Part shown: positions 1 to 64,000 of the stretch, piece by piece | How the letters are laid out: every line of letters begins with the position of its first letter | Numbering within the stretch: position 1 is the first letter of the stretch | The notes under the pieces: model-generated | The model's database searches: none | The model's input: the letters and a program-made list of their open reading frames with translations, nothing else | What the model was told of the DNA's origin: nothing | Virus record (IMG/VR): IMGVR_UViG_3300022305_000561 | Length of the DNA: 64,000 nt | DNA from: a virus | Taxonomy: Duplodnaviria > Caudoviricetes | Strand: one strand, 5' to 3' | Program-made: the position numbers and the translations under genes

Positions 1-199
1 CACCAAGTGCTCTCTTTTCATTGATGGCAGTTTGATACTTGTTTAGTTCAGATTCAAGCACACCTTTAGGGTAGATTCTACCGTTACGGTTTGCTTTCTC
101 TGCTTGCATAAAGACACCACTGATATAGTGAGACTTCTTGCCTTCAACTGCTTCAGTGATGTATTCCACATCCATTATTTGTTCTGTAATTAGTTTCAT
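1..199 (-). CDS. gp21: prohead protease gp21 (5' part; runs off the window)
   Basis: Manual translation MKLITEQ...YISGVFMQAEKANRNGRIYPKGVLESE...RALG matches the T4-like gp21 N-terminus; lies downstream of the portal and core genes. Confidence 0.93.
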   Translation of the reverse strand, partial: MKLITEQIMDVEYITEAVEGKKSHYISGVFMQAEKANRNGRIYPKGVLESELNKYQTAINEKRALG

Positions 200-207
200 A
201 TTAATCC

Positions 208-612
208 TTATGAACTAGCAGCAGTTAAGTAATCTGTATTTTTATATCCAGAAACTTTTCTTAGTCTAATCCAGCATTCAGATTGACCACCAGAAATAGT
301 AACTACAATATTGCTAGTGTTTTCTGTTGAATCTGGGGGAAATAGTTGACCACCAAAATCTAAGAACCCAGAGGCTCCGGCATTTAGAGTCATTACAACC
401 ACACTATTTCTAGTAATGGTAATAACACCTGCAACAGCACCAGTCCAAGTAACTGCAGCAATATTTACAGTAGGAGTTCCACCTTCTAGAAGGGACTCAT
501 TAGTTGCAAGTAAGTCAGTAGCAAGATTTATTGTTTCAGCTGCAGCAGTTCCTGCAACTTTTACAAGTGCTTCTCCGTACGTCTTTTTGAATATAGTTTT
601 AACTGTTGCCAT
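208..612 (-). CDS. hypothetical head-region virion protein
   Basis: 134-aa beta-rich ORF with RBS, lying between the core genes and gp21. Confidence 0.6.
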   Translation of the reverse strand: MATVKTIFKKTYGEALVKVAGTAAAETINLATDLLATNESLLEGGTPTVNIAAVTWTGAVAGVITITRNSVVVMTLNAGASGFLDFGGQLFPPDSTENTSNIVVTISGGQSECWIRLRKVSGYKNTDYLTAASS

Positions 613-621
613 ACATCTTCC

Positions 622-933
622 TTAAATTATTAGTTGAATGATGTTAAAGAAGTTTTCTTTGCTTTCATTCATATACTCTACTACATTGTATTTATTAGAA
701 AATAAATCTTGTAATTTATTTCTTGTATGGGTATTTATAGAAACGATAGATTCGTCTTCTAACATATAGTTTATCTTGTTATGCAAAGAAGATGGATTAG
801 GTCTAAGGTCAATAACCACAGGGTCTATACTAAATCTATCTGATTCAATAAGAGCAGAATACTGCTCTACAAGAATAGAAGGAACAGAATCAAGTTGATA
901 ATGTTCCAGGATAGAATCTTCTATTTTAGTCAT
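622..933 (-). CDS. hypothetical head-region protein (possible prohead core component)
   Basis: 103-aa ORF translationally coupled to the upstream ORF; position matches the gp67/gp68 region. Confidence 0.5.
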   Translation of the reverse strand: MTKIEDSILEHYQLDSVPSILVEQYSALIESDRFSIDPVVIDLRPNPSSLHNKINYMLEDESIVSINTHTRNKLQDLFSNKYNVVEYMNESKENFFNIIQLII

Positions 934-1858
934 CTAACTCAACTTCTTCTTTTAAATGACCAGCTTCTGCTGCTTGTTTGTAAATTTTACGAGCGGAAGT
1001 AAATCCAGTGATTTTAGAGATAGGATACTTAGCGTGATGTTCTGGTTTAATTATATCTTTGATTTGTGATTTAGCTTTAGTAACTTCTTCTGTTGAAGAT
1101 ACTTTAGCATCACCAGATGTTCCCGCAGATTTGGCAAAAGCAAGTTTTCTACCAGCTTCTCTTTTTTCGCCTGGCTCATCAAAAGATTTTTTTCTATAAG
1201 AATCTAAAGTTCCTTGAGACACTTCTTCTAATTCAACTTCTTCTTTAGTAAGTTTAGTAACAGCTTTAGCAATACCTTTATTTCTTTTGTATGCTGTAAC
1301 ATAATCTTTATCTCCAGAATCACCTTCACCAGCAGCTAACTTAAACCCAGCTTCACCAGATTTTGACATAATATCGTCAGAAGCTTTCTTTACATAAGAA
1401 CCTAGAGTTTTCTTTGATAACTCATCCAACTGTTCGAACTCTTCAGACATCATAAAGTCTTCAATTTCTTCAACTGAATAATCTTCAAGAGCAAAGTCTT
1501 CGCTCAATGCTTTCTTTTCGCCTTCCTTTGTACCAAACATCAAAGCGTGATGAGTGACCTTTCCACCTGATTTTTTAATTTGATTGTGAAGACGATTAGC
1601 ATCTTGATGAGTAAATACGATTTGATTGCCTGTTTTACCAGCTTTGTCAGTATGATAAACTTTAATGCCTGTTGGATCTTGTTCTTCATCCAGAATTTCA
1701 ACACTTTCTTTAGTGAACATAGATTGAGCCATTGATGTTCTTTTGGATTCCATTGCTATTGAAATCTTATCTGTAATAGCTTGTTGAAATGCAGATTCAA
1801 TATCAGTAGCTCTACCTGAAATGATTGCATCGACTAGGTTTAATGTATAATCTGTCAT
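926..1858 (-). CDS. prohead core protein (gp67-like N-terminus) with internal-head-protein modules
   Basis: N-terminal DAIISG..IESAFQQAITDKISIAMESKR..AQSMF immediately after the portal gene; repeated acidic LxE motifs (LDELSKKTLGSYVKKA, LEEVSQGTLDSYRKK). Confidence 0.65.
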   Translation of the reverse strand: MTDYTLNLVDAIISGRATDIESAFQQAITDKISIAMESKRTSMAQSMFTKESVEILDEEQDPTGIKVYHTDKAGKTGNQIVFTHQDANRLHNQIKKSGGKVTHHALMFGTKEGEKKALSEDFALEDYSVEEIEDFMMSEEFEQLDELSKKTLGSYVKKASDDIMSKSGEAGFKLAAGEGDSGDKDYVTAYKRNKGIAKAVTKLTKEEVELEEVSQGTLDSYRKKSFDEPGEKREAGRKLAFAKSAGTSGDAKVSSTEEVTKAKSQIKDIIKPEHHAKYPISKITGFTSARKIYKQAAEAGHLKEEVELDD

Positions 1859-1866
1859 CTTAATTC

Positions 1867-3348
1867 CTATTGAGGGTTTTGTTCTGGAGCAGGTTCTGGC
1901 TCCGCTTTGATTTGTTTATCAATTTCTTTGATTTCTTCATCAGTCTGCATCAATACATTCTTGCGAACCCAATTTATACTGTAATACTTACCAACAAACA
2001 TATCCATTGCGTTTAATGTAGCAAGACGGTTCTGCATAATCTCAGCATCTTTGAGTTCTGCATAATGGTTGTCTTGTTGAAATGTGTATTTGATGCCTTC
2101 TAGTATTTCTTCCCACTCATCCTCACGAATGATACCTTTCGATATCAATTGGATTCTAAGTATGCTTGAGAATAAACCAGAAAATTTATTTCTTAATCTT
2201 GAAATAAACTTTGAAAACTTAACTTCATCTCTTGTTATAGTAGATGATTGACCAATAGAGAATCCAGTATCAGGTCTTAACCTTGACATTGGTACACTCA
2301 AAGATTGGAATAATTTGTTTTGAAAATAATTGATATCTTCAATCTGACCTAAGTTTTGTGCCCCATCCAATGTAGATATCTCAGTTCCCTTTCCGCCTTC
2401 TCTTCTTGGCATCCAGAAATCTTCCATCATTGACAGGTGTTTCTTATCGTCTTTAATCTCACCAGTGTTTGCATCATAAACCAGTTTATTTCTAAACTTA
2501 TTCATAATGTCTTGCACATACTGTTCTGCTTTTACTTTAGGTAGATTGCCAACATCAATGTAAAATATTCTACGCTCAGGAGCTCTTGACACTCTGTAGA
2601 TTACCAAAGCATCCTCAATCATTTTTAGTTGATTGGTAGGTTTGATTGCTTTGTGAAGGTAACTTAATACCATTCCTGTATTTTGGTCTAACAATCCTGA
2701 ATTGCAATATGCAACCGAATCAACGCTTAACTTAACGCCTTGAGTAGTTCCAGCAGTCAATCCTTTATCATTAAACAAGTAATATTCATCAACTCCAAGA
2801 TTAATCTCAACGCCCGTTGGGGATTTGGATTTCTTTATTGATTTTATCTTTCTAATTTTTTGTGGTTCAATATACCTTAACTCAGATATGCCTGATTTCT
2901 TTGTGGCTTCATCTATAAGAATATTGTAATATAATCTTCCATCAATATACCAAGACCTGAATAGGTCGTGTCCTTTGTCTGAAAATTTCAATAATTTTAG
3001 TATTGCATTGAACTCATCAGTAACTTTAGTTTTGATAGAGTCTGAAATCTTTAAATCTTCAAGATTGATTTCTACAATAGGATTTATGCCATCAGAAACA
3101 ATAGCCTCATTAATGATATCTTGTACTGCTGAATCACAATCTGGATAATTGCAAGTGTCTCTATACTTTCGTATGAGGTCATTTTCATTTTTAAGACTTC
3201 CATCAAGGTCAACAGAAATACCATAATAGTTTGCAGCGGATACTAAAGTTGCACCATCATCTTGTGAGGGTGAAACTGGAGAAGCAACTGGCTTTTGATT
3301 TGATTTCTTTTTTGTTATATTGAAACCAAATATATCTAATGGATTCAT
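1867..3348 (-). CDS. gp20: portal vertex protein
   Basis: Motifs WYIDGRLYY, SYLHKAIKPTNQLKMIEDALVIYRVSRAPERRIFYIDVGNLP, EDFWMPRREGGKGTEISTL, ITRDEVKF. Confidence 0.98.
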   Translation of the reverse strand: MNPLDIFGFNITKKKSNQKPVASPVSPSQDDGATLVSAANYYGISVDLDGSLKNENDLIRKYRDTCNYPDCDSAVQDIINEAIVSDGINPIVEINLEDLKISDSIKTKVTDEFNAILKLLKFSDKGHDLFRSWYIDGRLYYNILIDEATKKSGISELRYIEPQKIRKIKSIKKSKSPTGVEINLGVDEYYLFNDKGLTAGTTQGVKLSVDSVAYCNSGLLDQNTGMVLSYLHKAIKPTNQLKMIEDALVIYRVSRAPERRIFYIDVGNLPKVKAEQYVQDIMNKFRNKLVYDANTGEIKDDKKHLSMMEDFWMPRREGGKGTEISTLDGAQNLGQIEDINYFQNKLFQSLSVPMSRLRPDTGFSIGQSSTITRDEVKFSKFISRLRNKFSGLFSSILRIQLISKGIIREDEWEEILEGIKYTFQQDNHYAELKDAEIMQNRLATLNAMDMFVGKYYSINWVRKNVLMQTDEEIKEIDKQIKAEPEPAPEQNPQ

Positions 3349-3375
3349 ACTATTCCTATCATATTTAATTATTTT

Positions 3376-3383
3376 TATTTATA
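3376..3383 (-). promoter_or_regulatory. T4-type late promoter TATAAATA upstream of gp20
   Basis: Exact TATAAATA on the minus strand about 30 nt before the ATG. Confidence 0.8.
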
Positions 3384-3392
3384 TAATTAATT

Positions 3393-3416
3393 GGGTAGGA
3401 TCCTGAGACCCTACCC
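3393..3416 (-). terminator. GC-rich hairpin after gp19 (terminator or stability hairpin)
   Basis: GGGTAGGGTC-TCAG-GATCCTACCC on the minus strand; no clear U tract. Confidence 0.5.
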
Positions 3417-3425
3417 TATCATAAT

Positions 3426-4028
3426 TTAACGACTTAAATCACCTGCAAGACCAGCAACTGCCTTAACTGCATTAGCAGCAGCACCAACAGCACCAATTAA
3501 TGAGCCAGCACCTGTTGCAGGATTAGTTCCTACCCAGTAGTTGTATTGTAAAGTGACTGGAAATTCTTCAATTTGTTGACCATTTTCAAACGCTAAAGCA
3601 ATTTCACCAATATCAATAGGGTATGCATCGACAAAAGTATAATGCATCAATGGAAAACCATTTCTATCTAATTGTGTGACGTGCATTTGCATTTGATATG
3701 CACCTGGAGTCGTTGCTCCACCAATCATTGAAGGTAAATTAATAAGATCAATCCATTTTTCAAAAGCATTTCTGATTTTGAAATTGGTTTCATTTATGAT
3801 AGTAATTTGCCAAGGTTGATAAGTTCTTTCGCCAGCAAAGTTTACATTTTTACCACGATATGCAACTTCAATATTTTGAATTGCAGATGCAGGTAAAGAA
3901 GCCGCTTTACATAAGAATTTAAGTTCACGACCAGCACCACCAGTAGGGAAGTTGATAGTGACTTCAAACTGGTTTGCTCTAGCACCACCTGAACTTAAAT
4001 GTGCCTTAAAATCATTTATATTTGCCAT
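3426..4028 (-). CDS. gp19: tail tube protein
   Basis: GGARANQF, FLCKAASLP, YRGKNVNFAGERTYQPWQITIINE, QLDRNG, IEEFPVTLQY; follows the sheath gene. Confidence 0.96.
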   Translation of the reverse strand: MANINDFKAHLSSGGARANQFEVTINFPTGGAGRELKFLCKAASLPASAIQNIEVAYRGKNVNFAGERTYQPWQITIINETNFKIRNAFEKWIDLINLPSMIGGATTPGAYQMQMHVTQLDRNGFPLMHYTFVDAYPIDIGEIALAFENGQQIEEFPVTLQYNYWVGTNPATGAGSLIGAVGAAANAVKAVAGLAGDLSR

Positions 4029-4038
4029 TTATATCTCC

Positions 4039-5940
4039 TTATGCGCCAAGAGTTGAGAAACTTACTGATTGACGACCAGCAATAAAGTTCAATGTAATGT
4101 AATTAATTGAATAATTAGGTTTGATATAGATATCAGCAACAAAATTATTAGAAGAAATTACTTGGTCAGTGTTATTAGTTCCGTCACAAACAACTTGGAA
4201 GTCGTTGATCCCACGTCTACCTTGAATGTCTCTTAAGAATGGTTCAATAATATTCTTAAACTGTCCTCTTGTGAATGAATCGTTGAATTCAAACAATTGG
4301 AACTTAGCTGCAAGAGCAACTGATTTTTCAAGGACGATAAACAATCTACGAACACCAATTCTGTCAAAAGCAGATGGTTTAGCAAGAAGTGTTTTATCGC
4401 CATATAATACAACGCCTTGACCTGGAAATGATACAACAGGGTTTACGCCATTTAGATATAATGCATCACGATCTGCTTGAGTTGGATTAACAGCCAACTT
4501 AACAACGTTCTTAATTTGACCACGATTCAAACCACCAGGACTGAACCAAGGATCATTAGTAGCATCAGTTCTAGCACACAAACCAGCGATATCACCATTT
4601 AATGGAACATATAGATATTTATCGTTGTATCTGTCATATTGATATTTATAACCAGAATCTAATACAGCAAATGAACTAGAAGGTAATGAGTCTCTATATG
4701 CATTGATTAAATTGGTGGCAGCTGAACCAGAACCAACAATTACGTCACCAGAAGTAGTATTTTCAGGTGAAATAAACACAATCACATCTTTACGAGCTTC
4801 AGCAAACCCAACCAAATAGTTGGCTAAAGTTGAAGATGCTTTACCAGCCGCAACATAAGCAATTTGATAAAGTTCAGCATTACTTAATATACTTAAAGCA
4901 GCGATTTTATTTTGATCTGTTACAGTAAAATCATCAACACCACCTGTAAATGCCTTAGCATAAGGAGTGGATAAGTTGCTCAAAGTAGATACAGCAGTTA
5001 AAGTTGTTCCCCAACCAGTAGCGCCAGTTGGATTAGATAACCACCAAATGTAGTTAGAAGTCCCATTAAGCACATCTTTGTAGAAGTTATTAGTACCGTT
5101 TTCTGTCTTAGCGTTTGATGCTTTAGAAACAAATGCAAATTTTTCTAATATAGCACCAGGAGTACCTGTCCATTCACCATTAGCATCAACCACTACAATA
5201 TGAAGTTCATCTTTTTGAGTAGAACCTTTAGAAGTAGCAAAAGATGAAGTGCTAGGAGCAGATGTAAACAAAGATGCATAAACCCAATCTACAGTTACAG
5301 CTGCAGCTGTAATCAATACGGCTGAATTAGAAACAAAAGTAGCAATAGTATCGCTTGTGATAGAAGCAACAACACCTAATATAACAGTAGCACTACTAAC
5401 AGTAGCACCAACATATAAATCTGTTAAGAATGCAGTACCTGTACCAGTTAATGTTTTAGTAGATAAAGAAGTTGTTGCTGTACCAGCAAGTGCAATAGCT
5501 TTGAAAGTTGCGTTATCAGCAATTTGTATTTTAAGGCTATTACCTAATGCCCCAGGATACTTAGCAGCAAAGTTTTGAGTGTTAGTAGCATTCTCATTAG
5601 TAGTTGCATAATCAGAAGCATTATTGATTGCAAGTGCAGTACCATTAGATACAGCATTTCTTTGTCCAGAAGTTGAAACACGAATGTTTAACAAATTGCT
5701 TGAATAAGACAAGAAATTGGCTGCTGTTAAAAATGATTGAGCAGTTAGTTGGGTTGGTTTACCAAATAAGGAAACCAAGTTGTTTTCTGATGTAATGGTA
5801 GTTGGTTCTAAAACAGGACCCCAAGTATATGCACCAACAAATCCACAAGCAGACGATGCTATTGTTGGGACTATGTTGGTAAAATCTTTTTCAACTACCG
5901 CAACGCCAGGACTTAATTGTATAGGCATGTTTCTCTCCAT
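4039..5940 (-). CDS. gp18: tail sheath protein (start probably ATG at 5928, MPIQLSPG)
   Basis: SPGVAVVEKD, WGP, YPGALGN, DSGYKYQYDRYND, PWFSPGGLNRG, GDKT..SAFDRIGVRRLF. Confidence 0.97.
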   Translation of the reverse strand: MERNMPIQLSPGVAVVEKDFTNIVPTIASSACGFVGAYTWGPVLEPTTITSENNLVSLFGKPTQLTAQSFLTAANFLSYSSNLLNIRVSTSGQRNAVSNGTALAINNASDYATTNENATNTQNFAAKYPGALGNSLKIQIADNATFKAIALAGTATTSLSTKTLTGTGTAFLTDLYVGATVSSATVILGVVASITSDTIATFVSNSAVLITAAAVTVDWVYASLFTSAPSTSSFATSKGSTQKDELHIVVVDANGEWTGTPGAILEKFAFVSKASNAKTENGTNNFYKDVLNGTSNYIWWLSNPTGATGWGTTLTAVSTLSNLSTPYAKAFTGGVDDFTVTDQNKIAALSILSNAELYQIAYVAAGKASSTLANYLVGFAEARKDVIVFISPENTTSGDVIVGSGSAATNLINAYRDSLPSSSFAVLDSGYKYQYDRYNDKYLYVPLNGDIAGLCARTDATNDPWFSPGGLNRGQIKNVVKLAVNPTQADRDALYLNGVNPVVSFPGQGVVLYGDKTLLAKPSAFDRIGVRRLFIVLEKSVALAAKFQLFEFNDSFTRGQFKNIIEPFLRDIQGRRGINDFQVVCDGTNNTDQVISSNNFVADIYIKPNYSINYITLNFIAGRQSVSFSTLGA

Positions 5941-5967
5941 TGTGTTATGTTAATTAATTTCTAGTAT

Positions 5968-5975
5968 TATTTATA
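5968..5975 (-). promoter_or_regulatory. late promoter upstream of gp18
   Basis: Exact TATAAATA. Confidence 0.8.
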
Positions 5976-5988
5976 CTTTTATGAAACT

Positions 5989-7569
5989 CTAAAAATTGTA
6001 AAGGATCTCTGGATCACTTCCGTCATTATAAAAACCAAAGGGTGTCAACTCATCTTCTATCTGTTTTATCCTATTTTGATAGATAGAATATCTAAGGTCT
6101 ATGTTATTCAATTCTTTGAAATATGGTTGCCCTATTAACCAACCAAATAGGACTAATGTCATTACTAAGTCATCGTGATAACCAGCATCAGCAGCAAATG
6201 ACCCCTTTACTTCTATGAAAGTAGATAGTTCGGATATGATATCTGCATCAGGTATTATTAACTTCTGTTCTTCAACTAGCATTTTGAGTGATGTACACCC
6301 AATCCGTTTCACTTTCTTATCTGTGATAACTCCAACTTGGGCTTTACCTGAACCGAAACCACCTGTAATAACTTGTCCCTGCGTACTTCTATTTATATAT
6401 AAAATATTTTCATATTCTAAATCGTTTGATAGAATGTACCCTACTTGTTCGCCAACATTACCTTCAATCAAAACATAAGCATCATTATATTCTGTGCCTA
6501 TTTTGTATATGACATTAGGAAACAGTAATGGGCTTATGACGTTGTTCTTGTATTTGGCAACAACCCTATATGGTGTTTCTGTAATATCAATCAAGGTAAA
6601 TGCTGAATAATCTCCTCCAACCCCCTTTGCCACATCAACTACCATTGAATATACCCTATTTATCATAGGTCTTTCATACACATCTAAACTATCTTTCTGA
6701 TACACCGTTGGTGAGGCAGATAACCTAGCAAGGGCATCACTGTTTATTAGGGTTGATGATGAACCGAGGAAAGAACACAAAACTTCTTGGGTAAATTTGA
6801 GCTCACCAAGTAGTTCCTTTTGTTCTGCTGCCCATTTCTCATCTCTATTAGGATGTTCCCAATAGTTCACTCGAAAAGGAGTGAATCCATTTACATTTGT
6901 TTCAGCTTCATTCCAGAACTTCCAAAAGTGATTATATCCTAATGGAGTAGATGTAATCAATACCTTCGTAGTTTTACCTGATGAAATTGTAGGATATGTT
7001 GATGTGAAGAACTCATCGGCAATATTGTTGGGGATGATAGCTGCCTCATCAACATATAAAAAGTTGACAGACTTACCACGAATACCAGAGGCAGAAGTAG
7101 CAGAGGTGAATACCTTTGAACCATTCTCAAGTTCAATGTCACCTTTGTTCCAAGTTTTGATACCTTGTTGAAGGAAACTTGGAAGATACTCATACATTAG
7201 TTGATATCTAGATAAGATTTCTCGTGCTGCTGTAGCCTTATTAGCAAGGATAGCAACGGTCTTGTTCTCATTGAATATCGAGTAGTGCAAGACGTATGCT
7301 GCGGCAACTTGAGTCTTACCTTGTTGTCTAGGTTGTATTGAGATTATCCTATTTTCTTTATGGATAGTCTCAATAAACCTTTTCTGGTAATCATATAGTT
7401 TAAAGTCAATAAGACCCAAATCTAATGAAATAATCTTACAATACTTCTCTACAAAGTATATTGGGTCATTCTTACATAAAATGTACTCAGCAACCTGATC
7501 CTTTGTAAACTCTAAAGGAACATTGGAGGATTTGAGGTTTATGTTTGCATTATAAAATAGACTAGCCAT
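5989..7569 (-). CDS. gp17: terminase large subunit
   Basis: Walker A PRQQGKT, Walker B YVDEAA, ITSTPLG, nuclease motifs DVAKGVGGDYS and HDDLVM. Confidence 0.98.
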   Translation of the reverse strand: MASLFYNANINLKSSNVPLEFTKDQVAEYILCKNDPIYFVEKYCKIISLDLGLIDFKLYDYQKRFIETIHKENRIISIQPRQQGKTQVAAAYVLHYSIFNENKTVAILANKATAAREILSRYQLMYEYLPSFLQQGIKTWNKGDIELENGSKVFTSATSASGIRGKSVNFLYVDEAAIIPNNIADEFFTSTYPTISSGKTTKVLITSTPLGYNHFWKFWNEAETNVNGFTPFRVNYWEHPNRDEKWAAEQKELLGELKFTQEVLCSFLGSSSTLINSDALARLSASPTVYQKDSLDVYERPMINRVYSMVVDVAKGVGGDYSAFTLIDITETPYRVVAKYKNNVISPLLFPNVIYKIGTEYNDAYVLIEGNVGEQVGYILSNDLEYENILYINRSTQGQVITGGFGSGKAQVGVITDKKVKRIGCTSLKMLVEEQKLIIPDADIISELSTFIEVKGSFAADAGYHDDLVMTLVLFGWLIGQPYFKELNNIDLRYSIYQNRIKQIEDELTPFGFYNDGSDPEILYNF

Positions 7570-7763
7570 TACATCCCTGAACGTTGCTTATCCATCTTAG
7601 TTTGCAACTTTGTTACTGCAACATTAGCACCAGTCAATCTTTTCTTGACTTTCTCGGTATCACCAGAAGCAGTCAACTCTTTTCTTTCTTCAGCACTTTT
7701 ATCAAGATACTTGTTTAGAGTTTTCTTTGATAGCTCGATTAAATAATCTTTAAACGTAAACAT
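7569..7763 (-). CDS. small internal head protein candidate
   Basis: N-terminus MFTFKDYLIE resembles the T4 capsid-targeting sequence; ELSKKTL..Y module is shared with ORF 926-1858. Confidence 0.6.
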   Translation of the reverse strand: MFTFKDYLIELSKKTLNKYLDKSAEERKELTASGDTEKVKKRLTGANVAVTKLQTKMDKQRSGM

Positions 7764-7772
7764 TGTGTTTCC

Positions 7773-7826
7773 TTGACTTTTGTCTATTTCTATGAGATAA
7801 TATATCTGTAGTTGGGTTAAGTAGAT
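7773..7826 (+). promoter_or_regulatory. orphan sigma70-type promoter plus 30-nt leader, antisense to gp15
   Basis: TTGACT-17 nt-(TGn)GATAAT; 7797-7826 is identical to the reverse complement of 45098-45127 (clpP promoter and leader). Confidence 0.6.
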
Positions 7827-7833
7827 TAGTAGA

Positions 7834-8580
7834 TTAAAATTCTTCTAGCCAAGATTCTGAAGTAACTAACTTAGTTGTTACATTACCTATAGCTTCATAC
7901 TTAGCAAAGACTTCATTAGTATTAGCTTTGTTGATTATGTTAGGATGAACCTTAGTTATAATCTTCCTAATAGTAACTCCTCCAAACAGATTTACTTTCA
8001 ACGTAAAAGATAATGTATGAGTAACGAATCTTCTAGTTTGAAAATCACCATCATAATCATCTTGAACTGTTACACTATTTAGTATGATAGGTACGTCTTG
8101 AATGATACCCATATCTGGTATAGCATTGATAGAGATAGTATATTCAGGTGTGAATGTAGGGAGTATCTGTTCAATAATCTGAAGACCATCTTCTTGTGTC
8201 TTAGTCAGTATGTATAAAGAAATGTCTATGTTGTATGGTACAGGACTTTGTAATGTGCTAGAAGTATTTGCACCTGTATTATGCGTAATCTTTTGCATCT
8301 TATTGACTTTTCTGGAAGGATCATAACTATATCCAGTTATCTCAAATGCCATTCTTGGAAGAGTTGTGTATACGGTATTCTCAAGGCTTGGGTCTCCATC
8401 TATCCTTTGAACCCATTTTTCCTTGTTTGAATAAGAAAGAGGTATCTGAAGTCTTTGAACTGTAGTGCCTGTTACAGAATCACCTTGTTTACGATCAATA
8501 AAGATATCAGAGAATAAGTTACCAAATCCAACAATAACCTTTCTGATAGTGCCATTATAAAATGTCTGATTATTTAACAT
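7834..8580 (-). CDS. gp15: tail sheath stabiliser/completion protein
   Basis: FYNGTIRKVIVGFGNLF, IPLSYSNKEKW, TLPRMAFEI, PVPYNI, QIIEQILPTF. Confidence 0.95.
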   Translation of the reverse strand: MLNNQTFYNGTIRKVIVGFGNLFSDIFIDRKQGDSVTGTTVQRLQIPLSYSNKEKWVQRIDGDPSLENTVYTTLPRMAFEITGYSYDPSRKVNKMQKITHNTGANTSSTLQSPVPYNIDISLYILTKTQEDGLQIIEQILPTFTPEYTISINAIPDMGIIQDVPIILNSVTVQDDYDGDFQTRRFVTHTLSFTLKVNLFGGVTIRKIITKVHPNIINKANTNEVFAKYEAIGNVTTKLVTSESWLEEF

Positions 8581-9233
8581 TAGACTTCCCCAAAAGGATT
8601 TTGTTCAGAGAATACTATACCCGTTGATTGGGTCTTAAATTTGTTATTGTCACCAAATGAACTAGGTATATCAACATTAGCGTTAATGGTAGTTCCAAAT
8701 GATTTTAAGGTTTCAAAGGCATCTATCTCAGCAATTCCTGTATCTAATCTTTCAGAGGCATATTGGAACAATTCTACTTGAAGTTTATACACATACAGTT
8801 TTCCAAGTTGATAAAATGGGTCTTGATGTTTAACAAACTTGATTTCAAATAATGCCTTGGTCATTGGGTAGTATATAAGATCACCTTCACAAGGTCGATT
8901 AGGAAGTATAGTATTCCCTGTAGAACCTATCAGTTGATCCCATCTTCTTCTTGACACTACAAGAGTTGCTGACTGTTCCATCATCAAGCCAAATTTCTGG
9001 ATCATTGCTCCTTGACCATCAAAGTTATCGATGTTCTCAAAATACATTTCTATTGGATAACTATTTGTAAACCTAGATAATCTATCTTCACCTAGAATCT
9101 CATCCTTTGATATTAATGTTCTAGGGATATAGAACAAGTCTTGCCCATAGATTTTCATAGACTCAATAATGATGTCTTCCATCATATATTGTTCGTTGAT
9201 TGTTCCTTGAGAGAAATATACGTTTCTGGCCAT
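8580..9233 (-). CDS. gp14: neck protein
   Basis: ESMKIYGQDLFYIPR, RPCEGDLIYYP, FEIKFV..PFYQLGK, NPFG at the C-terminus. Confidence 0.95.
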   Translation of the reverse strand: MARNVYFSQGTINEQYMMEDIIIESMKIYGQDLFYIPRTLISKDEILGEDRLSRFTNSYPIEMYFENIDNFDGQGAMIQKFGLMMEQSATLVVSRRRWDQLIGSTGNTILPNRPCEGDLIYYPMTKALFEIKFVKHQDPFYQLGKLYVYKLQVELFQYASERLDTGIAEIDAFETLKSFGTTINANVDIPSSFGDNNKFKTQSTGIVFSEQNPFGEV

Positions 9234-9236
9234 GTT

Positions 9237-10202
9237 CTAACCTGTGAAAAATGATAATGGAGCAGACTTATTCATCAACTCATCTTCAAGGTCTTTAATT
9301 TCCCCAACAGATTCATCATACATTCCTTGACCATCAATTTGAACGCCCCCTGGAAGTAACATACCACTGAACTTCTTAAGGTTAATCCCCCATTGCCTTT
9401 TGAATAGACCTGTTGTATAATGTTTCAACCAAGGCTCAGACCAAACTTTATTATATTCTGTTGGGTCTAAGGCACGATAGCATTGAGCAACAACATATTG
9501 ACCAACATATATTTCAGTAGCCCAATCAATATCAAGGAACAACTTGCCTTGATATCTGTTGAATCTTATAGTGGGGATTCGGTTCAACTCAAAATTTACC
9601 ATATCAAGATAACTCATTGCTGTGGTATAATAGATCATTGATATAGAAGAAAGGTCAGCAAAACTATTCAGCCTCAGTTGATACTGGATATTATTGAATA
9701 GGTTTTGTGAGTTTTGGTAAGTATTACCAATGGGAAGGATATTGGTGATACCATAGACTAAATCAGGCACATTGATAAATTGATTATCATACACACCCTT
9801 TACTACTGGAATTGTACCAAGAACTGCTGAACGAGTTGGAGTTGTGATAGTTTCGCCAGCAACGAATGTGCCAAATATCTTATAAACTAAAAGAGTTGAC
9901 CCAGATGAAACAGAAGTGCCTTCGTGAGTAATAAGGGCAGTTGCGCCAGAAGTTGATCCAGTGACAGTTTCTATTAGGGTAAAACTACCAGCTGTTGCAG
10001 TTGTTAGATTAAGCCTTGAGGCTGTAATCAATTGCTTCATGTAGATTTGTTCAACACCATCAGAGTGATACTGTCTCCAGTATTCTAAGGCATCATCAAT
10101 TCTATCTTCTAATTGATCATCATCCACGTTTATTTCTAAAACTGGAGCACCAAGAGCACGAAGGCAGTATTGTTTCAGTTCTTCTCTACTATGAATTGCC
10201 AT
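9237..10202 (-). CDS. gp13: neck protein
   Basis: SREELKQYCLRALGAPVLEINV, WLKHYT..KRQWGINLKKFSGMLLPGGV. Confidence 0.95.
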   Translation of the reverse strand: MAIHSREELKQYCLRALGAPVLEINVDDDQLEDRIDDALEYWRQYHSDGVEQIYMKQLITASRLNLTTATAGSFTLIETVTGSTSGATALITHEGTSVSSGSTLLVYKIFGTFVAGETITTPTRSAVLGTIPVVKGVYDNQFINVPDLVYGITNILPIGNTYQNSQNLFNNIQYQLRLNSFADLSSISMIYYTTAMSYLDMVNFELNRIPTIRFNRYQGKLFLDIDWATEIYVGQYVVAQCYRALDPTEYNKVWSEPWLKHYTTGLFKRQWGINLKKFSGMLLPGGVQIDGQGMYDESVGEIKDLEDELMNKSAPLSFFTG

Positions 10203-10228
10203 ATTTAATTCCTATATTGATATGACAG

Positions 10229-10236
10229 TATTTATA
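10229..10236 (-). promoter_or_regulatory. late promoter upstream of gp13
   Basis: Exact TATAAATA. Confidence 0.8.
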
Positions 10237-10256
10237 TAAATGATTTACTCATACAT

Positions 10257-10282
10257 AAAAAGGATAGGAGTTACCCTATCCT
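10257..10282 (-). terminator. rho-independent terminator ending the fibre cluster
   Basis: AGGATAGG-GTAACT-CCTATCCT followed by TTTT on the minus strand. Confidence 0.75.
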
Positions 10283-10293
10283 ATGTATCAATA

Positions 10294-10446
10294 CTAGGGC
10301 TGTGTAGGCCAAACGATAACAGAAACCTTAGTAACTCCAGCTGGAGCAACCCATGTATATGTCCCACTAGAGGTATATGCTTGTTGACCAGTAACACTAG
10401 TAAAACTTCTTAGATTTTGAAAAGCACCTTGAAGAATACCACTCAT
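10294..10446 (-). pseudogene. 50-aa deletion chimera: fibre-tip N-terminus fused to the C-terminus of a fibre-assembly chaperone
   Basis: Manual translation MSGILQGAFQNLRSFTSVTGQQAYTSSGTYTWVAPAGVTKVSV|IVWPTQP*. Confidence 0.65.
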
Positions 10447-11129
10447 GTTAAGCCACTCCCAGAGATCAACCACGTTGTCGCTGTTATTTTAATTGCAGTA
10501 GCTGAACCATACTGAGCTAGTGAACGTGTGCCTGTAGTACCAGCAGAACTTAAGTACATGGTGTCTGTAGTGATTGCAATACTGAGAACTTGTGAAGTCA
10601 TATTGATAAAAGTAATAGCTGTACCAATAGCATAAGCTACAGAGCCATTGGCAGGGATTGTAAACGTACGAGCATTAGCATCAGTTGATGGGTGGAAAAT
10701 GTGCTTACCAGAATCTGCCAAAACTAAAGTGTATGCTGCGCTCTGGCTGTTTTGGGGTATATTTAAATATCCAACGCTTGATGTACCGTTTACTGTACAG
10801 TTAATTAAGTTACCAGAAGTAGGTGTACCTAGTACAGGCGTGACAAGCGTAGGTGAAGTGGATAATACATTATCACCAGACCCAGTTGATGTGGTAACAC
10901 CTGTACCACCATTAGCAACAGCAAGCGTGCCAGCAAGTGTTACAGCACCAGTAGTTGCTGTAGAAGGTGTCAAGCCTGTAGTGCCTCCGTTGAATGATAA
11001 TACAGCCGTATCAGTAGTCAATAAAGTTCCAGATGTTGTTGGGGCAGTAATAACCACTGAACCCGCCACTGCAGGAGCTTGGATTGTTACTGTGCCAGAG
11101 GTATCTCCAGCGATTACTATGCTACTCAT
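10443..11129 (-). CDS. tail fibre connector-like protein
   Basis: Thr/Gly-rich, LAVANGGTG repeat, C-terminal AYTLVLADSGK...WLISGSGLT domain typical of fibre modules. Confidence 0.7.
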   Translation of the reverse strand: MSSIVIAGDTSGTVTIQAPAVAGSVVITAPTTSGTLLTTDTAVLSFNGGTTGLTPSTATTGAVTLAGTLAVANGGTGVTTSTGSGDNVLSTSPTLVTPVLGTPTSGNLINCTVNGTSSVGYLNIPQNSQSAAYTLVLADSGKHIFHPSTDANARTFTIPANGSVAYAIGTAITFINMTSQVLSIAITTDTMYLSSAGTTGTRSLAQYGSATAIKITATTWLISGSGLT

Positions 11130-11642
11130 TTATGCGCTCCAAATAGCGGTTGGTATAGTTGCCCACGATTCAACCTCTAGAGGCGAATCAATGATGATCT
11201 GTCTGAGAGTTGCTCTATAGGTATCAAACTCTGACACATTCTGCAACTTTGATCTAACATCGACCAATGCTGAGAAATCTGATTCTGTCAGTAGTCGTTT
11301 TGCCTGAGCAACATTAGAATCTCTTTTGACTTGCTCGGATGCGGCAATGGCAGCACCCTCTTGTTCTGCTACAGTATGAACGACTGATTCGCTATCGGTG
11401 TATTCTTGGAACCTTGGAACTATGCTCCAAGTCTGTTCCCAGTTTTTCTTTTCTGATAGTGTAGGAGCAATCTCAATCAATCTTTGAGTATTTATATCAT
11501 ACACAGGCTGAGGCGAGATGAATACGTTTGCATACTCCGCAGGTGCTTGGAAGACTGTTGGGAATGAAGTATTTGGAAACAGATTTCTTATATCTTGTTC
11601 TGATACTGGGTATTCTTTTGTTTTGATTTTTATATAAGCCAT
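11130..11642 (-). CDS. tail fibre assembly chaperone-like protein
   Basis: FPNTSFP N-terminus, WEQTW, AKRLLTESDF..YRATLRQI..W C-terminus (Tfa/XkdW-like). Confidence 0.7.
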   Translation of the reverse strand: MAYIKIKTKEYPVSEQDIRNLFPNTSFPTVFQAPAEYANVFISPQPVYDINTQRLIEIAPTLSEKKNWEQTWSIVPRFQEYTDSESVVHTVAEQEGAAIAASEQVKRDSNVAQAKRLLTESDFSALVDVRSKLQNVSEFDTYRATLRQIIIDSPLEVESWATIPTAIWSA

Positions 11643-11650
11643 TTGTGTTC

Positions 11651-13645
11651 CTATGCTATAGCAAGAAAGATATAGGTTGCTGAAGTTACATTGATATTTG
11701 TTGCTGTGTTTTGATTAACTATGAAACCTGAAGCATCTGGATCAATTGAGTCGTCGGTTGTCACTTCTGCTGATGTAGAGTTCAGACTTAGATGTGGATC
11801 ATTGCCAGCAACAATACCTCTTGCTGTGTCAAATGTGAACCAATCCCCTGTAGAATCAGTTCTTTTTATGAGGACGAACCTCGCACCAGCAGAGAATCCA
11901 CAAGCGATTGCCTGAGTTGTACCATTACCTGTGTAGCTGCCTACTTTGGAAACACCAGCGCAGGTTGCAAAGAGGTAAGTAACATAAGTTGTTCCGTTGA
12001 CGTTTATTGTCCCGTTTGTCCCAACAGAAAAAACAGAAGCTGTTGGTTCAGCCAACCAATAAGACGTATCAATTGCCCCTGGAGAAAAGGCGTTGTTTAG
12101 CTCATTTACAGTAGCGTATCCAAGCGGCTCTGCGTACACAAACCAACCCCCAACGCCAGTGCGTCTTTTTCTAATCATTAATTGTGGTTTAACGGTTAAA
12201 TTATGATTTATGGTGTGGTCTGCGCCTGTGCCTGTATCGCAAACCACGTCAAAGAAGCCGGAAGCACGTTTGAAGAAATAATTTATGTAGGTAAATGTGT
12301 TCCAGTTGGTTCGATTGCTGGCAGCATTTGCACCAAGCGTTACCCCATCCATATCGTAGGACATGAGCGCGTCGGTATCAGCTAATTCTGCACCCGTGTT
12401 ACTAGAGAATAAACTCTTATTTGCCCCACGTAGGCGGTCGTAAGCAAGGTTCCCGTTATTGGCACCATTCCGCTGCTGAAACATCACCATATCTGGTGAA
12501 AACCCAACTCCAGCAACCGTAGCCGCAGCACCTGTACCCGTCCGAGCAATCGCATTAAACACCTTAGTCCCATCAGTCGGCACTTTCATCGGTCCTCTGC
12601 GGATGGCTACGTAGATGTACTCTGCAGCAGACATATTATTAGGAACTTGTTGAAACCCAGTAGCAGTGGCAATAACAAAATATCCAGTGTTATTTGCCTC
12701 GATATCAATTGCGTTAGCATACAATCTTTTCTGTCCAGAAACAGGTGACCCACCTTTTAACCCATCCCGCATAGAGTCATATAACATCCAATTAGTGTTG
12801 CCCGAAGTAGAACTAATGTTTTTCAAAAGAATATATTGAGGCTCCCATCCAAGCGTAATATCAACAGGTGTGGCACCACCTCCTGTGCTTGTAAACGACC
12901 CACACTGAACAATCCCATCAGCACTGGGGTTGTGGGCAAATAGATATGCTACGTAGGTTGTTCCATTTGAGTTTGTATATGGGATACTTTCATTTACACC
13001 CATTCCTTGAATGAGATATAAAGTTGTGGCGCTGGCTACAGATGCGTCACTGCCTTCATATATGGATGCCGTCGATGTTGTGTTTAAACCGAAAGTGATG
13101 CCTCCTGGACCATATCCCATAGCAAAGTTACCGTTCGATTTTCGTGCGGCAACCATCCAATCCCCACCGGAGTTCGTGGCTTTGATCATAACAAGACCAA
13201 CGTCACACCCTAGATTATGTGGGAGACGTCTCCCACCACCTCCTGTGCCATCCCCAGTCCAAGTCACTATATCAAAAAACTTAGCTTGCTTGCGGAATGA
13301 CCATGAGGCGTAGGTTGATGCATTAGTGTTATAAACTGAGCTATTGGATAGTGAAAACCCAGTCGAGGTAAAAGCTGTTAACCCTGTCGTCTCTATAGTC
13401 TGTCCGGCATTTGAACTTGTAGTAAGAGCGTTAGTTGCACCGCGTACTGTGTCAATTAACTTGTTGTCTGTTGCTCCACTTCTACCTTTGATCCATACCA
13501 TCCCGCCTTTACCAGCCAAATCAATCCCATTTGTAATATCTTGGCCTGGGCTGTTACCTGTATATAAATACGTACTAAACACATCCTCAACATACAATGG
13601 TGTACTAGCACCTGCAGCACTCATCACTATATTCTTAGCACTCAT
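11651..13645 (-). CDS. receptor-binding/tail fibre tip protein with repeated beta domains
   Basis: Repeated YTGNG..G(F/W).P..V.IK..DxxRG and FFD(I/V)V..TG.G..HNL units; visibly GC-richer than the flanks. Confidence 0.7.
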   Translation of the reverse strand: MSAKNIVMSAAGASTPLYVEDVFSTYLYTGNSPGQDITNGIDLAGKGGMVWIKGRSGATDNKLIDTVRGATNALTTSSNAGQTIETTGLTAFTSTGFSLSNSSVYNTNASTYASWSFRKQAKFFDIVTWTGDGTGGGGRRLPHNLGCDVGLVMIKATNSGGDWMVAARKSNGNFAMGYGPGGITFGLNTTSTASIYEGSDASVASATTLYLIQGMGVNESIPYTNSNGTTYVAYLFAHNPSADGIVQCGSFTSTGGGATPVDITLGWEPQYILLKNISSTSGNTNWMLYDSMRDGLKGGSPVSGQKRLYANAIDIEANNTGYFVIATATGFQQVPNNMSAAEYIYVAIRRGPMKVPTDGTKVFNAIARTGTGAAATVAGVGFSPDMVMFQQRNGANNGNLAYDRLRGANKSLFSSNTGAELADTDALMSYDMDGVTLGANAASNRTNWNTFTYINYFFKRASGFFDVVCDTGTGADHTINHNLTVKPQLMIRKRRTGVGGWFVYAEPLGYATVNELNNAFSPGAIDTSYWLAEPTASVFSVGTNGTINVNGTTYVTYLFATCAGVSKVGSYTGNGTTQAIACGFSAGARFVLIKRTDSTGDWFTFDTARGIVAGNDPHLSLNSTSAEVTTDDSIDPDASGFIVNQNTATNINVTSATYIFLAIA

Positions 13646-14541
13646 TATTTGATGTCCTTAGCAAGAACCAACCCACTCCAAGTTGTTCCACCATCGTGCG
13701 TGAAGAATCCTAACACATCTCTTCCTGCAGAAGTCAATGTGGGAGCAGTGCCAGCTGCCCATTTCATACCAGACCACCAAGTGACGGCATATGCCCCACC
13801 ATTGGTCAAGTCGATGATGAAGGAAGCAACCGTACCAGTCACAGGAACATTCGACACAGTCAATGTTGATATGGCAGAGATAGTCTTGCTGAAATAGTTG
13901 CCCAAGGAAATGTCTATATTAAGAGCAGCTATTGCTACTTTAGTTTCTTTTAATGACACAACATTTAGTGCTGAAACAACAACATTATATGCTCCAGAAA
14001 AAGTAATATCTCCATTCATTACCCAACTTTTAGCATTAGCAGTATATATATTACCATTATTTAAGTACAATCCATAATTAGAAGATCCGCCTGTTGCATC
14101 ACCATATAAACCAACATTCAAACCACCAACATGAGTATCGTTTGAATATCCTCTTACACCTATAGCAGATCCAACATCTGTTGTAGCAGATACATGAGCC
14201 TCTCCAACAACACCACCAGATCTAGTAGTTGCACTGGTATAACCAACACCATAAAGTCCAATACCATAAACATTAGCATCGCTAGAGTGAGCAGTTGCTT
14301 CTGCCATCAACCCTATATTATGACTTTCACTATGCTGAATGCCAGATAATGTAGCAGAAATTACAACATTTGTGCTTGGAAATCTTGCAGCAGTTGCTTG
14401 AGCGCCTATTAATACCTTTTGAGAAGCATCAATTGCAATAGCAGATACACCATTTGTTTGGAGTTGTAGTATACCAGAAGCATCAGCAGATGTGGCAAGA
14501 CCACCTGCCCCAGTTGAGATTGCATTTATAGATGAAGCCAT
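13645..14541 (-). CDS. tail fibre connector-like protein
   Basis: MASSINA..DASGILQLQT N-terminus; C-terminal IDISLGNYF..WWSGMKWAAGTAPTLT..DGGTTW domain. Confidence 0.7.
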   Translation of the reverse strand: MASSINAISTGAGGLATSADASGILQLQTNGVSAIAIDASQKVLIGAQATAARFPSTNVVISATLSGIQHSESHNIGLMAEATAHSSDANVYGIGLYGVGYTSATTRSGGVVGEAHVSATTDVGSAIGVRGYSNDTHVGGLNVGLYGDATGGSSNYGLYLNNGNIYTANAKSWVMNGDITFSGAYNVVVSALNVVSLKETKVAIAALNIDISLGNYFSKTISAISTLTVSNVPVTGTVASFIIDLTNGGAYAVTWWSGMKWAAGTAPTLTSAGRDVLGFFTHDGGTTWSGLVLAKDIK

Positions 14542-14568
14542 ATTATTACCCTATTCTGATATTTGTCA

Positions 14569-15027
14569 TTATAGCACAACCCAACGTGAGCCAGATGGAA
14601 TTGTAACAGTAGCACCAACACCGATGGTCATTGGTCCAGTACACATTGCATTTTTATTTGATGATATTGTGTAGCTTGATGTAATGGTTTTGCTATTCTC
14701 AAAGAACACAGAATCGCCAACGCCACCAGTTGCACCACCACCTATTGATCCCCAAGCAGATCCGCTATATCCCTCGAACTGATTCAAGGTGCTATTGTAT
14801 CGCATATGACCAGTTAATGGAGTTAATGGTCTATCTGAAGTTAATCCGACAGGCAACTTTAGTGCGGTTACTGATGTATTTGATAGATTGCCAGATACGA
14901 TCAGATTACCTGAGATCGTACCGCCAGTTGCATCTAGTTTGTCGTTATTTAAATTTGAAAAGTTAGCATCTACTTCAGCAACAGTAAGAGGAGTTCCTTT
15001 CACTTGCCTTAGAACTATTGTTGACAT
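14569..15027 (-). CDS. tail fibre adaptor protein
   Basis: KGTPLTVAEVDANFSNLN N-terminus, GHMRYNSTLNQFEGY, VTIPSGSRWVVL C-terminus. Confidence 0.65.
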   Translation of the reverse strand: MSTIVLRQVKGTPLTVAEVDANFSNLNNDKLDATGGTISGNLIVSGNLSNTSVTALKLPVGLTSDRPLTPLTGHMRYNSTLNQFEGYSGSAWGSIGGGATGGVGDSVFFENSKTITSSYTISSNKNAMCTGPMTIGVGATVTIPSGSRWVVL

Positions 15028-15233
15028 TATGATTCCTTATTTAGTAATTTGGTGAGTAACATTTTGATATCATCCATATCTTTCTTTATAGTATTTATGT
15101 CAGATTCCATATCCACTAGTTTGGATGTAGTTTTCTTCTGAGCCATATACTTAGCATACCCTGATTTATCAACATCCACCACCAATCCAGAATTAGTCTT
15201 TGCTAGATTGGGGTGATTTTCGACTTGATTCAT
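15027..15233 (-). CDS. small coiled-coil protein following the VrlC-like gene
   Basis: VENHPNL..SG..V..D..Y..Y followed by a heptad coiled coil; typical neighbour of this gene in T4-like phages. Confidence 0.65.
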   Translation of the reverse strand: MNQVENHPNLAKTNSGLVVDVDKSGYAKYMAQKKTTSKLVDMESDINTIKKDMDDIKMLLTKLLNKES

Positions 15234-18200
15234 TATGCTAATGCCACAATTCTAAAGTCTCTCATTCTTGGAATTTTATTAGTGTTGGTTGATGTATATA
15301 CAATCTTAACTGATATTGTATCAAATGGGGACAACCCTAATAGATGAATACTGCCCTCATTCAATTCTGTTTTGGTATCACTTGATACTAAGGTAGAATC
15401 AAAAGGTGCTTTGATATAAGGTAAGTTTTTAGCTATTGAACTGTCGCTTGCATTTGATATTTTGTAGTATATTTCTATATCAGCTACAGGAGGTTTATTG
15501 TATATGAAAAACAACTTAAATGATGTAGATGAGTTTGCAAATGTTAGTTCTTTTGAAACATATTTAGCTAAAGTTGTGCTGTTGGTTGGAGTTATTTCAT
15601 CTCTGTATCTTCTTCCCCATAACATAGTCAAAGCAGATGGACTTTCTGTTACAAGGGCTTCACCCACAGTAAAATATGAATTGTCGGCTGCTATACTTGT
15701 TATTAGATGGATACCATTATTAGCTGCATTAGAACATCCTGTTACACTAACATAAGATCCAACAATAAATGTAGATATATTAGATTGAATACCAGCATTA
15801 GCAGTATTGAAGCTGTTGTTAGTTGAGCTTACAGTTATTAAGCTTGAAGATGAAGCAACGCTATCAAAATCAATATCAGATACGTTATATGCATTTGATG
15901 GATTGTCTATTCTATTTCCAGTAGTCACAACACTCAATCGGTGAGTATCAATCATTGGTGATAAGAAATCACTAGTTGATGATAAAGATGCATTTAGTTT
16001 AAACGATGCCCCATTAGTAGATTCATTATCTGGACTCATAACTAATATTGTTTCGTTTGTATCAATAGCAAAATTATTGGGTAATGGTGCTAATGTACTA
16101 TACACAGTTGGTGAAGTATTACTTCTACCTTGATATGTATATTTGATATCAGTACCAATAGGTTTTAACTCTTGTATGATAGTTTGTATGTTATCAACCC
16201 TTACATTTTTAGAAATGGATAATGATGGGTCAATAATATTACCTGAGAACAATGCTGCAGAAGCAACAGTAACAGTAAATGTATCTAAGTCACAAGCAAC
16301 TACAGTGAATGTTCCTGTTAGTTCTGCACTAGTTAGACCATAATATGGAGCTTCAGAAGCAATACCTGTTCCAGTTCCAACTGCTGTTGCAACAAACTTA
16401 ACCCCTAGTGTATTTGCACTTGCTCCTATAGAAGTCCAAGTTGTTGTTCCTACAGTGGTTATGACATAAGTCTTTCCTGATACAATAGAAGTTGCTCCAA
16501 TAGCAACATTTGATGCCGTAATATTTGCAAATGATACAGGTTGACCAATAGAGAATCCGTGATTCATTAAATATGTTCGAACTGTAGTAGCCCCAGCATA
16601 TGTTTGTATAGCACCATAAGGAGTTGCTTTATTTTTTAATGGGGAATTCCTAAATGCAATATTTGGATTTACATCAGCATTAAACTTAGCTCTATATAAA
16701 TTAAATGTTAAATCTTGATTTTGATCTTCTGTCCAAGTAGTAGCATTTTGAGATTTGAATAAAGTACCCATCAATGGTTGAGATGATACCATGCCCATAC
16801 CATTAATAGTGCTATCTTTCATATAAGAAGTCCAAACATTATATTTGAACGAGTCGCTCTTAATGAAAATACAATAGTCTGTCAATCCTTTTAGGAATAC
16901 TGGTGCTTTAAAGTTGATTCTAGTAGGAGTATCTGCTGCTGCTACTTCTTTACCGTTTGCATCAATTACAATATTTGGTGATATCTGAACATCATAAGCA
17001 GCAACTGTAGTTTTGCTCAAATCTACTTCGTTCGGTCCTGGGAAACCATTTACTAAATCTATTATAGAAACATAGACAGGTAATGTAGTATCTTTTGATG
17101 AAAAAAACAAATCCAACCCAGTAACGAAAACTCCAGTTTCTTCGTGAACAAAAAAACTATATGCTAATGGTTCTACGTGAGGCATTTGATTTAATTGTGC
17201 TACAGTGGTTAATCCTGAAATAGTTTGTACCGTAGCAGCTGAAACGAGAACTTGACTAGAAACGTTTGCATAAGTGGTTTGTGATGTAGTATATGCCTCT
17301 TGGCGACTAGAAACATTTCTTATGGTAGTAATAGTTGGTTGTATTGTGTTTAATGTGCCACTTGAAGTAAAATTAACCGAACCCCAAGAATCTGCTTGTA
17401 AATCTGAAGAAGTAGAAGTAGAGAATGTTAGTTTTTTTAAACCAGCTGTGAATTTATCAACACTATCATTAGTAATATTAAACAACCCCATCAGATTTCC
17501 ATATGGTGATGCTATTGCTAAACTTGGGGTATTGATAGAATATATTGTACCAACACTAGATGAGATTGACCCAGTTACCGTATGTCCTGTACTAAATGTA
17601 CCTATAACATTAACAACAAATAGTTTTAAGTAATATGTGCTACCTATGATGGGTGCCATCTCATAACCAATAAGAACCCCAGTTGCTCCAGAGGTATTGT
17701 CTAAGATGATATCGCCAGTAGACAAGGTATTTACTGGATTGTTTGCTATAGTTCTTGCAACAGCAGATATTCCTGATCCAACATCAGTGGTATTGTCAAA
17801 TACAACAGCACTAGATGCTAAAGATATGATGATCTCTGTTGCGGGTATGATGTGGCTGGTAACCTCAATTCCATCAAAATAACTATTGAATGTAGCATTA
17901 GGTTTAAATCCTGAACCTTTGTATGACACATAAATGCTTCTCATATAAGGAATCACACTTTGTGTAGTAGATGATGATCTTTGGTCTGTATATGTTATAT
18001 CCTGAACAGTTCTATACTGAGTCACTGAAGTTGTAGTAGGAACAGAAGTAGTTACTGTGCTATATACAGCAGGAACTGGAACATTTGTAGTAGTAGGTTT
18101 TTGCCAAGTGACATTAATTGTAGCGTTATCGTGCCCAGCATCTGGGTTATTTGGTGGAGTGTATGTTACATTTGAACTTACTTGATAATCAGTGCCATTT

Positions 18201-18490
18201 GCTACGTTGTATTGGCTGGTTGCAGATGCAAAAAAAGCATCTGTATACGCCTGTATCTCTTGTCTTACTGTACCGTCATTGATGGTAGATTGAACAGCAG
18301 CAGTGTTGTCGTTTGCAGCAACTACCATCAACGACTGATAAGCATCACCTATCCAAGCCGCGTTAGTTTCTACACCTTGTCTTAATGTTTCCCATTCTAT
18401 CGGCAATCCAGCAGCGGTTGCAGATGCTATTAGTGCATCTAGAACTGCTGTATCTTTTACTTCTTGTGAATATCTATCAACTATGTCCAT
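15233..18490 (-). CDS. DUF4815/VrlC-like virion structural protein, C-terminal half
   Basis: IPYMRS..GFKPN..FDG, EPLAYSFF..GVFVTGLDLFF, GTLFKSQNATTW..DLTF.L, PRMRDFRIVALA at the end. Confidence 0.8.
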   Translation of the reverse strand: MDIVDRYSQEVKDTAVLDALIASATAAGLPIEWETLRQGVETNAAWIGDAYQSLMVVAANDNTAAVQSTINDGTVRQEIQAYTDAFFASATSQYNVANGTDYQVSSNVTYTPPNNPDAGHDNATINVTWQKPTTTNVPVPAVYSTVTTSVPTTTSVTQYRTVQDITYTDQRSSSTTQSVIPYMRSIYVSYKGSGFKPNATFNSYFDGIEVTSHIIPATEIIISLASSAVVFDNTTDVGSGISAVARTIANNPVNTLSTGDIILDNTSGATGVLIGYEMAPIIGSTYYLKLFVVNVIGTFSTGHTVTGSISSSVGTIYSINTPSLAIASPYGNLMGLFNITNDSVDKFTAGLKKLTFSTSTSSDLQADSWGSVNFTSSGTLNTIQPTITTIRNVSSRQEAYTTSQTTYANVSSQVLVSAATVQTISGLTTVAQLNQMPHVEPLAYSFFVHEETGVFVTGLDLFFSSKDTTLPVYVSIIDLVNGFPGPNEVDLSKTTVAAYDVQISPNIVIDANGKEVAAADTPTRINFKAPVFLKGLTDYCIFIKSDSFKYNVWTSYMKDSTINGMGMVSSQPLMGTLFKSQNATTWTEDQNQDLTFNLYRAKFNADVNPNIAFRNSPLKNKATPYGAIQTYAGATTVRTYLMNHGFSIGQPVSFANITASNVAIGATSIVSGKTYVITTVGTTTWTSIGASANTLGVKFVATAVGTGTGIASEAPYYGLTSAELTGTFTVVACDLDTFTVTVASAALFSGNIIDPSLSISKNVRVDNIQTIIQELKPIGTDIKYTYQGRSNTSPTVYSTLAPLPNNFAIDTNETILVMSPDNESTNGASFKLNASLSSTSDFLSPMIDTHRLSVVTTGNRIDNPSNAYNVSDIDFDSVASSSSLITVSSTNNSFNTANAGIQSNISTFIVGSYVSVTGCSNAANNGIHLITSIAADNSYFTVGEALVTESPSALTMLWGRRYRDEITPTNSTTLAKYVSKELTFANSSTSFKLFFIYNKPPVADIEIYYKISNASDSSIAKNLPYIKAPFDSTLVSSDTKTELNEGSIHLLGLSPFDTISVKIVYTSTNTNKIPRMRDFRIVALA

Positions 18491-18499
18491 TTTTATATC

Positions 18500-21400
18500 C
18501 TATGCTGTTTTATTTATGGTTGGTAGAGTGATTGTGTCATACCAAACATCGCTACTTGGGGCAAGAGCTAAGTTGCCATAAAATGTAGCTATAGCAAAAG
18601 GATTAACATTTTCGACTCTTGAAGCAAACGGATTATTTATGTAGCTAACTTCTGTATATGGTAAGGTAATTATACCATCATTTGTCACATAGTTGTTGGC
18701 AGTTCTTTCTGAATCTAACACATTAACTTCTGATAACAAGACAGACTCTTGATAGTGTGGAGGATACAACTCGCCCGATGAACTATTTATAAAGCAATTA
18801 TAATCAACATTAGCCACATCTCCTGTGCCGTGATCCGAAAAGGATTCAACAATAAAACCATTTTTATACATATCAACGCCATCTTGATCGGCAATTGACA
18901 AATTGGTTGTTTGTTGTTCAATTAAGGAGAGCGATACATAATATTCAAGGTTTGATATACGCTTATCGAGTTTAGCAATATCCTTCATTGTATATCTAGC
19001 ATTAGATACTGGCGATAATACAACCGTTCTATTAACATCAGCACCATATGGATAGTTAGCTATGATATATAACAACATTGAGGTGTTAGGTATATTTGGT
19101 GGGATAGGTTTCAGCCCAGAAGTACCGTTCAATAATGTAATAGATTTATTAGGGTTAAGGACAACAACATCAACTCTAGGTAAGTAGTATGAATAGTCAA
19201 CATTGATGTTATATCCACTCTTCAAGATTCCAGCAGAGGCAGTATCAAATCCAATTCCGTTATCGTTCCTTACTGGTCTAAAATCTAATGTGTCTCTTAA
19301 TTTTGCTTCTATATTCCCATAAGGGATAGCGTTAGTATACGAATCTACATTAAAATAATCGCCTGCACCATGACTAAAGTATTCAAAAGAGATTCGGATA
19401 GAACCTATAATTTTAATCTCTGGATTAATTCTACTAATGTTACCTAAACCATAAATCAATCCAGTTTGACCAGAATCAAACCTAAATAAGTTTGTTATAT
19501 CAACATTGGCTGGATTTGAAGAATTGATGGCACCAAAAGCATAGGCTTGTTTTACTGCTATTATTCTATAACAATCTGCCTTACCTAATGATATATTAGA
19601 CATAGTTGCAGCAGCAGAAGTTGTCATATCTATAGATAATATAGTTTTTGTTTTTGTTCTTGGTGAGGCAGTTTTAACAACAGCAGCAAATACTGTATAT
19701 GATGTTGATGGGGTAAGTCCATTAGCATATATTGAGGTATTGCTATTTACTGTATATGATGATGGAACTTGAACCGACCCTGAAGTATTATTGACAAACA
19801 TAAAGTTTGTGCTGTTGCTAGTTGGCTCAAAAGATTCGAAAGGATTAGTCAATGACATATCAACACGACCAGCAACGCTGCTTGTGATATTACCTAAAGC
19901 TCTTGTAATATTATAACTTATGTCTATAGTAGCATCATCAGAACCTTTTACTGACCTGATGAACTTATTGGGTAAACCAACAACTGCACTATTATTTACA
20001 TTATTATTAACATTAGCACGAGTTACGACAGCAATACTAGCAGTTGTTGTCAATGAAGCGGAAATTGTAATAGAATTATTGCTTACTATAGTCAAAACTT
20101 TGAAGTAATTGATACTATTAACTGTGATATAATCATTCACTGCCAATTCCGTTGCAAACAGAGTACCAATTCCTGTTACTGTAGTGCCAGCAGATGTAAC
20201 TGATCCTGTGAGGGTAATATTGGCTGGAACTATATCACAAGTAAAATCAAGACCTGATGTGTTATTACAATATATCTGCTTTGCGTTTTTCTCGAATGTG
20301 TATCCTGAAAGCATAGCAATATCATAAACATACAATCTATAATTTGCAGAACCGCTGTCATGTTCTAACCATCTGACTGTAGCAGTACCAACCTTAGTTC
20401 CTACTGCTGTTCCGCCAGATACTGTATAATTATTATACAAATCAACTGATACAAAATCTGTCCCCAACCCTAATGGAGTTGAATACATATTTCTAACTAA
20501 TATGTAAGTGCCATCATATACATTAACAGTGACATTATTTGAACGGGAAAAATCTCTTGCTTTGGTATTTGATAATCTTAGGATACCTGTCTTTGTATAT
20601 TCATATCCTTGAACAAAAGCAGAACCTTCTGATAACTCAACAACATATTTTGTGCTATCCCCATCAGGATATAATCCATTATTAATAAAAACAGATTCTG
20701 CATATTCCCACTTTGCAGTTCCATCTATAAATGGACTAGAAAATGTTGTAGTATATGAGGGAGAAGATGATCCAGAAGTTCCTGCTTGAACGCACTTGTA
20801 TCGATATATGATACCTCCAACAAGAGCATATACTACATCATCCATTTGATAAGGTGTGCTTGGCAACCTAATCCCTAAAGAATTCTTTCTATGTTCTCTC
20901 AATGCTGCATTGAAGTTTTTAACTATATAATCTCCAGACTCATCATAAGTTCTTTTAGCTAGAGTTACTTCTAATTCATTATATGAAGGCATATTCTGTG
21001 ATATTATAACCTCACCAGAATTTATAGACAATAGTTCAACGAAATTGGCGGGTGGTGTAGTATAACTAACCATCTCAAAAGAAGTTGATATTGAATATCT
21101 ATCTGCACCAGGAGCAGAATAGTTTGGAGTACCTTGAGCATTGTCTAATAAAGATTCGTCAGTAGTATATTCAATGATATTCTCAGCCCAAACTATACCA
21201 ACCTTTGCTGTGGGTTGTAAAGATGATAAAGAACTAGAATTAACATACTTTGCCACAACTATATTAGTATATGCAACATCTACAAAATATCCATTGATAT
21301 AATAGATACCAGAACCTATAGAAGCAATAGATCCTTTACCAGTAGAATTTGTTGTTGATGCTAATACTTCATATATGGTTTCATTACCTGTGGCAATATT

Positions 21401-21835
21401 AGATATTGATTCACTATTTAGAAATACAGAACTTGTTGAGCCAGATGAAATATATCTTAGATATAATGTAATTGGGTCTGTGGCGGTGGATGGTTCTGCG
21501 TGTATGACAACAGCAGTAACCCCTGAAGTAGCTCCCTTTACTACAGTTCCTTCTAATAAACTTGCAAAGCTTGCAACAGTATTAGATGATGAGTTGGTAT
21601 TTTGAATAGTTACATAAGACATATCATTATTAAACAATATGTTTCCTGGAACGACAACGGATCCTTCTTTAAATAGATGTTTGCCAATACTATTTACTTG
21701 ATTTTGTAAAATAGATTGAGTTTGATTCAACTCTCTAGTTTGGACAGAATAACCAGGTTTAAAAAGAACCTTTTGAAAATTCTTTGATGCTTCAAAATCA
21801 TCATAGTAAGGTTCTACGTTAAAATTCATTGTCAT
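18500..21835 (-). CDS. DUF4815/VrlC-like virion structural protein, N-terminal half
   Basis: NVEPYYDDF..KVLFKPGYSVQTRELNQTQSILQNQ, APGADR, KRTYDESGDY, LDFRP, YTMKDI..RISNLEYY, NVNPFA. Confidence 0.85.
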   Translation of the reverse strand: MTMNFNVEPYYDDFEASKNFQKVLFKPGYSVQTRELNQTQSILQNQVNSIGKHLFKEGSVVVPGNILFNNDMSYVTIQNTNSSSNTVASFASLLEGTVVKGATSGVTAVVIHAEPSTATDPITLYLRYISSGSTSSVFLNSESISNIATGNETIYEVLASTTNSTGKGSIASIGSGIYYINGYFVDVAYTNIVVAKYVNSSSLSSLQPTAKVGIVWAENIIEYTTDESLLDNAQGTPNYSAPGADRYSISTSFEMVSYTTPPANFVELLSINSGEVIISQNMPSYNELEVTLAKRTYDESGDYIVKNFNAALREHRKNSLGIRLPSTPYQMDDVVYALVGGIIYRYKCVQAGTSGSSSPSYTTTFSSPFIDGTAKWEYAESVFINNGLYPDGDSTKYVVELSEGSAFVQGYEYTKTGILRLSNTKARDFSRSNNVTVNVYDGTYILVRNMYSTPLGLGTDFVSVDLYNNYTVSGGTAVGTKVGTATVRWLEHDSGSANYRLYVYDIAMLSGYTFEKNAKQIYCNNTSGLDFTCDIVPANITLTGSVTSAGTTVTGIGTLFATELAVNDYITVNSINYFKVLTIVSNNSITISASLTTTASIAVVTRANVNNNVNNSAVVGLPNKFIRSVKGSDDATIDISYNITRALGNITSSVAGRVDMSLTNPFESFEPTSNSTNFMFVNNTSGSVQVPSSYTVNSNTSIYANGLTPSTSYTVFAAVVKTASPRTKTKTILSIDMTTSAAATMSNISLGKADCYRIIAVKQAYAFGAINSSNPANVDITNLFRFDSGQTGLIYGLGNISRINPEIKIIGSIRISFEYFSHGAGDYFNVDSYTNAIPYGNIEAKLRDTLDFRPVRNDNGIGFDTASAGILKSGYNINVDYSYYLPRVDVVVLNPNKSITLLNGTSGLKPIPPNIPNTSMLLYIIANYPYGADVNRTVVLSPVSNARYTMKDIAKLDKRISNLEYYVSLSLIEQQTTNLSIADQDGVDMYKNGFIVESFSDHGTGDVANVDYNCFINSSSGELYPPHYQESVLLSEVNVLDSERTANNYVTNDGIITLPYTEVSYINNPFASRVENVNPFAIATFYGNLALAPSSDVWYDTITLPTINKTA

Positions 21836-21872
21836 AACTTTATACTCTTATCATTATTGTTATAGTTATTTA

Positions 21873-23903
21873 TTAGAACTTCAAAACAGTCTGTAATGTG
21901 ACTGTCTGATCATTCGTTTGATAGAACGCTGCTCTATTGTCAATATACAACATATCACCACTGTATTTGTCAATGGTTGGATTTGCTGCTGTATGTACTA
22001 TAAATGATGTTGTGTTGTTTGATAGAACATTTCCAGATACTGGTGTACTGTTAGAGTTAGGTTGCAATAATATTTTTATATCTGTACCTAAAACAATAGT
22101 GGACGAGATTACAGTATAAGTATCTCCAAACTCATCAGTAAGTATCATATCATCAGTTACAGTACCATTTGATAAAATTCCCTGAACCACAAAGCAAGCA
22201 CTGCCTAATGCATTTGAATATGTTAGTTCAGAATCATATTCTTGTATATTTTTTATTATTCCAAACTGACGATAATCATTATTGAAAGAAAAACCAGATA
22301 CATTGGTTCCAGTAATAGTACTATAAAACATTAAGGTATCTGCATGTAGTTCATGCAAGATATGTTTTCCATGTCCTTTGTGTGGTGGTATTATTGCTCT
22401 AGCTGATGCAAGTTCTGTAGGTGTAGTAATAAGGGCTGTAATATTTACAGTAGCATAGGTATACCCAAATCCTCTATTAGTAATAGTTATTTTATGTAAC
22501 TTATTATTTACTATTTCAGCAGTTGCTGTAGCCCCTTCTCCGTCTCCAGTAATATTAATATTTGCTGCAGTATATCCATTTCCTTGGTCGCTAACATGGA
22601 TATAATCTATAGCGCCACTAACAGCTAACAATTCTATGTTAGCCTGAACTGTATCTATATTTCCACCAGATGTAGATATTACTATCTGAGCTGGGGTATC
22701 GGAAATAGTATTACCATATGCAGTAGCCGTAGCGGATCTATATGAATGTCCAGCATTGTCAATAATTACGCCAGTAATTTGACCAGCAGCAACTATAGCA
22801 GATAACTGAGCTTCAACGCCAGTATCACTTTGTACTACTATAGTGGTATTGTTTACATTATAATTAATACCTGGATCATTAAGGATAACGTGTGTAATAA
22901 CTCCATTAACAATAACAGGCGTAATTATAGCAGTTGCATTACCAGTAAATTGTCCAGTACCAGTACCAACTACGGTTAGTGTGGCAGTTGCATATCCAGT
23001 TCCACCAGAAATAATGTCAACAGTTGTTATTTCACCATTTACTGTTGATATTCTAGGACTCAATACTGCACCAACTCCTTTAACATTTCCTGTACCTAGA
23101 CCAGTTCCAACTATTGTAGGAATAATAGCAGACCCAACAATATAGGTTATTCCAGTTGTACCAGCAATGGTATTCCATTGGGTATTTGTGGTTGTACCTA
23201 AGGTATTAATAACATATTGTCTACCTACTACCAACGAACCCATTGCAGTTGTACCACTACTTATGGTGATAGATGCTGTAGTATTAGAAGGGTATCCAGT
23301 TCCAGTATTTACTATAGACACTGTATCTATAGCACCATTATTATAAAAACTGCTATTAATTGCAGTAGTAATAGGAATATATAAATTATTTAAGAATTTT
23401 ACCCTTAATGATAATGGGATATTCATAGCAAATTTCCACTTGTACCCATCAGAAGTAATGAATGGTAAGTCATTATATCCAGTAGGTTTAACAGTAGACA
23501 AACTATTCAGATTATTATCTAGACACAGGTAAAGATTATATTCATCGGTTAATACATAAAAACGTGCTGTATTAATACTAGAAGCTCCTGAATATGACAA
23601 ATTATCTATGGCATAAGAATCATCGTATGTATCATATATTGATGAAGCTTGCCAATTTATTCTCGGCACAACAAAGCTAACATCATTAGAAGCTATTTCT
23701 TTTACTGATATAATATCTTTTCTTGTAGATAGTGCATACTTATATGTTGATAGTGGAGTTTCTATATGCTCTACGCCATTTAATATAGTATAAGGAACTG
23801 TTTTACCTAAAAAGTAATAAAACTTAGAGGATTTTGAGACAATACTGCTATATACAGAATCTGCAATAGTATTATGCATCAATGATGTTATTGCAATAGT
23901 CAT
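21873..23903 (-). CDS. gp8: baseplate wedge subunit
   Basis: VPRINW..YDTYDD, FYVLTDEYNLYLCLDN, DGYKWKF, GHG, DYRQFGII, SGDMLYIDNR. Confidence 0.9.
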   Translation of the reverse strand: MTIAITSLMHNTIADSVYSSIVSKSSKFYYFLGKTVPYTILNGVEHIETPLSTYKYALSTRKDIISVKEIASNDVSFVVPRINWQASSIYDTYDDSYAIDNLSYSGASSINTARFYVLTDEYNLYLCLDNNLNSLSTVKPTGYNDLPFITSDGYKWKFAMNIPLSLRVKFLNNLYIPITTAINSSFYNNGAIDTVSIVNTGTGYPSNTTASITISSGTTAMGSLVVGRQYVINTLGTTTNTQWNTIAGTTGITYIVGSAIIPTIVGTGLGTGNVKGVGAVLSPRISTVNGEITTVDIISGGTGYATATLTVVGTGTGQFTGNATAIITPVIVNGVITHVILNDPGINYNVNNTTIVVQSDTGVEAQLSAIVAAGQITGVIIDNAGHSYRSATATAYGNTISDTPAQIVISTSGGNIDTVQANIELLAVSGAIDYIHVSDQGNGYTAANINITGDGEGATATAEIVNNKLHKITITNRGFGYTYATVNITALITTPTELASARAIIPPHKGHGKHILHELHADTLMFYSTITGTNVSGFSFNNDYRQFGIIKNIQEYDSELTYSNALGSACFVVQGILSNGTVTDDMILTDEFGDTYTVISSTIVLGTDIKILLQPNSNSTPVSGNVLSNNTTSFIVHTAANPTIDKYSGDMLYIDNRAAFYQTNDQTVTLQTVLKF

Positions 23904-23912
23904 TTTATGTTC

Positions 23913-24359
23913 CTAAGAAATAGTAACGGACCATGTAATGGCAATACTATCTCCAGCTTCTTTGGTGACAACAGGAAATGTAGTTCTACATAACATAGAT
24001 CCTGTAGATGCATTATTGAATATCCCTGCTTCTGTTAATGCACCAGTAGAAACCCCAGCACCAAAGGAAGCTATGTAAGTTACTGTATTATTAAGTTGAG
24101 TTGCTGATGAAATTGCAACTCTTGAACCCAATGCAGATTGCAGGGCAGTATTTGCAACGGTAGGAGCATCAACGCCAGCCCCAATGCCCATATGTGACAT
24201 CACTGCATCAACTGCTCCAAGCATTCTTGAAATAATATGAGTCTTTCCCGTGGTAACTACCAAATTTGGAATATGTCTTTTATCTGTAATAATACCATCA
24301 ATGTTTGTTTTGATGATCATTAATTCGCCAGTCATTTTTAGTTGTTCAAATATATTCAT
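23913..24359 (-). CDS. baseplate-associated structural protein
   Basis: NLVVTTGK..MSHMGIG..GALTEAGIFN..MLCRTTF..ITWSVT (tail-fibre/baseplate domain). Confidence 0.65.
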   Translation of the reverse strand: MNIFEQLKMTGELMIIKTNIDGIITDKRHIPNLVVTTGKTHIISRMLGAVDAVMSHMGIGAGVDAPTVANTALQSALGSRVAISSATQLNNTVTYIASFGAGVSTGALTEAGIFNNASTGSMLCRTTFPVVTKEAGDSIAITWSVTIS

Positions 24360-24396
24360 TGTGGTTCCTTTATTAAAGATTATATGTTATTTATGT

Positions 24397-25902
24397 TTAG
24401 AAAGTTTGTAAGGTAGTTCCACAATATGCAAACTCCACATATGTTATATCACAGTACGGATTTGTTGTTATAGCACCACTATCACTTACACTAGTACTAT
24501 CTGAAAAAGCTTTACTAATTGATGCGCTATATACATCTCCAATACTAATACTTTCTGATAGTAGTTTGCTCATACTATAAGTGGAATTATCACTAATAAA
24601 AATAGGATCATGTGGGGTTACTTGAAAAAATCTATTTAATATAGCCAGATATGCTGCTAATGAAATTTCGTTAGATAGGTTTTGTTCACCAAACAATCTC
24701 ATTCCTGCTGGATGTACTAAAGATTTTACTGGATTTTTATAAGAAGTTATAGATTCAGCAGAAGAAATTAGATATGAGAATAACTGATAATAGTGGTCTT
24801 GTAATTTATATACATTAGATAAAAATCCATTTTCATCACCATAAAACCCAGGATATTTACGAACTGCACCAACTTTAATATTAAGTACTGCAGTATACTC
24901 ATCATCGATGCTAGTATTTTCTGTTACTGAAGAGTCGGTATAAAATTCTTGTAAAATAGCACCACAATAAACTGGACTGCCATAATTTTCATCACAATAT
25001 GGATTGGAGGATATTAAACCACTATCTATAAATCCTAAAGTTTTACTAATAATGTTTGGAAATATACTAATAACACTATCTGCAGCAGTTGTAGATGTTA
25101 TAGTGGCATAGAATTCAAAATCATACCCATAACCAAAATTTATTAATTCTACTCCTGTTAGGTTGCCTAATGTGTCAATACTAGTAACTTTAATCTTAGC
25201 GTCTGTTCCTAAATTAGATGGTACTGTAAATAATTGTCCTACATAAAATCCTAATCCAGTTTTATATACAGAAGCTTTTGTAATAGATTTTTGTAATGTT
25301 GCAGTAACATCACCAAAAATTAGAATATCTCCAGAAGATATTGCACTATAATTTATCCGATCTATAAATACTTCAAATAAATTATCAACAGGCCTAATCC
25401 TATTAACAGATACTAGTAATGAAAATTGTGAGTTACTTATACTAACTTGCTGTCCTACAATATCAAAAATATTTCCGCTAGTTACATCAACTAAAAATGA
25501 TAAATCTTGAACCCATGCGCCATCAGAAGACTTGAAGATATAGTCCTTTGGATATTTGATCTCAATTTCAGTATTAAACAAATGCCTAAACAGAATCCTA
25601 AACGATTCCTCAGAACCTTTAGTTGAATAGAAATCCTTTATGTGCTTTAGAAAGAATTTATCATCTTTAATATCTGTTTTTGGTAGATCAATCCCAAACT
25701 CATTACATAACGATTCAACAAATTTGTCTAATGTTGTATCAATATCTCTGATTGTTGATAAGTTACCAACCCCAGATAGTTCTGTTTCCTTTAAGAATGT
25801 ATAATATAGTTCAACGAATCTTGTGAATTTAGGATAATCCTCAACTACAAATTCAGGGAACTGGTTAGCTATTACAGACGATGCAGGTATTTTATAAGCC
25901 AT
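24397..25902 (-). CDS. gp7: baseplate wedge initiator (short gp7-like)
   Basis: QFPEFV.EDYP.F..FVELYY, IKDFYSTKGSEESFRILFR, YYQLFSY..VHPAGM. Confidence 0.75.
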   Translation of the reverse strand: MAYKIPASSVIANQFPEFVVEDYPKFTRFVELYYTFLKETELSGVGNLSTIRDIDTTLDKFVESLCNEFGIDLPKTDIKDDKFFLKHIKDFYSTKGSEESFRILFRHLFNTEIEIKYPKDYIFKSSDGAWVQDLSFLVDVTSGNIFDIVGQQVSISNSQFSLLVSVNRIRPVDNLFEVFIDRINYSAISSGDILIFGDVTATLQKSITKASVYKTGLGFYVGQLFTVPSNLGTDAKIKVTSIDTLGNLTGVELINFGYGYDFEFYATITSTTAADSVISIFPNIISKTLGFIDSGLISSNPYCDENYGSPVYCGAILQEFYTDSSVTENTSIDDEYTAVLNIKVGAVRKYPGFYGDENGFLSNVYKLQDHYYQLFSYLISSAESITSYKNPVKSLVHPAGMRLFGEQNLSNEISLAAYLAILNRFFQVTPHDPIFISDNSTYSMSKLLSESISIGDVYSASISKAFSDSTSVSDSGAITTNPYCDITYVEFAYCGTTLQTF

Positions 25903-25904
25903 TG

Positions 25905-27704
25905 TTATCTACTAGGCGAAAAGATATAATCTGACCCTACAACTTTCGTTTCGGCTACTGCTGAAACAGAGAGCGTTAATGGGTCTATCCTAACAATATG
26001 ATCCCTGACTGAGACTATATCATTAGATTGTAATTTCATAGTAATCACAAAATCTGATTCTGTTAGGTTTGTAATATTTAAAGCATTGAGTTGAATCTTA
26101 CCTATGGAATAATCTACAGTACCTTGAGTTGAATTGGTAATAACCCTATTTCTATTTACATCCAAATAGAATCTTTGTAATTTACCTAACCCATCATCAT
26201 TAATGTATTGAACCTTCGTATCGCCAGCAACATAAAATCCATTAGACATAATAGAGTCTTCTGGCACACCAGCTTCATATATTGGGTTATCAACATGAAA
26301 CAAATAATTAGCAGTAATGTTAAATTTTGGAGCAACCTTTCTGCTTATAGTCAAATAAGTTATATTGCTTGTTATTGAAGTATCTGTTGCATCTATAAGA
26401 CTTAACACTTTAGAATATCTGAATATAGAGTCAAACTTTTTCAAATCTGTATCATTATACCCCAATATGTTATTTGTTACATTAGTAATCAATTGTGTAG
26501 AAGATAATGTAGTCAAGTTTGGATTATAGTATATTGTACTATGTAATTTTATGTTTAGGTAGAATGGGTCTACAAACTCAGGTGTGATCGTTAAAATCTT
26601 TTTTGATTTAAGAATTTCTTCCTTAATCATAGATTTCTCATTTGCTGATAACACTGAACTAGTTTTGGGTGCTATTGATATAAACACTTTACCGTATACT
26701 GGAGGAATATTCTCATCTCCACCCCAAACTTGGATTGAATCAACATTAGTGAAGTTGTTTAATATTATTGATTTATAATCTTCATTAGTTACTGCTCTAT
26801 TTGAGGCGCTGTAACTTTTTGGTGCATTATGTTTTATTTCATCAATAGTTTCAGGATCAGCCCCACCAGATGATGCAGATATGGTAGAAATAACAGATTG
26901 CCCTAGAAGACTACAAGCAAATAATTTGGCTCCATTTGCAGCACCCTTATTAGTAACCACATAAGATAACTGAACCACGTTGCCGTTTGTCACAGCCTTA
27001 CCTATTCTGTCATTACCAAACTGAATCTCATACTGACCATTCTCAATCTCTTTGAGGAAATAGACAGCATCTGTTGAATTTATAGTTAATACATCTAAGG
27101 CTCTTCTAAACTTAGTAACGTTGCTTGAGCTGGCACTATCTCTGACATTAATAGTCAATGTTGATATATCACAATTAGCATTTGATATACGATATCTAGC
27201 AGAATCAGACACCACATAAGATTGAGTTAAAGGAGTTCCCTCTATCAACTTAACGTTGTTGAATGTGTACTTACCTGCTATGTTTATTGTTGTATATGAT
27301 GCATCAGTATAAAACACATAAGAAGTTCCATTGACTGTAGTAGTGAATGGTGTCAACTCACTCAATACTAACGTATCAGGAGTGTTGCTTACATTAGATA
27401 TGACTATATTAACAGTTGCTCTTGAAGTTGTTGCAGACCTTGGAAGGTAACCCAACTCAAATGCTCTTGATACAACACTTTCCCTTTTTGCCGCTGAATC
27501 GAGAAACGATTCATTAACAGCCAAGTTGGTATATAGTGCATTGTAATGTGTATTGTATGATAATACATCTAACAGGACAGATAGACCTGAACCCTCAAAA
27601 TCATAATCAGAAAGGTCTGATTGACCCCTAAGGAATGTCTTAAAATTGGATTTGATGTTATCAAAATCTAATTCTGTAGTCGTTATGTTGTTATTCGTAG
27701 CCAC
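25905..27704 (-). CDS. gp6: baseplate wedge subunit
   Basis: ELDFDNIK, DYDFEGSGLSVLLDVLSYNTHY, NESFLDSA, RAVTNEDY, WGGDENIPPVYGKVFI. Confidence 0.96.
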   Translation of the reverse strand: MATNNNITTTELDFDNIKSNFKTFLRGQSDLSDYDFEGSGLSVLLDVLSYNTHYNALYTNLAVNESFLDSAAKRESVVSRAFELGYLPRSATTSRATVNIVISNVSNTPDTLVLSELTPFTTTVNGTSYVFYTDASYTTINIAGKYTFNNVKLIEGTPLTQSYVVSDSARYRISNANCDISTLTINVRDSASSSNVTKFRRALDVLTINSTDAVYFLKEIENGQYEIQFGNDRIGKAVTNGNVVQLSYVVTNKGAANGAKLFACSLLGQSVISTISASSGGADPETIDEIKHNAPKSYSASNRAVTNEDYKSIILNNFTNVDSIQVWGGDENIPPVYGKVFISIAPKTSSVLSANEKSMIKEEILKSKKILTITPEFVDPFYLNIKLHSTIYYNPNLTTLSSTQLITNVTNNILGYNDTDLKKFDSIFRYSKVLSLIDATDTSITSNITYLTISRKVAPKFNITANYLFHVDNPIYEAGVPEDSIMSNGFYVAGDTKVQYINDDGLGKLQRFYLDVNRNRVITNSTQGTVDYSIGKIQLNALNITNLTESDFVITMKLQSNDIVSVRDHIVRIDPLTLSVSAVAETKVVGSDYIFSPSR

Positions 27705-27715
27705 AGTATATCCTT

Positions 27716-28330
27716 TTAACGTGCTCTTTCCAATACTAAGTCAATTCTTAGTGGTTGTGTAGTATTTATAATCTGAAAATAGATGGTTACATTAGCAGAG
27801 TATGATTCAGAATTCATATCAACTATTACGTTCAATAATTGAACTCTAGGTTCATATCCAGTAATAACATCGGTGATAGAATGTTGTAAAAGTATTTGGG
27901 TCATTGGAGTTGCAAGTTCAAACATAAGAGCTTTGACTTGAGAACCTATCTGACTATGAAACGGTCTTTCGTAGTTCATAGTCAAGACCAAATGTTTAAT
28001 TGATGCTTTTATAGCATTAGCATCAGCCTTGATTGATATATCAGCAGGAGTTGAATACTTGAATGTACTATTGGTAGTTGGTTGAGATACACCCGTATAT
28101 AGTTCTAATGATGTATTTGAAGTTATAGTTTTGACCTTACCAATAAGTTTTGATTCCACATATAGGTTATCGTGTTCTGCCATTGCAGATACAAATAAAC
28201 TATCAGCACCAACTACTGTTGTTGAGTTAAGGGTAGTCGTTATGGTTCCAATTCCTGTGTGTCTATCTTGTGAAGATGGCGCAGGTAGGAAGTTGAGGTC
28301 TATGTCTGTAAATGTTCTTGTATTTTTCAT
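27716..28330 (-). CDS. gp25: baseplate wedge subunit with an inserted beta domain
   Basis: FTDIDLNF, AIKASIKHLVLT..ERPF..IGS, YEPRV; about 65-aa insertion after the N-terminus. Confidence 0.88.
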   Translation of the reverse strand: MKNTRTFTDIDLNFLPAPSSQDRHTGIGTITTTLNSTTVVGADSLFVSAMAEHDNLYVESKLIGKVKTITSNTSLELYTGVSQPTTNSTFKYSTPADISIKADANAIKASIKHLVLTMNYERPFHSQIGSQVKALMFELATPMTQILLQHSITDVITGYEPRVQLLNVIVDMNSESYSANVTIYFQIINTTQPLRIDLVLERAR

Positions 28331-28347
28331 ATAAGTATTTATTCCTA

Positions 28348-28650
28348 TTATCCTGCAAACACTGAACCTGAGCCAGATGATATTGACCCAGAATCTGCTG
28401 AGTCTCCATTCCTAGCAATAGCAATGCCATCAACAAATACTGAACTTGATCCAGCATTTATAACAGCAGTATGTGGAACACAAGCATTTCCAGCTGGTAT
28501 CGTATGAACTGTTATAGCATCCCCTAACCTACAAGCACCAATGCCATCAACAAATACTGAACTTGATCCTGCTTGAGTTGAAGTCGTTCCTGTACAACCA
28601 TGCCCTGTACTTACTGAATCAGTCCCACTTTTCCTTGCTACTGCTGGCAT
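28348..28650 (-). CDS. gp5.4: PAAR-repeat spike tip protein
   Basis: PAVAR, GACRLGD, AIARNGD with His/Cys metal ligands; adjacent to gp5. Confidence 0.92.
   Translation of the reverse strand: MPAVARKSGTDSVSTGHGCTGTTSTQAGSSSVFVDGIGACRLGDAITVHTIPAGNACVPHTAVINAGSSSVFVDGIAIARNGDSADSGSISSGSGSVFAG
28422..28569. repeat. 31-nt perfect direct repeat inside the PAAR gene
   Basis: caatgccatcaacaaatactgaacttgatcc at 28422-28452 and 28539-28569. Confidence 0.9.
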
Positions 28651-28659
28651 ATCTAATCC

Positions 28660-31500
28660 TTATGAAAATAGTTTCTTCAATCCTGAAGAGTGTTTACTTT
28701 GATCAACATATGTGTATGTTTGACCTACGTTACCTTCTGTAGAATATGATACGTGAACCCATCTGGAAGCACCATTATTCTTATATTCCATAATAAGTTT
28801 ATTGTATGGTAAAACTTTTTCCAACTTAGTGACCAAAGCAAATAGATTATCAACACTGTTATTGTCTATGAATTGAAAATCTATTGCTCTGCCTTTATTA
28901 TGATCTGAAGATGCTTTAGATGAGGCAACTGCCCCTTCAGTCCTAAATCCTGAAGTTAGCATCCAAGTGGCTCCATTACCACCACCCTGACAAGCGCCCA
29001 ATTCTTTATAGATGGGTTCTAATATATTCTCACACAATGCAGATAGGTTAGCCACAATCGTTTGTTTTGTGTATAACTTTCTATTACTAGATCCTGCTGA
29101 GGGTAAACTAACATCAGTGATGCTATATTTACCACCCAAGGTCAACATACCTAATGTGAAATGCTCAGACAATTTATAACTTAAGGGGAATCCAGATTGA
29201 TTATTAATTTCATTCAACTTATCTGCAGATATACCTTTACCAGAACCAGCTCCACCAGATACTGCAACTGAATCTTCATCTGTTGGATTCTTAATAGCAT
29301 TGTGTTCATATGCGCTTGTTGTATATAAACTATTAGCTGCCTTTTGTCCACTTGGTGAGTTCCAATCATCTTCCTCTTCATATTTAAACTCGCCAGAAGC
29401 TGACCTTTGAGGTGGTTTCAAGTTTGCGTAAGGTTGGTTATATGCAGATTCAACTGGCGGCACAACAAGTCTGTGTCTACTTGCACTGTTAGCTGCAGAT
29501 AATGAAGTTTTAGTTTCGATAGGAGCTCCAGCATATTTGACATCATATACATTTGGAGTTCCACCACCAAACAAGCTTGATAATCCTGAACTCAACGGTA
29601 ATCCGCTCAATATATCATCTATAGCAGTTTTAGGTAAAGTATTTGGATTATATGTTCCTGCTGGGTTCAATGCTGTCTCTACCAGAACCTGTTCTTTTGC
29701 TCTATCTTTAATTTCTTTACCAGCAAAGTCAACAGGTTTCTTAGCAGCCCCTAATAATGGTAATTCTGTTATATCTTTAATATCAATTTCTGTACCATTC
29801 AAGTCTATTTTAGCTGATTTCATTGATATTATATTTGTAGCATTCAATACTGCTGTTCCAACTGATTTTAATTCTAAATTACCAGTCAAAGTTTGAGCTT
29901 TGAATGTTCCAGTTTTTATTTCAGTTGATTCTGCTATATCAAGTTTGAATGTCTTAGCCTTGATTTGGAAGTCAGCAGGAGTTTCCAACTTAAAACTACT
30001 TGACATCTTCATAAGAGTTTCAGCAGTAGAAGCAGTATCACCACCTTCCATACTCATGGACTTAGAAGTCTTAAGTTTTAAAGCATCAGTAGATTCAATA
30101 GACATAGTACCAATTGATCTTGTGTTTGATGTCTTACCGACTTCAACGTTATAGTTACCTTCTACTAGAACATTGTAATCACCACCAACAGCAATATTAA
30201 GGTCTTTTGCAACTCCAATATTAGCATCATTATGGAATACAGCATCAACTTGACCTTTCACTTCAAGATTTGCATCACCTTGACATAGGATATTCATTGG
30301 ACCTGAAACTGTCAGGTTGCAAGTTCCATTGATGAATATGTTTCCATTACGTTCAGTAATGTAGAAGCCATCACCAACAATATAGTTGATTTGAGAACCA
30401 TTAGGATCTATTTCAATGAATGTACCTTTCTTATGATATAGATTAACACGTTCACCTTGAGGGCTATCATCAAATTCTAATACGTGACCTGATTCAGACT
30501 CAAATACTTTATTGTATGGATATACTGTATTGTATGCTGATTGAGGTTGATCGTATGTGCCAATAGTATTTGCTATTGGGATATCAGTCTTTCTAGTAGT
30601 ATCTTTATATTTTATGTTTGTGCCTTCAATAATACCCCGAGCAAGTCGGTTAGTATCAGGCTCATTCATATAATCCCTGAGGGGATATTTACCCTCAGGA
30701 TCAGTAAATCCATTTGTATTGAAGTTGGCTGTTCTATCTTCAGTATATGCCTCTTTCTTATTAGGAGATGACATATCAATTTCTTTTTGTGTCTTATTGA
30801 TGGCTGTACTAGTAGCATCTTTAGTGGTTGGTGGATTGGCAGCAACACCCCCCAAGAAATATTCATAATATCTAACTTTATGTCTGTATGAATCAGAACC
30901 TGCAGGGTCTCCAGGATTAACTGCAGTCAATGCTTTGAATATGAATCCAGGTTCATACTGAAGAGTCTTCCAACGAGGGATTCTCATCTTTATAAATTCA
31001 ACTGCAACGTTGGCACACAACTCCATAACAGTATCGTCTGTACCAACCATTACATCTGGATTGCTGGCTAAATCTTTTCCAACCAACTTACCTAATGCGA
31101 CATAATTGTCTTTGTGAGTAAGTTGTATAAATCCTCTACCGTAGTATTGACCAGCAGCAGGAGTAGCTCCATTTCGTGTTCCATAGAACCAACCAAAGAA
31201 TTCCTGCTTTGACATATCCTTGCCACCAGCATTACTTCCATATTTTTCAGCATCAGCCTCAGTCACTCTTGGTTTTGTCAAAAGTGTTGCTTTCTTGTAT
31301 CCGTGTTGTTCTTGAACAGGTAACCAAACACTCTCAACTCCAATGATACCTAAAATAGCACATTGAGCATATTTTGAATCTAGTCCTCTACTTTTGCAAG
31401 CCTTTTTTATAGCAGCAATACCACGCATTGCTCCTTGAGTTGCTTTAGCTTCTGATGGAGGTGTATCTGGAATTGGTATGCTTTCTATTGGATCAGCCAT
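28660..31500 (-). CDS. gp5: baseplate hub/spike gp5, C-terminal part: GH19-like lysozyme, beta-helix and peptidase M15
   Basis: YYGRGFIQLTHKDNY (GH19); YPYNKVFESESGHVLEFDD..ER and V.G repeats (gp5); LSEHFTL..SGFR..SDHNKGRAID..WVHVS (M15). Confidence 0.88.
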   Translation of the reverse strand: MADPIESIPIPDTPPSEAKATQGAMRGIAAIKKACKSRGLDSKYAQCAILGIIGVESVWLPVQEQHGYKKATLLTKPRVTEADAEKYGSNAGGKDMSKQEFFGWFYGTRNGATPAAGQYYGRGFIQLTHKDNYVALGKLVGKDLASNPDVMVGTDDTVMELCANVAVEFIKMRIPRWKTLQYEPGFIFKALTAVNPGDPAGSDSYRHKVRYYEYFLGGVAANPPTTKDATSTAINKTQKEIDMSSPNKKEAYTEDRTANFNTNGFTDPEGKYPLRDYMNEPDTNRLARGIIEGTNIKYKDTTRKTDIPIANTIGTYDQPQSAYNTVYPYNKVFESESGHVLEFDDSPQGERVNLYHKKGTFIEIDPNGSQINYIVGDGFYITERNGNIFINGTCNLTVSGPMNILCQGDANLEVKGQVDAVFHNDANIGVAKDLNIAVGGDYNVLVEGNYNVEVGKTSNTRSIGTMSIESTDALKLKTSKSMSMEGGDTASTAETLMKMSSSFKLETPADFQIKAKTFKLDIAESTEIKTGTFKAQTLTGNLELKSVGTAVLNATNIISMKSAKIDLNGTEIDIKDITELPLLGAAKKPVDFAGKEIKDRAKEQVLVETALNPAGTYNPNTLPKTAIDDILSGLPLSSGLSSLFGGGTPNVYDVKYAGAPIETKTSLSAANSASRHRLVVPPVESAYNQPYANLKPPQRSASGEFKYEEEDDWNSPSGQKAANSLYTTSAYEHNAIKNPTDEDSVAVSGGAGSGKGISADKLNEINNQSGFPLSYKLSEHFTLGMLTLGGKYSITDVSLPSAGSSNRKLYTKQTIVANLSALCENILEPIYKELGACQGGGNGATWMLTSGFRTEGAVASSKASSDHNKGRAIDFQFIDNNSVDNLFALVTKLEKVLPYNKLIMEYKNNGASRWVHVSYSTEGNVGQTYTYVDQSKHSSGLKKLFS

Positions 31501-31508
31501 AATATACC

Positions 31509-32195
31509 TTAAAAGTTTTTATCGAAGTAAGCTAATGCTTCTTCTTTAGTGTTGAATGCCATACTTGTTCCTTTGAATGGTAGATATTGTGGTTCTTCCC
31601 ATTGTTCAGGTTTAGATAATGTAGCATTGAATTTCTTGGTGTTCTCATCAAACGATATTGTTGCTATAGTTGTCTCTGATGTATTATCGTTTACATTGTA
31701 GGTGGTATATGTCCCATCAGACAACTGTGTATTGACAGCATTAATATGATATTTACTAGCGGTTGCTTGAACTTCACCAGCACCAGAATCACTTGCTATT
31801 GAATCGATCAGGTCTGTTATAGAGTCACCTGTTGAACTAACCAATTCACCACTATCATCAGTAGATACAACACCATTAGTTACTTCAGAAACATATGCAG
31901 CAGACCGTGTTTGAGGTATACCACCAATTGTTCCAATCATAACAGGTTGTTGTTGAAACTCATCCATAAAGATTACTATGACCCAAGTTCCTTGAACCAC
32001 TCCTGTTGGACTCCAACCTAAGCCATTCATAGAAGCTGAATTGATAGGCAGCATGGGATGAGCCCAAGGTAAATCGAATGTTGGGAGATCGATTTTGTTG
32101 TCTGTATGAAGACCAACGACCCTAACTTGACATCTGCCTAGTTTCAAAGGATCCATCCGATTTTCAACTACCCCAGTATAAAATGTCTGATTCAT
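31509..32195 (-). CDS. gp5: gp5 N-terminal OB-fold domain encoded as a separate gene
   Basis: YTGVVENRMDPLKLGRCQVRVVGLH..LPWA..GTWVIVIF.D..QQPVMIGTI. Confidence 0.9.
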   Translation of the reverse strand: MNQTFYTGVVENRMDPLKLGRCQVRVVGLHTDNKIDLPTFDLPWAHPMLPINSASMNGLGWSPTGVVQGTWVIVIFMDEFQQQPVMIGTIGGIPQTRSAAYVSEVTNGVVSTDDSGELVSSTGDSITDLIDSIASDSGAGEVQATASKYHINAVNTQLSDGTYTTYNVNDNTSETTIATISFDENTKKFNATLSKPEQWEEPQYLPFKGTSMAFNTKEEALAYFDKNF

Positions 32196-32202
32196 ATATG
32201 TC

Positions 32203-33468
32203 TTATTTGTCTAGGTTAATGTCAAAAGAATCTTTTATGAGTGAGAATGTGCATTCGTGAGATGATATCCCTACGTTATGTCGTATGGATGATATCAAGT
32301 AAAATCCAGAAAACATATTGTCTCTAGTGTCAGCCTCAGTATCTTTTTTATCAAGAGGTTTATTTTGATAGAGTTTCAACTCAACCTTTTGACCTACTGT
32401 GTAATCTGTTCTACCCAATACTGTTATTTGAATCTTAACACTTTCTGCTAGTTGTAGTAATGATCTTCTACGTTGAAAGTATTTGGCATTTGATATATCG
32501 TGATTGCCAGTCATAACAGCATTGGCTTTATGCATAGTAGCAATAGCAGAAACTGAACTATGATTTAATGTCTTGGATAATAATGGATATTTATTCAGTC
32601 TCTTATCCTTATCATAATCATTCAGGATATCAAATGTTCTAACAGCATAATTCTTTGTTGTTATATCGTGAGTTATCAAGGTTGATGAGTAAGTCCCATT
32701 CTGTATGTTGCTAATGTAATCAAACGATACAGGAATATTCAAATTCAGTACTCGACTGAAGTCACGTTCTATGTTTCGTATACTCTTGACCGAATCAATA
32801 TCTCTTGAATAGGAATCATTTATAAATAACCTAACTGAATCTGTGTTATATAATGATTCTAATGATATAAAATTCAACCCATTTCTATTCTCAAAGAATA
32901 AGAAGGTTGGTGACCCATTAGCATTAACAGCGTGTTCTGCAAGATAGTTTAGATTCTTGATAGGTGACCAAAAATTAGATACATATGCTATACCATTAGT
33001 GGTTGGCTCAATATGGAATCTATTTGATGTAGGGTTGAGGCTGTATTCAGCAAGAACCTTCTCCGCCAGTTTACCTATATTATCATTATATGATCTACTG
33101 ATTTTGATATTGAGGTCTAACAAAGCCTCTACTGAGATGAAGTGGAGTGTATAACTCACCACTCTATCGCCAGCCATCTCTCTATCTTCTAATTTATAAA
33201 TTCTAAAGGTATTCTCAATGAATGTTCCTTTATTGGTAAATCCTGGTGTTGCTAATCTAATATTGAGGACTTCATTACCAACCAAGGGAAAGTAATTAAC
33301 CAAATCCAAAGCATCCTTTATTACAACTGACCCAGTAATAAATGGCGAAAAGATATCCTCAAAAATATTGAGAGATAACATCATATGCCTAACGTCAATG
33401 GAAATACCCTTGGATGATATTATTTCCATTTTTTGAACGTCTATCTCACCTGCACTTTTCAATTCCAT
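32203..33468 (-). CDS. baseplate hub protein (gp27-like)
   Basis: IFEDIFSPFITG, FLFFENRNGLNFISLESL, SGFYLISSIRH; lies between gp53 and gp5. Confidence 0.75.
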   Translation of the reverse strand: MELKSAGEIDVQKMEIISSKGISIDVRHMMLSLNIFEDIFSPFITGSVVIKDALDLVNYFPLVGNEVLNIRLATPGFTNKGTFIENTFRIYKLEDREMAGDRVVSYTLHFISVEALLDLNIKISRSYNDNIGKLAEKVLAEYSLNPTSNRFHIEPTTNGIAYVSNFWSPIKNLNYLAEHAVNANGSPTFLFFENRNGLNFISLESLYNTDSVRLFINDSYSRDIDSVKSIRNIERDFSRVLNLNIPVSFDYISNIQNGTYSSTLITHDITTKNYAVRTFDILNDYDKDKRLNKYPLLSKTLNHSSVSAIATMHKANAVMTGNHDISNAKYFQRRRSLLQLAESVKIQITVLGRTDYTVGQKVELKLYQNKPLDKKDTEADTRDNMFSGFYLISSIRHNVGISSHECTFSLIKDSFDINLDK

Positions 33469-33968
33469 TATATCGTACCTAACTCTCTAGCAACTTGATT
33501 TATGATTTTTGGGCTGATAATCTTGATTGGTCTTTTACTTTCATTAACAGCATACTCATAATCAGAATTTGTTATTGGCGATGAACCAACAACATTACTA
33601 TCAACAATGAAAGTCTTTCCATTCAGGTTTGCTTCATAATGGTGGATGTCGTTTATATGATCTATACCATATTTGTCAAGTATGACTTTTGCCATTGAAG
33701 ACTCCATCACAGGAAAGTCTGTTATGTAATCATAACGATCGTTTGCTAATAAGATAGCCCAATGATAGTCTGCCTTACCATATACCCTTTCTGCTATTGA
33801 TTCAGGCGTATCGCCATCAACCATAATGTAAGTATCAAATAAGGTAATGTTAGAGAGCACTTCCTTTCTAACCCTAACATTCTTGGTGATGTCTGTCATT
33901 ACCTTATATTCATCTTTACCATTGATGTTATACTTGTATAAAAGTTTACCAAAATCCTGAAAATACAT
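33468..33968 (-). CDS. gp53: baseplate wedge protein
   Basis: MYFQDF, DGDTPESIAERVYG..HWAILLAN (LysM-like), YEYAVNESKRPIKI. Confidence 0.9.
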   Translation of the reverse strand: MYFQDFGKLLYKYNINGKDEYKVMTDITKNVRVRKEVLSNITLFDTYIMVDGDTPESIAERVYGKADYHWAILLANDRYDYITDFPVMESSMAKVILDKYGIDHINDIHHYEANLNGKTFIVDSNVVGSSPITNSDYEYAVNESKRPIKIISPKIINQVARELGTI

Positions 33969-35122
33969 TAGAATTTATCCTTTTTAATATTGTCTTTATC
34001 AAGTTTGCCAAGTTCTTTGAATAATAAGGACATAACAATTTGGGTAGGTGTACCATCTGGAAAGGTTGAAAATGTACCTTGAGGTGCATAATCTAAAGAA
34101 AGATCCATAAGCACGCAAGAAGTATGATGATGTATGTTATCATTAGGTTGATTATTGTTGTAATAAGTTATATCAAATTCTGATGGATAGATATACAAGA
34201 ATTGGTCTTCATCTTTGAATTCGGGGTGCATATGGTATTTGAACTGATGAATAATGTTCAAACAATTAGCAGCTTCTTGAGAGTCTTTTGGTGCAAATGT
34301 ATAGGTGAATGAGAAGGTTCTAAAATCAACAGATTTGAATACTTGTTCTTTTACTGGATTAACGGCAGTCTTGGATATTTTTGAAATCATTCCCGAGGCA
34401 TCACCTGCACCTTGCATCGCTAAGGCAGCAGCACCAGCAGAGACAGTCCCCTTGGTATTCTCGCCCATGGCTTGAGCACCACGATACGAAAGACCGATAT
34501 CCGCCTCTTCATAATTCACAGAATATTTTACTGATAATGCTAGAGGCATATGTAATGCAATTCCAGTTTTAATACGTTTCACGGGTTGATTAAAACCACC
34601 AGTCTCATTTGCTACAATTCCCGTAGCTATAGCTCTAGTCGCTCCTCCTATAATTGAGGACAACAATGAACTGGTTTCAATACCAATAGCGCCTAGCAAT
34701 TTGTTAGCAATAGCGCCTTGTCCAGCACCAATAGCACCTTGAATACCAGCAACTGCCTTAGCACTAATTTTTTGACCTGTTACTTGATTTACTCCAAGAA
34801 CAGCATCAGCAACAAAATTATCAGCAGCCCCAAATTTCCCAATCTTTGATTCGGACTGAACGTTGATATTAAACATAACATAGTTGCCACCATATTCTTC
34901 TTGCATTATGTTGATAGGATAACTAAACGAATCAATTTTGTATTTTGAATATGGAGTTTCTAGTGCTTCTGTTACAAGTACAGCGGCTGCAACTTGAGGC
35001 ACAGTACTTAAAACTGCAGCTATAGCACCACCTGCAATACCGCTTATATTCCCTAAATTCTTTGGGTTATATGGTATAATTCTAACAAGACTTCTAGGAT
35101 CTGCCATTAAATCGTTTGCCAT
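33968..35122 (-). CDS. gp48: baseplate tail-tube cap
   Basis: IALHMP, NPVKEQVFKSVDFRTFSFTYTFAPKDSQEA, YPSEFDI, CVLMDLSLDY. Confidence 0.88.
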   Translation of the reverse strand: MANDLMADPRSLVRIIPYNPKNLGNISGIAGGAIAAVLSTVPQVAAAVLVTEALETPYSKYKIDSFSYPINIMQEEYGGNYVMFNINVQSESKIGKFGAADNFVADAVLGVNQVTGQKISAKAVAGIQGAIGAGQGAIANKLLGAIGIETSSLLSSIIGGATRAIATGIVANETGGFNQPVKRIKTGIALHMPLALSVKYSVNYEEADIGLSYRGAQAMGENTKGTVSAGAAALAMQGAGDASGMISKISKTAVNPVKEQVFKSVDFRTFSFTYTFAPKDSQEAANCLNIIHQFKYHMHPEFKDEDQFLYIYPSEFDITYYNNNQPNDNIHHHTSCVLMDLSLDYAPQGTFSTFPDGTPTQIVMSLLFKELGKLDKDNIKKDKF

Positions 35123-35152
35123 AACACATTCTCTCTATATTACTATTACACT

Positions 35153-35166
35153 TATTTATATAAATA
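35153..35166. promoter_or_regulatory. overlapping divergent late promoters (palindrome TATTTATATAAATA)
   Basis: TATAAATA on the minus strand (35153-35160) and the plus strand (35159-35166) at the strand switch. Confidence 0.8.
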
Positions 35167-35171
35167 ATTTG

Positions 35172-35612
35172 ATGAAAAAACAAAAATACTATCAAGGGTC
35201 TTGGACTCCAAAACAAATATACAAATATGATGGCGATTATACAAAAATCACATATCGAAGTTCTTGGGAACTCAAGTTTATGAATTGGTGCGATAATAAC
35301 TCTACTGTGTTATCTTGGTCATCAGAGGAAACAGTTGTGCCTTATAGGTCACCTGTCGATATGAAACCTCATAGATATTTTGTAGACTTTAAAATCAAGG
35401 TCAATTCCAACAATGGAATAAAGACCTATTTGGTTGAAATCAAACCTGATATGCAAACTCGTCCACCTAAAGTCCCAACAAGAAACTCCAAGAGATACTT
35501 GACTGAATGCTCAACCTTTATGGTCAATCAAGCCAAGTGGGATGCTGCTGATAGGTGGGCAAAGGACAGAGGTTGGGAATTCATAGTCCTAACAGAAAAG
35601 CATTTATTTTGA
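35172..35612 (+). CDS. gp4: head completion nuclease
   Basis: YRSSWELKFMNWCD, WSSEE..PY, HRYFVDF, VEIKP, NQAKW, LTEKHL. Confidence 0.95.
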   Translation: MKKQKYYQGSWTPKQIYKYDGDYTKITYRSSWELKFMNWCDNNSTVLSWSSEETVVPYRSPVDMKPHRYFVDFKIKVNSNNGIKTYLVEIKPDMQTRPPKVPTRNSKRYLTECSTFMVNQAKWDAADRWAKDRGWEFIVLTEKHLF

Positions 35613-35620
35613 TATAAATA
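35613..35620 (+). promoter_or_regulatory. late promoter upstream of gp2
   Basis: Exact TATAAATA. Confidence 0.8.
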
Positions 35621-35645
35621 GTATAAACAATACCAAGGAATAAAC

Positions 35646-36257
35646 ATGGCAGAACGTGAGAAAAAAGTCGCAACATATTATGATATATTTGCTCTCAACC
35701 AATACAACCTAAAAGACATCACACAAAAGTCGTATTCTTGGTATACCCAACAAGCATTACTTTTAGGTCGCCAAGGGTTTACTGCAAAGCGTGTGATTGA
35801 TAATCCTTCAGCTATAAAACAAAGTAAGGTTATTCCTGGAAAATTATATTTATATGGTTATGACCCAAAACATAAAAAGACATTGCCATACTATGATAAG
35901 TTCCCAATGGTATTTCCATTCAAAGTAGTTAAAGGTGGGTTCTTAGGGTTGAATATGCATTATATGCCTGTTCCCTTTAGAATAAAACTCTTAGATAGAC
36001 TAATGCAGATTGATGGAACAAAGAACACAAAACGAGTAAAGATGCAATTATCTTGGGGTTTGATCTCAGGTGCATCTAGTTTGAAGATACTAGAACCTTG
36101 TGTTCATATGTATCTTAACGATCATATTCAAACACAGTTTAGAGAAATAGAAAGAGTAGACTGGGCAACAGCAATGATGTTACCTTGTCAGCAGTTTGTT
36201 GGAGCATCTAACATTCAAGTCTGGAGAGACACAATGAAAAAAGCAGGTATGTACTAA
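35646..36257 (+). CDS. gp2: DNA end protector protein
   Basis: GKLYLYGYDPKHKKTLPYYDKFP, GFLGLNMHY, W..A.MLP.QQF. Confidence 0.93.
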   Translation: MAEREKKVATYYDIFALNQYNLKDITQKSYSWYTQQALLLGRQGFTAKRVIDNPSAIKQSKVIPGKLYLYGYDPKHKKTLPYYDKFPMVFPFKVVKGGFLGLNMHYMPVPFRIKLLDRLMQIDGTKNTKRVKMQLSWGLISGASSLKILEPCVHMYLNDHIQTQFREIERVDWATAMMLPCQQFVGASNIQVWRDTMKKAGMY

Positions 36258-37093
36258 TGGCAGCAGATGATAGCAAAAAATCAGTTGGGTTAGATAATTT
36301 CATATCCCTAATAAAAAATACTGGATTATCTCAAGTTAGCCATTTTAGTGCTGTGTTATACCCACCACCAATGATGAAACGACTAAAATTAGACTTATCC
36401 AAGTTTGCTTTGTTATGTGATACTGCCTCAATTCCAGGTATAAGTTTTATGACTAATGACGTTGCGGTATATGGTGAGGCAAGACAAATGCCCACCCAGA
36501 GATTATTTTCTGATATATCATTAACATTTTATGTTGATTTAAATTTGGTCATCAAGAAATATTTTGATGATTGGACGAATTTGATCATAGACCCCAAAAC
36601 AAGATCGGTCAACTATTATCGTGAATATGTGTCTCATATGGATATAATAGTTCACGATAAAAATCATAATGTCAAATACAAAGTAACTCTTAATGAGTGC
36701 TACCCCAAATCAATACGAAATATTGGATTGGATTATAATGACCATAATCCAATGAAACTATCTGTTGAATTCCAGTATAAGGATTATGTAGTTCATAATC
36801 TATCGGGTGAAGGTGAACAGCTAGAATTAAAAGCGTTCCTGAAGGATAGTTTGAATACTGATGTATTAGGTTCAATAAAACGAGAAACAGCCCGCATAGA
36901 CAGAGAGCATAGTTCAACCAATGAAACTGGTTCGCCGTTGGTCACGTTGCCTGAGATAGTAATAGAGAATGATGTGCCTAAAACTACGTTGCCTGAAGTC
37001 ACACAATCATTAACTAATCCAGATGAGATTATATTACCAACATCAACTAATATCCTTTCAACCACTATAGACCTTCTAAACGCGATATTATAA
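36257..37093 (+). CDS. gp54: baseplate tail-tube initiator (gp54/gp19-like paralogue)
   Basis: LLCDTASIPG, LTFYVD..IKKYFDDW, ECYPKSI..L, LSVEFQY. Confidence 0.7.
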   Translation: MAADDSKKSVGLDNFISLIKNTGLSQVSHFSAVLYPPPMMKRLKLDLSKFALLCDTASIPGISFMTNDVAVYGEARQMPTQRLFSDISLTFYVDLNLVIKKYFDDWTNLIIDPKTRSVNYYREYVSHMDIIVHDKNHNVKYKVTLNECYPKSIRNIGLDYNDHNPMKLSVEFQYKDYVVHNLSGEGEQLELKAFLKDSLNTDVLGSIKRETARIDREHSSTNETGSPLVTLPEIVIENDVPKTTLPEVTQSLTNPDEIILPTSTNILSTTIDLLNAIL

Positions 37094-37094
37094 T

Positions 37095-37505
37095 ATGAAC
37101 ATAGATGATAAATTGAATGAGGTATTTAACCTTGAACCTGTTGATGGTGATTTTATATCCAAACGAGGTGTTGTGTTAGTACCAACAGATAATGCAGTAG
37201 AGAATGATTGTGATTATTCAAGAAACAATTTGTATGGATTACTACAGAGTGGGCAAGATGCCTTAGAATCTGCATTAGAAATAGCCAAACAATCTGAGAA
37301 CCCAAGAGCGTTTGAGGTAGTAGGTAACTTGATAAAACAACTTGCCGACATAAACCATCAATTGTTAGATGTACATATTAAGAAACAGAGGATGACTACA
37401 AAGGAAGTTGATAAAGCAACATCAATTACAAACAATTCAATATTCGTTGGCTCAACAACTGAACTCAATAAATTTATAAACAATATGAACAAAGGTGAAT
37501 CATAA
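37095..37505 (+). CDS. gp16: terminase small subunit (cyanophage-type), relocated
   Basis: DYSRNNLY.LL..GQDAL..A..SENPRAFEV..LIK, TNNSIFVGSTTEL. Confidence 0.85.
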   Translation: MNIDDKLNEVFNLEPVDGDFISKRGVVLVPTDNAVENDCDYSRNNLYGLLQSGQDALESALEIAKQSENPRAFEVVGNLIKQLADINHQLLDVHIKKQRMTTKEVDKATSITNNSIFVGSTTELNKFINNMNKGES

Positions 37506-38218
37506 TGGCATTACCAAAGCAAAGTACCGCAATATACACAACAACTATACCTTCAACTGAACAATCTGTCAAATTTAGACCATTCCTAGTTAAGGAAGAA
37601 AAGGCTCTGTTGATTGCTCAACAATCTGAAGATAAGAATGTAATGGTTGATACTCTAAAGACCATTATCAAAGATTGTATTGTGGATAAGATCAACGTTG
37701 AAACATTGGCAATGTTTGACCTAGAGTATTTGTTGTTACAAATCAGGGCTAAATCAATTGGTGAGATTGCAGAGTTAATCTTTTCTTGTGATGTATGTGA
37801 TGACCCAAAGGCAAGAGTTAAGATTGCTTTTGATTTGACTACTATCAATGTCACTAAAGACCCAAACCATACCAAGAAAATAAACCTATTTGATGATGTT
37901 GGTGTTGTATTAAAGTATCCAACTATTGATGAAGTAAATGCATTGGCTGATGTAGATTTGGATAATGTTGATGCTGTATTTGATTTGATCATATCGTCTA
38001 TTGAATATATTTATGATGGTGATGAAATTTATCATACAAAAGAACAAACAAAATCTGAGGTTGAAGAGTTCGTCAACAACTTAACCCAGCAACAATTTAA
38101 GTTGATAGAATCATTTTTTGAAACTATGCCAAAATTGAGACAAGATGTTAAATACACTTGCCCTGTTTGCGATAGAGTTCATAACAAATACATTGAAGGT
38201 ATTGAATCTTTTTTCTAA
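37505..38218 (+). CDS. gp26: baseplate hub/tail assembly chaperone (gp26-like)
   Basis: MALPK..Y..PS..VKFRPFLVKEEK, FDLEYLLLQIRAKSIGE, two CxxC, FFETMP, GIESFF. Confidence 0.85.
   Translation: MALPKQSTAIYTTTIPSTEQSVKFRPFLVKEEKALLIAQQSEDKNVMVDTLKTIIKDCIVDKINVETLAMFDLEYLLLQIRAKSIGEIAELIFSCDVCDDPKARVKIAFDLTTINVTKDPNHTKKINLFDDVGVVLKYPTIDEVNALADVDLDNVDAVFDLIISSIEYIYDGDEIYHTKEQTKSEVEEFVNNLTQQQFKLIESFFETMPKLRQDVKYTCPVCDRVHNKYIEGIESFF
38209..38215 (+). promoter_or_regulatory. candidate -1 ribosomal frameshift heptamer T TTT TTC
   Basis: Last two sense codons of the gp26-like ORF; the -1 frame is open from here to 38394. Confidence 0.6.
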
Positions 38219-38394
38219 TAGCTCTATGTTCAGATTCCTTGGAAAACTACTACAAGATGAATTTCGCCTTGATGCAGTATCACAAGTATTCATTATCTGA
38301 CATAGAGCATATGATCCCATTTGAACGAGAAGTCTACACAAGTTTATTGACCAACTTCCTTCAGGAAGAAAAAGAGAGACAACAAAAACACTAG
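38215..38394 (+). CDS. gp51: gp51-like tail assembly chaperone extension (-1 frame; first ATG at 38257)
   Basis: LIALCSDSLENYYKMNFALMQYHKYSLSDIEHMIPFEREVY...; missing from the supplied ORF track. Confidence 0.8.
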   Translation, partial: LIALCSDSLENYYKMNFALMQYHKYSLSDIEHMIPFEREVYTSLLTNFLQEEKERQQKH

Positions 38395-38417
38395 AACGCC
38401 AACAGAGATAAGATAAT

Positions 38418-40517
38418 ATGTTAGATTTACTTGCTAAACAAAATGCTCACTTAGAGGCAATTGAAAACCTATTGAAGACTGATAGGTTGATGCAGTTGGC
38501 TCAGACTTATGGTATCCACCAAATTGATGTTGATGAGGATAAGGTTGTAAAATCTTTAGCCAGTATTGATAAAGAAGACGATAAGATAGTTAAGGCGACT
38601 GAGAGTATTGCAATCATATTAAGTCAGTTAAGTGCTCAGAATATTGAATCTAACGATTTATCAATAGAATCTAATGTTGTATCATCAAAAATCGTTAAGG
38701 CAATAGAAACTTCTTCAACATTTGCTCAAATCGCAGCTAAGGCACATCTTGAATCTCTAAAGAAGATGCGGGAAGATATAGCCAAAAATAACGAACATAA
38801 GGGTATTGCTGAAAAGTCTGGGCAGAAATCCGCAACCACTAATATAGTCGACAAGTTCAGAAATACTGTACAGAATATAGGAGAATGGGGAAAACGAACT
38901 AAAGAATCGTTATCAAACTCAGAAGGCAAAATGTCGGTTGGTAGTGTATTAAAATCACCCTTGAAAAGTATAGGTGCAGCACTATCTCCAAAATATGCAG
39001 AACAATTACAATACATCAAAAATGAAAGAAATCTTAATCCAGATTCTGACAAAACTGATAAAGAGTTGAAATCTGATTACAAAGAAAACAATCGCTATCA
39101 ACAAAGAAATGATAGAAACGAAAAGAACCTAGATCGTAATAGAGGAACCCTAACAAAAGAAGAATATTTGAAAGGTGGTTCTGATAAAGCTAAATCATAT
39201 GAAAAAGAACAACTGGATATTGGTAGAGGTCTCAAGAAAACCGATTCAAGATATAGATTAGACGATGAGCCAGAGAAGGATGAAAAGGCTCAGTACAAAG
39301 CGGGGGAAAGAGCACTTGGTTCTAGAAAGGCTGATAAGACCCTTGAGAAAAACTTTGCAACACGAACTACCCTAAACGAAAGGAATGTTGCTAATGAATC
39401 AACGTTAGCAACTGCTGTTGGTAAAACAAACTTAACCCAAAAAGAATTCCTATCAGGTAACTCAAAGGAAGCAAAGGCATATAAGAAAGAACAAGCTGCT
39501 GTTGGTAAAGGATTACAGAAAGTTGATTCAAGGTATACATTAGGTCAAGATGAACCATCAAGAGCAAAACCAATTAAGGCTACTGCTGAATCAAATAATG
39601 TACTTGGAACAGTATCTGCATTGGGTAGTTCTATAGAACCAATGACTGCTGCTAATTTATCTCAAGAAGATAAACTGGAAAGTATTGAAGTAACAAAAGA
39701 TTATCAAGATGCTCAACTAAAGAATAATGAAGAACAAACAGAAATCTTTACCGATCAACTAAAAACACAAAAAGAAATACTTGAAATCCTCAAAACTCCT
39801 GGAACTGCAGCACCTGCCTCGACTGGATCTGGTATTGGGTTACCTGAGACTGGGGGAGTTTTACAAAAGGCAGGTGGTTTTCTTAAAAAGGCAGGCAATG
39901 TTGCATCTAAATTTATGGGAGCAGCTGCAGTACCTTTAGCAGTTGGTGTTGTTGGAGCTGCCGCAGCCAACCTTGCTGCAAATACATTCTCTGATTCCTT
40001 TGGAGAAGGTGGGTTTGATGTTGTAAAGAAACTTCAAGATGATAAAGTGATTGATTATAACGCAACTGTTATGGGATTCAATCCTTCTGAGGTATTAGAT
40101 TGGGAAGGAATACAAAAGTTAAAACCTGAAGACCTAAAGAAATTGTTGGATTCAGGAGTTGAATTTAGTCCTGAGGATACTTCTAAACTACACAAAATAT
40201 ACACACAAAATCTGATTACAAATGGGAAGGATTCTCCTGCCGCTAAACCTGAACAAGTAACACCAACAGCACAACCTGTTACACCTGAACAAGTAACACC
40301 AACAGCTGAAGCACCTAAAGCAGCAAATGCTGTATATAATCAATCAGCTGAAACAGTGCAATCTGCAACACCTGCAGTTACTCCAGTGGTTAATAATATA
40401 TCATCGCCCACAAATGTAGTTAATAACAGTTCTAGTAAATCGCCTATGAGAATTGATGTTAAGAACCCTGAATCATCAGTTCAGGCTATGTTTTCAAGTA
40501 GACAGAAATTTTATTAA
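38418..40517 (+). CDS. tape measure protein (gp29-like)
   Basis: 699 aa, helical, Ala/Gly-rich hydrophobic segment, C-terminal VVNNISSPTNVVNN; follows gp26/gp51. Confidence 0.65.
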   Translation: MLDLLAKQNAHLEAIENLLKTDRLMQLAQTYGIHQIDVDEDKVVKSLASIDKEDDKIVKATESIAIILSQLSAQNIESNDLSIESNVVSSKIVKAIETSSTFAQIAAKAHLESLKKMREDIAKNNEHKGIAEKSGQKSATTNIVDKFRNTVQNIGEWGKRTKESLSNSEGKMSVGSVLKSPLKSIGAALSPKYAEQLQYIKNERNLNPDSDKTDKELKSDYKENNRYQQRNDRNEKNLDRNRGTLTKEEYLKGGSDKAKSYEKEQLDIGRGLKKTDSRYRLDDEPEKDEKAQYKAGERALGSRKADKTLEKNFATRTTLNERNVANESTLATAVGKTNLTQKEFLSGNSKEAKAYKKEQAAVGKGLQKVDSRYTLGQDEPSRAKPIKATAESNNVLGTVSALGSSIEPMTAANLSQEDKLESIEVTKDYQDAQLKNNEEQTEIFTDQLKTQKEILEILKTPGTAAPASTGSGIGLPETGGVLQKAGGFLKKAGNVASKFMGAAAVPLAVGVVGAAAANLAANTFSDSFGEGGFDVVKKLQDDKVIDYNATVMGFNPSEVLDWEGIQKLKPEDLKKLLDSGVEFSPEDTSKLHKIYTQNLITNGKDSPAAKPEQVTPTAQPVTPEQVTPTAEAPKAANAVYNQSAETVQSATPAVTPVVNNISSPTNVVNNSSSKSPMRIDVKNPESSVQAMFSSRQKFY
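40247..40306 (+). repeat. 24-nt direct repeat with period 36 in the tape measure gene
   Basis: acctgaacaagtaacaccaacagc at 40247-40270 and 40283-40306 (PEQVTPTA twice). Confidence 0.85.
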
Positions 40518-40537
40518 AAAAGGAGTCCGAAGACTCC
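40516..40537 (-). terminator. cUUCGg terminator of gp32
   Basis: GGAGTC-TTCG-GACTCC-TTTTTT on the minus strand. Confidence 0.9.
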
Positions 40538-40569
40538 CTGAGTGGTTTCTCCTTTAAGAGATAACTGGT

Positions 40570-41478
40570 TTATTCAGCTTCGGCAATACTCTTGAAGTAA
40601 TCAAGGATATCTTCGTCATCACTAGATACTGCAGCTTTTGGCTGTGGCGCTGGAGTTGACTTAGGTTGAGCAGGTTCCGTGGTTGCTACTCTTTCAGATA
40701 TTGCTGAAGCAGTAGTAACAGGAGCTGCATCTAAGTTCAACACATCAGCCAACTTACGGCTCAATTCTTCAAAAGTCTTAAAGTTCTTTTTATCAAGGAA
40801 CTCTCTCAAAGGATATTGTTTGTTTACTAATGCAACTAACTTATCCTCATCACCATTGAATAACTCAGATGGTGAATCAAACTCTGATTTGTCGTACGAT
40901 GGCCAACCTTCAACTTGTCTAATACGAAGTCTAAAGTTTGCACCTTCCCACAAACTAAATACATTGACTGGAGTTTCATCTTCAAAAGTTGGCTTGGCTT
41001 TATCCATAATCATGTCAAAGATTTTTTTACCAAACTTGAACAACTTAACTTGACCTTCATTCTCAGGATGTTTTGGGTCACTGATTACAAGAATGTTACA
41101 AGTATAGTTTAAACGTCTTTTTTGTTTACGAGCAGTTTCTTTATCTGCTTCTGAACCCGAGTTCCAAAGTTTGGCATTCAAATCACCTAATGGATCTTTC
41201 TCGCCAATTGTAGATAATGAATTCTCAATATACCAACGACCTGTTGGACCTTGAAATCCGTGATTGAAAATTCGTACCCAAGGAAGGTCATCGCCTTCAA
41301 CTTGCGGTAGAAATCTAATGACAGCAGAACCATTACCTGCTTTATCTCTGTCTAGTTTCCAAAGTCTATCATCATCAAAACTTTTTGATGTAGAACCTGG
41401 ATTAGTGATCTTTTCAAACTCAGAAGTAATTTTTGAAAAGTCATTGTTTCTTAATTTTCTTAACGATTGTATGTCCAT
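40570..41478 (-). CDS. gp32: single-stranded DNA-binding protein
   Basis: DDRLWKLDRDKAGNGSAVIRFLP, HGFQGPTGRWYIENS, FKFGKKIFD, GANF.L, YDKSEF, acidic tail. Confidence 0.97.
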   Translation of the reverse strand: MDIQSLRKLRNNDFSKITSEFEKITNPGSTSKSFDDDRLWKLDRDKAGNGSAVIRFLPQVEGDDLPWVRIFNHGFQGPTGRWYIENSLSTIGEKDPLGDLNAKLWNSGSEADKETARKQKRRLNYTCNILVISDPKHPENEGQVKLFKFGKKIFDMIMDKAKPTFEDETPVNVFSLWEGANFRLRIRQVEGWPSYDKSEFDSPSELFNGDEDKLVALVNKQYPLREFLDKKNFKTFEELSRKLADVLNLDAAPVTTASAISERVATTEPAQPKSTPAPQPKAAVSSDDEDILDYFKSIAEAE

Positions 41479-41575
41479 TTTATTTCCTAGTATAGTTGCG
41501 AAGTATTGTGTTGCGAAGTATCATTGTATATTTGCTATAACATTATATATCTCCCATAATTTAGTTTACATATCT

Positions 41576-41604
41576 ATTATACCCTATGAACCTGAAAAAG
41601 TAAA
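41576..41604 (-). promoter_or_regulatory. early/sigma70-type promoter of gp32
   Basis: TTTACT-17 nt-TATAAT. Confidence 0.75.
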
Positions 41605-41616
41605 GATTTATTTTTA

Positions 41617-41685
41617 TATAAATAGGTATAAGTCGCGATGTACCACCATCCACTTATTCTAAAACTATAACGGAGTATCAGCATG
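41617..41685 (+). ncRNA. conserved structured leader, copy 1 (late promoter, hairpin, RBS)
   Basis: TATAAATA-GGT-ATAAGT CGC GATG TACCAC CATC C ACTTAT-TCTAA...GGAG..ATG; covaries with the copies at 43853 and 55786. Confidence 0.7.
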
Positions 41686-42291
41686 ACTATTTATACAACA
41701 TTTATCCCAGACCAATATTGCGTCTATCACACCACCTATTCTGGATCGCTGATGCCAGCGAACTATATTGGCTCAACATCAGTAGACAATGTTCTCAATA
41801 AAAACTATCGTGGGTCTGTTGTTTCAAAAATCTATAAATCAATATGGAAATCTGAAATAAAACTGCATCCAGAACTATTCTCAACTGATATAGTATCATA
41901 TCACGACACTAGATCCGATGCGACTTGGAAAGAACTTCAGGTACAGAGAACTCTAAATGTTGTCAAGAGCGATTTGTTCGTAAATAGATCATATGCCACG
42001 GTAAATGGATTTCAAGATACAATATTTTCGCCAGAAGAACTCGCATCAAGAGGTAAGAACATATCAGATGCGCATGCCAATAGATCTCCAGAAGAAAAAG
42101 CAGCAACGAGTAAGAATCATTCTAATTCTTGGGATAACAAAACACCAGAAGAAAAAGCAGCATCCAGTAAGAAACATTCTGAGACTAAGGCTAAAAAGAA
42201 GGCAGAGTTAAATCTTCAACAAGCGAAGATTGCTCGAGAATTAGTTGTACTTTATCTTGAGGAAACTTTACAAATCTATCCAGTTTCTTAA
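41683..42291 (+). CDS. free-standing GIY-YIG-like (Seg-type) homing endonuclease
   Basis: YCVYHTTY..NYIGST..YRGS..E..Q..NVVKS..FVNRS catalytic domain; (S/T)PEEKAA.SK helical repeats; sits between gp59 and gp32. Confidence 0.75.
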   Translation: MTIYTTFIPDQYCVYHTTYSGSLMPANYIGSTSVDNVLNKNYRGSVVSKIYKSIWKSEIKLHPELFSTDIVSYHDTRSDATWKELQVQRTLNVVKSDLFVNRSYATVNGFQDTIFSPEELASRGKNISDAHANRSPEEKAATSKNHSNSWDNKTPEEKAASSKKHSETKAKKKAELNLQQAKIARELVVLYLEETLQIYPVS

Positions 42292-42811
42292 TTATTAAAA
42301 GATCCTTTCCCCATACTGTTTCTAAGGTTGATTCCCATTTCTCAAGGAACGGCATAAACTTATTTAGTATGAATAAAGACTCGATTGTAATATTATTTCC
42401 AAGATATAGTTTAAACAGTTCAGGAATATCCTTACTGTTATCTATCATTTCAATACAAGATAACCCTTTCTTTTCCATAGCCAATACTACATTATCAATA
42501 TCGTTATTAAAGGTGTTAGAAATACTTTGCTTCCGCCTATTCCATAAAATAAAGTTAGATTCAGAAGAAGCAATATTATGTATTGGGTCATTCTTATATG
42601 CGTAGTTAGATACGAGGAACTGAATTGACTCTGAATCAGTATCAAACTTTCTAGCTATAGCATTATAGATATTATAATCCCGTCTGGCTAAGAAGTTCTC
42701 ATAAGTTACACCAGAGGTCTTGCCTTTATAGTCAAATAGATTATATTTCTTATCGGTAAAGTGTAATCGAACAGCCTTATCATACTGGAACAGTTTGAAC
42801 CCAGTAATCAT
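42191..42811 (-). CDS. gp59: helicase loader
   Basis: GFKLFQ..AVRLHFT..YNLFDYKGK..F.ARRD, LYLGNNITIESL; lies between gp33 and gp32. Confidence 0.85.
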   Translation of the reverse strand: MITGFKLFQYDKAVRLHFTDKKYNLFDYKGKTSGVTYENFLARRDYNIYNAIARKFDTDSESIQFLVSNYAYKNDPIHNIASSESNFILWNRRKQSISNTFNNDIDNVVLAMEKKGLSCIEMIDNSKDIPELFKLYLGNNITIESLFILNKFMPFLEKWESTLETVWGKDLLIIKKLDRFVKFPQDKVQLILEQSSLVEDLTLPSF

Positions 42812-43023
42812 ATTACTGCACAGGTTGTGATTCTAGGCAACTTCCCTTCCTCAATCATCTCCAATTCAATCATATCCTTTAAAGATTTACTAATATTTGA
42901 TACAATATCAATTGGGTCGATAAAGTTATCAGAACAATACAATAGGATTGCATCCATTCTGGTTATTTTCTTTTCAATAGCCATTGTTTCTATAAACAAA
43001 CTGAAATCTACTTCTTCACTCAT
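42808..43023 (-). CDS. gp33: late promoter co-activator
   Basis: FSLFIE..MDAILLYC..IDP..ISKSLKDMIELE. Confidence 0.85.
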   Translation of the reverse strand: MSEEVDFSLFIETMAIEKKITRMDAILLYCSDNFIDPIDIVSNISKSLKDMIELEMIEEGKLPRITTCAVI

Positions 43024-43291
43024 TTATCTCTCCATTCAATAGTTCTAAATAATACCTCTCAGCTGACCTGAAGCCAAGCTTGAACATGTCCTCAGCGAAC
43101 TCAGACATACCTTGAGTTGACATCTTAAGCTCTTCTTCAGTTACAGGTTCTGAATCAGGCTGATCAAGATGTTCTTTGATCTTATAGTACAACTTCCTAT
43201 TCTTGCTTATCATTGAAGTTACACTTGAGTCACAGTAATCAGCCAAGACATCTTTTGCCTCTATCAACAAATCTCTTTCAATACTCATCAT
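43016..43291 (-). CDS. hypothetical protein, MS(I/K)ER(D/E)LL family
   Basis: Paralogous N-terminus and L.QP motif shared with the ORFs at 43278 and 58804. Confidence 0.65.
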   Translation of the reverse strand: MMSIERDLLIEAKDVLADYCDSSVTSMISKNRKLYYKIKEHLDQPDSEPVTEEELKMSTQGMSEFAEDMFKLGFRSAERYYLELLNGEINE

Positions 43292-43514
43292 CTACTCCAA
43301 ACGCATTTATTACTTTCTGTTTATAATCTTCACGAGCAACTCTATACCCAAGTGCATAGCCTCTTTTATATTTTTCTATCCCTTGTTGTAGTGTTAAAGT
43401 ATCTTGCTCAGGTTGAGCAAGTAGCTCTTTGATTTCGATTATGAGATTGGGGCATTTAGTGTTCACACTAAATGCTTCTGCACATCTTTCTAACAAATCT
43501 CTTTCAATACTCAT
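43278..43514 (-). CDS. hypothetical protein, MS(I/K)ER(D/E)LL family
   Basis: MSIERDLL..IKELLAQPEQ. Confidence 0.65.
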   Translation of the reverse strand: MSIERDLLERCAEAFSVNTKCPNLIIEIKELLAQPEQDTLTLQQGIEKYKRGYALGYRVAREDYKQKVINAFGVDDEY

Positions 43515-43792
43515 TTCAACAACTCCAAGTAATAACTCACCATTCTGTACTCCCGCATCAAAATCTCATATTCATCGAATTTCTCATTATATGGTTTCCT
43601 CACAGGGCTATCATATGTTGATTTCATCAATACTGAGTTTGTATATCTGTTACCAAAATCTATAAACCAATCATCAATAACTTTCTTCTGTTGAACCAAC
43701 CCTTCAAAGATTACAGATAGTTTATCTCTTTCCTTCATTGCATAAAGAATTGCATATTGTTTAATCATTTCGCGGTTCTCATTAATTAACAT
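43511..43792 (-). CDS. hypothetical protein
   Basis: 93-aa ORF coupled to the next gene; start lies right at the promoter +1 (possibly leaderless). Confidence 0.55.
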   Translation of the reverse strand: MLINENREMIKQYAILYAMKERDKLSVIFEGLVQQKKVIDDWFIDFGNRYTNSVLMKSTYDSPVRKPYNEKFDEYEILMREYRMVSYYLELLK

Positions 43793-43797
43793 AACTT

Positions 43798-43826
43798 ATT
43801 ATAATATACATTCCTAATTCAGTCAA
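43798..43826 (-). promoter_or_regulatory. sigma70-type promoter
   Basis: TTGACT-17 nt-TATAAT. Confidence 0.7.
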
Positions 43827-43852
43827 GGCTTATTTTAACAGTTTCTAATTAT

Positions 43853-43945
43853 TATAAATAGAAGTAGGCAATAAAAAAAAAATGCCAATCGCGGTGCTAC
43901 CAACACCCATTAGCTCTAATCATTCTTCAGTAAGGAACTACCATG
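43853..43945 (+). ncRNA. conserved structured leader, copy 2
   Basis: TATAAATA...GCCAAT CGC GGTG CTACCAA CACC C ATTAGC-TCTAA...AAGGA..ATG. Confidence 0.65.
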
Positions 43946-44490
43946 ACCAGCAACAATATTTATACCCTCCAATTTTGTACTTACCTAACATCATATTCAG
44001 GTAATAAACTCCCACCCTTCTATATTGGCTCTTCTTCTACTGAACGCATATCCTCAGAAGAGGGATTAATTTATAGAAAAGATCTAAGCGACAAAATGAC
44101 AGGTGAAGGAAATCCTCAATTCGGGAAAACAGGCGAACAAGCAACTTGCTTCGGAAGAACAGGCGAACTTCACCCTCTCTTCGGCAAAACAGGAGAACTC
44201 TCTCCTAACTTCGGCAAAAAACGATCAGATGAAGTTAAGTTATCGATATCCATTAATCACGCAGATGTATCAGGTTCAAATAATCCTAGAGCAAAATCTT
44301 GGAAACTTACATCTCCTCAAGGAATAGAATACTATTGTAAAGGGAATATAGAAACTATAGTCGAAGAACATAATCTAGGAATATCTTCCCTGAAAAATGT
44401 CTAGGATCTATAGTTCCCCCTTTACAATATAAATCTAACCATCCAAAGACAAAAAATACTGTTGGATGGAAACTAGAAATACTAATTTAA
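43943..44490 (+). pseudogene. degenerate GIY-YIG/NUMOD3-like endonuclease (internal deletion and frameshift)
   Basis: YLTSYSGNKLPPFYIGSS jumps straight to GE.NP.FGK repeats; after the A5 run near 44395 another frame continues LGSIVPP..NTVGWKLEIL* to 44490. Confidence 0.7.
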
Positions 44491-45048
44491 TTCTTTTATC
44501 ACATCGCATAATCCATACTGCAACGCTTCTGCTGGACTTAACCAGCAGTCATGCGCAGGAAGCAACACTTTCTTGATCTTATCTTCAGACAAGTTGGTAA
44601 ACTTCTTGTAATGACGTAGCAACATATCATTGGTTAAATCGAACGCCTTAGTAGTCGATACCAGCTCGTGATGCTTCCCAAAACTGGACCATGAATATTG
44701 ATGAGAAAGAATAGCAGTGTTTGGTGTTAATATTCTATTGCCTTTCATACCAGCCATAAAGATCATTAACCCAGCAGAAGCAATTTCTCCAATACCTATA
44801 GTTCTTACAGGAATTGCTGAACCTCTCATCACATCTATCAAAGCAAATCCAGAAGATAATGAACCACCGCCTGAACAAATCATCAGGTTCAATAACTCAG
44901 GTTTCTCTTCAGCAAAGTTTGAATCAATAATCCACTCTATAACACCCCTAATTGAATCATTATTGATATTATCCATCAAAAGATAAAATGCCTGTTGCTC
45001 TTTGTTGCCTGCAATAGATTTATTGATTTGTGAAAACATATTAGCCAT
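44482..45048 (-). CDS. clpP: ClpP-like serine protease
   Basis: ICSGGG, GIGEIASAG (Ser), ILSHQ (His), HDCWLSPAEA..YGLCD (Asp). Confidence 0.9.
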   Translation of the reverse strand: MANMFSQINKSIAGNKEQQAFYLLMDNINNDSIRGVIEWIIDSNFAEEKPELLNLMICSGGGSLSSGFALIDVMRGSAIPVRTIGIGEIASAGLMIFMAGMKGNRILTPNTAILSHQYSWSSFGKHHELVSTTKAFDLTNDMLLRHYKKFTNLSEDKIKKVLLPAHDCWLSPAEALQYGLCDVIKELN

Positions 45049-45097
45049 ATTAATCCTTATATGAAAATAAACTTATGTATTAAGATAAAAGCAATTG

Positions 45098-45151
45098 ATC
45101 TACTTAACCCAACTACAGATATATTATAACGTGAAAATGAGTAAAAGTAAA
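45098..45151 (-). promoter_or_regulatory. sigma70-type promoter of clpP with the duplicated 30-nt leader
   Basis: TTTACT-17 nt-TATAAT; leader identical to 7797-7826. Confidence 0.75.
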
Positions 45152-45272
45152 GCTTTTCCGTAACTTATTGTTCAGTAACTTCTTTTAAAGAAATAAGTCG
45201 TTTTAAACGCATTTAAGAATATTAATAGGTAACTTTGTACGGGTATGGTATTTTAAGGAAGAAATGGTGTTT

Positions 45273-45285
45273 TAAGTTATTGATT
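45273..45285 (-). promoter_or_regulatory. IHF-consensus site
   Basis: AATCAATAACTTA fits WATCAANNNNTTR, inside a 270-nt non-coding gap. Confidence 0.4.
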
Positions 45286-45316
45286 TTAATAGGGAATAAA
45301 GGCGAAATTTTAATCG

Positions 45317-46156
45317 CTATAGGTTTAAAACATTCATCATAAATAATTCAGAATTACCATTATTCATAATAGGAATCCCTTCATATTTGAACTCTTTGAA
45401 CTTTTGTAATATTTCTCGTTCTAAGTTACGGGCATCAATTCCTTTGTCATATTTTAATTCTTGTATGATAGTAGTTTTTATGCCCTCTGGTATACCCATC
45501 CCAGATAATCTTTCTTTAGCTGAAAAATTAGTAATTCCTATCTTATATAATATCAGGTCATCAAGTTCGAACTTAATATAATAACAAGTTCCAGGTTTAC
45601 TGTTGTCGAACCCGCCCTTAATGCAATATGGGCACCCCTTTCCACTAAGGTGTTGATGAGGATACCGTAGGAATGTTCCATGAGACGAGCATTCAATTTC
45701 TACTTTCTCCTTGTCTGATATAAATTTAGTATTATTATATCCATACTTAGAGTTGAAAATTCGATTAGATTTTTTAATAAAGTTTATAGATTTTTTATTT
45801 TCTTTTTTATATTGGAGGTTAGCAATAGCTTCTTCTTTAACTAATTTTCTTTTAGCGATAGATTCTCCTTTAACCGCTATCTTTTTTGCGATAGATTCTT
45901 TTTTGCATTCTGGACAATATGACACCTTCCTTAATAGGCTATCAGGTCTTCTGAGAAACATACCATGGGTTTCATTTATTGTGCAAAATACTTCTATATG
46001 AATTGCTGAACCTTTATATTCGCCGTATCGGAATTTATTTCCGTGAAAACTATTTGCTTTTAGGATAAATTGTTCTGTTGTTATCGTTGAATAATTCCTT
46101 TTGTATGAAATTTTGTAGTAGAAAGTTATGGCAATCCTTACTAAAGGGAATTTCAA
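45317..46156 (-). CDS. putative endonuclease (DUF723-like Zn repeats plus a GIY-YIG/T5orf172-like C-terminus); start codon probably mutated
   Basis: TTEQFILKA..HG..Y, C..HG.F...GCPYC repeats; YYIKF..LYKIGIT..ERL..LEREIL..GNSELF. Confidence 0.65.
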   Translation of the reverse strand: MKFPLVRIAITFYYKISYKRNYSTITTEQFILKANSFHGNKFRYGEYKGSAIHIEVFCTINETHGMFLRRPDSLLRKVSYCPECKKESIAKKIAVKGESIAKRKLVKEEAIANLQYKKENKKSINFIKKSNRIFNSKYGYNNTKFISDKEKVEIECSSHGTFLRYPHQHLSGKGCPYCIKGGFDNSKPGTCYYIKFELDDLILYKIGITNFSAKERLSGMGIPEGIKTTIIQELKYDKGIDARNLEREILQKFKEFKYEGIPIMNNGNSELFMMNVLNL

Positions 46157-46197
46157 ACAGGGTAATTAATCCTATTCTAGCCATACTTCTATTTATA
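46125..46197 (-). ncRNA. late promoter plus three-way-junction leader of the endonuclease gene
   Basis: TATAAATA at 46190-46197; P1 TATGGC/GCCATA, P2 AATAGG-ATTAATTAC-CCTGTT, P3 CCTT-TAGT-AAGG. Confidence 0.45.
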
Positions 46198-46229
46198 TAA
46201 ATTGGAATCTGATGTTCCAAAGTTTAGAC

Positions 46230-46257
46230 AAAAAAAAGCCTTCAGTCAAGAAGGCTT
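46230..46257 (-). terminator. rho-independent terminator
   Basis: AAGCCTTC-TTGACT-GAAGGCTT followed by a T run. Confidence 0.85.
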
Positions 46258-46261
46258 CAAT

Positions 46262-46726
46262 TTATGCTTCTTTAAGTGCTTTGTAAAAACAATGATTGCC
46301 TATTTTCACTGAGTGCTTAGGTCTTTTGGGATACCTATACTTAAATGAATCAAATGAATCGAGGTTTCCTATTGGGCTCTTTACTGCTCCAGATAAGATA
46401 TTTGATGCTAAGGTCATATACACTTGCTTATCCTTTGATGGAATACGTTTTTGGGTGTATTGTTGTTTTACTACTTGACACGCTGGTTTGTGGAATATTT
46501 TTTTAGACCGATTGACAATCGTTGCGCCCACTGCAAGTTGTCCAGCCAAAGACTCACCTCTCGCCTCAGAATATATGGTTTCTGCGACACATTGTATATC
46601 TTTGTGTGATATATGACTTTTAATAGTCACTGGTTTTGATGTAATATTCTTTTTGTGTGCTGTAGTCTGAGCATCCGAAGGTGCAGACATAAAGCATAAA
46701 CATAAGATCATTGTAGTTGATCGCAT
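46262..46726 (-). CDS. SleB-like cell wall hydrolase (Hydrolase_2) with signal peptide
   Basis: CVAETIYSEARGES..GQLAVG.TIVNR..C.VV.Q, KIGNH.FY. Confidence 0.85.
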   Translation of the reverse strand: MRSTTMILCLCFMSAPSDAQTTAHKKNITSKPVTIKSHISHKDIQCVAETIYSEARGESLAGQLAVGATIVNRSKKIFHKPACQVVKQQYTQKRIPSKDKQVYMTLASNILSGAVKSPIGNLDSFDSFKYRYPKRPKHSVKIGNHCFYKALKEA

Positions 46727-46875
46727 GTGTTTCTCCTATTTTTAGTTACAATATCAGAAGAATCCTAATATTGCTTTCCTATTCTTCGGTGACTCATTGC
46801 CTTGTTGAAGTTTTATAACGGAATTGTGACTTCAGTTTATCTTATACCTTTCCCCTAATTAGTTTCTGAATATAC

Positions 46876-46883
46876 TATTTATA
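46876..46883 (-). promoter_or_regulatory. late promoter, followed by a 150-nt leader of the hydrolase gene
   Basis: Exact TATAAATA. Confidence 0.7.
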
Positions 46884-46887
46884 TAAA

Positions 46888-47538
46888 TTAATAACCTTTG
46901 ATTCTTCTGAACTCACTTCTCGCTTCTATTGCAAATGGCATCCAATCTTCTGTCTTTTCAACAAAGACCTGAGAACCTTCATTATCCACTGCAATTAGTA
47001 TCACAATCTGTTTTGGAAAGATTCCTGTCATCTCAGCCATCATCATCGCATACATTGTACATTGGATGAAATAGTTGCTAATCCAATCTTTCTGTTTCAA
47101 TTTACCAGATGTCTTGAAGTCAATAACAGACAGAACACCTTTATAGTCTGCAATACAATCAGTAGTACCAGCAACCTCAAGTTTATGAGAATATAACATA
47201 GACTCTAAGCAATACACATTATCTATATCATCTAAGTTATGCTTGAATGTATTCCATAATTCAGCATCAAACAAATCAACATTAACTTCTTGATTGTTCA
47301 AGTAATCTTCACATAGAGTATGGATTCTAGTACCTCGTCCAGAAGCTCTAGTAGAAATCTTATTGGCTTCTTCATTACCAACTTTCTTTCGCCAAGCTTT
47401 AATGGATTCCTCAGAACCTAAAGAAGTGACCGTAGTTACTGAAGGATACTTGTTACCGTCGGGAGTTTCATATAGACGCTTACCATCTACATTGATGCGT
47501 TTGAGGGATGGTAGTTCTAAGGGAATGTGGTTGATCAT
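46888..47538 (-). CDS. PD-(D/E)XK (Cas4/RecB-like) exonuclease
   Basis: YPSVTTV, WRKKVG.EEAN..RGT.IH, AGTTDCIA, IDFKTS, YFIQ..MYA. Confidence 0.9.
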   Translation of the reverse strand: MINHIPLELPSLKRINVDGKRLYETPDGNKYPSVTTVTSLGSEESIKAWRKKVGNEEANKISTRASGRGTRIHTLCEDYLNNQEVNVDLFDAELWNTFKHNLDDIDNVYCLESMLYSHKLEVAGTTDCIADYKGVLSVIDFKTSGKLKQKDWISNYFIQCTMYAMMMAEMTGIFPKQIVILIAVDNEGSQVFVEKTEDWMPFAIEARSEFRRIKGY

Positions 47539-47726
47539 TTAGTATCCAATTCTTTTTCAAGGAAAAATCTAAATTCCTTTGCTATTTTCTTCTTATCATT
47601 CCATTCTAAGAAGTCACAAATACAATCCCCAGTCATATAATTAACATTAGAATACCATTCATCCTTATGTTGAGGTAAGGAATTAACAAATTCCTTCAAA
47701 TCTTCTAAATCAATTAAAACTTTCAT
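47535..47726 (-). CDS. hypothetical protein
   Basis: 63-aa ORF with ATGA coupling at both ends. Confidence 0.55.
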   Translation of the reverse strand: MKVLIDLEDLKEFVNSLPQHKDEWYSNVNYMTGDCICDFLEWNDKKKIAKEFRFFLEKELDTK

Positions 47727-48041
47727 AATGAATACTTATCGTCCGATAATCTAGGATAGGGTTTTTCGTGCTTCATCGCTTCTGCAAAATCTAAAGCAAA
47801 TACTTTAGCCGATGACAATTTAATGAACACATATCTGTTGTAATCAGGCACCCTACGAGCAAGCTCAGGTTGGCCATCGCAGACTGACCACTCATTGTGC
47901 TTGGTTCTGAAGATAGCTACCACGTCAACAGGGAAATCCCATTTGTCAAGCTTGATGTCTATTTGGTACCAGTCTGTATTCACTTTACGGATTTTTGAAT
48001 TTTGCTGGTATAGATTTCTTTACTTCTTTGAATGTTTTCAT
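47723..48041 (-). pseudogene. hypothetical early gene with a +1 frameshift in an A run
   Basis: ATG at 48041 with RBS gives MKTFKEVKKSIPAKFK; removing one A at 47992-47996 joins it to IRKVNTDWYQID.. Confidence 0.55.
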
Positions 48042-48056
48042 TTAGTTCTCATTTAT

Positions 48057-48099
48057 TTAAATTATGAGTTATTATATACTGGATAGAATCAAAAGTAAA
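48057..48099 (-). promoter_or_regulatory. early promoter cassette
   Basis: TTTACT-17 nt-TATAAT-AACTCATAATTTAA. Confidence 0.8.
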
Positions 48100-48102
48100 G
48101 CT

Positions 48103-48498
48103 TTATTTTAAAATAAAACTTCGGAAAGATTCAACATGTAGCACTGGATTTGGGGTCTTAAAGTTCTTCTTGCGCATGATGGTTTTAGCAACAAGATCAA
48201 TCTTGTTAGTCTTGCGATCAAAGTGTATGTTCACTGGGATATTGATGTCAGTGCTGAGGGATTTGATGACCTCCTCAATTTCCTCAGGAGTCTTTGATAT
48301 TGTGATACCGAACTTATCATATAGACTATGATATACCTTACTGAGTTCTGCAACGGTGATCTGTTCGATGTTACGAGGATCGTTGAGGCGATCAAGGAAA
48401 TGTCCACTAAACTCAACATCAACATTAAGTTTAGCGAATAATTTATCCAACGACGTTTCAATGATTTTCAGTTGTGCTCTTGATATGGTGCTTGGCAT
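48103..48498 (-). CDS. conserved T4-like hypothetical protein, late-expressed
   Basis: HFLDRLNDPRN..I...EL, KTIMRK motifs; TATAAATA at 48525-48532. Confidence 0.7.
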   Translation of the reverse strand: MPSTISRAQLKIIETSLDKLFAKLNVDVEFSGHFLDRLNDPRNIEQITVAELSKVYHSLYDKFGITISKTPEEIEEVIKSLSTDINIPVNIHFDRKTNKIDLVAKTIMRKKNFKTPNPVLHVESFRSFILK

Positions 48499-48541
48499 AA
48501 TATACTCCTATTTGGTTATTGGAGTATTTATAATCCACTGA

Positions 48542-48883
48542 TTATTCTTCCATCAGTTTATGAAGTTCTCTATCATATTCTTCTTCAAGGTCAAAAGCTT
48601 TGATTACATTAACCATTGCTTCTCTGTGTAATAATACCTTATCAATCGCTTTGAACATTTCAAATATGTCAAATTCTTTAACTTCATTTTTGTCTAGTAG
48701 ACCACATTCTTCTAGTGAGTTCATATATTCCTTAACCATTTGCGCTTGGTGCGCTAACCATTTATGAGAAAATATTAAATCGTCAATAGCGGCTTCGGGT
48801 TGAGTGGCACAACCTATTCCTAATTCAGTTCTGTACGATAAAAGCTTTTTGTATATTGTATCTAACTTTATGTTTGCATTCAT
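48542..48883 (-). CDS. hypothetical protein
   Basis: ATG at 48883 behind GGAGG; sigma70-like promoter at 48942-48971. Confidence 0.6.
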   Translation of the reverse strand: MNANIKLDTIYKKLLSYRTELGIGCATQPEAAIDDLIFSHKWLAHQAQMVKEYMNSLEECGLLDKNEVKEFDIFEMFKAIDKVLLHREAMVNVIKAFDLEEEYDRELHKLMEE

Positions 48884-48968
48884 TATACCTCCTAACACTA
48901 ATACTCCTTAAGGGGATAAGAATCAATATATTAGTATTATTATTATATTACTTATTGGTGCAAAAAGT

Positions 48969-48994
48969 AAACCCACCTTTTTATCGGTGGGTTT
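48969..48994. terminator. hairpin terminator after phoH
   Basis: AAACCCACC-8 nt-GGTGGGTTT. Confidence 0.7.
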
Positions 48995-48999
48995 GTAAA

Positions 49000-49776
49000 C
49001 TAAAAACCTAATTTTTCCTTGGCAATGATGTATGACTTGACAAGGCTCGATCTAACAATATCAGCAGAAGTAAAATGGATTCTACAGAATTCATCCATAG
49101 ATTCAGATATCTTTAGAAACTGAGGCAACCCAGTAACCTCTGAAGATTTCTTTACCAAATCATTCTGACTTAAATCACCAACAAAAATAATCTTTGATTG
49201 ATGACCAATTCTTGTTAGTATAGTATCTAACTCTTGGAATGTACAGTTTTGCATTTCGTCTAAAATTACAACTGAGTTATCAAAACTCATACCACGGATA
49301 GCGGTTGTTGTGGTGAATTCAACATATCCTTGCTCTTTCAAACGCTGATATGCATCAGGTCGTCCAAATAAGGTGGAACAAATTTGAATATATGGGTCTT
49401 CATAGATAGATGTCTTTTCATCTAAACTACCTTTGAGGAATCCAACATCTCTTGTTTGAACTGCCGATCGAACAATCAGCACTCTATTGAACGAATTACT
49501 TTTATCCATTACCTCTTCAAGACTCTTGTACAAAGCAATGAAAGACTTGCCTGTACCTGCAGAACCTGATAGCATCATAAAGTACTCTCCAACTGCATAT
49601 GAGTTGTAGAATGTCGCTTGATTTTCTGTCAGAGGCTTGAATGTTTTGAGGTCTTCGATACGCATTTTCAATCTATTCGATTGTACATTTTGAGAACCCT
49701 TATCGTTTGCTGCTTGATATTTTGATAAGTCATCAAAGTGTGTATCTACGATCCTAGTTGCTGGTTTGCGAGCCAT
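49000..49776 (-). CDS. phoH: PhoH-like ATPase
   Basis: GSAGTGKSF, GFLKG, IRGMSF, ILDEMQN, TRIG, GDLSQ.DL, DIVRS. Confidence 0.95.
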   Translation of the reverse strand: MARKPATRIVDTHFDDLSKYQAANDKGSQNVQSNRLKMRIEDLKTFKPLTENQATFYNSYAVGEYFMMLSGSAGTGKSFIALYKSLEEVMDKSNSFNRVLIVRSAVQTRDVGFLKGSLDEKTSIYEDPYIQICSTLFGRPDAYQRLKEQGYVEFTTTTAIRGMSFDNSVVILDEMQNCTFQELDTILTRIGHQSKIIFVGDLSQNDLVKKSSEVTGLPQFLKISESMDEFCRIHFTSADIVRSSLVKSYIIAKEKLGF

Positions 49777-49795
49777 CTTTTATATCCATTGTTAG

Positions 49796-50047
49796 TTAAA
49801 TGTCTGTAGTTCTATCTAAACAAGACCCTGGCGTTCGTTTGTGGATATTAGATAAAACCTCTTTAAAATCACTATTCTTACCTTTCAATAATCCTTGACC
49901 TATGTTAATAGACCTTACTACCATAGGAGAATCAATGTAAATTTCCAAATCTGGATTAGATTCTTTATAGGTATCTAACTCAGACATCTTCATCACTCTT
50001 ATCGTGATGTCACCTGTTTCTTTGTGTTTAAAACTATACGTTGGCAT
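49796..50047 (-). CDS. FmdB-like small regulatory protein (Cys-less variant)
   Basis: MPTYSF...TG...M.MSE...Y...NP, FKEVL..IH..TPG; usual neighbour of phoH. Confidence 0.6.
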   Translation of the reverse strand: MPTYSFKHKETGDITIRVMKMSELDTYKESNPDLEIYIDSPMVVRSINIGQGLLKGKNSDFKEVLSNIHKRTPGSCLDRTTDI

Positions 50048-50225
50048 TATTCCTCACATAAGCGTTTACTTTAGGGTTTAACATCATACCCTCTGTTGGA
50101 TCATAATATACGATTTCTCCATTCTTTCTAAATGGTCCTAATAAACCTTCCTTTTGCATATAGCCATCAATGCTAACTGAATTGGGAAGAGCCTCGGATT
50201 TTATAGGTTCAAATCGGTAGATCAT
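50034..50225 (-). CDS. hypothetical protein
   Basis: GL.GPF..NG...YYDP.EG motif. Confidence 0.6.
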   Translation of the reverse strand: MIYRFEPIKSEALPNSVSIDGYMQKEGLLGPFRKNGEIVYYDPTEGMMLNPKVNAYVRNNANV

Positions 50226-50361
50226 TAATTTCCTCTGGTTTAGGTTCTAAGATTGGTTCTGGTTCTTTCTTACCAAATATCAAATCCCAGTTATCAGCAA
50301 ACTTTTGTTGGTCACTTATTGGTCTTGGTTTAGAACCTTTCCCTCCGTGGGTTGCTGCCAT
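50209..50361 (-). CDS. small conserved phage protein (50 aa)
   Basis: Manual translation MAATHGGKGSKPRP..QKFADNWDLIFGKK; GGAG RBS. Confidence 0.65.
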   Translation of the reverse strand: MAATHGGKGSKPRPISDQQKFADNWDLIFGKKEPEPILEPKPEEINDLPI

Positions 50362-50511
50362 TCACATCTCCTTAATTTGATTACGATTTTTACGATACAT
50401 AAACAGTTTCACAAGATACTCAAACTGTTGGGGTTCGTGTTTCCAAGATGGTAGAGAACCATATACCTCTACCATCTCATTATATATTAGAATAACTTCT
50501 TCGTTGGTCAT
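50362..50511 (-). CDS. small hypothetical protein (49 aa)
   Basis: Manual translation MTNEEVILIYNEMVEVYGSLPSWKHEPQQFEYLVKLF.. Confidence 0.55.
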   Translation of the reverse strand: MTNEEVILIYNEMVEVYGSLPSWKHEPQQFEYLVKLFMYRKNRNQIKEM

Positions 50512-50765
50512 CTTTGAGCGTTAAATGTATTGAGATTGCCTTCATCATCAAAATACTTTGCTGTTGGTACGTGTCTAGCATACTCAAGAATAGAACCCAT
50601 ATACTGATCTTCATCAGACCAATTCAACTTACCAGCTTCAATAGGATGGTGGATATGGCTGATTGGAGTAGCAACAGAAGTAGTTCTGTATACGACCACA
50701 GCATCTAGTTCTAGTCCAACTGGGATTCTATTGCCTTCGTGTTCTACAAATTTATAGTTTTGCAT
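50508..50765 (-). CDS. hypothetical protein
   Basis: 85-aa ORF with RBS. Confidence 0.55.
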   Translation of the reverse strand: MQNYKFVEHEGNRIPVGLELDAVVVYRTTSVATPISHIHHPIEAGKLNWSDEDQYMGSILEYARHVPTAKYFDDEGNLNTFNAQR

Positions 50766-50825
50766 ATTTTCTCTCTTGGTTGATTAAAATCTTCAAAATA
50801 TTTTTGGTATTCAGCCATCTGTTCT

Positions 50826-51002
50826 TCATTCATTAGGTTCGTATCCATAGTTATTATAGATTGCCATGAACTCATCATTATCAAACTTTGCTTCAGGATA
50901 ATCATCATAATAATCCTCAAGTTGTTCATCAGTGAAGGTATCTAAATCATACTCTTCATACTCATTCATTGGCATATCAGTATAAGGTATTTTTGTTTTC
51001 AT
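50826..51002 (-). CDS. small, highly acidic early protein (58 aa)
   Basis: Manual translation MKTKIPYTDMPMNEYEEYDLDTFTDEQLEDYYDDYPEAKFDNDEF..; first ORF behind a promoter cassette. Confidence 0.65.
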   Translation of the reverse strand: MKTKIPYTDMPMNEYEEYDLDTFTDEQLEDYYDDYPEAKFDNDEFMAIYNNYGYEPNE

Positions 51003-51020
51003 AATATATTCTCTCTTTAT

Positions 51021-51063
51021 TTAAATTATGAGTTATTATAATATGAATAGAACAAGAAGTAAA
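51021..51063 (-). promoter_or_regulatory. early promoter cassette
   Basis: TTTACT-17 nt-TATAAT-AACTCATAATTTAA. Confidence 0.8.
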
Positions 51064-51137
51064 GCTTTATTTTAATTTATTTTCATATGGGTGTTTACAC
51101 TTACTAATTTTAATAAATACAATCATAGGAGATAAAA

Positions 51138-51419
51138 ATGAATGAATTTTTTAAGATTGTAGCGGACCTCGGATTCCCAATATCAGCAGCATTGGCCGCA
51201 GGTTATTTTGTATCCATAATGTTGAAGTTTATTTTAGCAGGAGTAACAAGTTCTGTTAAGGGAATGGCTGGTATCATTACTGCATTAGACAATAGGGTTA
51301 AGACTATGAATGCTGATATCATACGGATTGATACTCTAGTAAGTTCAGCTCTTGGTTTGAGACCCGATCTTGATAGAATAGGTAGAGCAAATGGAAAAGA
51401 AGATTGTAGGAGGGATTAG
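51138..51419 (+). CDS. single-TM holin-like (YvrJ-like) membrane protein A
   Basis: IVADLGFPISAALAAGYFV TM segment followed by a coiled coil. Confidence 0.6.
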   Translation: MNEFFKIVADLGFPISAALAAGYFVSIMLKFILAGVTSSVKGMAGIITALDNRVKTMNADIIRIDTLVSSALGLRPDLDRIGRANGKEDCRRD

Positions 51420-51739
51420 TGGATAATATTGCAGAGTTAGTATCAAAATATGGATTTCCTATCATTGCTGCGGGTGGTATGGGATATCTGGTGTATTCGG
51501 TTTGGGTGTGGGCAACCGTAGAGATAAAACCAGTAATATCAGAAACCAGTACTGTATTGATAGCACTCATAGACAGAATACGGATGCTTGATCAGGATAA
51601 CATTAGGCTTCAACAAAAGGTAACAACAGTATTACATCTTCGTGGTAAAACAATTGAAAGGGAAAGAGTTCATGCCGAACTACTAATAAACAAGGAACAC
51701 CATGAAAATAATGATACTAATAGCTCTGTCCCTGATTAG
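51419..51739 (+). CDS. single-TM holin-like membrane protein B (paralogue of A)
   Basis: LVSKYGFPIIAAGGMGYLV..LIALIDRIRMLDQDNIRL aligns with A (ITALDNRVKTMNADIIRI). Confidence 0.6.
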   Translation: MDNIAELVSKYGFPIIAAGGMGYLVYSVWVWATVEIKPVISETSTVLIALIDRIRMLDQDNIRLQQKVTTVLHLRGKTIERERVHAELLINKEHHENNDTNSSVPD

Positions 51740-52229
51740 CAGCAATATATTTGCATCGGAAATAAACCAACAATTCAAAGATCCAGCTTTTAGTGGTATT
51801 GGTTGGTCGTCACATATGTTTACTGTATATCAAACCACTCAAGCAGCAAAACAATCCATAGTAAATACACAAGCATCAAATGTAGCAATTGCTTCTTCAG
51901 CAGCATCCAATACTCCTGCAGCAAAATTTATGAACTTGTTCCAATCACAAATATACTCACAGTTAGCAACCCAACTAAGCAATAGTTTGTTCTCTACTTG
52001 CACCACAGCGGCTGGAGCAGCAATTTCTGGATGTACACCAAATCAATATAATGGTCATATGGTTATTGATGTCAGCACAGGCACTTCATTAGATTGGCAG
52101 AAATTGGATGCATCGGGTAATACCGTGTCAGCTACAAATGGATTAACTGCCACTCAAGTTCAACTCAACATCAACGGAACTAGGACAAATACATCTGTTA
52201 CTGTACCCATAGCATCGTTTGCATTCTGA
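51702..52229 (+). CDS. csgF: curli assembly component CsgF-like
   Basis: Signal peptide, then QFKDPAFSG.G...H; F...FQSQIYSQLA.QL; immediately upstream of csgG. Confidence 0.78.
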   Translation: MKIMILIALSLISSNIFASEINQQFKDPAFSGIGWSSHMFTVYQTTQAAKQSIVNTQASNVAIASSAASNTPAAKFMNLFQSQIYSQLATQLSNSLFSTCTTAAGAAISGCTPNQYNGHMVIDVSTGTSLDWQKLDASGNTVSATNGLTATQVQLNINGTRTNTSVTVPIASFAF

Positions 52230-53017
52230 TGAAAATATTATTACTAACATTAGTGTTATTAGCTGGTTGTTCTGCTATCCGCCCATTAGAACAGGTTGGC
52301 ACTAGAACAGAATCTAGAATAACAAAATCCTCGGCAGAACAGTTTGATAAAGTCCCTCATTTAGATGGATCTCCCTTAGCAGTAGCAGTATATTCATTTA
52401 CAGATAAAACGGGTCAAAGGAAACCATCAACAACATTGTCACTATTCTCGACTGCAGTATCTCAAGGAGTAGATGCTTATGTTATTAAAGCTTTAAAAGA
52501 TATTGATAATGGTCAATGGTTTAGAGTAGTTGAACGAGGTGGTATTGATAATCTTATTAAAGAGCGTCAAATTATAAAGCAAACACGAGATCTTTATGGT
52601 GATAAGACAGAATTGTCCCCTCTAGTTTATGCGGGATTGATACTTGAGGGTGGAATAATTGGCTATGATAGTAATACAAGAACAGGCGGTTCTGGTGTAG
52701 TTGCTTTTGGTATTGGACCTTATACCCAATATAGTCAGGATCAAGTAATTATCAACATGAGATTAGTATCTGTACAAAATGGAGAAGTCATTGCATCCGT
52801 TACTGTAGAAAAGAATATCTTATCTACTGGTGATGGCATAACAGGAATGACATTTTACAATTTAGGCACAAGATCATTTGAAGTAGACATCAGTCAAACA
52901 TATAACGAACCAGGACAATATGCTGTTAGGAATGCGGTTGAGACTGGTATTATAGAATTGTTATATGAAGGAGAAAGAAAACATCTTTGGAAATTCAAAC
53001 AGGAAGTTAAAAAATGA
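52229..53017 (+). CDS. csgG: curli secretion channel CsgG-like lipoprotein
   Basis: Lipobox LAGC; VAVYSFTDKTGQRKP, STAVSQG, WFRVVERGGIDNLIKERQII, EGGIIGYDSN..TGG, MRLVSV..GEV. Confidence 0.93.
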   Translation: MKILLLTLVLLAGCSAIRPLEQVGTRTESRITKSSAEQFDKVPHLDGSPLAVAVYSFTDKTGQRKPSTTLSLFSTAVSQGVDAYVIKALKDIDNGQWFRVVERGGIDNLIKERQIIKQTRDLYGDKTELSPLVYAGLILEGGIIGYDSNTRTGGSGVVAFGIGPYTQYSQDQVIINMRLVSVQNGEVIASVTVEKNILSTGDGITGMTFYNLGTRSFEVDISQTYNEPGQYAVRNAVETGIIELLYEGERKHLWKFKQEVKK

Positions 53018-53787
53018 AATATTTTGCAGCATTAATAATATTTTGGTTAATGGTTTTATTCACTTTTGATAGTCAATCAGCAGACCCAACCCCAGTATTA
53101 CCACCAAATCCAGTAATACCAACAATGCCGACAAATACCCCTAATGTGACAGCAGCAGCATTAGAATCTACAACAAATAAGGTATTCATTGATCAGGCTG
53201 GCGCTACCCCGAATATCAATATCACTCAAACAGGCACTGCGAATAAATTAGGCTCGTCTGAGTTGTTACCTTTTATATTCCGTGGCAATTTACATACGTT
53301 TGTTAGTATTCAAACTGGACTCAGCAATACCCTTACTGGCAGCATCTATGGTGATACTGTAGGTATAACAACCACAATACAACAAATCGGCAATAGTAAT
53401 CTTGTAAATTTCAATTGTGGTAAAGGTACAGATGCTAGTTGTGGTGGTTCAACATTTAATTGGCATTTCTCTGGCAACTCCAACACATTATATTACAATG
53501 GTGGTGGTGCTAATCAAAACTCCGCTATCAATTCTGATGGTAACAATAACTCATTTAATTTCTTAATACAAGCACCTAATGCTGCACAAAACATACAATT
53601 AGTTGGCAGCACAAACACATTTAACTTAACTCAAACTGGTGGCGGTGCTGCAGGAAATTCGTTTGCTGTTAATTTGATAGGTTCAGGCAATACATTTAAC
53701 GCATCACAAACAGGCGCTATTGATAATGTCATATCAATAAAATCCTCAGGAAGCAATGGGACTTATAATATAACACAAAAACCCTAA
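53014..53787 (+). CDS. curlin-repeat (CsgA/CsgB-like) secreted protein
   Basis: Signal peptide, Pro-rich leader, about 15 N-x-x-x-I-x-Q-x-G type strands (NKVFIDQAG, NINITQTG, NTFNLTQTG, NTFNASQTG). Confidence 0.75.
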   Translation: MKYFAALIIFWLMVLFTFDSQSADPTPVLPPNPVIPTMPTNTPNVTAAALESTTNKVFIDQAGATPNINITQTGTANKLGSSELLPFIFRGNLHTFVSIQTGLSNTLTGSIYGDTVGITTTIQQIGNSNLVNFNCGKGTDASCGGSTFNWHFSGNSNTLYYNGGGANQNSAINSDGNNNSFNFLIQAPNAAQNIQLVGSTNTFNLTQTGGGAAGNSFAVNLIGSGNTFNASQTGAIDNVISIKSSGSNGTYNITQKP

Positions 53788-54872
53788 TGAAATTCTTGAT
53801 TCTATTCTTTATGTGTGCTAATGCCTTTGCTGGTATTGGTACCATTACTGAACAAGAGGGTCAAGTTAATATCAAAAGAGGTAATGGAAATCTAGTTGGT
53901 ACAAAAGGCACATCACTTGAAATGCTCGATACCATTATAACAAACAAGAACAAGTCTGGCATAACATTTAACGATGATACAACGGTAAATGTTACCGAAA
54001 ACAGTAAACTTGAAATTGACGATTTTGTATATGATCCAAACTCAAAAGGCACTGGTAAGTTAGCATTAAAAGTTGCATTGGGTACTGTTAGGTATGCTTC
54101 TGGTAAGGTTGCTCACGAGAACCCCAACAGCGTGAAGATTAATACACCAACAGCCACTATTGCTGTGCGTGGTACAGATTTTGTAATGGCAGTGGATGAA
54201 ATAGGGCGATCTATTATTGTATTGATGCCTCAGTGTGATGATATCGAAAATGAGGCTTGCAAGACTGGGTCAATAGAAATTATAACACCAGCAGGTTCGG
54301 TGGTTATGAATAAACCCTATCAAGCAACTCTAGTAGAATCTAGAGGTGATGCACCACCAATGCCAACTATTATCAAGTTTGATTCGAGCAAGGTTGGTAA
54401 TAATATGATGGTAACTGTCCCAAAAACTGAGGGTGGTGTATCATTGATTAACAAATCAAGGGATGCAGTAAAAGCTTCACAGAAGTCAAAACAAGATAAG
54501 AGTTCTGATAAGAACAGTACCCATACAACTGGTGTTATTGGAGTTACCTCAGAACAAGAGGCACAAATATCACAAGATATAGGTGGTATAGGTTCTATTA
54601 AACAAACAACAGAAAAGCTTATCCCATCAGTACAGAAGTCTGACGCTGAGTTGATGGGCGAGAGTTCTCGTGTTACTCCAGTGTATACAAAAGTAGTTCA
54701 AACTGGATGGCAATATTATAATCATACGGAAACAGATAGACAACAAGCAACTATAGTAATGGAAAAATCAACACTTGTTCAGATAGTTGTAATACAAGAT
54801 ATGATACAAGATACATTCCAATTTGCTAATAAGCCACAGGGGTTTATTACAATACGTCAAAACCAGAAATGA
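53787..54872 (+). CDS. secreted FecR-domain protein
   Basis: Signal peptide; D.I.T...I.F.D.T...TENSKLEIDDFVYDP, G.VRYASG, TPTATIAVRGTDF. Confidence 0.85.
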   Translation: MKFLILFFMCANAFAGIGTITEQEGQVNIKRGNGNLVGTKGTSLEMLDTIITNKNKSGITFNDDTTVNVTENSKLEIDDFVYDPNSKGTGKLALKVALGTVRYASGKVAHENPNSVKINTPTATIAVRGTDFVMAVDEIGRSIIVLMPQCDDIENEACKTGSIEIITPAGSVVMNKPYQATLVESRGDAPPMPTIIKFDSSKVGNNMMVTVPKTEGGVSLINKSRDAVKASQKSKQDKSSDKNSTHTTGVIGVTSEQEAQISQDIGGIGSIKQTTEKLIPSVQKSDAELMGESSRVTPVYTKVVQTGWQYYNHTETDRQQATIVMEKSTLVQIVVIQDMIQDTFQFANKPQGFITIRQNQK

Positions 54873-54882
54873 GGATATTAAG

Positions 54883-55173
54883 ATGGCAGTAACAAAAACA
54901 ACAGTTGTAGAGAAAGATATGGAAAAGGAAGATTTTATGACATCAAAATGGCGACCAATGATGGCTATATCATATATGGCCATTTGTCTATTTGATTTTA
55001 TGGTTGGTCCAATTCTTTATAATATACTCCAGTATATGAATCCTGGTCAACACTTAGATATGTGGCAAGCAGTTACATTACAGGGTGGTGGCTTGTATCA
55101 TTTATCAATGGGTGCCATCATTGGTATTACTGCTTTTGGTAGAACTAAAGAGAAGTTAGCAGAACAAGCATAA
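54883..55173 (+). CDS. holin (3TM/GTA-type-like)
   Basis: KWRPMMAISYMAICLFDF..P..W..VTLQGGGLYHLSMGAIIGITAFGRTKEK; ATG behind GAGG. Confidence 0.65.
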   Translation: MAVTKTTVVEKDMEKEDFMTSKWRPMMAISYMAICLFDFMVGPILYNILQYMNPGQHLDMWQAVTLQGGGLYHLSMGAIIGITAFGRTKEKLAEQA

Positions 55174-55210
55174 ATGTATTAAATACGAAACATTATTCAA
55201 TTAAAACCGT

Positions 55211-55393
55211 TTAATGTTTCGTACACCAAGGTTTATCATTTCCTACCCAATCTTGAATATGTACACTCCAACACATCAATTTATTATAAGTTGGGTATAA
55301 CCACTCACAATCAAGATAATCCATTAGGTAACTAACCCAGTCTCCAAGTATATATAATACCTCGCTCAAAATTCTTGCAAATATTTTTTTCAT
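55211..55393 (-). CDS. small hypothetical protein
   Basis: LYILGDWVS..LYPTYNKLM.WS..IQD..PW pattern. Confidence 0.55.
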   Translation of the reverse strand: MKKIFARILSEVLYILGDWVSYLMDYLDCEWLYPTYNKLMCWSVHIQDWVGNDKPWCTKH

Positions 55394-55399
55394 AATATC

Positions 55400-55711
55400 C
55401 TACTTGCTTGTTGCCACAAATGTTCCATTCCAGTCTCTGGGCAGTTTCTTACTAAGTTCATAATCAGCAATTCGTTGTATCATCATATCATAATAGTAAT
55501 CTAACTCACCATCAAACGAACCTTTCAATGCTTCACATTCTAACGCAGCAGTTGTCCATTCTTGTCGGTTGTAATGCCATAACATCTTATCGTGTATATT
55601 ATCTCGCATCTCTTTAGCCAGAACCAAATTCTTAGGTTCTAATACTGTATAGATGTCTACACCTTCAGTTTTTCCTTTTACGGAAATCGTATCTAACTTT
55701 ATTTCAAACAT
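55400..55711 (-). CDS. C-terminal fragment of the adenylate cyclase (KGK hairpin and TPR-like tail)
   Basis: LDTISVKGKTEGVDIYTV, Y..QEW..A, LP.DWNGTF.ATSK; same frame as ORF 55850-57601; own GAGG RBS. Confidence 0.85.
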   Translation of the reverse strand: MFEIKLDTISVKGKTEGVDIYTVLEPKNLVLAKEMRDNIHDKMLWHYNRQEWTTAALECEALKGSFDGELDYYYDMMIQRIADYELSKKLPRDWNGTFVATSK

Positions 55712-55854
55712 TGATTACCTCTTAGGTGTTGACCAAAGGCATTTATTGATATACCCTACGACAACATATACAATAAATAAATAGTCAAGCTGATACTCCG
55801 TTATAGTTTTAGAATAGGTGGGATGTAGGAATCCGCGACCTATAACTATTTATA
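55712..55854 (-). mobile_element. ORF-less endonuclease-leader cassette (copy 3) interrupting the cyclase gene
   Basis: TATAAATA-GTT-ATAGGT CGC GGAT TCCTAC ATCC C ACCTAT-TCTAAAACTATAACGGAGTATCAGC-TTG ACTATTTAT, nearly identical to 41617-41694. Confidence 0.8.
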
Positions 55855-57601
55855 TAAATTCAGATCTCAACTTATCTATTGTATTTTTACTTAATATTAA
55901 TGATACACCATAATTTTTTGTTTGTCCCTCAAGTCTAGCAGCAAGATTAACTTCATCGCCTAGTATATCATAACTGAACCTATCTTTAGACCCCATATTA
56001 CCAACAAATACCGTTCCTGTACTGAGACCTGCTCCAACTTGTAAAGGTGGTTTACCTTCAGCAACCAATTCAATATTCAATTCTGCTAATGCAACTTCCA
56101 TTTCTTTTGCTGCCTTTAATGATTTAGTTGCCTGATTATCTACATCCAATGGGGCACCCCACCAAGCCATTATTGCATCGCCTATCAGCTTACCCACAGT
56201 ACCATCATTATTCATTATTATTGGAAGCATCCTATCCATATATCTTGTAATAAGATTCGTCAATCCTTGAGGGTCAGTTTTATAATGTTCTGAAATAGTT
56301 GTAAATGACCTGATATCTGAAAAGTATATCGTCAGTTCTTTAGAATCTCCACCTAACTTCAACAGTTCTGGATTCTTCTGTAACTTTTCTACATAGTCAG
56401 GACTTAAGTATGTTCCAAACTGTTTCTTTATCTGGAGTTTTGCTTTAAGTTCTGTTAGGAATAAGGTGGCATATGTGTGTCCAAATACCGTTCCCACAGC
56501 GAGAATAGGTATTGTGATATCAAGAAGATAGTGGAAAGTATTAAATATACTGCTAGAGATAGGATAAAAAGAAAGTAAAATGCCACCGATAATAAAGATT
56601 CCATACTTGACCCTTGCTATTAAGATTGATAAAATGCTAAGTATGACCATAGCAAGTATTTCTGCACCAGTACTCCAATCAGGTCTTGATATATTAGTAC
56701 CTGTTGTTAATGTATTTAGAACGGATGCTTGAAGATGATGTGGAAAGACAGAGCCGTTAGCAGTGGCGACTGGGTTGTTGAGTCCTCTTGCAGATAATCC
56801 AACAATGACGATACTGGAGTTAAAGGACTCTGGAAGGTGGCTTGCTGAATATTCTGTAAATGTTGCTGGCTTAACCCATATCCTACCGATACTGTCTGTT
56901 TGAATCTTTCCGAACTTTGGGATTCTGACGGCTTCAATAGAATCATCATTGACTTTGACTTGAAAGGAAGGGTCTCCTGAAGCGACCCGCAATGTTTCAA
57001 GACTGATACTGGGGTACAATAGTCCGTTGGAATTGACCACCATTGGGATTCTTCGGGTAACGCCATCAATTTCTGGGAGTGTATTAACAACACCAACACC
57101 AGCAGCAGTATCATTAAACTCTTGTATGTTTGGCTGAATGTTACCATATTTCACTCCGATAGATTTAGCATCACCACCAATAACGGATACGCCTGGACGA
57201 AATGCTGCATACTTATCTGAAAAATATGAATCGTCTATTGCTGTTTGTGGTAGAACTACTGGATATTCTTTTAATGTGTTAGTAAAATTATTGTCGTATC
57301 CTGCTCTATCCACATCTAGAAGAAAAATATTAAAAACAACCAAGCCAGCGTTGAGATCATAAAGGTTTTTAATAAGAGCTGAATATTCGTTGCGAGGAAA
57401 AGGAAATTGACCTTTTTGAGAAATTGTTTCATCATCTATGTTCACCAATACTATGTCTGAATGTTGTATATCTTGTGTAAGAAGAGTATCAAAATATCTT
57501 AATCTGATACTCTCTACAAAAGTTGGGTCTAATACCCTTATCCCTACAATAAGTGATAATGTAATTAATGCACACCAGCGGGATAAGAGTATTTTTTTCA
57601 T
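55850..57601 (-). CDS. CHASE2-domain class III adenylate cyclase, N-terminal part
   Basis: TM, IVLVNIDD..GQFPFPR, DGVTRRIP (CHASE2), three TMs, FSDIRSFT, KLIGDAIMA.WGAP, GNMGS..YDILGDEVNLAARLE. Confidence 0.93.
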   Translation of the reverse strand: MKKILLSRWCALITLSLIVGIRVLDPTFVESIRLRYFDTLLTQDIQHSDIVLVNIDDETISQKGQFPFPRNEYSALIKNLYDLNAGLVVFNIFLLDVDRAGYDNNFTNTLKEYPVVLPQTAIDDSYFSDKYAAFRPGVSVIGGDAKSIGVKYGNIQPNIQEFNDTAAGVGVVNTLPEIDGVTRRIPMVVNSNGLLYPSISLETLRVASGDPSFQVKVNDDSIEAVRIPKFGKIQTDSIGRIWVKPATFTEYSASHLPESFNSSIVIVGLSARGLNNPVATANGSVFPHHLQASVLNTLTTGTNISRPDWSTGAEILAMVILSILSILIARVKYGIFIIGGILLSFYPISSSIFNTFHYLLDITIPILAVGTVFGHTYATLFLTELKAKLQIKKQFGTYLSPDYVEKLQKNPELLKLGGDSKELTIYFSDIRSFTTISEHYKTDPQGLTNLITRYMDRMLPIIMNNDGTVGKLIGDAIMAWWGAPLDVDNQATKSLKAAKEMEVALAELNIELVAEGKPPLQVGAGLSTGTVFVGNMGSKDRFSYDILGDEVNLAARLEGQTKNYGVSLILSKNTIDKLRSEFI

Positions 57602-57603
57602 AT

Positions 57604-58380
57604 TTAGAACAAGTCCGAAAAGAAGTTTCCAATTGAATCTAGCCAGTCATCGTCTTTCTCAACCGCCTGTTCATCTGGAATTGCTACTTCTTCAACAACA
57701 ATAGCAGCAATAGCAGCAGCTACGACTGGTGCAACAACAACAACAACTGGTACAGGTTTGGAGAATACATCTTCATCAATAAGACCTAAAGCAATATCAT
57801 AATGATGTTGTCTATCTTTCAAACCAACAGTACCACCATTGATTTTCTTTGTTAATGTAGTAAAGTCACTTGAATCGGCATATTGATTCAGTTTAGTATT
57901 CTTCCAGAAGAATGCACCAGATACTACAGCACCTTCCAAGGTTTCACAGAATGCAACAGTTTCATCTAATGATTTACCAATTGCTTTTGCTAATGCTTGA
58001 TAGTTACATTTACCCGTGGTTTGAATACAACCACGACCACGGAATTTGAACCCATCACCAGATGCTTCAGAACCATTACCCATTCTATCACAGTAGACTT
58101 TATTTGCAATCTTTTCTGGGTTTCTGTTATATGGTGCAGCCATCGCAGCAGAGGTGAACCTTTTTGGCCACACTGAGCAAAGACCAGCAGCAGAATAGTT
58201 CAAGTTCTCTTTCAATGCAGTAAACTGAGCAGACTCGTGGCTAGTTTGAGCTAAGAATGCTGCAACCCTTTTACGAGTGTTGATTTCATATTCTGGTAAT
58301 ACTTTGTTTAGAACTTCAAGTAACACTTCAGGTTGTTTGTTGTTTGGACAAATCTTCTTCAGTTGTTCAAGGGTTAGCAT
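57604..58380 (-). CDS. GH19 (chitinase-like) endolysin
   Basis: AAFLAQTSHES, ENLNYS, IANKVY..RMGNG..GDGFKFRGRG.IQTTGK.NY, TKKINGG. Confidence 0.92.
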   Translation of the reverse strand: MLTLEQLKKICPNNKQPEVLLEVLNKVLPEYEINTRKRVAAFLAQTSHESAQFTALKENLNYSAAGLCSVWPKRFTSAAMAAPYNRNPEKIANKVYCDRMGNGSEASGDGFKFRGRGCIQTTGKCNYQALAKAIGKSLDETVAFCETLEGAVVSGAFFWKNTKLNQYADSSDFTTLTKKINGGTVGLKDRQHHYDIALGLIDEDVFSKPVPVVVVVAPVVAAAIAAIVVEEVAIPDEQAVEKDDDWLDSIGNFFSDLF

Positions 58381-58519
58381 TGTTTCTCCTATTTAATAGA
58401 TTGTGTTTTCTTGTGTTTTAAGGACTTCTTTAGTGCTTTCAACCAGAGTATCTTTTCAGCAGCGTCTTGGTCAACAGCCTCTATATCAATTTTAAAAGTT
58501 ATAACACCAATATATTTAT

Positions 58520-58807
58520 TCATATTCCCCACCTAATAAAGCCTATCATCAAAAATACAATTACTAGGCTATAAATGATTATGGCAAAATTGTTAAAATA
58601 ACCTTTAACTTCTAACTCTTGTGCTATTTGATCCACCACCTTAATTTCAGCAAAAGCCGATATGTGTATCATTGCATCGCCTAAATAGCACACGCTGTAT
58701 GCACCATCTATTTGGAATGAGCCTTGATGGTCTAATAAAAAGACCGTGCCAGAGTCATCGTCTGTCAGTGTAAATCGTTTGTTATTGCCTAGTTCATAAA
58801 GTCTCAT
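58520..58807 (-). CDS. hypothetical protein with C-terminal TM
   Basis: MRLYEL..F..IDGAYS.C pattern and a hydrophobic C-terminus. Confidence 0.55.
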   Translation of the reverse strand: MRLYELGNNKRFTLTDDDSGTVFLLDHQGSFQIDGAYSVCYLGDAMIHISAFAEIKVVDQIAQELEVKGYFNNFAIIIYSLVIVFLMIGFIRWGI

Positions 58808-59223
58808 TTCTTTTTTGCTCCATAGTGGTTTTCTGCAAGTGCAACGCCAGCCCAGTAACTTTCGGCATTAGTCGCATCTTTGTCGGCTCGAAAGCCTTGT
58901 GATATTTCTTTCCCCGTCATCAGCTCACGGGTTGGTGGCGCTCCTTTGTCAGACATCATATCAAAGATGTTGCCCATAGCATCCCCTACCATAATGTGTA
59001 GATATTCATTCCATGTGTCTTTACTTTTAACCGCAGCAGCGACTTTACTAAGTGTTGTTGTTGCTTCTTTTAAAAATTCCCTATCCAATTCAGTTAGATA
59101 AGGTTCTTGCTCAGGTTGGTCTAGTGCAGTTTGGATATCCCAATATAAGCTATAGTGGGTTTGTTTCGATACTCTTAGTGCGTCCCGTACTCTTTTAAGC
59201 AACTCTCTTTCTTTACTCATCAT
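58804..59223 (-). CDS. hypothetical protein, MS(I/K)ER(D/E)LL family
   Basis: MSKERELLKR..ALDQPEQEP..AENHYG. Confidence 0.65.
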   Translation of the reverse strand: MMSKERELLKRVRDALRVSKQTHYSLYWDIQTALDQPEQEPYLTELDREFLKEATTTLSKVAAAVKSKDTWNEYLHIMVGDAMGNIFDMMSDKGAPPTRELMTGKEISQGFRADKDATNAESYWAGVALAENHYGAKKK

Positions 59224-59503
59224 TCGCCTCTCTTGCTATAAGCATTGCGTCTGCTAACTCATAAGATTCATCTGCTATAGCTTTGTGACTATCACCGCCC
59301 GCATAATATCCAGACAAATAACCCTGCATAGCCAAACCTGCAAAGTGGTCGCGTAAAGTTATATGTCTATCTTTAAAAGCTTTGCCGTCATGATACCCAT
59401 CATTATAAATCTCAGATACAAATAGCTGTAAGTTGTTATTAGTTAAACTTGTTATGCCGTACTTTGTAGCTAAAAAGTCTACTTTTTTATTCATCACGCC
59501 CAC
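59213..59503 (-). CDS. hypothetical phage protein
   Basis: TLRDHFAGLAMQG..A..SYELADAML.AR motif common in phages. Confidence 0.65.
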   Translation of the reverse strand: MGVMNKKVDFLATKYGITSLTNNNLQLFVSEIYNDGYHDGKAFKDRHITLRDHFAGLAMQGYLSGYYAGGDSHKAIADESYELADAMLIAREANDE

Positions 59504-59635
59504 CTAGCCCAAAATTGGTTTGAATTAATCGCTACTCGTTGTTTGTTGTGACATATCCGTAGTTTCTAACAAAATCATCATATCCTTTATTAGCTTTCTT
59601 TCCTTACTCATTTTCACACTTCCCAATTACTTAAT

Positions 59636-59672
59636 TTATAAGTTATTATACTACATATTCTGATAAAGTAAA
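59636..59672 (-). promoter_or_regulatory. early promoter cassette
   Basis: TTTACT-16 nt-TATAAT-AACTTATAA. Confidence 0.65.
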
Positions 59673-59679
59673 GATATAT

Positions 59680-60300
59680 TTAATCCCATAACCCCTGATA
59701 ATAAGTCCCCATCAACCTAAACCCATTTGACATTCTTTTTTGATGTTTGGCCATCCCATCCCAGTCATATTCTCTAGTATGGTTTGGACCATTTATCATT
59801 TCTGAATTGCCATTATCTAGTTTTTTCCACTGAATGTCTGCCATGCCTGTCTTATATTGTTCGTCCCACTCAATTGAATACTGAGTGAATGCCCAAATCA
59901 TTTCATCTAATGCCCAATCCCATCTTAATTGCCAATTAGCATCGGTATCCCATTCATTTTCTTTTTCTGGCGCGGAGGTTGATCTCAGCCCTTCGGGTAC
60001 ATCTATATCATCAACGCCTGGAGCACCGTGCTTCTGTTCTTTCAGTTTGATTAACATTGGTAGGATTATCATGCCCAAAGTATGATCCATTGACCACACA
60101 TCAAAGTTATCAATCTTCACATACTCAATTCGTGGATGTATTTTATCTAGAAATCCCGCGAGGTGTTGACACAATGATGTCAACCATTTGGGAGGTTCCG
60201 TATCATATATTTCATCCTCGGTCTTCCAGAACAAAACTTTTTTCATTATGGTGAACCCGCTTAACCAATGGTTGCGATAGTTACTTATATATACTTTCAT
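59680..60300 (-). CDS. conserved T4-like hypothetical protein
   Basis: KIDNFDVWSMDHTL..IILPML..LK..KHGAP, RWDWALDEMIWAF, GF.L.G.YY..LWD. Confidence 0.75.
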   Translation of the reverse strand: MKVYISNYRNHWLSGFTIMKKVLFWKTEDEIYDTEPPKWLTSLCQHLAGFLDKIHPRIEYVKIDNFDVWSMDHTLGMIILPMLIKLKEQKHGAPGVDDIDVPEGLRSTSAPEKENEWDTDANWQLRWDWALDEMIWAFTQYSIEWDEQYKTGMADIQWKKLDNGNSEMINGPNHTREYDWDGMAKHQKRMSNGFRLMGTYYQGLWD

Positions 60301-60896
60301 TATGAAACTCCTTTGTTGAAATCAATTGCCATTTGTTTAGCATCTGCTAATGTTTCTGCCGTCCATTCCCCTCTGCCATATTTCTCTGGATAAGGAGTGA
60401 AATTATTGTGAGTATAATCTCTATCAGCACCGATAAATGTGGTTTTTGTAACTAACATAAATCCAAGTTGATCGTCCTGAATATAATCATCCTGCCTGGA
60501 AAGCAATACAGTAGTGCAGGTGATATCAGGCGATTCACATTCCCGCCAAATATCATCATCAACATCATAGAAATTCAAAGTATATTGAACCAAGTCTTCT
60601 TTATTAAAAGGAGAATAAGCACAATCGCCTTTACTTACTTTAGAACCAACACCAAATCCATAGATTGCTCTATGGCTTCAGCTATACCACTTCTGTTCTG
60701 ATGGACTGAATCCAGTTCCGTGTCGCAATTCCTCAAGGATTCCTCTCTCGACTAAATGGGCAACATCATCTTCCAAGCCGACTCTGGTGATATAACTGTC
60801 ATCAAACTTTGAATAGTAAATTAATCCATCATCTTCTGGTATTGTAGATGGTCCACTATATGCTACCAATTCTAAATATTCTTCATTTGTCATCAT
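60300..60896 (-). pseudogene. hypothetical gene interrupted by one in-frame TGA at 60678-60680
   Basis: ORFs 60678-60896 and 60300-60593 share a frame: GFSPSEQKWYS*SHRAIYGFGVG continues open. Confidence 0.7.
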
Positions 60897-61186
60897 TCAC
60901 CCCTTCTATCATCAATGGGTATGCAATAAGTCTTCTAATTATAAGATTGATTGGTGCTAGTTCTCTTCCTTTATATTTCATCAGTTGTCCCCAAAATGTT
61001 CGTTTACTTTCTTTACGGCATTATCAGCGCACTCCCAATCACTATGAAACGACACTTCATCTCTAACAATACTCATCAGATCTCAAGGTGGTGAATGCAT
61101 TCCTGTATTGAGGGTAGAACATTTCTTTTGCCACTGGGTTGCCGCTACATTGAACCTCAAAAGTCATGTAGGATATAACTCTATAC

Positions 61187-61456
61187 TCATCCATCACACA
61201 AGGCTCTCATTGGGATTGCAACATAGATATTACCATTAGCGTTGACAGAGAAGGCAACATTCTTCTCAACGATATCACCAGATTCTCTGAATATAATTCT
61301 TGCTCCAACATAAGAGTTACCATTCTTTCTTAAGACTGAGCTAGTAACAATCGCACTGATATAGTTACCTTCTTCAACCATTTCAACTAAAGCATCCGAT
61401 ACTAAATCAGTTGCTTTTTGTAGTATATTTCCACGACTTAGGTTATTAATATTCAT
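61187..61456 (-). CDS. hypothetical protein
   Basis: ORF overlapping the end of the upstream gene; likely start MNINNLS. Confidence 0.5.
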   Translation of the reverse strand: MNINNLSRGNILQKATDLVSDALVEMVEEGNYISAIVTSSVLRKNGNSYVGARIIFRESGDIVEKNVAFSVNANGNIYVAIPMRALCDG

Positions 61457-61754
61457 CGTCACTACCATCAACCTTCGTTACAAAGGTATCAAACTTCTTT
61501 TCATCTGTCCAAGTGTGGCAATACTCATTATCTTCATCACACAACATAATCATTTCATGTTTAGTGATGATTCTGGACGATACAATAGTCTCGCCCAATG
61601 ATAGCTGAGAAAACTCCCTAGCTTCGTCCATCACAACAGTATCATCAGCCCAACCCATTTTGCCAACTGGCACTTCAACAACATATCGAGTGCGATATTG
61701 TTGGATTGCTTCTACCAATACTAGTTGGGTTTGTTCTGTCATTTCAGCACTCAT
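61446..61754 (-). CDS. conserved phage hypothetical protein
   Basis: VLVEAIQQYRTRYVVEVP..WADDTV..EFSQLSLGETIVS. Confidence 0.65.
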   Translation of the reverse strand: MSAEMTEQTQLVLVEAIQQYRTRYVVEVPVGKMGWADDTVVMDEAREFSQLSLGETIVSSRIITKHEMIMLCDEDNEYCHTWTDEKKFDTFVTKVDGSDDEY

Positions 61755-61848
61755 ACACTCACCTTCCCAAAAAATGAAACGACCAACATCACCTCAATTG
61801 CAATCACAACGACGAATCCTGTGACATAAAATATACCTTCTAGCATTT

Positions 61849-62331
61849 TCATTTTGTTACCAATACGTTAATAGTGTTTAGAAAAATAGCAAGTCCTGCT
61901 GGGACATCGCTGGTAGTTTTGTTTGCAATCTTCTGAGCTGTAAGGATTGCATCTTTATACCTAGGTAGGTACAAGCACATAGAGATGTTATGGTTTGCGT
62001 TGTAATACGTCACACAGAAGTTTCTATATTGTTCAACCTCAGGGAATACTGTTTGAACTTCAAAATGTAGGCGATGCAACTTATCTTCAATCGCTTTGGA
62101 TGCTTCAACGAAACAGTTTTGTTGGAAGATGATATGCTCAATCTCAAGTGCTTCGATGAATACTTCTCCGTGGTTGAGGTTACGATATCCCCAAGCCTTT
62201 GCCATCTTGTGTTTGATGAAATACGATTTGACTTGATTGATGATTGATACGGAGGCTACCACCTCTTTCTTGGATGTTCTTGATACTGGTCTACGGTTTG
62301 ATACTTCTGAAGCTATTGTACTCATAATCAA
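61849..62331 (-). CDS. hypothetical protein
   Basis: 160-aa ORF coupled to the upstream gene. Confidence 0.55.
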   Translation of the reverse strand: MIMSTIASEVSNRRPVSRTSKKEVVASVSIINQVKSYFIKHKMAKAWGYRNLNHGEVFIEALEIEHIIFQQNCFVEASKAIEDKLHRLHFEVQTVFPEVEQYRNFCVTYYNANHNISMCLYLPRYKDAILTAQKIANKTTSDVPAGLAIFLNTINVLVTK

Positions 62332-62672
62332 TTCTCAAATTTTTTGTTTTCAGTATTAATGGTGTCCCAGAAATATTCATTATCTCTTGGGCAGTATTTT
62401 TCGACCAATGCAAGTTGCTCTGGCGTTGTTGGTAATTCAGTTCCATCTGATAATTGTAAAGTGGCTTTAAGAACTGAGATGTCTCCAATCTCAGCCCATT
62501 CTGCTGGTTGAGTCCAAGTCTGTTCAACGTACTTGCCGTACACATAAAACTCTACTTCCCAGTAGATTGAATCTAATGAACCTTCTTCAAGATTCAATAA
62601 AGTTTCTAGGACTGAGTATTGTTCATCTTTGATAGATGGGTTGATAATGCCGTAATATTTCACTTGACTCAT
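62328..62672 (-). CDS. acidic hypothetical early protein
   Basis: First ORF behind a promoter cassette, GAGAGA RBS. Confidence 0.6.
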   Translation of the reverse strand: MSQVKYYGIINPSIKDEQYSVLETLLNLEEGSLDSIYWEVEFYVYGKYVEQTWTQPAEWAEIGDISVLKATLQLSDGTELPTTPEQLALVEKYCPRDNEYFWDTINTENKKFEN

Positions 62673-62691
62673 TTTATATTCTCTCTTGTTT

Positions 62692-62735
62692 TTTAAAGTA
62701 TGAGTTATTATATAACGGATAGGGGCAGAAGTAAA
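62692..62735 (-). promoter_or_regulatory. early promoter cassette
   Basis: TTTACT-17 nt-TATAAT-AACTCATACTTTAAA. Confidence 0.8.
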
Positions 62736-62738
62736 GCA

Positions 62739-62996
62739 TTAATCAAAATAAAAAGTTTCTACAGTGAAACCACTTTGATCATTCATCCAACCACCATTAG
62801 GCTGTAATTCGCTGATAGTATATTCATCACCTGCCAGAACTTCCATACGGTAAATATCATCCGCATCACCGCCTATTTCTACGATAAGTTGATAATCGTT
62901 TTCTAAAAATGCAGAATACCTAAATCGGTATTTGTAATAAGAACTGAACGTGACTGTTACATCACCATATTTTTCAATAAATTCATCGTATGTCAT
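62739..62996 (-). CDS. conserved phage hypothetical protein
   Basis: EF.EKYGDV.V.FSSYYKY.F..GG.ADDIYR.EV. Confidence 0.65.
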   Translation of the reverse strand: MTYDEFIEKYGDVTVTFSSYYKYRFRYSAFLENDYQLIVEIGGDADDIYRMEVLAGDEYTISELQPNGGWMNDQSGFTVETFYFD

Positions 62997-63014
62997 TTTC
63001 GTTAACCCTCTTTA

Positions 63015-63058
63015 TTTAAAGTATGAGTTATTATATAATGAATATGGTCAAAAGGAAA
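63015..63058 (-). promoter_or_regulatory. early promoter cassette
   Basis: TTTCCT-17 nt-TATAAT-AACTCATACTTTAAA. Confidence 0.75.
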
Positions 63059-63061
63059 GCT

Positions 63062-63223
63062 TTATTTTTTGATTATAGTAAATGAACCATCTTCATTGGC
63101 TGCCCATTTTACAGTATCGCCATCATACCACCCTAGAGATTCAACAAGCTCCTCTGGCAATCTAATCATCAAATCGTTATCTGGACCAAACTCATAGACT
63201 TCTGATGTGTATGTCTTATCCAT
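63062..63223 (-). CDS. AbrB/MazE/SpoVT-like small DNA-binding protein (53 aa)
   Basis: Manual translation ..DLMIRLPEELVESLGWYDGDTVKW..DGSFTIIKK. Confidence 0.7.
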   Translation of the reverse strand: MDKTYTSEVYEFGPDNDLMIRLPEELVESLGWYDGDTVKWAANEDGSFTIIKK

Positions 63224-63500
63224 TTAGCTTCTCCAAATCCTCTTTTAATCGTTTATGGAAAGATTCCTCGCCATCGTCTCCAGCAAGCAACCAATCGATC
63301 CGCTGAGCATATACCAAGGCTTGCTGCAAGTGCCATACTGCAAGCTTGAACTCTTGGATGGTTTCTTCCTTGTAACCTGCCCCTTTCTTCTGTTCCCACT
63401 CATCAAGTTCTTCTGAATCGTTGTAGTATATGACGTCTACGATATCGTCTGCTATCTGATCCAGTTGATATTGCATATAATTAAATGTTCCACCCGAAAT
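63216..63500 (-). CDS. hypothetical protein (SGG-F-Y family); annotated ATG at 63476, homologous start position is ATT at 63500
   Basis: (I)SGGTFNYMQY..RIDWLLAGDDGEESF. Confidence 0.6.
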   Translation of the reverse strand: MSGGTFNYMQYQLDQIADDIVDVIYYNDSEELDEWEQKKGAGYKEETIQEFKLAVWHLQQALVYAQRIDWLLAGDDGEESFHKRLKEDLEKLNG

Positions 63501-63672
63501 AATACACCCCCACTTGGTTAAAATAAACTACAGTTTATTGGACAGTTTACTCACCATTCCAAAATGATTTAACAAATTCCATAGATAGCAGATACCATCC
63601 TCTGAATAGCCAACCTACACTTACTAATGTTATTACCATCACCACTAACATTACAATCTCTGATATGGTCAT

Positions 63673-63933
63673 CTAGCCTCCTTGATGTCTGGTTGGCACA
63701 TCATTAGGGTTTCGTGCCACCGATCCACACCATTCTGATCCATCGTATTCAATTGGAAAATACACGAAGTCGTCAGTCCAAGCAGTGAATGGTACACCCT
63801 CAGTTTGACCAAAGCCATTGTCAAATGGCGCCTCCAGTTCTTCTTTGGACAAGGTGCAAATGAGAGTAGAGCTTTTATCACCGCTGCCCAACATTGCCCC
63901 TGCTATTTCTTCCCGCCAAGTTGTGGTACTCAT
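63673..63933 (-). CDS. conserved phage hypothetical protein
   Basis: FDNGFG..EG.PFTAWT...VYFP..YDGSEW.GSVARNP. Confidence 0.7.
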   Translation of the reverse strand: MSTTTWREEIAGAMLGSGDKSSTLICTLSKEELEAPFDNGFGQTEGVPFTAWTDDFVYFPIEYDGSEWCGSVARNPNDVPTRHQGG

Positions 63934-64000
63934 TTCGTTGTCTTTTTCCAGAAAGGCATCGGCAATAGATCATCAAGAAAATCAAGCTGATCGTACTCGA

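Follow-up and report, generated by a model that had tools for sequence, protein, structure and literature searches.

A portable bulged-hairpin cassette upstream of phage homing endonuclease genes: a candidate cis-antisense RNA between facing late-promoter cores

Results

The window analyzed here is a 64-kb stretch of viral DNA whose source is a distant T4-like phage. Its nearest cultured relatives are Pelagibacter phage HTVC008M and Methylophilales phage Melnitz, with 34 to 37% protein identity, and the top matches of its gp32 are from cyanophages (about 50%). The genes for gp32 (positions 40570 to 41478), a gp59-like helicase loader (42191 to 42811) and ClpP (44482 to 45048) all lie on the minus strand. 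A late-promoter core stands about 25 to 30 nt before several of the long open reading frames (ORFs) in the window.

Between the gp32 and gp59-like genes, and opposing both, sits a plus-strand gene (41683 to 42291; PHROG 10820/314) for a protein of 202 amino acids, which is shorter than most of its relatives (230 to 320 amino acids). The ORF had no sequence match in Pfam, NCBIfam or the PDB. Its AlphaFold2 model (pLDDT 83.9) best matched the catalytic domain of I-TevI (Z score 6.9, rmsd 3.3 to 3.4 Å over 84 to 88 of 94 to 97 residues), followed by PD-T4-3, UvrC, Eco29kI and Slx1. The Z score is moderate, yet every domain-wide match was a GIY-YIG fold, and in the family alignment the YIG motif and invariant Arg, Glu and Asn residues were conserved. 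As modeled, the protein has the GIY-YIG alpha/beta catalytic fold. A second endonuclease-like gene (43943 to 44404, plus strand, 153 amino acids) also opposes its flanking genes. Just the first 38 or so of its residues resemble the GIY-YIG family, NUMOD3 repeats follow, and the gene is probably degenerate.

A sequence-only reading of this DNA had reported three dispersed hairpins, each with the exact late-promoter core TATAAATA ahead of it and with TCTAA, a Shine-Dalgarno (SD) sequence and a start codon after it. When the window was reread, the three hairpins were found at the reported coordinates with the reported sequences, the 8-mer preceded every one, and TCTAA, SD and ATG, ATG or TTG followed in copies 1, 2 and 3, respectively. 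A scan of both strands for the structural pattern "stem, CGC, stem, loop, stem, C, stem" returned exactly these three copies. In a cmsearch with a covariance model made from relatives, copy 1 scored 74.7 bits (E value, 6e-19), copy 3 scored 73.7 bits and copy 2 scored 41.4 bits (E value, 2e-9), and the best match outside the copies reached 10.5 bits (128 kb scanned).

In copy 1, the outer, sense-directed core TATAAATA (41617 to 41624, plus strand, exact 8-mer) ends 3 nt before the main hairpin (41628 to 41657), which consists of 6 bp, a bulge, 1 bp, a bulge, 4 bp and a 6-nt loop and is assigned to the minus strand by the family-wide pairing described below. It is followed at 41658 to 41682 by TCTAA (UUAGA on the antisense strand), a small helix A-ACT/AGT-A around ATAACGG, and TCAGC; the SD sequence GGAG (41672 to 41675) falls inside the small-helix region. 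On the antisense (minus) strand, the same 25 nt would read as an anti-SD hairpin with the 5' end GCUGAU. A second exact copy of TATAAATA, here called the inner core, lies on the minus strand at 41688 to 41695, within codons 2 to 5 of the endonuclease gene. The predicted antisense RNA, about 65 to 67 nt long, would cover 41616 to 41682 on the minus strand, the extent of the model match.

In copy 2, the outer core (43853 to 43860, plus strand) is 23 nt from the hairpin (43884 to 43914, minus strand), and a run of ten A residues adjoins the hairpin (43874 to 43883 region), which corresponds to U10 after the antisense hairpin. The inner core, again a full TATAAATA, lies on the minus strand at 43957 to 43964, in codons 5 to 8 and 5 nt from CAGC. 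The predicted antisense RNA of about 80 nt (43872 to 43951, minus strand) would begin with a 5' hairpin (CUGGUCAU/AUGAUUAG) holding an anti-SD sequence in its loop and continue with UUAGA, the bulged hairpin and U10.

Copy 3 is a solo cassette (55776 to 55855) with its sense direction on the minus strand. Its outer core lies at 55847 to 55854 (minus strand), its hairpin at 55814 to 55843 and its TCTAA at 55809 to 55813; the inner core at 55776 to 55783 (plus strand) is AATAAATA, and the predicted antisense RNA would span 55789 to 55855 on the plus strand. The TTG start codon (55786 to 55788) noted earlier is present, but it opens a stub of merely 10 codons, and copy 3 has no endonuclease gene. 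Instead it splits a CHASE2 adenylate cyclase gene (55400 to 57601, minus strand) into parts at 55850 to 57601 and 55400 to 55711, which match Pfam and positions 1 to 584 and 599 to 666 of PHROG 35576. Compared with the intact genes of Melnitz and HTVC008M, the split is clean (...SEF|I-stop and M|FEIK...), with zero residues lost; the I and the stop codon of the upstream part are contributed by the cassette.

The cassette is about 82 bp long. The similarity between copies 1 and 3 begins at the outer core and ends at TATTTAT; beyond these limits, the two sequences are not similar. The common block has 13 differences, 11 of them inside the hairpin, where one is a compensatory change in the outer stem and the inner stem and loop are replaced; the other two are one base just past the outer core and the start codon (ATG versus TTG). 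By these alignments, the cassette is a sharp block of homology common to unrelated genes.

Relatives of the first nuclease in viral metagenomes all had the same leader, and three pattern scans of viral metagenome contigs brought the collection to at least 212 loci. Among the matches listed, the family comprises at least 153 distinct copies, whose 134 unique hairpins include 49 different outer stems. When 138 anchors were picked solely by the downstream signature, 128 of them had the hairpin, compared with 1.9% in shuffles, so the hairpin is not an artifact of the search design. The leaders fall into two subtypes: subtype A (TCTAATCATTCT ... AGGA ... ATGACCAGC), exemplified by copy 2, and subtype B (TCTAAY-NCT-about 7 nt-GGAGN'-ATCAGC-ATG-ANT-ATT-TAT), to which copies 1 and 3 belong. 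About 13 of the 153 cassettes, among the matches listed, head short ORFs or none.

Across 185,579 cellular genomes (one per bacterial or archaeal species), the pattern gave 31 matches, a single one of which fits the model; it is on a 1.8-kb contig of a metagenome bin. This near-absence from cellular genomes indicates that the cassette belongs to phages. Cultured phages carrying it were not found by megablast of the region (no match), by blastn of two leaders (short chance-level matches alone) or with the covariance model on HTVC008M, Melnitz and T4, a search that was partly weak, as its prefilter passed no candidates. Nuclease relatives in Straboviridae (Bp7 and Aeromonas, Klebsiella and Acinetobacter phages) and in a Rhizobium phage have other leaders and no cassette; some of these leaders combine a late promoter with a perfect palindrome or an RBS-sequestering stem, and the hairpins in the Straboviridae leaders inspected are unrelated to that of the cassette. 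T4 segD, the sole antisense-oriented T4 endonuclease gene, likewise lacks this kind of leader, and no relationship of its protein could be detected.

The hairpin had not been recognized as a member of a named family, and an Rfam (release 15) search of the whole window at gathering thresholds agreed with this, giving no match; with permissive filters, the region from 41550 to 44000 gave three chance-level matches, none at the copies. A tRNA-like minihelix was also considered, and ARAGORN called no tRNA or tmRNA in the window.

The association with GIY-YIG-like genes was too narrow a description. The cassette does head homing endonuclease genes, and it also precedes genes for HNH_3, DUF559/Vsr-like and zinc-finger proteins, or no endonuclease at all; at least four unrelated nuclease families are served by it. 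Similarly, the C/A-rich terminal loop is a property of the copies in the window, and loops elsewhere differ (for example, TTGGCG, TGGGGA and CTGGAA on the gene strand).

We then analyzed the fold of the hairpin across the family. The element described before as a CGC/C internal loop is really one covarying base pair (G-C or A-T) between two single-base bulges. Among the 134 hairpins, this middle pair, formed by the middle base of CGC and the lone pyrimidine, was G-C in 78, A-T in 32 and A.C in 24; G.T was observed 0 times, compared with about 19 expected under independence. Of the 804 pairs in the six-pair outer stem, 786 were Watson-Crick and the remaining 18 were all A.C or C.A, again with no G.T; the hairpin parser allowed a maximum of two non-Watson-Crick pairs in this stem, which inflates the percentage paired and leaves the kind of mismatch unbiased. 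For the outer stem and middle pair together, the gene strand thus had 42 A.C and 0 G.T in 938 pairs. Because an A.C pair of the gene strand becomes G.U when read on the opposite strand, the helix is fully kept on the antisense strand only. The "one mismatch" reported for copy 2 is a case in point, being C.A on the gene strand as stated and a G.U pair on the opposite strand. The asymmetry was present in every orientation class of the flanking genes.

Two alignments in the antisense orientation gave the same result. In the first (49 gap-free sequences), 99.0% of pairs were standard, compared with 75.8% after shuffling and 27 to 48% when the partners were slid; in the second (93 distinct model matches, drawn from another hundred loci), the values were 99.1%, 75.2% and 27 to 62%. 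In the main hairpin, 99.5 to 99.8% of cells were paired. The second alignment had about 36 G.U cells and zero unpaired cells in ten pairs. All 11 pairs of the main helix had double changes in the first alignment, and over the whole antisense fold such changes were counted in 13 or 14 of the 15 pairs. The earlier observation that the stems change sequence and keep pairing holds in larger alignments. Single-sequence folding energies were ordinary (z, +0.3 to -1.0), and the support for the fold is thus comparative rather than thermodynamic.

The small helix over part of the SD sequence had been missed before. In subtype B, NCT pairs with AGN', where N:N' is GC in 37, AT in 32 and TA in 5 of 78 leaders. 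In 48 of these 78 leaders, the pair that closes the helix reads C.A on the sense strand and U.G on the antisense strand. Subtype A has an 8-bp helix of CTAATCAT with ATGACCAG, in which two sense-strand A.C pairs (antisense G.U) were found in 37 to 38 of 39 leaders. In the antisense orientation, 97 to 98% of the cells of this helix were paired. The second helix therefore has the same strand asymmetry as the main hairpin.

Two competing pairings proposed for the leaders fared differently. GTTATAG/CTATAAC formed when copies 1 and 3 were folded for minimum energy, but its sequence is common to those two copies only, beyond the reach of covariation. We dropped the pairing proposed for copy 2, GGCA/TGCC, which reaches across the A run and is not characteristic of the family.

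The inner core also went unnoticed before. In subtype B, the nine bases after ATG read A-N-T-A-T-T-T-A-T, so that codons 2 to 4 contain TATTTAT, the reverse complement of ATAAATA, the T4-type late-promoter core. The conservation is at the nucleotide level. Position 5 is free (C in 49, A in 26, T in 19 and G in 15), giving Thr, Asn, Ile or Ser at codon 2, and T occupies the wobble position 6 in 101 of 109. At codon 3, 90% are ATT, compared with 37% of the Ile codons elsewhere in the same genes, and where codon 2 encodes Ser it is AGT in 14 of 15, compared with 17% of the Ser codons elsewhere in those genes. From -11 to +12, all columns except +5 are conserved at 0.9 or more, and from +13 conservation falls to background (0.3 to 0.5). 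The HNH_3, GIY-YIG, DUF559/Vsr-like and zinc-finger proteins behind the cassette all begin with M-x-I-Y; as these proteins are unrelated, the first four codons belong to the cassette and not to the enzymes. I-Y written as ATT-TAT is also natural in an AT-rich genome, and the excess in codon usage argues against that explanation alone. The spacing CAGC-N5-TATTTAT is constant at 5 nt in both subtypes, with the ATG on different sides of CAGC; the exact TATTTAT is found in merely 22 of 40 copies of subtype A. At the sequence level, then, a late-promoter core stands at either end of the cassette, the two facing each other.

The outer core ends 3 to 6 nt ahead of the hairpin in 108 of the 153 copies among the matches listed, and past the hairpin the antisense strand then reads, for example, ACUUUUAUUUAU, the reverse complement of the outer promoter. 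In the 45 copies in which the outer core is farther off, a run of at least four A residues adjoins the hairpin in 24 (ten A residues in copy 2), which looks like compensation for a needed U run. The antisense hairpin has about -9 kcal/mol and two bulges, and its tail is U-rich (ACUUUUAUUUAU or AU5-10), often with 2 or 3 non-U bases before the U-rich stretch. A simple consensus terminator scan of the window did not call the hairpins. Termination at this bulged hairpin, if any, is probably partial, and a weak terminator makes read-through into the neighboring gene likely. Termination alone does not account for the two invariant bulged G residues and the invariant UUAGA.

Discussion

Homing endonucleases are the chief selfish genes of large phages, and they are mostly restrained by hairpins that hide the ribosome-binding site (RBS). 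The cassette has a constant anatomy, covarying stems, a strand asymmetry and a nucleotide constraint on its first codons, it is portable between nuclease families, and it exists in solo copies; these points are established. We favor the reading, at a probability of roughly 0.6, that the cassette is a cis-antisense RNA system that restrains the homing endonuclease and is bounded by facing late promoters.

In the proposed mechanism, the outer core would drive a nuclease mRNA beginning at the foot of the hairpin, and the inner core (codons 2 to 4 in subtype B and 5 to 7 in subtype A) would drive a small RNA from the opposite strand. With T4 spacing, the first base of the antisense RNA would be the G of GCUG. 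This RNA would measure about 65 nt for copy 1 and copy 3 and about 80 nt for copy 2. It would comprise a small 5' hairpin with the anti-SD sequence CUCC or UUCC in its loop, the invariant UUAGA, the hairpin of about -9 kcal/mol with its two bulged G residues, and a U-rich tail, formed either by the reverse complement of the outer promoter or by a separate U run, which would provide an at least partial 3' end. Such an RNA would be fully complementary to the entire leader of the nuclease mRNA. The leader-antisense duplex would block ribosome binding or be cleaved, and face-to-face transcription would add interference, with low output of a potentially toxic nuclease as the outcome. Three steps in this mechanism are inferences: that the inner core fires, that the antisense transcript ends at the hairpin and that the nuclease is repressed. 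Antisense RNAs such as CopA typically have bulged stems, which speed pairing and protect against RNase III. By analogy, a CopA-like role may explain the two invariant bulges.

The strongest alternative is an insulator and promoter donor for the host phage, in which the hairpin with its U-rich tail, on the antisense side, would end or attenuate transcripts of neighboring phage genes running backward across the inserted nuclease gene, and the inner late promoter would chiefly feed late transcripts to the neighbor, the effect on the nuclease being incidental. In 79 of 121 loci, according to a crude ORF call, the flanking genes on both sides run against the nuclease gene, and about 73% have a divergent upstream neighbor; the two full copies in the window are placed in this way, copy 1 between the gp32 and gp59-like genes and copy 2 on the ClpP side. 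Promoters embedded at T4 segG/gene 32 do serve neighboring essential genes (PMC2988022), and the weak terminator makes read-through plausible. On the other hand, the asymmetry and the inner promoter persist in the 20 loci whose flanking genes both point in the direction of the nuclease gene, and these features are also kept in solo copy 3, whose antisense strand faces no gene start. The gp32 gene beside copy 1 has its own match to a sigma-70-like promoter between the hairpin and its start, and insulation does not need an anti-SD hairpin, a fixed GCUG start or an exact overlap with the nuclease leader. We judge this explanation of the cassette as a whole rather improbable, and regard read-through into the neighbor as a serious rival or an added function.

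The second alternative is the one closest to the original proposal of an operator or switch in the sense 5' untranslated region, in which the hairpin of the nuclease mRNA would act as a 5'-terminal stabilizer or as an operator for the nuclease or another phage protein, controlling translation. A 5-nt gap between core and hairpin would put the late start at the first base of the hairpin, which is the geometry of 5' stabilizing hairpins, and the invariant bulges and UCUAA resemble protein contacts. I-TevI is a known autorepressor as well, though it acts on DNA (PMC2988022). The pairing speaks for the opposite strand, with 42 A.C and 0 G.U on the sense strand, an equally biased second helix and 99% standard pairs in the antisense orientation. 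A contact between the RNA and its cognate nuclease is also unlikely because at least four unrelated nuclease families follow the cassette. Moreover, at 3-nt spacing the transcript would miss the first bases of the stem, and the nucleotide-level constraint on codons 2 to 4 is left unexplained. A control element in the sense leader is therefore not the best reading, and we give it still less weight than the preceding alternative.

The asymmetry points to a strand and not to a molecule, as DNA hairpins, too, tolerate G.T better than A.C. A single-stranded DNA hairpin of the bottom strand, serving replication, recombination or mobility, for instance as a boundary or exchange point for nuclease swaps, would fit that asymmetry, the sharp homology block common to unrelated genes (as with PeSL cassettes [PMC2839356, PMC4122927]) and the solo copies, but nothing in the sequence demands a DNA fold, recombination requires homology and not a conserved bulged helix with covarying stems, and promoter cores at fixed distance, a U-rich tail and an anti-SD loop make sense only for RNA, so that this reading is very unlikely.

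The antisense reading has a close parallel in IS10/Tn10, in which RNA-OUT, a 69-nt cis-antisense RNA from a facing promoter, covers the initiation region of the transposase (PMC5006887). In both cases, a mobile element would limit its own enzyme through a small antisense stem-loop RNA from a promoter that faces the promoter of the enzyme. As in IS10, an opposite-strand promoter is found at the 5' end of the controlled gene, here as a sequence match, together with a conserved antisense structure (99% standard pairs, with G.U on the antisense strand only). Unlike IS10, the cassette has T4-type late promoters and a phage homing endonuclease, and its RNA would have two predicted hairpins with the anti-SD sequence in a loop; whereas the IS10 antisense RNA overlaps the first 35 nt, the predicted antisense RNA of the cassette would span the whole leader. 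The two have no sequence relation.

Among phage systems, the I-TevI, I-TevII, I-TevIII, segB and Aeh1 mobE genes have hairpins that sequester the RBS and contain a late promoter, so that transcripts made late lack one arm of the hairpin and leave the RBS accessible (PMC2988022). Like these T-even designs, the cassette places a late promoter and a hairpin immediately before a phage homing endonuclease gene, presumably to limit nuclease production. It differs in that the promoter precedes the hairpin (3 to 6 nt before it in 108 of 153 copies and farther in the others) rather than lying within the 5' arm. The main hairpin ends before TCTAA, at least 14 nt upstream of GGAG, and its conservation fits the opposite strand; only the separate 3- to 4-bp helix touches the last SD bases. 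We therefore agree with the view, taken when the hairpins were first noted, that this is a different design, with the promoter outside the hairpin and the RBS excluded from it. The single case of seg43(25) of Aeromonas phage 25, a gene-splitting GIY-YIG endonuclease gene with a stable hairpin just upstream of the RBS that does not sequester it (PMC2988022), resembles the cassette, by description only, in sparing the RBS.

For free-standing GIY-YIG and Vsr-like endonuclease genes at "fractured genes" of ocean metagenomes, Dassa et al. (2009) described hairpins in 15 out of 16 leaders, 10 of which include TATAAATA, with two conserved motifs that pair in a stem, and at their locus gp41-7 the hairpin was kept without an endonuclease gene, as in copy 3 (PMC2677866). 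These hairpins, which we can liken to ours by the published description only, may be the same cassette. They were read as sense-strand translational attenuators, and the paper offers no strand analysis, antisense promoter or family definition (PMC2677866). An antisense RNA of about 225 nt, CfrI, has been detected in cyanophage S-PM2, bridging an endonuclease gene and psbA (Millard et al. 2010, as reviewed in PMC2984593); it is likewise an antisense RNA over a homing endonuclease gene in a T4-like phage, the RNA of the cassette being predicted, and it has no known relation to the cassette in sequence or structure. The PeSLs of T4-type phages, an early sigma-70-type promoter with a terminator stem-loop, head ORFs of the hyperplastic regions (PMC2839356, PMC4122927). 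Like the cassette, they are small conserved modules of promoter and stem-loop that flank variable genes and mark exchange points between unrelated sequences; unlike them, the cassette has two facing late cores, (N)ATAAATA, a specific bulged hairpin and nuclease genes downstream. The bulged hairpin, its strand and the facing promoters are not described by Dassa et al., by Edgell et al. (2010) or in the accounts of CfrI and the PeSLs.

If the antisense reading is right, the rapidly changing top of the hairpin could serve as a specificity determinant, as loops do in the copy-control RNAs of plasmids. The antisense RNA would then act in trans on its own kind only, and during mixed infections a cassette already resident would silence incoming copies of the same nuclease (multicopy inhibition) and leave the other nucleases of the genome untouched, a form of incompatibility among homing endonucleases. 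Such hairpin-specific silencing would fit the finding that none of the 23 pairs of cassettes on the same contig share a hairpin and that copies 1 and 3 differ mainly in the hairpin. We regard this extension as doubtful.

The cassette accounts for "orphan" late promoters and hairpins, including the one within the split cyclase gene, and its covariance model marks insertions of homing endonucleases and their relics in phage metagenomes. It is also a compact two-promoter module that lends itself to tests in T4 late transcription systems. If the antisense reading is true, the RNA would be among the few conserved small RNAs of T4-like phages and would parallel the antisense control of transposases, and a portable, self-supplied antisense RNA would be a second general solution for restraining nucleases of several families.

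The solo cassette and its host gene

The solo cassette (55776-55855, minus strand in its sense direction), the copy that carries no endonuclease gene, cuts the CHASE2 adenylate cyclase gene (55400-57601) and divides it into two ORFs, each of which can be started separately. The stop codon of the upstream part of the cyclase is provided by the cassette itself, and the cyclase frame is restarted by a ribosome-binding site and an ATG located about 60 nt downstream.

Nuclease genes with and without the cassette

The endonuclease ORF behind copy 1 of the cassette (41683-42291, plus strand) encodes 202 amino acids, compared with 230 to 320 in most of its relatives. Its final 33 codons overlap, on the opposite strand, the 3' end of a gp59-like helicase-loader gene (42191-42811, minus strand) over 101 nt (42191-42291). 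Since the ORF is shorter than most relatives and has this overlap, its C-terminal part may represent a DNA-binding region that has been truncated or remodelled. A nuclease-like gene of 279 amino acids (45317-46156, minus strand; T5orf172/MUG113 domain, PHROG 681 "endonuclease") adjoins ClpP without a cassette, and an exact TATAAATA lies directly upstream of it (46190-46197, minus strand).

Relatives outside the window

The Straboviridae nuclease relatives are inserted between the genes for the tail tube and the portal, and their leaders differ from the cassette (L218:300-394, L219:340-397 and L220:330-397). Two of these leaders, from Aeromonas and Acinetobacter phages, contain a perfect palindrome after TATAAATA; in one, from a Klebsiella phage, a stem pairs with GGAGG.

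In cassettes that combine the outer stem GCCAAT with a late-promoter core far from the hairpin (L004, L005, L066, L070, L075, L090 and others), an additional inverted repeat lies 20 to 45 nt upstream of the hairpin, with the pattern TATATAAC-loop-GTTATATG and then CAATAAAAAT. This repeat appears to be a second hairpin, conserved within that sub-class and restricted to it.

Among 185,579 cellular genomes, a single cassette match emerged, on a 1.8-kb contig in a Geobacteraceae metagenome bin (L233:660-723). That contig is most likely mis-binned phage DNA.

Follow-up and report, generated by a model that had tools for sequence, protein, structure and literature searches.

Does a phage locus in which curli-secretion genes, a FecR-domain gene and a CHASE2 adenylate cyclase gene lie among lysis genes encode one trans-envelope signalling system that controls lysis, or a secretion module with lysis genes as its neighbours? 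The locus (positions 51138–58380) belongs to the Caudoviricetes virus record IMGVR_UViG_3300022305_000561, of which the whole stretch of 64,000 nt that was analysed is referred to here as the window. We show that it is a viral type VIII secretion (T8SS) module of pelagiphage-type phages, carried by an uncultured T4-like myophage. It is a rearranged copy of the curli-secretion/FecR/adenylate-cyclase module described earlier from marine SAR11 phages; the csgFG module including FecR and cyclase was published by Wittmers et al. in 2022 (PMC9599517). Taken as a whole, the locus is probably best explained as a rearranged viral T8SS module in which a fibre is exported, the cyclase senses a cue and the lysis genes are mere neighbours.

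On the plus strand, genes for two paralogous small membrane proteins (sm1 and sm2), CsgF, CsgG, a curlin-like subunit, a secreted FecR-domain protein and a holin follow one another with overlaps of 1–38 nt or a gap of 10 nt, and a minus-strand unit of GH19 endolysin and CHASE2 adenylate cyclase converges on them (Table 1). The genes, domains and coordinates given in a preliminary description of the locus were confirmed by the list of open reading frames and by Pfam, as was the end of the GH19 gene 2 nt before the cyclase start. A longer TTG start for the holin, at 54823, overlaps fecR. The sigma-70-like match upstream of sm1 is a candidate only, given that shuffled sequence contains such matches no less often.

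Table 1 Features of the locus, with positions in the window.
Feature	Position	Strand	Evidence or remark
sigma-70-like promoter match TTTACA-18-TACAAT	51094–51123	+	10/12 consensus positions; upstream of sm1
sm1, 93-aa single-pass membrane protein, coiled coil	51138–51419	+	phrog_18771, E 2.5e-32
sm2, 106-aa sm1 paralogue	51419–51739	+	phrog_18771, E 3.8e-27; motif GFPI-TM-LIALIDRIRMLD (family alignment)
CsgF-like secreted protein	51702–52229	+	Pfam PF10614, E 3.1e-7, 31 bits vs cut-off 25.8
CsgG outer-membrane lipoprotein channel	52229–53017	+	Pfam PF03783, E 3.9e-48
Secreted curlin-like repeat subunit, 257 aa, about 8 strand-turn-strand rungs	53014–53787	+	homology to Melnitz/HTVC008M curlin-repeat proteins, E 1e-13
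Secreted FecR-domain protein	53787–54872	+	Pfam PF04773, E 1.4e-9
GTA-type holin, 96 aa from ATG	54883–55173	+	Pfam PF11351, E 8.7e-8, 33.1 bits vs cut-off 24.8; phrog_3427 holin, E 3.7e-8
60-aa Cys/Trp-rich ORF directly after cyclase	55211–55393	-	ORF list; homologue at same position in L124, 13095–13280
cycC, cyclase C-terminal piece: last beta strands with VKGK phosphate Lys, ~80-aa helical tail	55400–55711	-	aligns with C-terminus of intact Melnitz, L003, L004 and L009 cyclases
Homing-endonuclease gene (HEG) cassette remnant, 138 nt	55712–55849	-	leader hairpin, RBS, 10-codon HEG stub, then SD AAGAGG before cycC ATG
T4-type late-promoter motif TATAAATA	55847–55854	-	overlaps cycN stop codon
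cycN: TM, CHASE2, three TM segments, most of class III adenylate cyclase domain	55850–57601	-	Pfam
GH19 endolysin, C-terminal hydrophobic and acidic tail	57604–58380	-	phrog_181 endolysin, E 1e-69

Gene set and order match the loci of HTVC008M and Melnitz and the published module (PMC9599517). One or two small 'HK' proteins, CsgF, CsgG, a curlin-repeat protein, FecR and a CHASE2 cyclase are common to the pelagiphage module and the window; the order from csgF to fecR is identical, with the csgF, csgG and curlin genes adjacent and co-oriented and FecR and the cyclase downstream, and the window proteins share 27–54% identity with their HTVC008M and Melnitz counterparts. Unlike the pelagiphage module, the cyclase of this lineage is inverted, coupled 2 nt behind the GH19 endolysin gene and split by an endonuclease remnant, and the variable slot after fecR is filled by a GTA-type holin gene instead of the PA14-curlin gene of most relatives. 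No PA14-curlin homologue was found anywhere in the window; the pelagiphage module frequently, but not universally, has a further curlin gene between those for FecR and cyclase.

Where viral contigs extended far enough around csgG, FecR was present at 51 of 51 loci, the cyclase at 48 of 51 and the sm pair at 34 of 38. Co-occurrence of FecR and cyclase with csgFG in related phages, whose absence the preliminary description had named as refuting its proposal, thus holds almost without exception. The records that encode sm1, CsgG, FecR and the cyclase are the same 6 out of 50,697 phage records. Through several rearrangements FecR and cyclase stay adjacent, and one or two curlin-repeat genes are kept beside csgG at nearly all loci. 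In genuine alphaproteobacterial chromosomes, csgF-csgG were found only as this pair, adjacent FecR, cyclase and sm genes being absent.

The secretion components resemble those of E. coli and alphaproteobacterial curli. Window CsgG aligned over its full length with E. coli CsgG (3x2r, E 1.6e-42); the constriction Phe is conserved, other residues stand at the constriction positions of E. coli Y51 and N55, and the lipobox reported previously as LAGC is borne out by alignment of LLAGC with LLSGC of the E. coli protein. The CsgF family is likewise shared, although the CsgF-like protein gave no direct sequence match in the PDB. Curli subunits of these bacteria are secreted Q/N/G-rich repeat proteins, and the window counterpart was modelled as a beta-solenoid. 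This 257-aa protein gave no Pfam Curlin_rpt match, so that its earlier description as a curlin-repeat protein stands only in the sense that it is curlin-like, as judged from its Melnitz and HTVC008M homologues, which do match Curlin_rpt, and from the AlphaFold2 model (pLDDT 85), whose match to CsgA (8c50, Z 13.3) is one among many generic beta-solenoid matches. The accessory and regulatory proteins CsgE, CsgC and CsgD of E. coli-type curli are absent, none having been recognised among the Pfam matches of the locus, as the preliminary description had it and in agreement with PMC9599517. Reported hosts of cultured relatives are curli-less (PMC7029224, PMC9004378), and Buchholz et al. saw no clumping during Melnitz infection (PMC9004378).

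In the proposed working of the module, an infected cell whose own genome is curli-less would build a CsgG/CsgF outer-membrane channel, and export of the curlin-like subunit through this channel would give rise to surface fibres. The FecR-domain protein would be functionally part of the secretion block, whereas the CHASE2 cyclase would read a periplasmic or envelope cue and convert ATP into cAMP that acts on a host receptor.

FecR co-varied with CsgF, CsgG and curlin (rho 0.55–0.71, Mantel p 0.0005) and barely with CHASE2 (rho 0.10–0.15), figures that are confounded by physical linkage and recombination. In the AlphaFold2 model of the FecR-domain protein (pLDDT 84), a beta domain (residues 18–196) is followed by a helix, a disordered linker (246–287) and a six-strand C-terminal domain (296–358). 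The model matched the CCSSD of PupR (6ovk_R, Z 15.2) and 4m0n (Z 14.2). The periplasmic FecR-type beta domain of FecR/PupR anti-sigma regulators is thus present in the window protein, whereas the cytoplasmic anti-sigma domain and TM helix that precede it in those regulators are absent, the window protein opening with a signal peptide and then directly with the beta domain. Residues 14–109 also superposed on the LapA/MpIBP retention module, which is anchored in a type I secretion outer-membrane pore (5ix9; Z 6.7, rmsd 2.2 Å over 73 residues, 26% identity; bioRxiv 10.1101/198937), and a long flexible segment follows the retention module in LapA, as it does in the window protein. The C-terminal domain matched a curlin profile (hhalign P 2e-4) and ends in a Phi-x-Phi-x-Q strand, as curlin-like subunits do.

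The model, in which a periplasmic domain resembling both adhesin-retention modules and FecR is followed by a disordered linker and by a C-terminus that may be curlin-like, suggests a tether running through the CsgG pore. We put forward tentatively, as a doubtful but conceivable reading, that the FecR-domain protein ties the curli fibre or channel to the periplasm: the curlin-like domain may thread CsgG and become part of the fibre or nucleate it, the linker of approximately 40 residues may span the pore, and the N-terminal domain may remain periplasmic as a plug. Such a plug may also signal the occupancy of the channel or the load of the fibre to the envelope, and possibly to the CHASE2 cyclase. 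LapA and MpIBP, however, belong to another secretion system and have another polarity, the Z score is modest, and the likeness to 5ix9 may merely reflect a shared beta-sandwich, because the same region belongs to the FecR/PupR-like domain. If true, the tether would be to type VIII secretion what LapA-type retention is to type I secretion, and would give a phage a concrete mechanism of trans-envelope sensing.

The preliminary description went further, combining CsgG as pore, FecR as relay and the CHASE2 cyclase into one trans-envelope sensor whose cAMP would tune holin and endolysin timing, in a functional, not a genetic, analogy to T4 lysis inhibition. The signalling part of that proposal is favoured by the co-occurrence of FecR and cyclase with csgFG and by precedent in Sinorhizobium meliloti, where a trans-envelope pathway comprises NsrA and the CHASE2 cyclases CyaD1, CyaD2 and CyaK; these sense an external protein through the outer-membrane protein NsrA (PMC13001267, PMC5498481). 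The rhizobial enzymes have the same CHASE2, TM and class III cyclase architecture as the window cyclase, and a periplasmic FecR-domain protein, SMc02177, is encoded nearby, as FecR is in the window; FecR-CHASE2 neighbourhoods also occur in bacteria (PMC5192318, PMC5498481). SMc02177 is, however, a target of the pathway, not its sensor, and the FecR-domain neighbour of cyaD1 is dispensable for signal perception (PMC5498481). The rhizobial locus, unlike the window, is without a secretion system, and the gene next to cyaD1 specifies its output regulator Clr; the related phage records, by contrast, encode no cNMP-binding protein. This lack and the low co-variation of FecR with CHASE2 noted above count against the proposal.

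As regards the lysis genes, the holin passes the curated cut-off of its family (GTA_holin_3TM) and has membrane segments, and the catalytic domain of the endolysin resembles those of GH19 phage endolysins 9eoi (E 3.4e-44, residues 2–197) and 9ms6 (E 4.6e-43). The link to lysis itself has other points in its favour: the gap of 2 nt brings endolysin and cyclase translationally close, the holin gene lies 10 nt after fecR, and Buchholz et al. proposed lysis regulation by phage CsgGF (PMC9004378). Two layouts bring GH19 directly up against the module, that of the window and the related loci L003, L004 and L124 and that of L005, in which GH19 lies before the sm genes; function rather than chance could lie behind this. 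Lysis genes adjoin the module, however, only in this clade (window, L003, L004, L005/L008, L007 and L124), GH19 elsewhere lying at a distance of 0.8–8.5 kb or being absent from the flanks covered (at most 10 kb per side, shorter at contig ends), and the HTVC008M and Melnitz modules contain no lysis gene. The slot after fecR is variable, holding a PA14-curlin, holin, secreted nuclease or RimK gene depending on the locus. With adjacency limited to one clade and the holin in a slot for unrelated cargo, the link to lysis timing is one of neighbourhood. We regard control of lysis timing by this system as unlikely; the lysis genes are most likely neighbours in a hypervariable region rather than demonstrated parts of the system.

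The preliminary description had correctly assigned to the cyclase both metal Asp residues, the Lys/Asp pair and the N..R motif, but had missed that the gene is split, with the phosphate-binding Lys in a separate ORF. In cycN, as in CHASE2 sensor proteins, a periplasmic CHASE2 domain (PF05226, E 5e-35, residues 14–326) lies between TM segments; the Guanylate_cyc match (E 1e-17) covers Pfam profile positions 7–155 of 183. Alignment with 2w01, 3r5g and 1wc1 placed both metal Asp residues, the specificity Lys, an Asp at N-7, the Asn and the Arg of class III adenylate cyclases in cycN; across 54 phage cyclases D, K, D and R do not vary, and the K/D/N set is present in the window. The ORF ends with SEFI* within the catalytic domain, so that, in contrast to cyclases with a complete catalytic domain on one polypeptide, the enzyme is cut between helix alpha5 and strand beta7, and the beta7-beta8 Lys is in cycC (MFEIKLDTISVKGK...), beyond the 138-nt spacer.

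This spacer is 85–96% identical to the HEG leader of L006 and to the leader, at 41613–41694, of the window's own HEG. Intact GIY-YIG/NUMOD3 genes occupy the split site in L005 and L006, and the cyclase is unsplit in L003, L004, L009 and Melnitz. These comparisons show that a GIY-YIG homing-endonuclease cassette once split the cyclase and has since decayed to the remnant, which supplies cycC with a late-promoter motif, SD and start codon. The motif occurs 24 times in the window (10.6 expected), mostly upstream of structural genes. The spacer was also considered as a group I intron and rejected: nothing in Rfam matched it with an E value of 1 or less, its fold z-score was -1.1, and the 138 nt match a HEG leader.

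The split raises the question of whether the window cyclase is a decaying pseudogene, killed by the endonuclease insertion, so that only the secretion half works. The break does leave the residues that bind metal and base on one piece and the phosphate-binding Lys on the other, and the cyclase is missing at 3 of the 51 viral loci. We nevertheless consider this improbable: the ORFs of cycN and cycC are both intact, cycC is provided with an SD, ATG and late-promoter motif of its own, and the split form survives in three lineages or more (window, L005/L008 and L006). Purifying selection acts on cycC, with dN/dS of 0.16–0.34 (comparisons of split with unsplit copies take in the time before the split) and 0.17 between two copies split by HEGs at the same site. 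Functional phage genes split by endonucleases exist, as in Aeh1, whose nrdA is split by mobE and keeps its function. The window shares with such 'genes in pieces' of T4-like phages a free-standing endonuclease cassette within a conserved coding region and the retention of both halves as separate ORFs bounded by newly acquired stop and start signals, but differs from Aeh1 nrdA in that the endonuclease ORF is reduced to a 10-codon stub and the gene encodes a signalling enzyme, not one of nucleotide metabolism. By analogy, cycN and cycC would reassemble into an active enzyme.

That CsgG, with or without CsgF, is a pinholin- or secretin-like lysis pore rather than a fibre exporter, with the curlin-like proteins as accessories, was proposed for Melnitz (PMC9004378) and would accord with the missing CsgE gate, the replaced Y51 and N55 counterparts and the adjacent holin and endolysin of this clade, but is very unlikely, given that CsgG resides in the outer membrane, where there is no proton motive force to collapse, that curlin-repeat genes beside csgG argue for a substrate, and that the phage has its own conventional holin and endolysin.

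As described previously, sm1 and sm2 are paralogous (28% identity, E 3e-7); each has one TM segment and a coiled coil, and sm1 has a conserved tail of RADGKxDARRD type. Both have homologues at the 'HK' position of HTVC008M and Melnitz, and sm1 corresponds to 'HK' of Wittmers 2022, although no kinase domain was detected in either protein. The label 'holin-like' given to them was not upheld by Pfam, the PDB or their distribution: a single weak N-terminal match (E 0.004) was the only sign of a holin, and their phyletic pattern is identical to that of csgG, not like that of a general lysis gene. Homologues of sm1 number more than 2271, all viral or metagenomic and belonging to no Pfam family; the nearest named cluster is YvrJ (0.89), a lead only. 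Relative to the closest relative, L004, the block from csgF to fecR is only 32–50% identical, yet sm1 and sm2 are 92–97% identical.

The gene cluster at window 51138–58380 is a variant of an already known module, the classification of which is unchanged. Operons for csgFG were reported in pelagimyophages by Zaragoza-Solas et al. (PMC7029224), a role in lysis regulation was proposed by Buchholz et al. (PMC9004378), and Wittmers et al. (PMC9599517) described the full module with FecR, "HK" proteins, a second curlin gene, and adenylate cyclase. The core of the finding was therefore already published. The last study also described the module in podo- and myophages, its expression in metatranscriptomes, and its alphaproteobacterial affinity. 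Phage curli systems are abundant in the ocean and account for ~0.1% of assembled viral proteins according to the literature, and our profile search yielded at least 561 viral contigs with CsgG. The survey sample consisted of 80 kept loci together with loci gathered earlier (related viral loci, designated by L numbers). The co-occurrence of FecR and cyclase genes with csgFG was borne out: among loci extending 7 kb or more beyond csgG on its downstream side, FecR was present in 51 of 51 and the cyclase in 48 of 51. The pair of small membrane proteins (sm1 and sm2, corresponding to the published "HK") was found in 34 of the 38 surveyed loci having both flanks. Module parts remain together across several layouts, with the sm genes either upstream or convergent behind the cyclase, and with the cyclase either co-oriented or inverted. 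As for a bacterial source locus with the whole module, genuine chromosomes of Erythrobacter, Sphingopyxis, Qipengyuania, and Hyphomonas contained only csgF-csgG and phage-like MAG contigs were the sole carriers of the full set; the module is thus a composite specific to phages.

The open reading frames (ORFs) of the preliminary description were all present in the window, and its family assignments for CsgF, CsgG, FecR, GTA_holin_3TM, CHASE2 plus Guanylate_cyc, and GH19 were upheld, each scoring above Pfam's own cut-off. The holin and endolysin assignments were also confirmed by PHROGs. Overlaps between successive plus-strand genes are 1 nt (sm1/sm2), 38 nt (sm2/csgF), and then 1, 4, and 1 nt, with the holin ATG at 54883 following a gap of 10 nt. 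On the minus strand, the cyclase start is indeed 2 nt from the GH19 stop. CsgG could be aligned end to end with its E. coli counterpart (E = 1.6e-42), with the LLAGC lipobox falling on LLSGC of the latter; at the constriction, the Phe is kept and Y51 and N55 are not. A search of PDB sequences with CsgF gave no match. By its gene content, which includes portal, sheath, TerL, baseplate, and gp32 genes, the window is T4-like myophage DNA; its parent contig is ~140 kb, and no near-identical copy was found in the phage records searched.

Mosaic inheritance was apparent when window 51702–54872 was compared with the related locus L004. Identity was 97% for sm1 and 92% for sm2, versus 34% for CsgF, 45% for CsgG, 32% for curlin, and 50% for FecR, and the closest CsgG relatives of the window (53–59%) are located in other contigs (L010–L038). 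The envelope-exposed block (CsgF, CsgG, curlin, and FecR) has been swapped as one unit.

Coordinates of module genes and associated features in the window and in related loci
Feature	Location	Strand	Remarks
sm1	window 51138–51419	+	small membrane protein
sm2	window 51419–51739	+	small membrane protein
csgF	window 51702–52229	+	
csgG	window 52229–53017	+	
curlin-like subunit	window 53014–53787	+	257 aa
fecR	window 53787–54872	+	
holin	window 54883–55173	+	
cycC	window 55400–55711	-	C-terminal cyclase piece
cycN	window 55850–57601	-	N-terminal cyclase piece
GH19 endolysin	window 57604–58380	-	
Trp/Cys-rich 60-aa ORF	window 55211–55393; L124 13095–13280	- (window)	directly after cyclase, conserved in two lineages; no family match
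"Second curlin" genes	L001 7639–8964; L002 7794–8810; L006 7974–9089		
Secreted DNA/RNA non-specific endonuclease genes	L005 9291–10004; L124 16333–17091		inside or beside module in some relatives
GIY-YIG-type homing endonuclease gene, intact	window 41613–42291	+	202 aa; same leader cassette: TATAAATA, hairpin, TCTAA, RBS
GIY-YIG/NUMOD3 endonuclease genes	L005 4290–5144, 7351–8199, 11825–12736; L007 3018–3722; L003 8092–8883; L004 435–674		in relatives
gp5-like baseplate hub protein	window 28660–31500	-	GH19-like domain (phrog_181) and second lysin-like domain at C-terminus

The paralogues sm1 and sm2, from a large, purely viral family, have a GFPI motif, a single membrane span, and a coiled coil that is very conserved. 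Among 50,697 phage records they occur only alongside CsgG, FecR, and the cyclase, and they are therefore parts of the module. Their earlier designation as holin-like found no support, and their identification as histidine kinases was also rejected, as searches gave nothing beyond coiled-coil noise and weak similarity to YvrJ or TM140. The 257-aa subunit had been called a curlin-repeat protein; it misses Pfam Curlin_rpt itself, but its homologue in the phage Melnitz, which infects OM43, passes. Its predicted structure is a stack of about eight strand-turn-strand rungs that matches beta-solenoids generically (CsgA 8c50 at Z 13.3); a Foldseek search with this model gave no specific match, and no tandem repeats were detected at the DNA level in the gene. 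The "second curlin" of L006 and of HTVC008M, a SAR11 phage, is a PA14 (carbohydrate-binding) domain fused to curlin repeats, and the Melnitz copy gave a Curlin_rpt match only. The fusion points to an adhesive domain at the tip or side of the fibre.

To judge from its AF2 model (pLDDT 84), the FecR-domain protein consists of a beta domain (18–196), a helix, a disordered segment (246–287), and a confident six-strand C-domain (296–358). The beta domain model resembled the PupR cell-surface signalling domain (Z 15.2), and its first 95 residues resembled the MpIBP/LapA retention module 5ix9 (Z 6.7, rmsd 2.2 Å, 26% identity), which anchors adhesins in an outer-membrane pore by a flexible segment. 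This architecture suggests that FecR may be anchored through the CsgG pore as a tether. The C-domain was aligned with the last curlin repeats at the profile level (hhalign P = 2e-4, probability 46%), and a Phi-x-Phi-x-Q ending is shared by most proteins of both families (FecR, 53 of 57; curlin, 41 of 57), compared with 2 of 64 control ORFs. Given that a curlin HMM found nothing significant among FecR ORFs (best E 0.72), the curlin-like C-terminus remains a lead. In 24 complete loci, both FecR domains co-varied with CsgF, CsgG, and curlin (rho 0.55–0.71, Mantel p = 0.0005), and rho for both domains versus CHASE2 was 0.10–0.15. These figures, although confounded by linkage, favour FecR as a component of the secretion block; the protein goes with the secretion genes, not with the sensor. 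CHASE2 was decoupled from its own catalytic domain in the same loci (rho 0.19), a result to be expected should homing of endonucleases shuffle the 3' part.

The proposal that a CsgG pore, a FecR relay, and the CHASE2 cyclase form a trans-envelope sensor is upheld in one part, the strong co-occurrence of FecR and cyclase with csgFG, which was already published, but FecR hardly co-varies with CHASE2. The CHASE2 cyclases of S. meliloti, which perceive an external protein via outer-membrane NsrA (PMC13001267), offer a genuine precedent for trans-envelope cAMP signalling. In that species, however, the FecR-domain protein encoded next to cyaD1 is a downstream target, and perception does not need it. 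A signalling role for the phage cyclase is plausible. A search for a phage-encoded cAMP receptor, in the form of a cNMP-binding gene (PF00027), gave no match in HTVC008M, Melnitz, or two large related contigs.

The cyclase contains the domain and the metal and specificity residues attributed to it, but it is not a single complete gene, being cut within the catalytic profile. The 583-aa ORF (cycN) ends in SEFI at a stop codon, at position 155 of 183 of the Pfam cyclase profile, and a 103-aa ORF (cycC), starting MFEIKLDTISVKGK and located 138 nt beyond, aligns to the C-terminus of the uninterrupted Melnitz cyclase. Alignment with Cya2, CyaB, and CyaC confirmed that both metal Asp residues, the Lys, the Asp (7 residues before Asn), the Asn, and the Arg are present in the N-terminal piece; the beta7-beta8 Lys is located in cycC, apart from the other catalytic residues. 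A set of 54 phage homologues showed no variation at D, K, D, or R; at the second specificity position they have D, T, or S, each of which is adenylate-cyclase-like, and in 25 of them, including those of L004 and Melnitz, Ser stands in place of the catalytic Asn. Phage cyclases carrying Ser for the Asn, and Thr or Ser for the specificity Asp, form a subtype of their own, which may differ in activity or product.

Among relatives retrieved with the cyclase protein as query, the gene is unbroken in L003, L004, and L009. At the same site as in the window, L005/L008 and L006 harbor a 303-aa or 268-aa ORF with GIY-YIG-like start sequences, that of L005 also matching NUMOD3, and the L007 cyclase is cut at the membrane segments by another such endonuclease gene. 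Over its first ~85 nt, the window spacer has about 85% identity to the endonuclease leader and first codons of L006, and 92–96% identity to the leader that precedes the endonuclease gene in the window itself (41613–41694). From this similarity to both leaders, it follows that the spacer is a decayed endonuclease cassette. The leader cassette of the window's intact gene is of the type whose remnant splits the cyclase. In relatives, endonuclease genes occupy the sm1/sm2 and curlin/fecR junctions, two distinct places in the cyclase, and a position next to GH19. The TATAAATA motif, which overlies the cycN stop codon, is present in 24 copies in the window versus 10.6 expected, mostly ahead of structural genes, and AAGAGG is positioned inside the spacer, seven bases ahead of the cycC ATG. 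The open frame of cycC, with dN/dS of 0.16–0.34 versus intact relatives and 0.17 between two copies split by homing endonuclease genes (HEGs), indicates purifying selection. Translational bypass of the gene-60 type over the 147-nt in-frame gap, for which ATA take-off and ATA landing codons are available, is unlikely because the gap is a copy of an HEG leader with its own SD and ATG. Rfam gave no match in the gap and its fold was unremarkable, so a group I intron was rejected, as was any other known RNA. The cyclase appears to tolerate splitting by a selfish endonuclease, and the two-piece enzyme should be usable for complementation assays.

Contact between GH19 and the module is restricted to the window's clade. 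In the window, L003, L004, and L007 the GH19 gene is placed before the cyclase; it is about 1.8 kb upstream of the cyclase in L124, with four ORFs between, and ahead of the sm genes in L005/L008. In other loci it is 0.8–8.5 kb off or absent from the fetched flanks (≤10 kb each side, less at contig ends). A cargo slot lies between fecR and the cyclase: most loci have PA14-curlin there, the window's layout has the holin, L005 a secreted non-specific nuclease, and L006 a RimK ligase. The argument for a lysis function from adjacency is weakened by the clade-only contact and the varied cargo, and is kept alive by the two independent GH19 layouts. A role in lysis timing is a hypothesis that rests on a clade-specific neighbourhood. 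Given that one clade joins the module to a conventional holin and endolysin, it provides a natural test case for the lysis hypothesis, and the locus turns vague hypotheses on phage curli into specific experiments. The baseplate hub protein bears a GH19-like domain, which makes it a virion-borne paralogue of the free GH19 endolysin. The C-terminal ~60 residues of the endolysin (window 57604–57780) form a conserved tail, with the hydrophobic run VVVVVAPVVAAAIAAIVV ahead of an acidic segment, that is missing from all solved GH19 endolysins matched and that may be a membrane anchor or regulatory tail.

Follow-up and report, generated by a model that had tools for sequence, protein, structure and literature searches.

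The stretch of DNA analyzed here (the window; 64,000 nt) belongs to a pelagimyophage-like, marine T4-like phage and carries, on its minus strand, a CHASE2 class III cyclase gene divided into two open reading frames (ORFs). The upstream ORF (N-chain; 55850–57601, minus strand, stop included) encodes 583 aa comprising a CHASE2 sensor, transmembrane segments, and a class III cyclase core without the last beta-hairpin. Profile searches revealed Pfam matches to CHASE2 (5e-35) and Guanylate_cyc (1e-17), the latter covering only profile positions 7–155 of 183, and the chain ends at ...SEFI. The motifs FSDIRSF, GKLIGDA, and GDEVNLAARLE are readable in the N-chain, and the enzyme is a predicted sensor adenylate/guanylate cyclase; an uninterrupted relative, L004, matches the PDB cyclases 6fht, 2w01, and 3r5g at 1e-25 to 1e-20. 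The stop codon TAA (55850–55852) lies within TATAAATA (55847–55854, minus strand), a match to the T4-type late promoter motif of an endonuclease cassette, as a preliminary description of this DNA had stated. Both the last codon (Ile) and the stop are insert-derived. The cyclase gene adjoins a phage curli-like gene cluster.

The downstream ORF (C-chain; 55400–55711, minus strand) encodes 103 aa, starting MFEIKLD..VKGK, and contains the last cyclase beta-hairpin with its near-invariant VKGK loop followed by a three-helix C-terminal domain. Its putative initiation signals (55709–55723, minus strand) are a Shine-Dalgarno (SD) motif, AAGAGGT (55717–55723), located 5 nt upstream of a restart ATG (55709–55711). 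In agreement with the preliminary description, which placed an in-frame ATG 47 codons downstream behind AAGAGG, this ATG is in frame with the N-chain and lies 141 nt past the first base of its stop codon. Because a TAA in the same frame stands two codons 5' of the ATG, the C-chain has no alternative start. The N-chain alone thus does not have the complete catalytic fold, which is expected only upon assembly of both chains because the terminal hairpin with VKGK sits on the separate 103-aa chain.

To map the insertion point, the preliminary description had called for an alignment to uninterrupted homologues. The gene is continuous in Melnitz phage (683 aa), L004, and L007, and the window becomes collinear with the Melnitz homologue once 147 nt are removed (55709–55855, minus strand), running from the ATA codon preceding the stop to the restart ATG. 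Comparison with L013, which carries a full endonuclease gene at the same site, disclosed where these nucleotides come from: window 55870–55781 aligns with L013:2855–2945 and window 55780–55695 with L013:3431–3517, and the 485 nt in between are missing. The 5' remnant (55781–55854, minus strand; L013:2871–2945) retains the promoter, the leader, the old SD, a start mutated from ATG to TTG, and three further codons, and it is identical at 43 of 45 positions to window 41650–41694. The 3' remnant (55699–55780, minus strand; L013:3431–3517) corresponds to the final ~24 codons for the L013-type protein, has lost 1 nt, and extends 13 nt into the C-chain coding sequence. What is left of the reading frame is a stub of 10 codons (55756–55788, minus strand; TTG at 55786–55788, ending in TAG) that crosses the deletion junction between 55781 and 55780 and runs out of the endonuclease frame. 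Given the 485-nt deletion, the lost ATG, and the extra 1-nt deletions, the endonuclease of the window is dead, and the insert is a remnant rather than a cassette member. The promoter motif, the 3' SD, and the restart ATG survive in it. Base-level alignment to the same-site relatives with full endonuclease genes therefore bears out the earlier proposal that the insert is what remains, without an ORF, of a free-standing homing endonuclease cassette and that stop, late promoter motif, SD, and restart ATG all come from it.

The insert had also been described as the third copy of a hairpin cassette, with TTG for ATG and a 10-codon stub, and this identification held: the other copies of the promoter-hairpin leader lie at 41617 and 43853. 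The intact paralogous cassette (41617–42291, plus strand) adjoins a gp32-like gene and consists of a late promoter, the hairpin leader, and a 202-aa homing-endonuclease-like ORF (phrog_314 homing endonuclease, 5e-17; phrog_10820, 9e-24). The other copy (43853–44404, plus strand) carries a 153-aa NUMOD3 endonuclease-like ORF and an additional small hairpin between promoter and leader hairpin. In the insert, the leader hairpin (55814–55843, minus strand) is formed by a 6-bp stem, a CGC bulge, a 4-bp stem, a loop, and a C bulge (-9.3 kcal/mol, z -3.0). Across 15 distinct cassettes it is conserved with covariation (96% paired, nine of ten pairs changed on both sides, matched by 0 of 500 shuffles). 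This hairpin is common to a family of marine-phage endonuclease genes and has no Rfam family.

The second long hairpin of the insert noted previously is present (-16.6 kcal/mol, z -2.0, six of 200 shuffles as good), but the homologous stretch of L013 has not conserved it; we rejected it as a terminator, as no U-tract accompanies it. The insert as a whole folds no better than shuffled sequences (z -0.85). A tRNA scan of the window and the insert found nothing, and with the Rfam scan also empty the idea of the hairpin as a tRNA T-arm look-alike was dropped. Read in frame, the insert resembles the scar of L003 (see below) over five residues (GFLH), a likeness that is absent from the paralogous leader at 41.6 kb and that we therefore attribute to chance.

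Relatives display the same site in several states. Full GIY-YIG/NUMOD3 endonuclease genes are present in L013, L018, L014, L005, and L006, among others; they share the 5' junction, where TATAAATA again overlaps the stop. Their products measure 191 aa (L013, L018/L019), 256 aa (L014/L015, L016), 268 aa as listed or 254 aa from its ATG (L006), 286 aa (P0168 context), and 303 aa (L005/L008). These proteins match PHROG homing-endonuclease families (phrog_314, phrog_12324) and Pfam NUMOD3; a Pfam search of them reported no GIY-YIG domain as such, so the GIY-YIG assignment is based on an IY...Y(L/F)G motif together with the PHROG matches. Independent decay has left the endonuclease at the site frameshifted in L012, reduced to a 192-nt in-frame mini-ORF in L010/L011 (at least 38 contigs), and to a 103-nt ORF-less remnant in L017, whose deletion differs from that of the window. 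In L003 the cyclase gene is re-fused, with nine extra codons matching the 3' end of an L005-type endonuclease gene as a scar, and the flank of L006 retains the 3' end of an L005-type gene, which points to replacement by another endonuclease. L016 has an intact endonuclease and a C-half adjoining gene 44, and the 3 kb upstream of them contain no N-half.

The endonuclease cassette thus shows presence/absence polymorphism at one site with mosaic flanks. Identity between the window and L013 is 81–99% in the N-half, falls to 63–69% midway through the C-half, and then recovers to 96%. The cyclase itself is a gene in pieces: contiguous in relatives, it consists here of two ORFs with their own stop and restart, and both halves are conserved. 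Among the 120 closest protein clusters, ~20 have the split length of ~580 aa; at identities of 73% or more this is true of 13 out of 15 clusters. A Megablast search of the locus against GenBank phages gave no match, and relatives there are found at the protein level only. When IMG/VR and the JGI metagenome contigs were searched with exact and gapped patterns spanning the deletion junction, this exact remnant did not turn up a second time.

To evaluate where the protein is divided, we used an AF2 single-chain model of the uninterrupted L004 domain (pLDDT 94.8). In this model the split falls within loop residues 179–182, preceded by a helix and followed by a strand (183–190), and the C piece consists of the beta-hairpin and three helices. 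VKGK and other residues of the C piece are at least 90% conserved among 76 CHASE2 cyclases, and the window keeps them.

The dN/dS comparison of both halves that the preliminary description had proposed gave values of 0.08–0.47, in the range of purifying selection. The N-half yielded 0.095 at dS 0.44 (window versus L013). Split–split pairs of the C-half yielded 0.08 (window–L010), 0.17 (L005–L006), 0.18 (L013–L017), and 0.47 (window–L013), so that constraint on the C-half appears weaker than on the N-half; these estimates are pairwise and do not separate out the terminal branch of the window since the death of the endonuclease. Bootstrap upper limits of pN/pS were all below 1.

Together, these data point to a cyclase that was split by an endonuclease and is now made as two polypeptides that most likely reassemble into an active enzyme, a reading to which we assign a probability of roughly 0.7. 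Purifying selection on both halves in split lineages and the modelled position of the split, in a loop between secondary-structure elements, indirectly support the two-chain enzyme suggested earlier. The cyclase loop just 5' of the last beta-hairpin of the catalytic domain was once occupied by a free-standing homing endonuclease cassette of the GIY-YIG type (Seg-like, NUMOD3-bearing). It brought a late promoter, whose TAA terminates the upstream half, a structured leader, and a 3' end with an SD and with an ATG that overlaps the stop of the endonuclease and at which the downstream half could restart. The endonuclease was later destroyed by the 485-nt internal deletion, at a short ATTTAT-like repeat, along with the ATG-to-TTG change and the 1-nt deletions, leaving 141 nt between stop and ATG. 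The cyclase would then be produced as a 583-aa chain (CHASE2 sensor, membrane segments, and core) and a 103-aa chain (VKGK beta-hairpin and helical tail), with ribosomes initiating independently on the latter at its own SD. The mRNA for this small chain would come from read-through from upstream promoters, and the late promoter that survives probably adds a shorter transcript. By analogy with other endonuclease-split phage enzymes, the two chains most likely reassemble non-covalently. The insert adds no clamp-like terminal peptides (only Ile and Met), and assembly would therefore depend on the native fold interface.

Among the alternatives to a working two-chain enzyme, the best surviving is that the insertion inactivated the cyclase and the halves of a decaying pseudogene are merely still undegraded, which we consider unlikely. 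The region around the cyclase is hypervariable and dispensable (PMC7029224), the C-half has the dN/dS of 0.47 against L013, and in L016 a C-half persists without an adjacent N-half. Against decay, split alleles separated by dS of about 1 or more keep both ORFs open with dN/dS of 0.1–0.3, the stop, SD, and start are retained in all three independent ORF-less remnants (window, L010, and L017), and the C-half retains its near-invariant catalytic-fold residues. The earlier argument that intact halves speak against simple decay has little weight by itself, since L016 illustrates that an intact C ORF can persist with no partner nearby.

A further proposal is that the small subunit is under separate late control, the early N-chain remaining inactive until the C-chain appears from the endonuclease-derived late promoter, so that cAMP would be made late only. 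Neither TATAAATA nor the covarying leader hairpin has been damaged in the window remnant or in the independent remnants L010 and L017. The window holds 24 copies of TATAAATA against 10.6 expected, and the one at the insert is the sole minus-strand copy between 55.4 and 64 kb. Retention of this motif is partly forced, however, because the stop codon lies in it. In addition, two sigma-70-type early-promoter-like cassettes (62.7 and 63.0 kb; 62676–63084, minus strand) lie upstream of an unbroken minus-strand ORF run leading into the cyclase, and no terminator-like site was found between the halves. The C cistron is therefore expected on the long transcript too, with the late promoter additional rather than exclusive. 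Nor is the SD sequestered by significant structure; the ACCT/AGGT mini-hairpin previously drawn over it is meaningless (-2 kcal/mol, z +0.7). We accordingly regard a domesticated timing switch as improbable. A related and similarly doubtful idea is domestication of the dead cassette: selection would maintain the late promoter, 5' hairpin, and SD as a separate expression module for the small chain, and the remnant would also immunize the site against endonuclease re-invasion. If domestication were true, the phage would hold a pre-made inactive membrane sensor-cyclase that is switched on by a 12-kDa hairpin subunit late in infection.

Translational bypassing or read-through, fusing the halves into one chain in the manner of T4 gene 60, had been ranked low, and we agree that it is very unlikely. 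The halves are in frame, and an ATA precedes the stop, and the C ORF has a second one three codons in. That in-frame spacing occurs in two of six independent configurations (window and L010; out of frame in L013, L005, L006, and L017), as expected by chance, and the 141-nt spacing is probably fortuitous, so we rejected it as a meaningful feature. The gap of 141–150 nt compares with 50 nt in gene 60, landing on the C-ORF ATA, the only matched one, would remove two conserved residues, and the second in-frame TAA near the restart stands in the way. The insert has no homology to the MobA bypass element (compared with bioRxiv 10.1101/2022.08.31.505936). Relatives with out-of-frame inserts of 600–1000 nt at the same junction cannot bypass them and must re-initiate. 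A self-splicing intron, an intein, or an assembly artefact, for which nothing more than the clean in-frame insertion speaks, is negligible in view of the empty Rfam searches (none at gathering score in the window, none at E<=1 in 55650–55900), a length of 147 nt that is too small for group I or group II introns, the in-frame stops that exclude an intein, a variant N-chain on a second contig (one residue different, also ending at residue 583), the exact C-chain on four contigs, and an architecture common to many independent assemblies.

The cyclase split is a well-documented further example of a known phenomenon, represented by nrdA/mobE of Aeh1, gene 43 of phages 25 and 44RR, and the MobA element. 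In Aeromonas phage Aeh1, the endonuclease-split nrdA (nrdA-a/mobE/nrdA-b) yields halves that reassemble into an active enzyme, and the split gene 43 of phage 25 likewise gives an active enzyme (PMC2988022). As in Aeh1, a free-standing homing endonuclease inside an enzyme gene of a T4-like phage produced two ORFs, which are predicted to be separately translated in the window. The Aeh1 endonuclease is of the HNH type and its host gene is nrdA, whereas the cyclase-site endonuclease is GIY-YIG/NUMOD3-type, its host gene encodes a CHASE2 class III cyclase, and the endonuclease ORF is lost in the window genome. The Aeh1 halves are active together; activity of the split cyclase is predicted by this analogy.

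Gene 43 resembles the cyclase in having one split site with a seg-type endonuclease gene in one phage and a short ORF-less spacer in a relative, and in a leader hairpin 5' of the endonuclease RBS that leaves the RBS unsequestered. Whether the ORF-less spacer came first was left open for gene 43 (PMC2988022). The cyclase spacer, in contrast, is a deletion derivative, as its bases can be aligned one by one with the two ends of the complete L013 endonuclease gene. The MobA element in topoisomerase genes 39/60 of T4-like phages left "hit and run" scars and split genes without an endonuclease (Manning and Atkins, bioRxiv 10.1101/2022.08.31.505936). The cyclase site shares with it repeated insertion at one site, a split that outlasts the endonuclease, and re-fused ORFs with element-derived codons (L003). 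It differs in having neither a bypass cassette nor element-encoded terminal extensions, and its restart relies on a plain SD and ATG.

Homing endonucleases reportedly pass through a cycle of invasion, degeneration, loss, and re-invasion, a model attributed to Goddard and Burt. All stages are found at the cyclase site: intact, frameshifted, internally deleted, ORF-less, re-fused, and replaced. Unlike the elements of that model, the cyclase element is free-standing and not borne by an intron or intein, so its loss leaves the gene split unless a precise in-frame deletion or recombination restores it.

The locus therefore offers an unusually complete natural series at one site, comprising the empty state, three endonuclease occupants, a replacement, a frameshift, an in-frame mini-ORF, two kinds of ORF-less stump, and a re-fused scar. 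Here the ORF-less spacer is clearly later than the endonuclease. The split position, 5' of the last beta-hairpin, points to a natural permissive site in the class III cyclase fold and is a candidate for fragment complementation. With the CHASE2 class III cyclase, a signalling enzyme joins the few phage enzymes known to be divided by homing endonucleases.

On the minus strand of the window, the cyclase gene was found in two pieces: an ORF of 583 aa (55850–57601) combining CHASE2 with a class III cyclase domain, hereafter the N-chain, and an ORF of 103 aa (55711 to 55400), the C-chain, which begins MFEIKLD and contains VKGK. The N-chain covers the Pfam model of the cyclase domain only up to position 155 of 183 and terminates in ...SEFI, with its TAA stop located inside TATAAATA (55847–55854). 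The restart ATG (55709–55711) lies in the same frame, 141 nt past the first base of the stop, with the Shine-Dalgarno (SD) sequence AAGAGGT 5 nt ahead of it; an in-frame TAA two codons upstream leaves the C-chain no alternative start. These data confirmed the split as outlined in the preliminary description, whose core interpretation was also supported. The motif TATAAATA occurs 24 times in the window versus 10.6 expected, an enrichment anticipated for a T4-type phage. Other genes in the window include a gp32-like gene, baseplate and tail genes, and a curli-like csgG/FecR cluster, and GenBank protein relatives are found in Pelagibacter phage HTVC008M and Methylophilales phage Melnitz (both Kyanoviridae).

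The uninterrupted cyclase of Melnitz (683 aa) aligned end to end with both ORFs. Deletion of 147 nt (55709–55855), from the Ile codon preceding the stop through the restart ATG, rendered the window collinear with the Melnitz cyclase with zero indels, which maps the insertion point. The metagenomic relatives L004 and L007 have no break at this site. Full endonuclease genes occupy it in other relatives, with a 5' junction identical to that of the window, TATAAATA overlapping the stop of the N-half; their products measure 191 aa (L013, L018/L019), 256 aa (L014/L015, L016), 268 aa as listed or 254 aa counted from its ATG (L006), 286 aa (context of protein cluster P0168), and 303 aa (L005/L008). 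These endonucleases carry an N-terminal IY...Y(L/F)G motif and match PHROG families of homing endonucleases as well as Pfam NUMOD3. Where the gene is of the L013 or L014 type, its stop overlaps the C-half restart ATG by 13 nt.

The closest endonuclease-bearing relative, L013 (N-half 93% identical to that of the window), matched the insert base by base at both ends of its endonuclease gene, in agreement with the earlier proposal of an endonuclease-leader remnant with TTG for ATG. Window 55870–55781 aligned with L013:2855–2945 (promoter, leader, and first four codons), and window 55780–55695 with L013:3431–3517 (last ~24 endonuclease codons), the latter block placing the SD of the C-half within endonuclease coding sequence; between them, 485 nt are absent from the window. 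Given this loss, the TTG start codon, the out-of-frame deletion junction, and two further 1-nt deletions, the window endonuclease is dead, while the stop, promoter motif, leader hairpin, SD, and ATG survive. The 5' part of the insert is identical at 43 of 45 positions to the leader of an intact paralogue (window 41617–41694), suggesting exchange between cassette copies.

Relatives displayed other states of the same site. In L010/L011, a 192-nt mini-ORF remains in frame, made up of the first 17 and last ~36 codons, and the C-chain of these two is present on at least 38 contigs; L017 retains 103 nt of a 256-aa type gene, cut down by a deletion bounded by two TATCAG-ATG repeats. These stumps arose by independent deletions. 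The endonuclease copy of L012 is frameshifted. In L006, the stretch separating the C-half from its 268-aa endonuclease gene (L006:6577–6640) resembles the 3' end of an unrelated L005-type gene, suggesting that one endonuclease replaced another in a serial manner at one site. L003 (N-half 85% identical) has a single ORF again, with 9 extra codons at the site (5720–5800) that correspond, in the cyclase frame, to the final 27 nt of the L005-type endonuclease gene. This is a re-fusion scar, comparable to what the MobA element leaves in its "hit and run" cases, and protein cluster P0162 (689 aa, 37 members) represents a cyclase re-fused in the same way. A longer in-frame extra segment is present at this position in L009.

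In a tree of N-halves, the split alleles were paraphyletic with the fused L003 and L004 nested within them, and L004 and L007 have an intact junction because of a divergent cyclase segment. The split length of ~580 aa was found in about 20 of the 120 closest protein clusters, among them 13 of the 15 that share ≥73% identity. The same cyclase is split in L007 (1938–4814) at residue ~330, within the membrane region, where another type of NUMOD3 endonuclease gene (234 aa; 3018–3722, minus strand) is inserted in antisense; downstream of this gene, identity to the window drops from 79% to 51%. Comparison of the window C-half (55400–55700) with L013:3515–3812 gave nucleotide identities of 85% at the start, 63–69% in the middle, and 96% over the last 90 nt, the middle being L004/L007-like rather than L013-like. 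Judging by this pattern, the C-half is a mosaic resulting from recombination near the endonuclease site.

Pairwise Nei-Gojobori estimates, with bootstrap limits on pN/pS, indicated purifying selection on both halves. The N-half dN/dS between the window and L013 was 0.095 at dS 0.44; C-half values for pairs with both members split were 0.08 (window-L010), 0.14 (L016-L017), 0.17 (L005-L006), 0.18 (L013-L017), 0.36 (window-L014), and 0.47 (window-L013), and the upper limit of pN/pS was <1 in every pair. When the uninterrupted L004 domain was modelled with AlphaFold2 (pLDDT 94.8), the split fell in loop 179–182, which separates a helix from strand 183–190, and the C piece comprised a beta-hairpin with the AVKGKTVG loop followed by three helices. 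V192, K193, G194, K195, and several tail residues are ≥90% conserved among 76 aligned CHASE2 cyclases, and the window C-chain retains all of them. The mammalian counterpart of the loop lysine is cyclase K1065, discussed as a triphosphate contact (PMC3591389); the active site is therefore incomplete in the N-chain alone. Along with the precedent of active endonuclease-split enzymes (PMC2988022), selection, structure, and conserved residues favor a two-chain cyclase, as originally proposed, and this is the best reading. Intactness of an ORF is no proof of function: on the 45-kb contig of L016, the 256-aa endonuclease cassette and the C-half (2100–3315) are both intact and adjoin the gp44/gp62/regA genes, yet the 3 kb upstream hold no cyclase N-half; either the C-half is an orphan or the locus has been rearranged.

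Translational bypassing, which would join the halves into one chain and had been ranked low from the start, is very unlikely: it would have to span a gap three times as long as in gene 60, the sole matched landing codon would remove conserved residues, and relatives whose long inserts are out of frame have to re-initiate. An exact in-frame distance was seen in 2 of the 6 configurations at the site, the proportion that chance predicts. An intron or intein was ruled out by size, stops, and Rfam results, and an assembly artefact by a second contig (N-chain 582/583 identical, same end residue) and by the exact C-chain on four contigs.

The leader hairpin is real. Across 15 distinct cassettes (window 41617–41686, 43853–43945, and 55785–55854, plus 12 in L003–L014), 96% of cells pair versus 31–46% in slid controls, and 9 of 10 pairs vary on both sides, a level reached by 0 of 500 shuffles; the fold has −9.3 kcal/mol (z −3.0) and no Rfam counterpart. 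After TATAAATA, the conserved order is a 6-bp stem, CGC bulge, 4-bp stem, loop, C bulge, and TCTAA. In these marine phages, an entire endonuclease gene family is preceded by this leader. Positioned immediately past the promoter and covering neither SD, it may serve as 5' end protection or as an operator. A second long hairpin reported in the insert is marginal (z −2.0), and L013 shows no conservation of it; folding of the ACCT/AGGT mini-hairpin said to cover the SD was not significant. The second cassette has an extra small hairpin (43862–43888; GGCA, A-rich loop, TGCC) between late promoter and leader hairpin, and its 153-aa ORF may be truncated. A 279-aa nuclease-like ORF (45317–46156, minus strand) with a C-terminal T5orf172/MUG113 (GIY-YIG-related) domain shares a 5-kb stretch with both endonuclease cassettes.

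The suggested late timing switch for cAMP synthesis was not supported and stays a hypothesis. No terminator-like site was found between the halves, and five sigma-70-type promoter-like cassettes of ~70 nt lie on the minus strand (45105–45190, 48040–48125, 51004–51089, 62676–62761, and 62999–63084), each with a GCTTTAC −35-like box, a 17-nt gap, then TATAAT followed by the conserved tail AACTCATA-TTTAAATAAAGAG. They probably represent early promoters plus leader and call to mind the early-promoter cassettes that are mobile in T4-type phages. Those at 62.7 and 63.0 kb precede an unbroken run of minus-strand ORFs into the cyclase, so the C cistron should also be on a long transcript, and the late promoter should add to its expression without gating it.

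Known cases of the same kind are Aeh1 nrdA/mobE, gene 43 of phages 25 and 44RR, and the MobA element. The particular value of the present case lies in a new host gene, the cyclase, and in a complete decay series.
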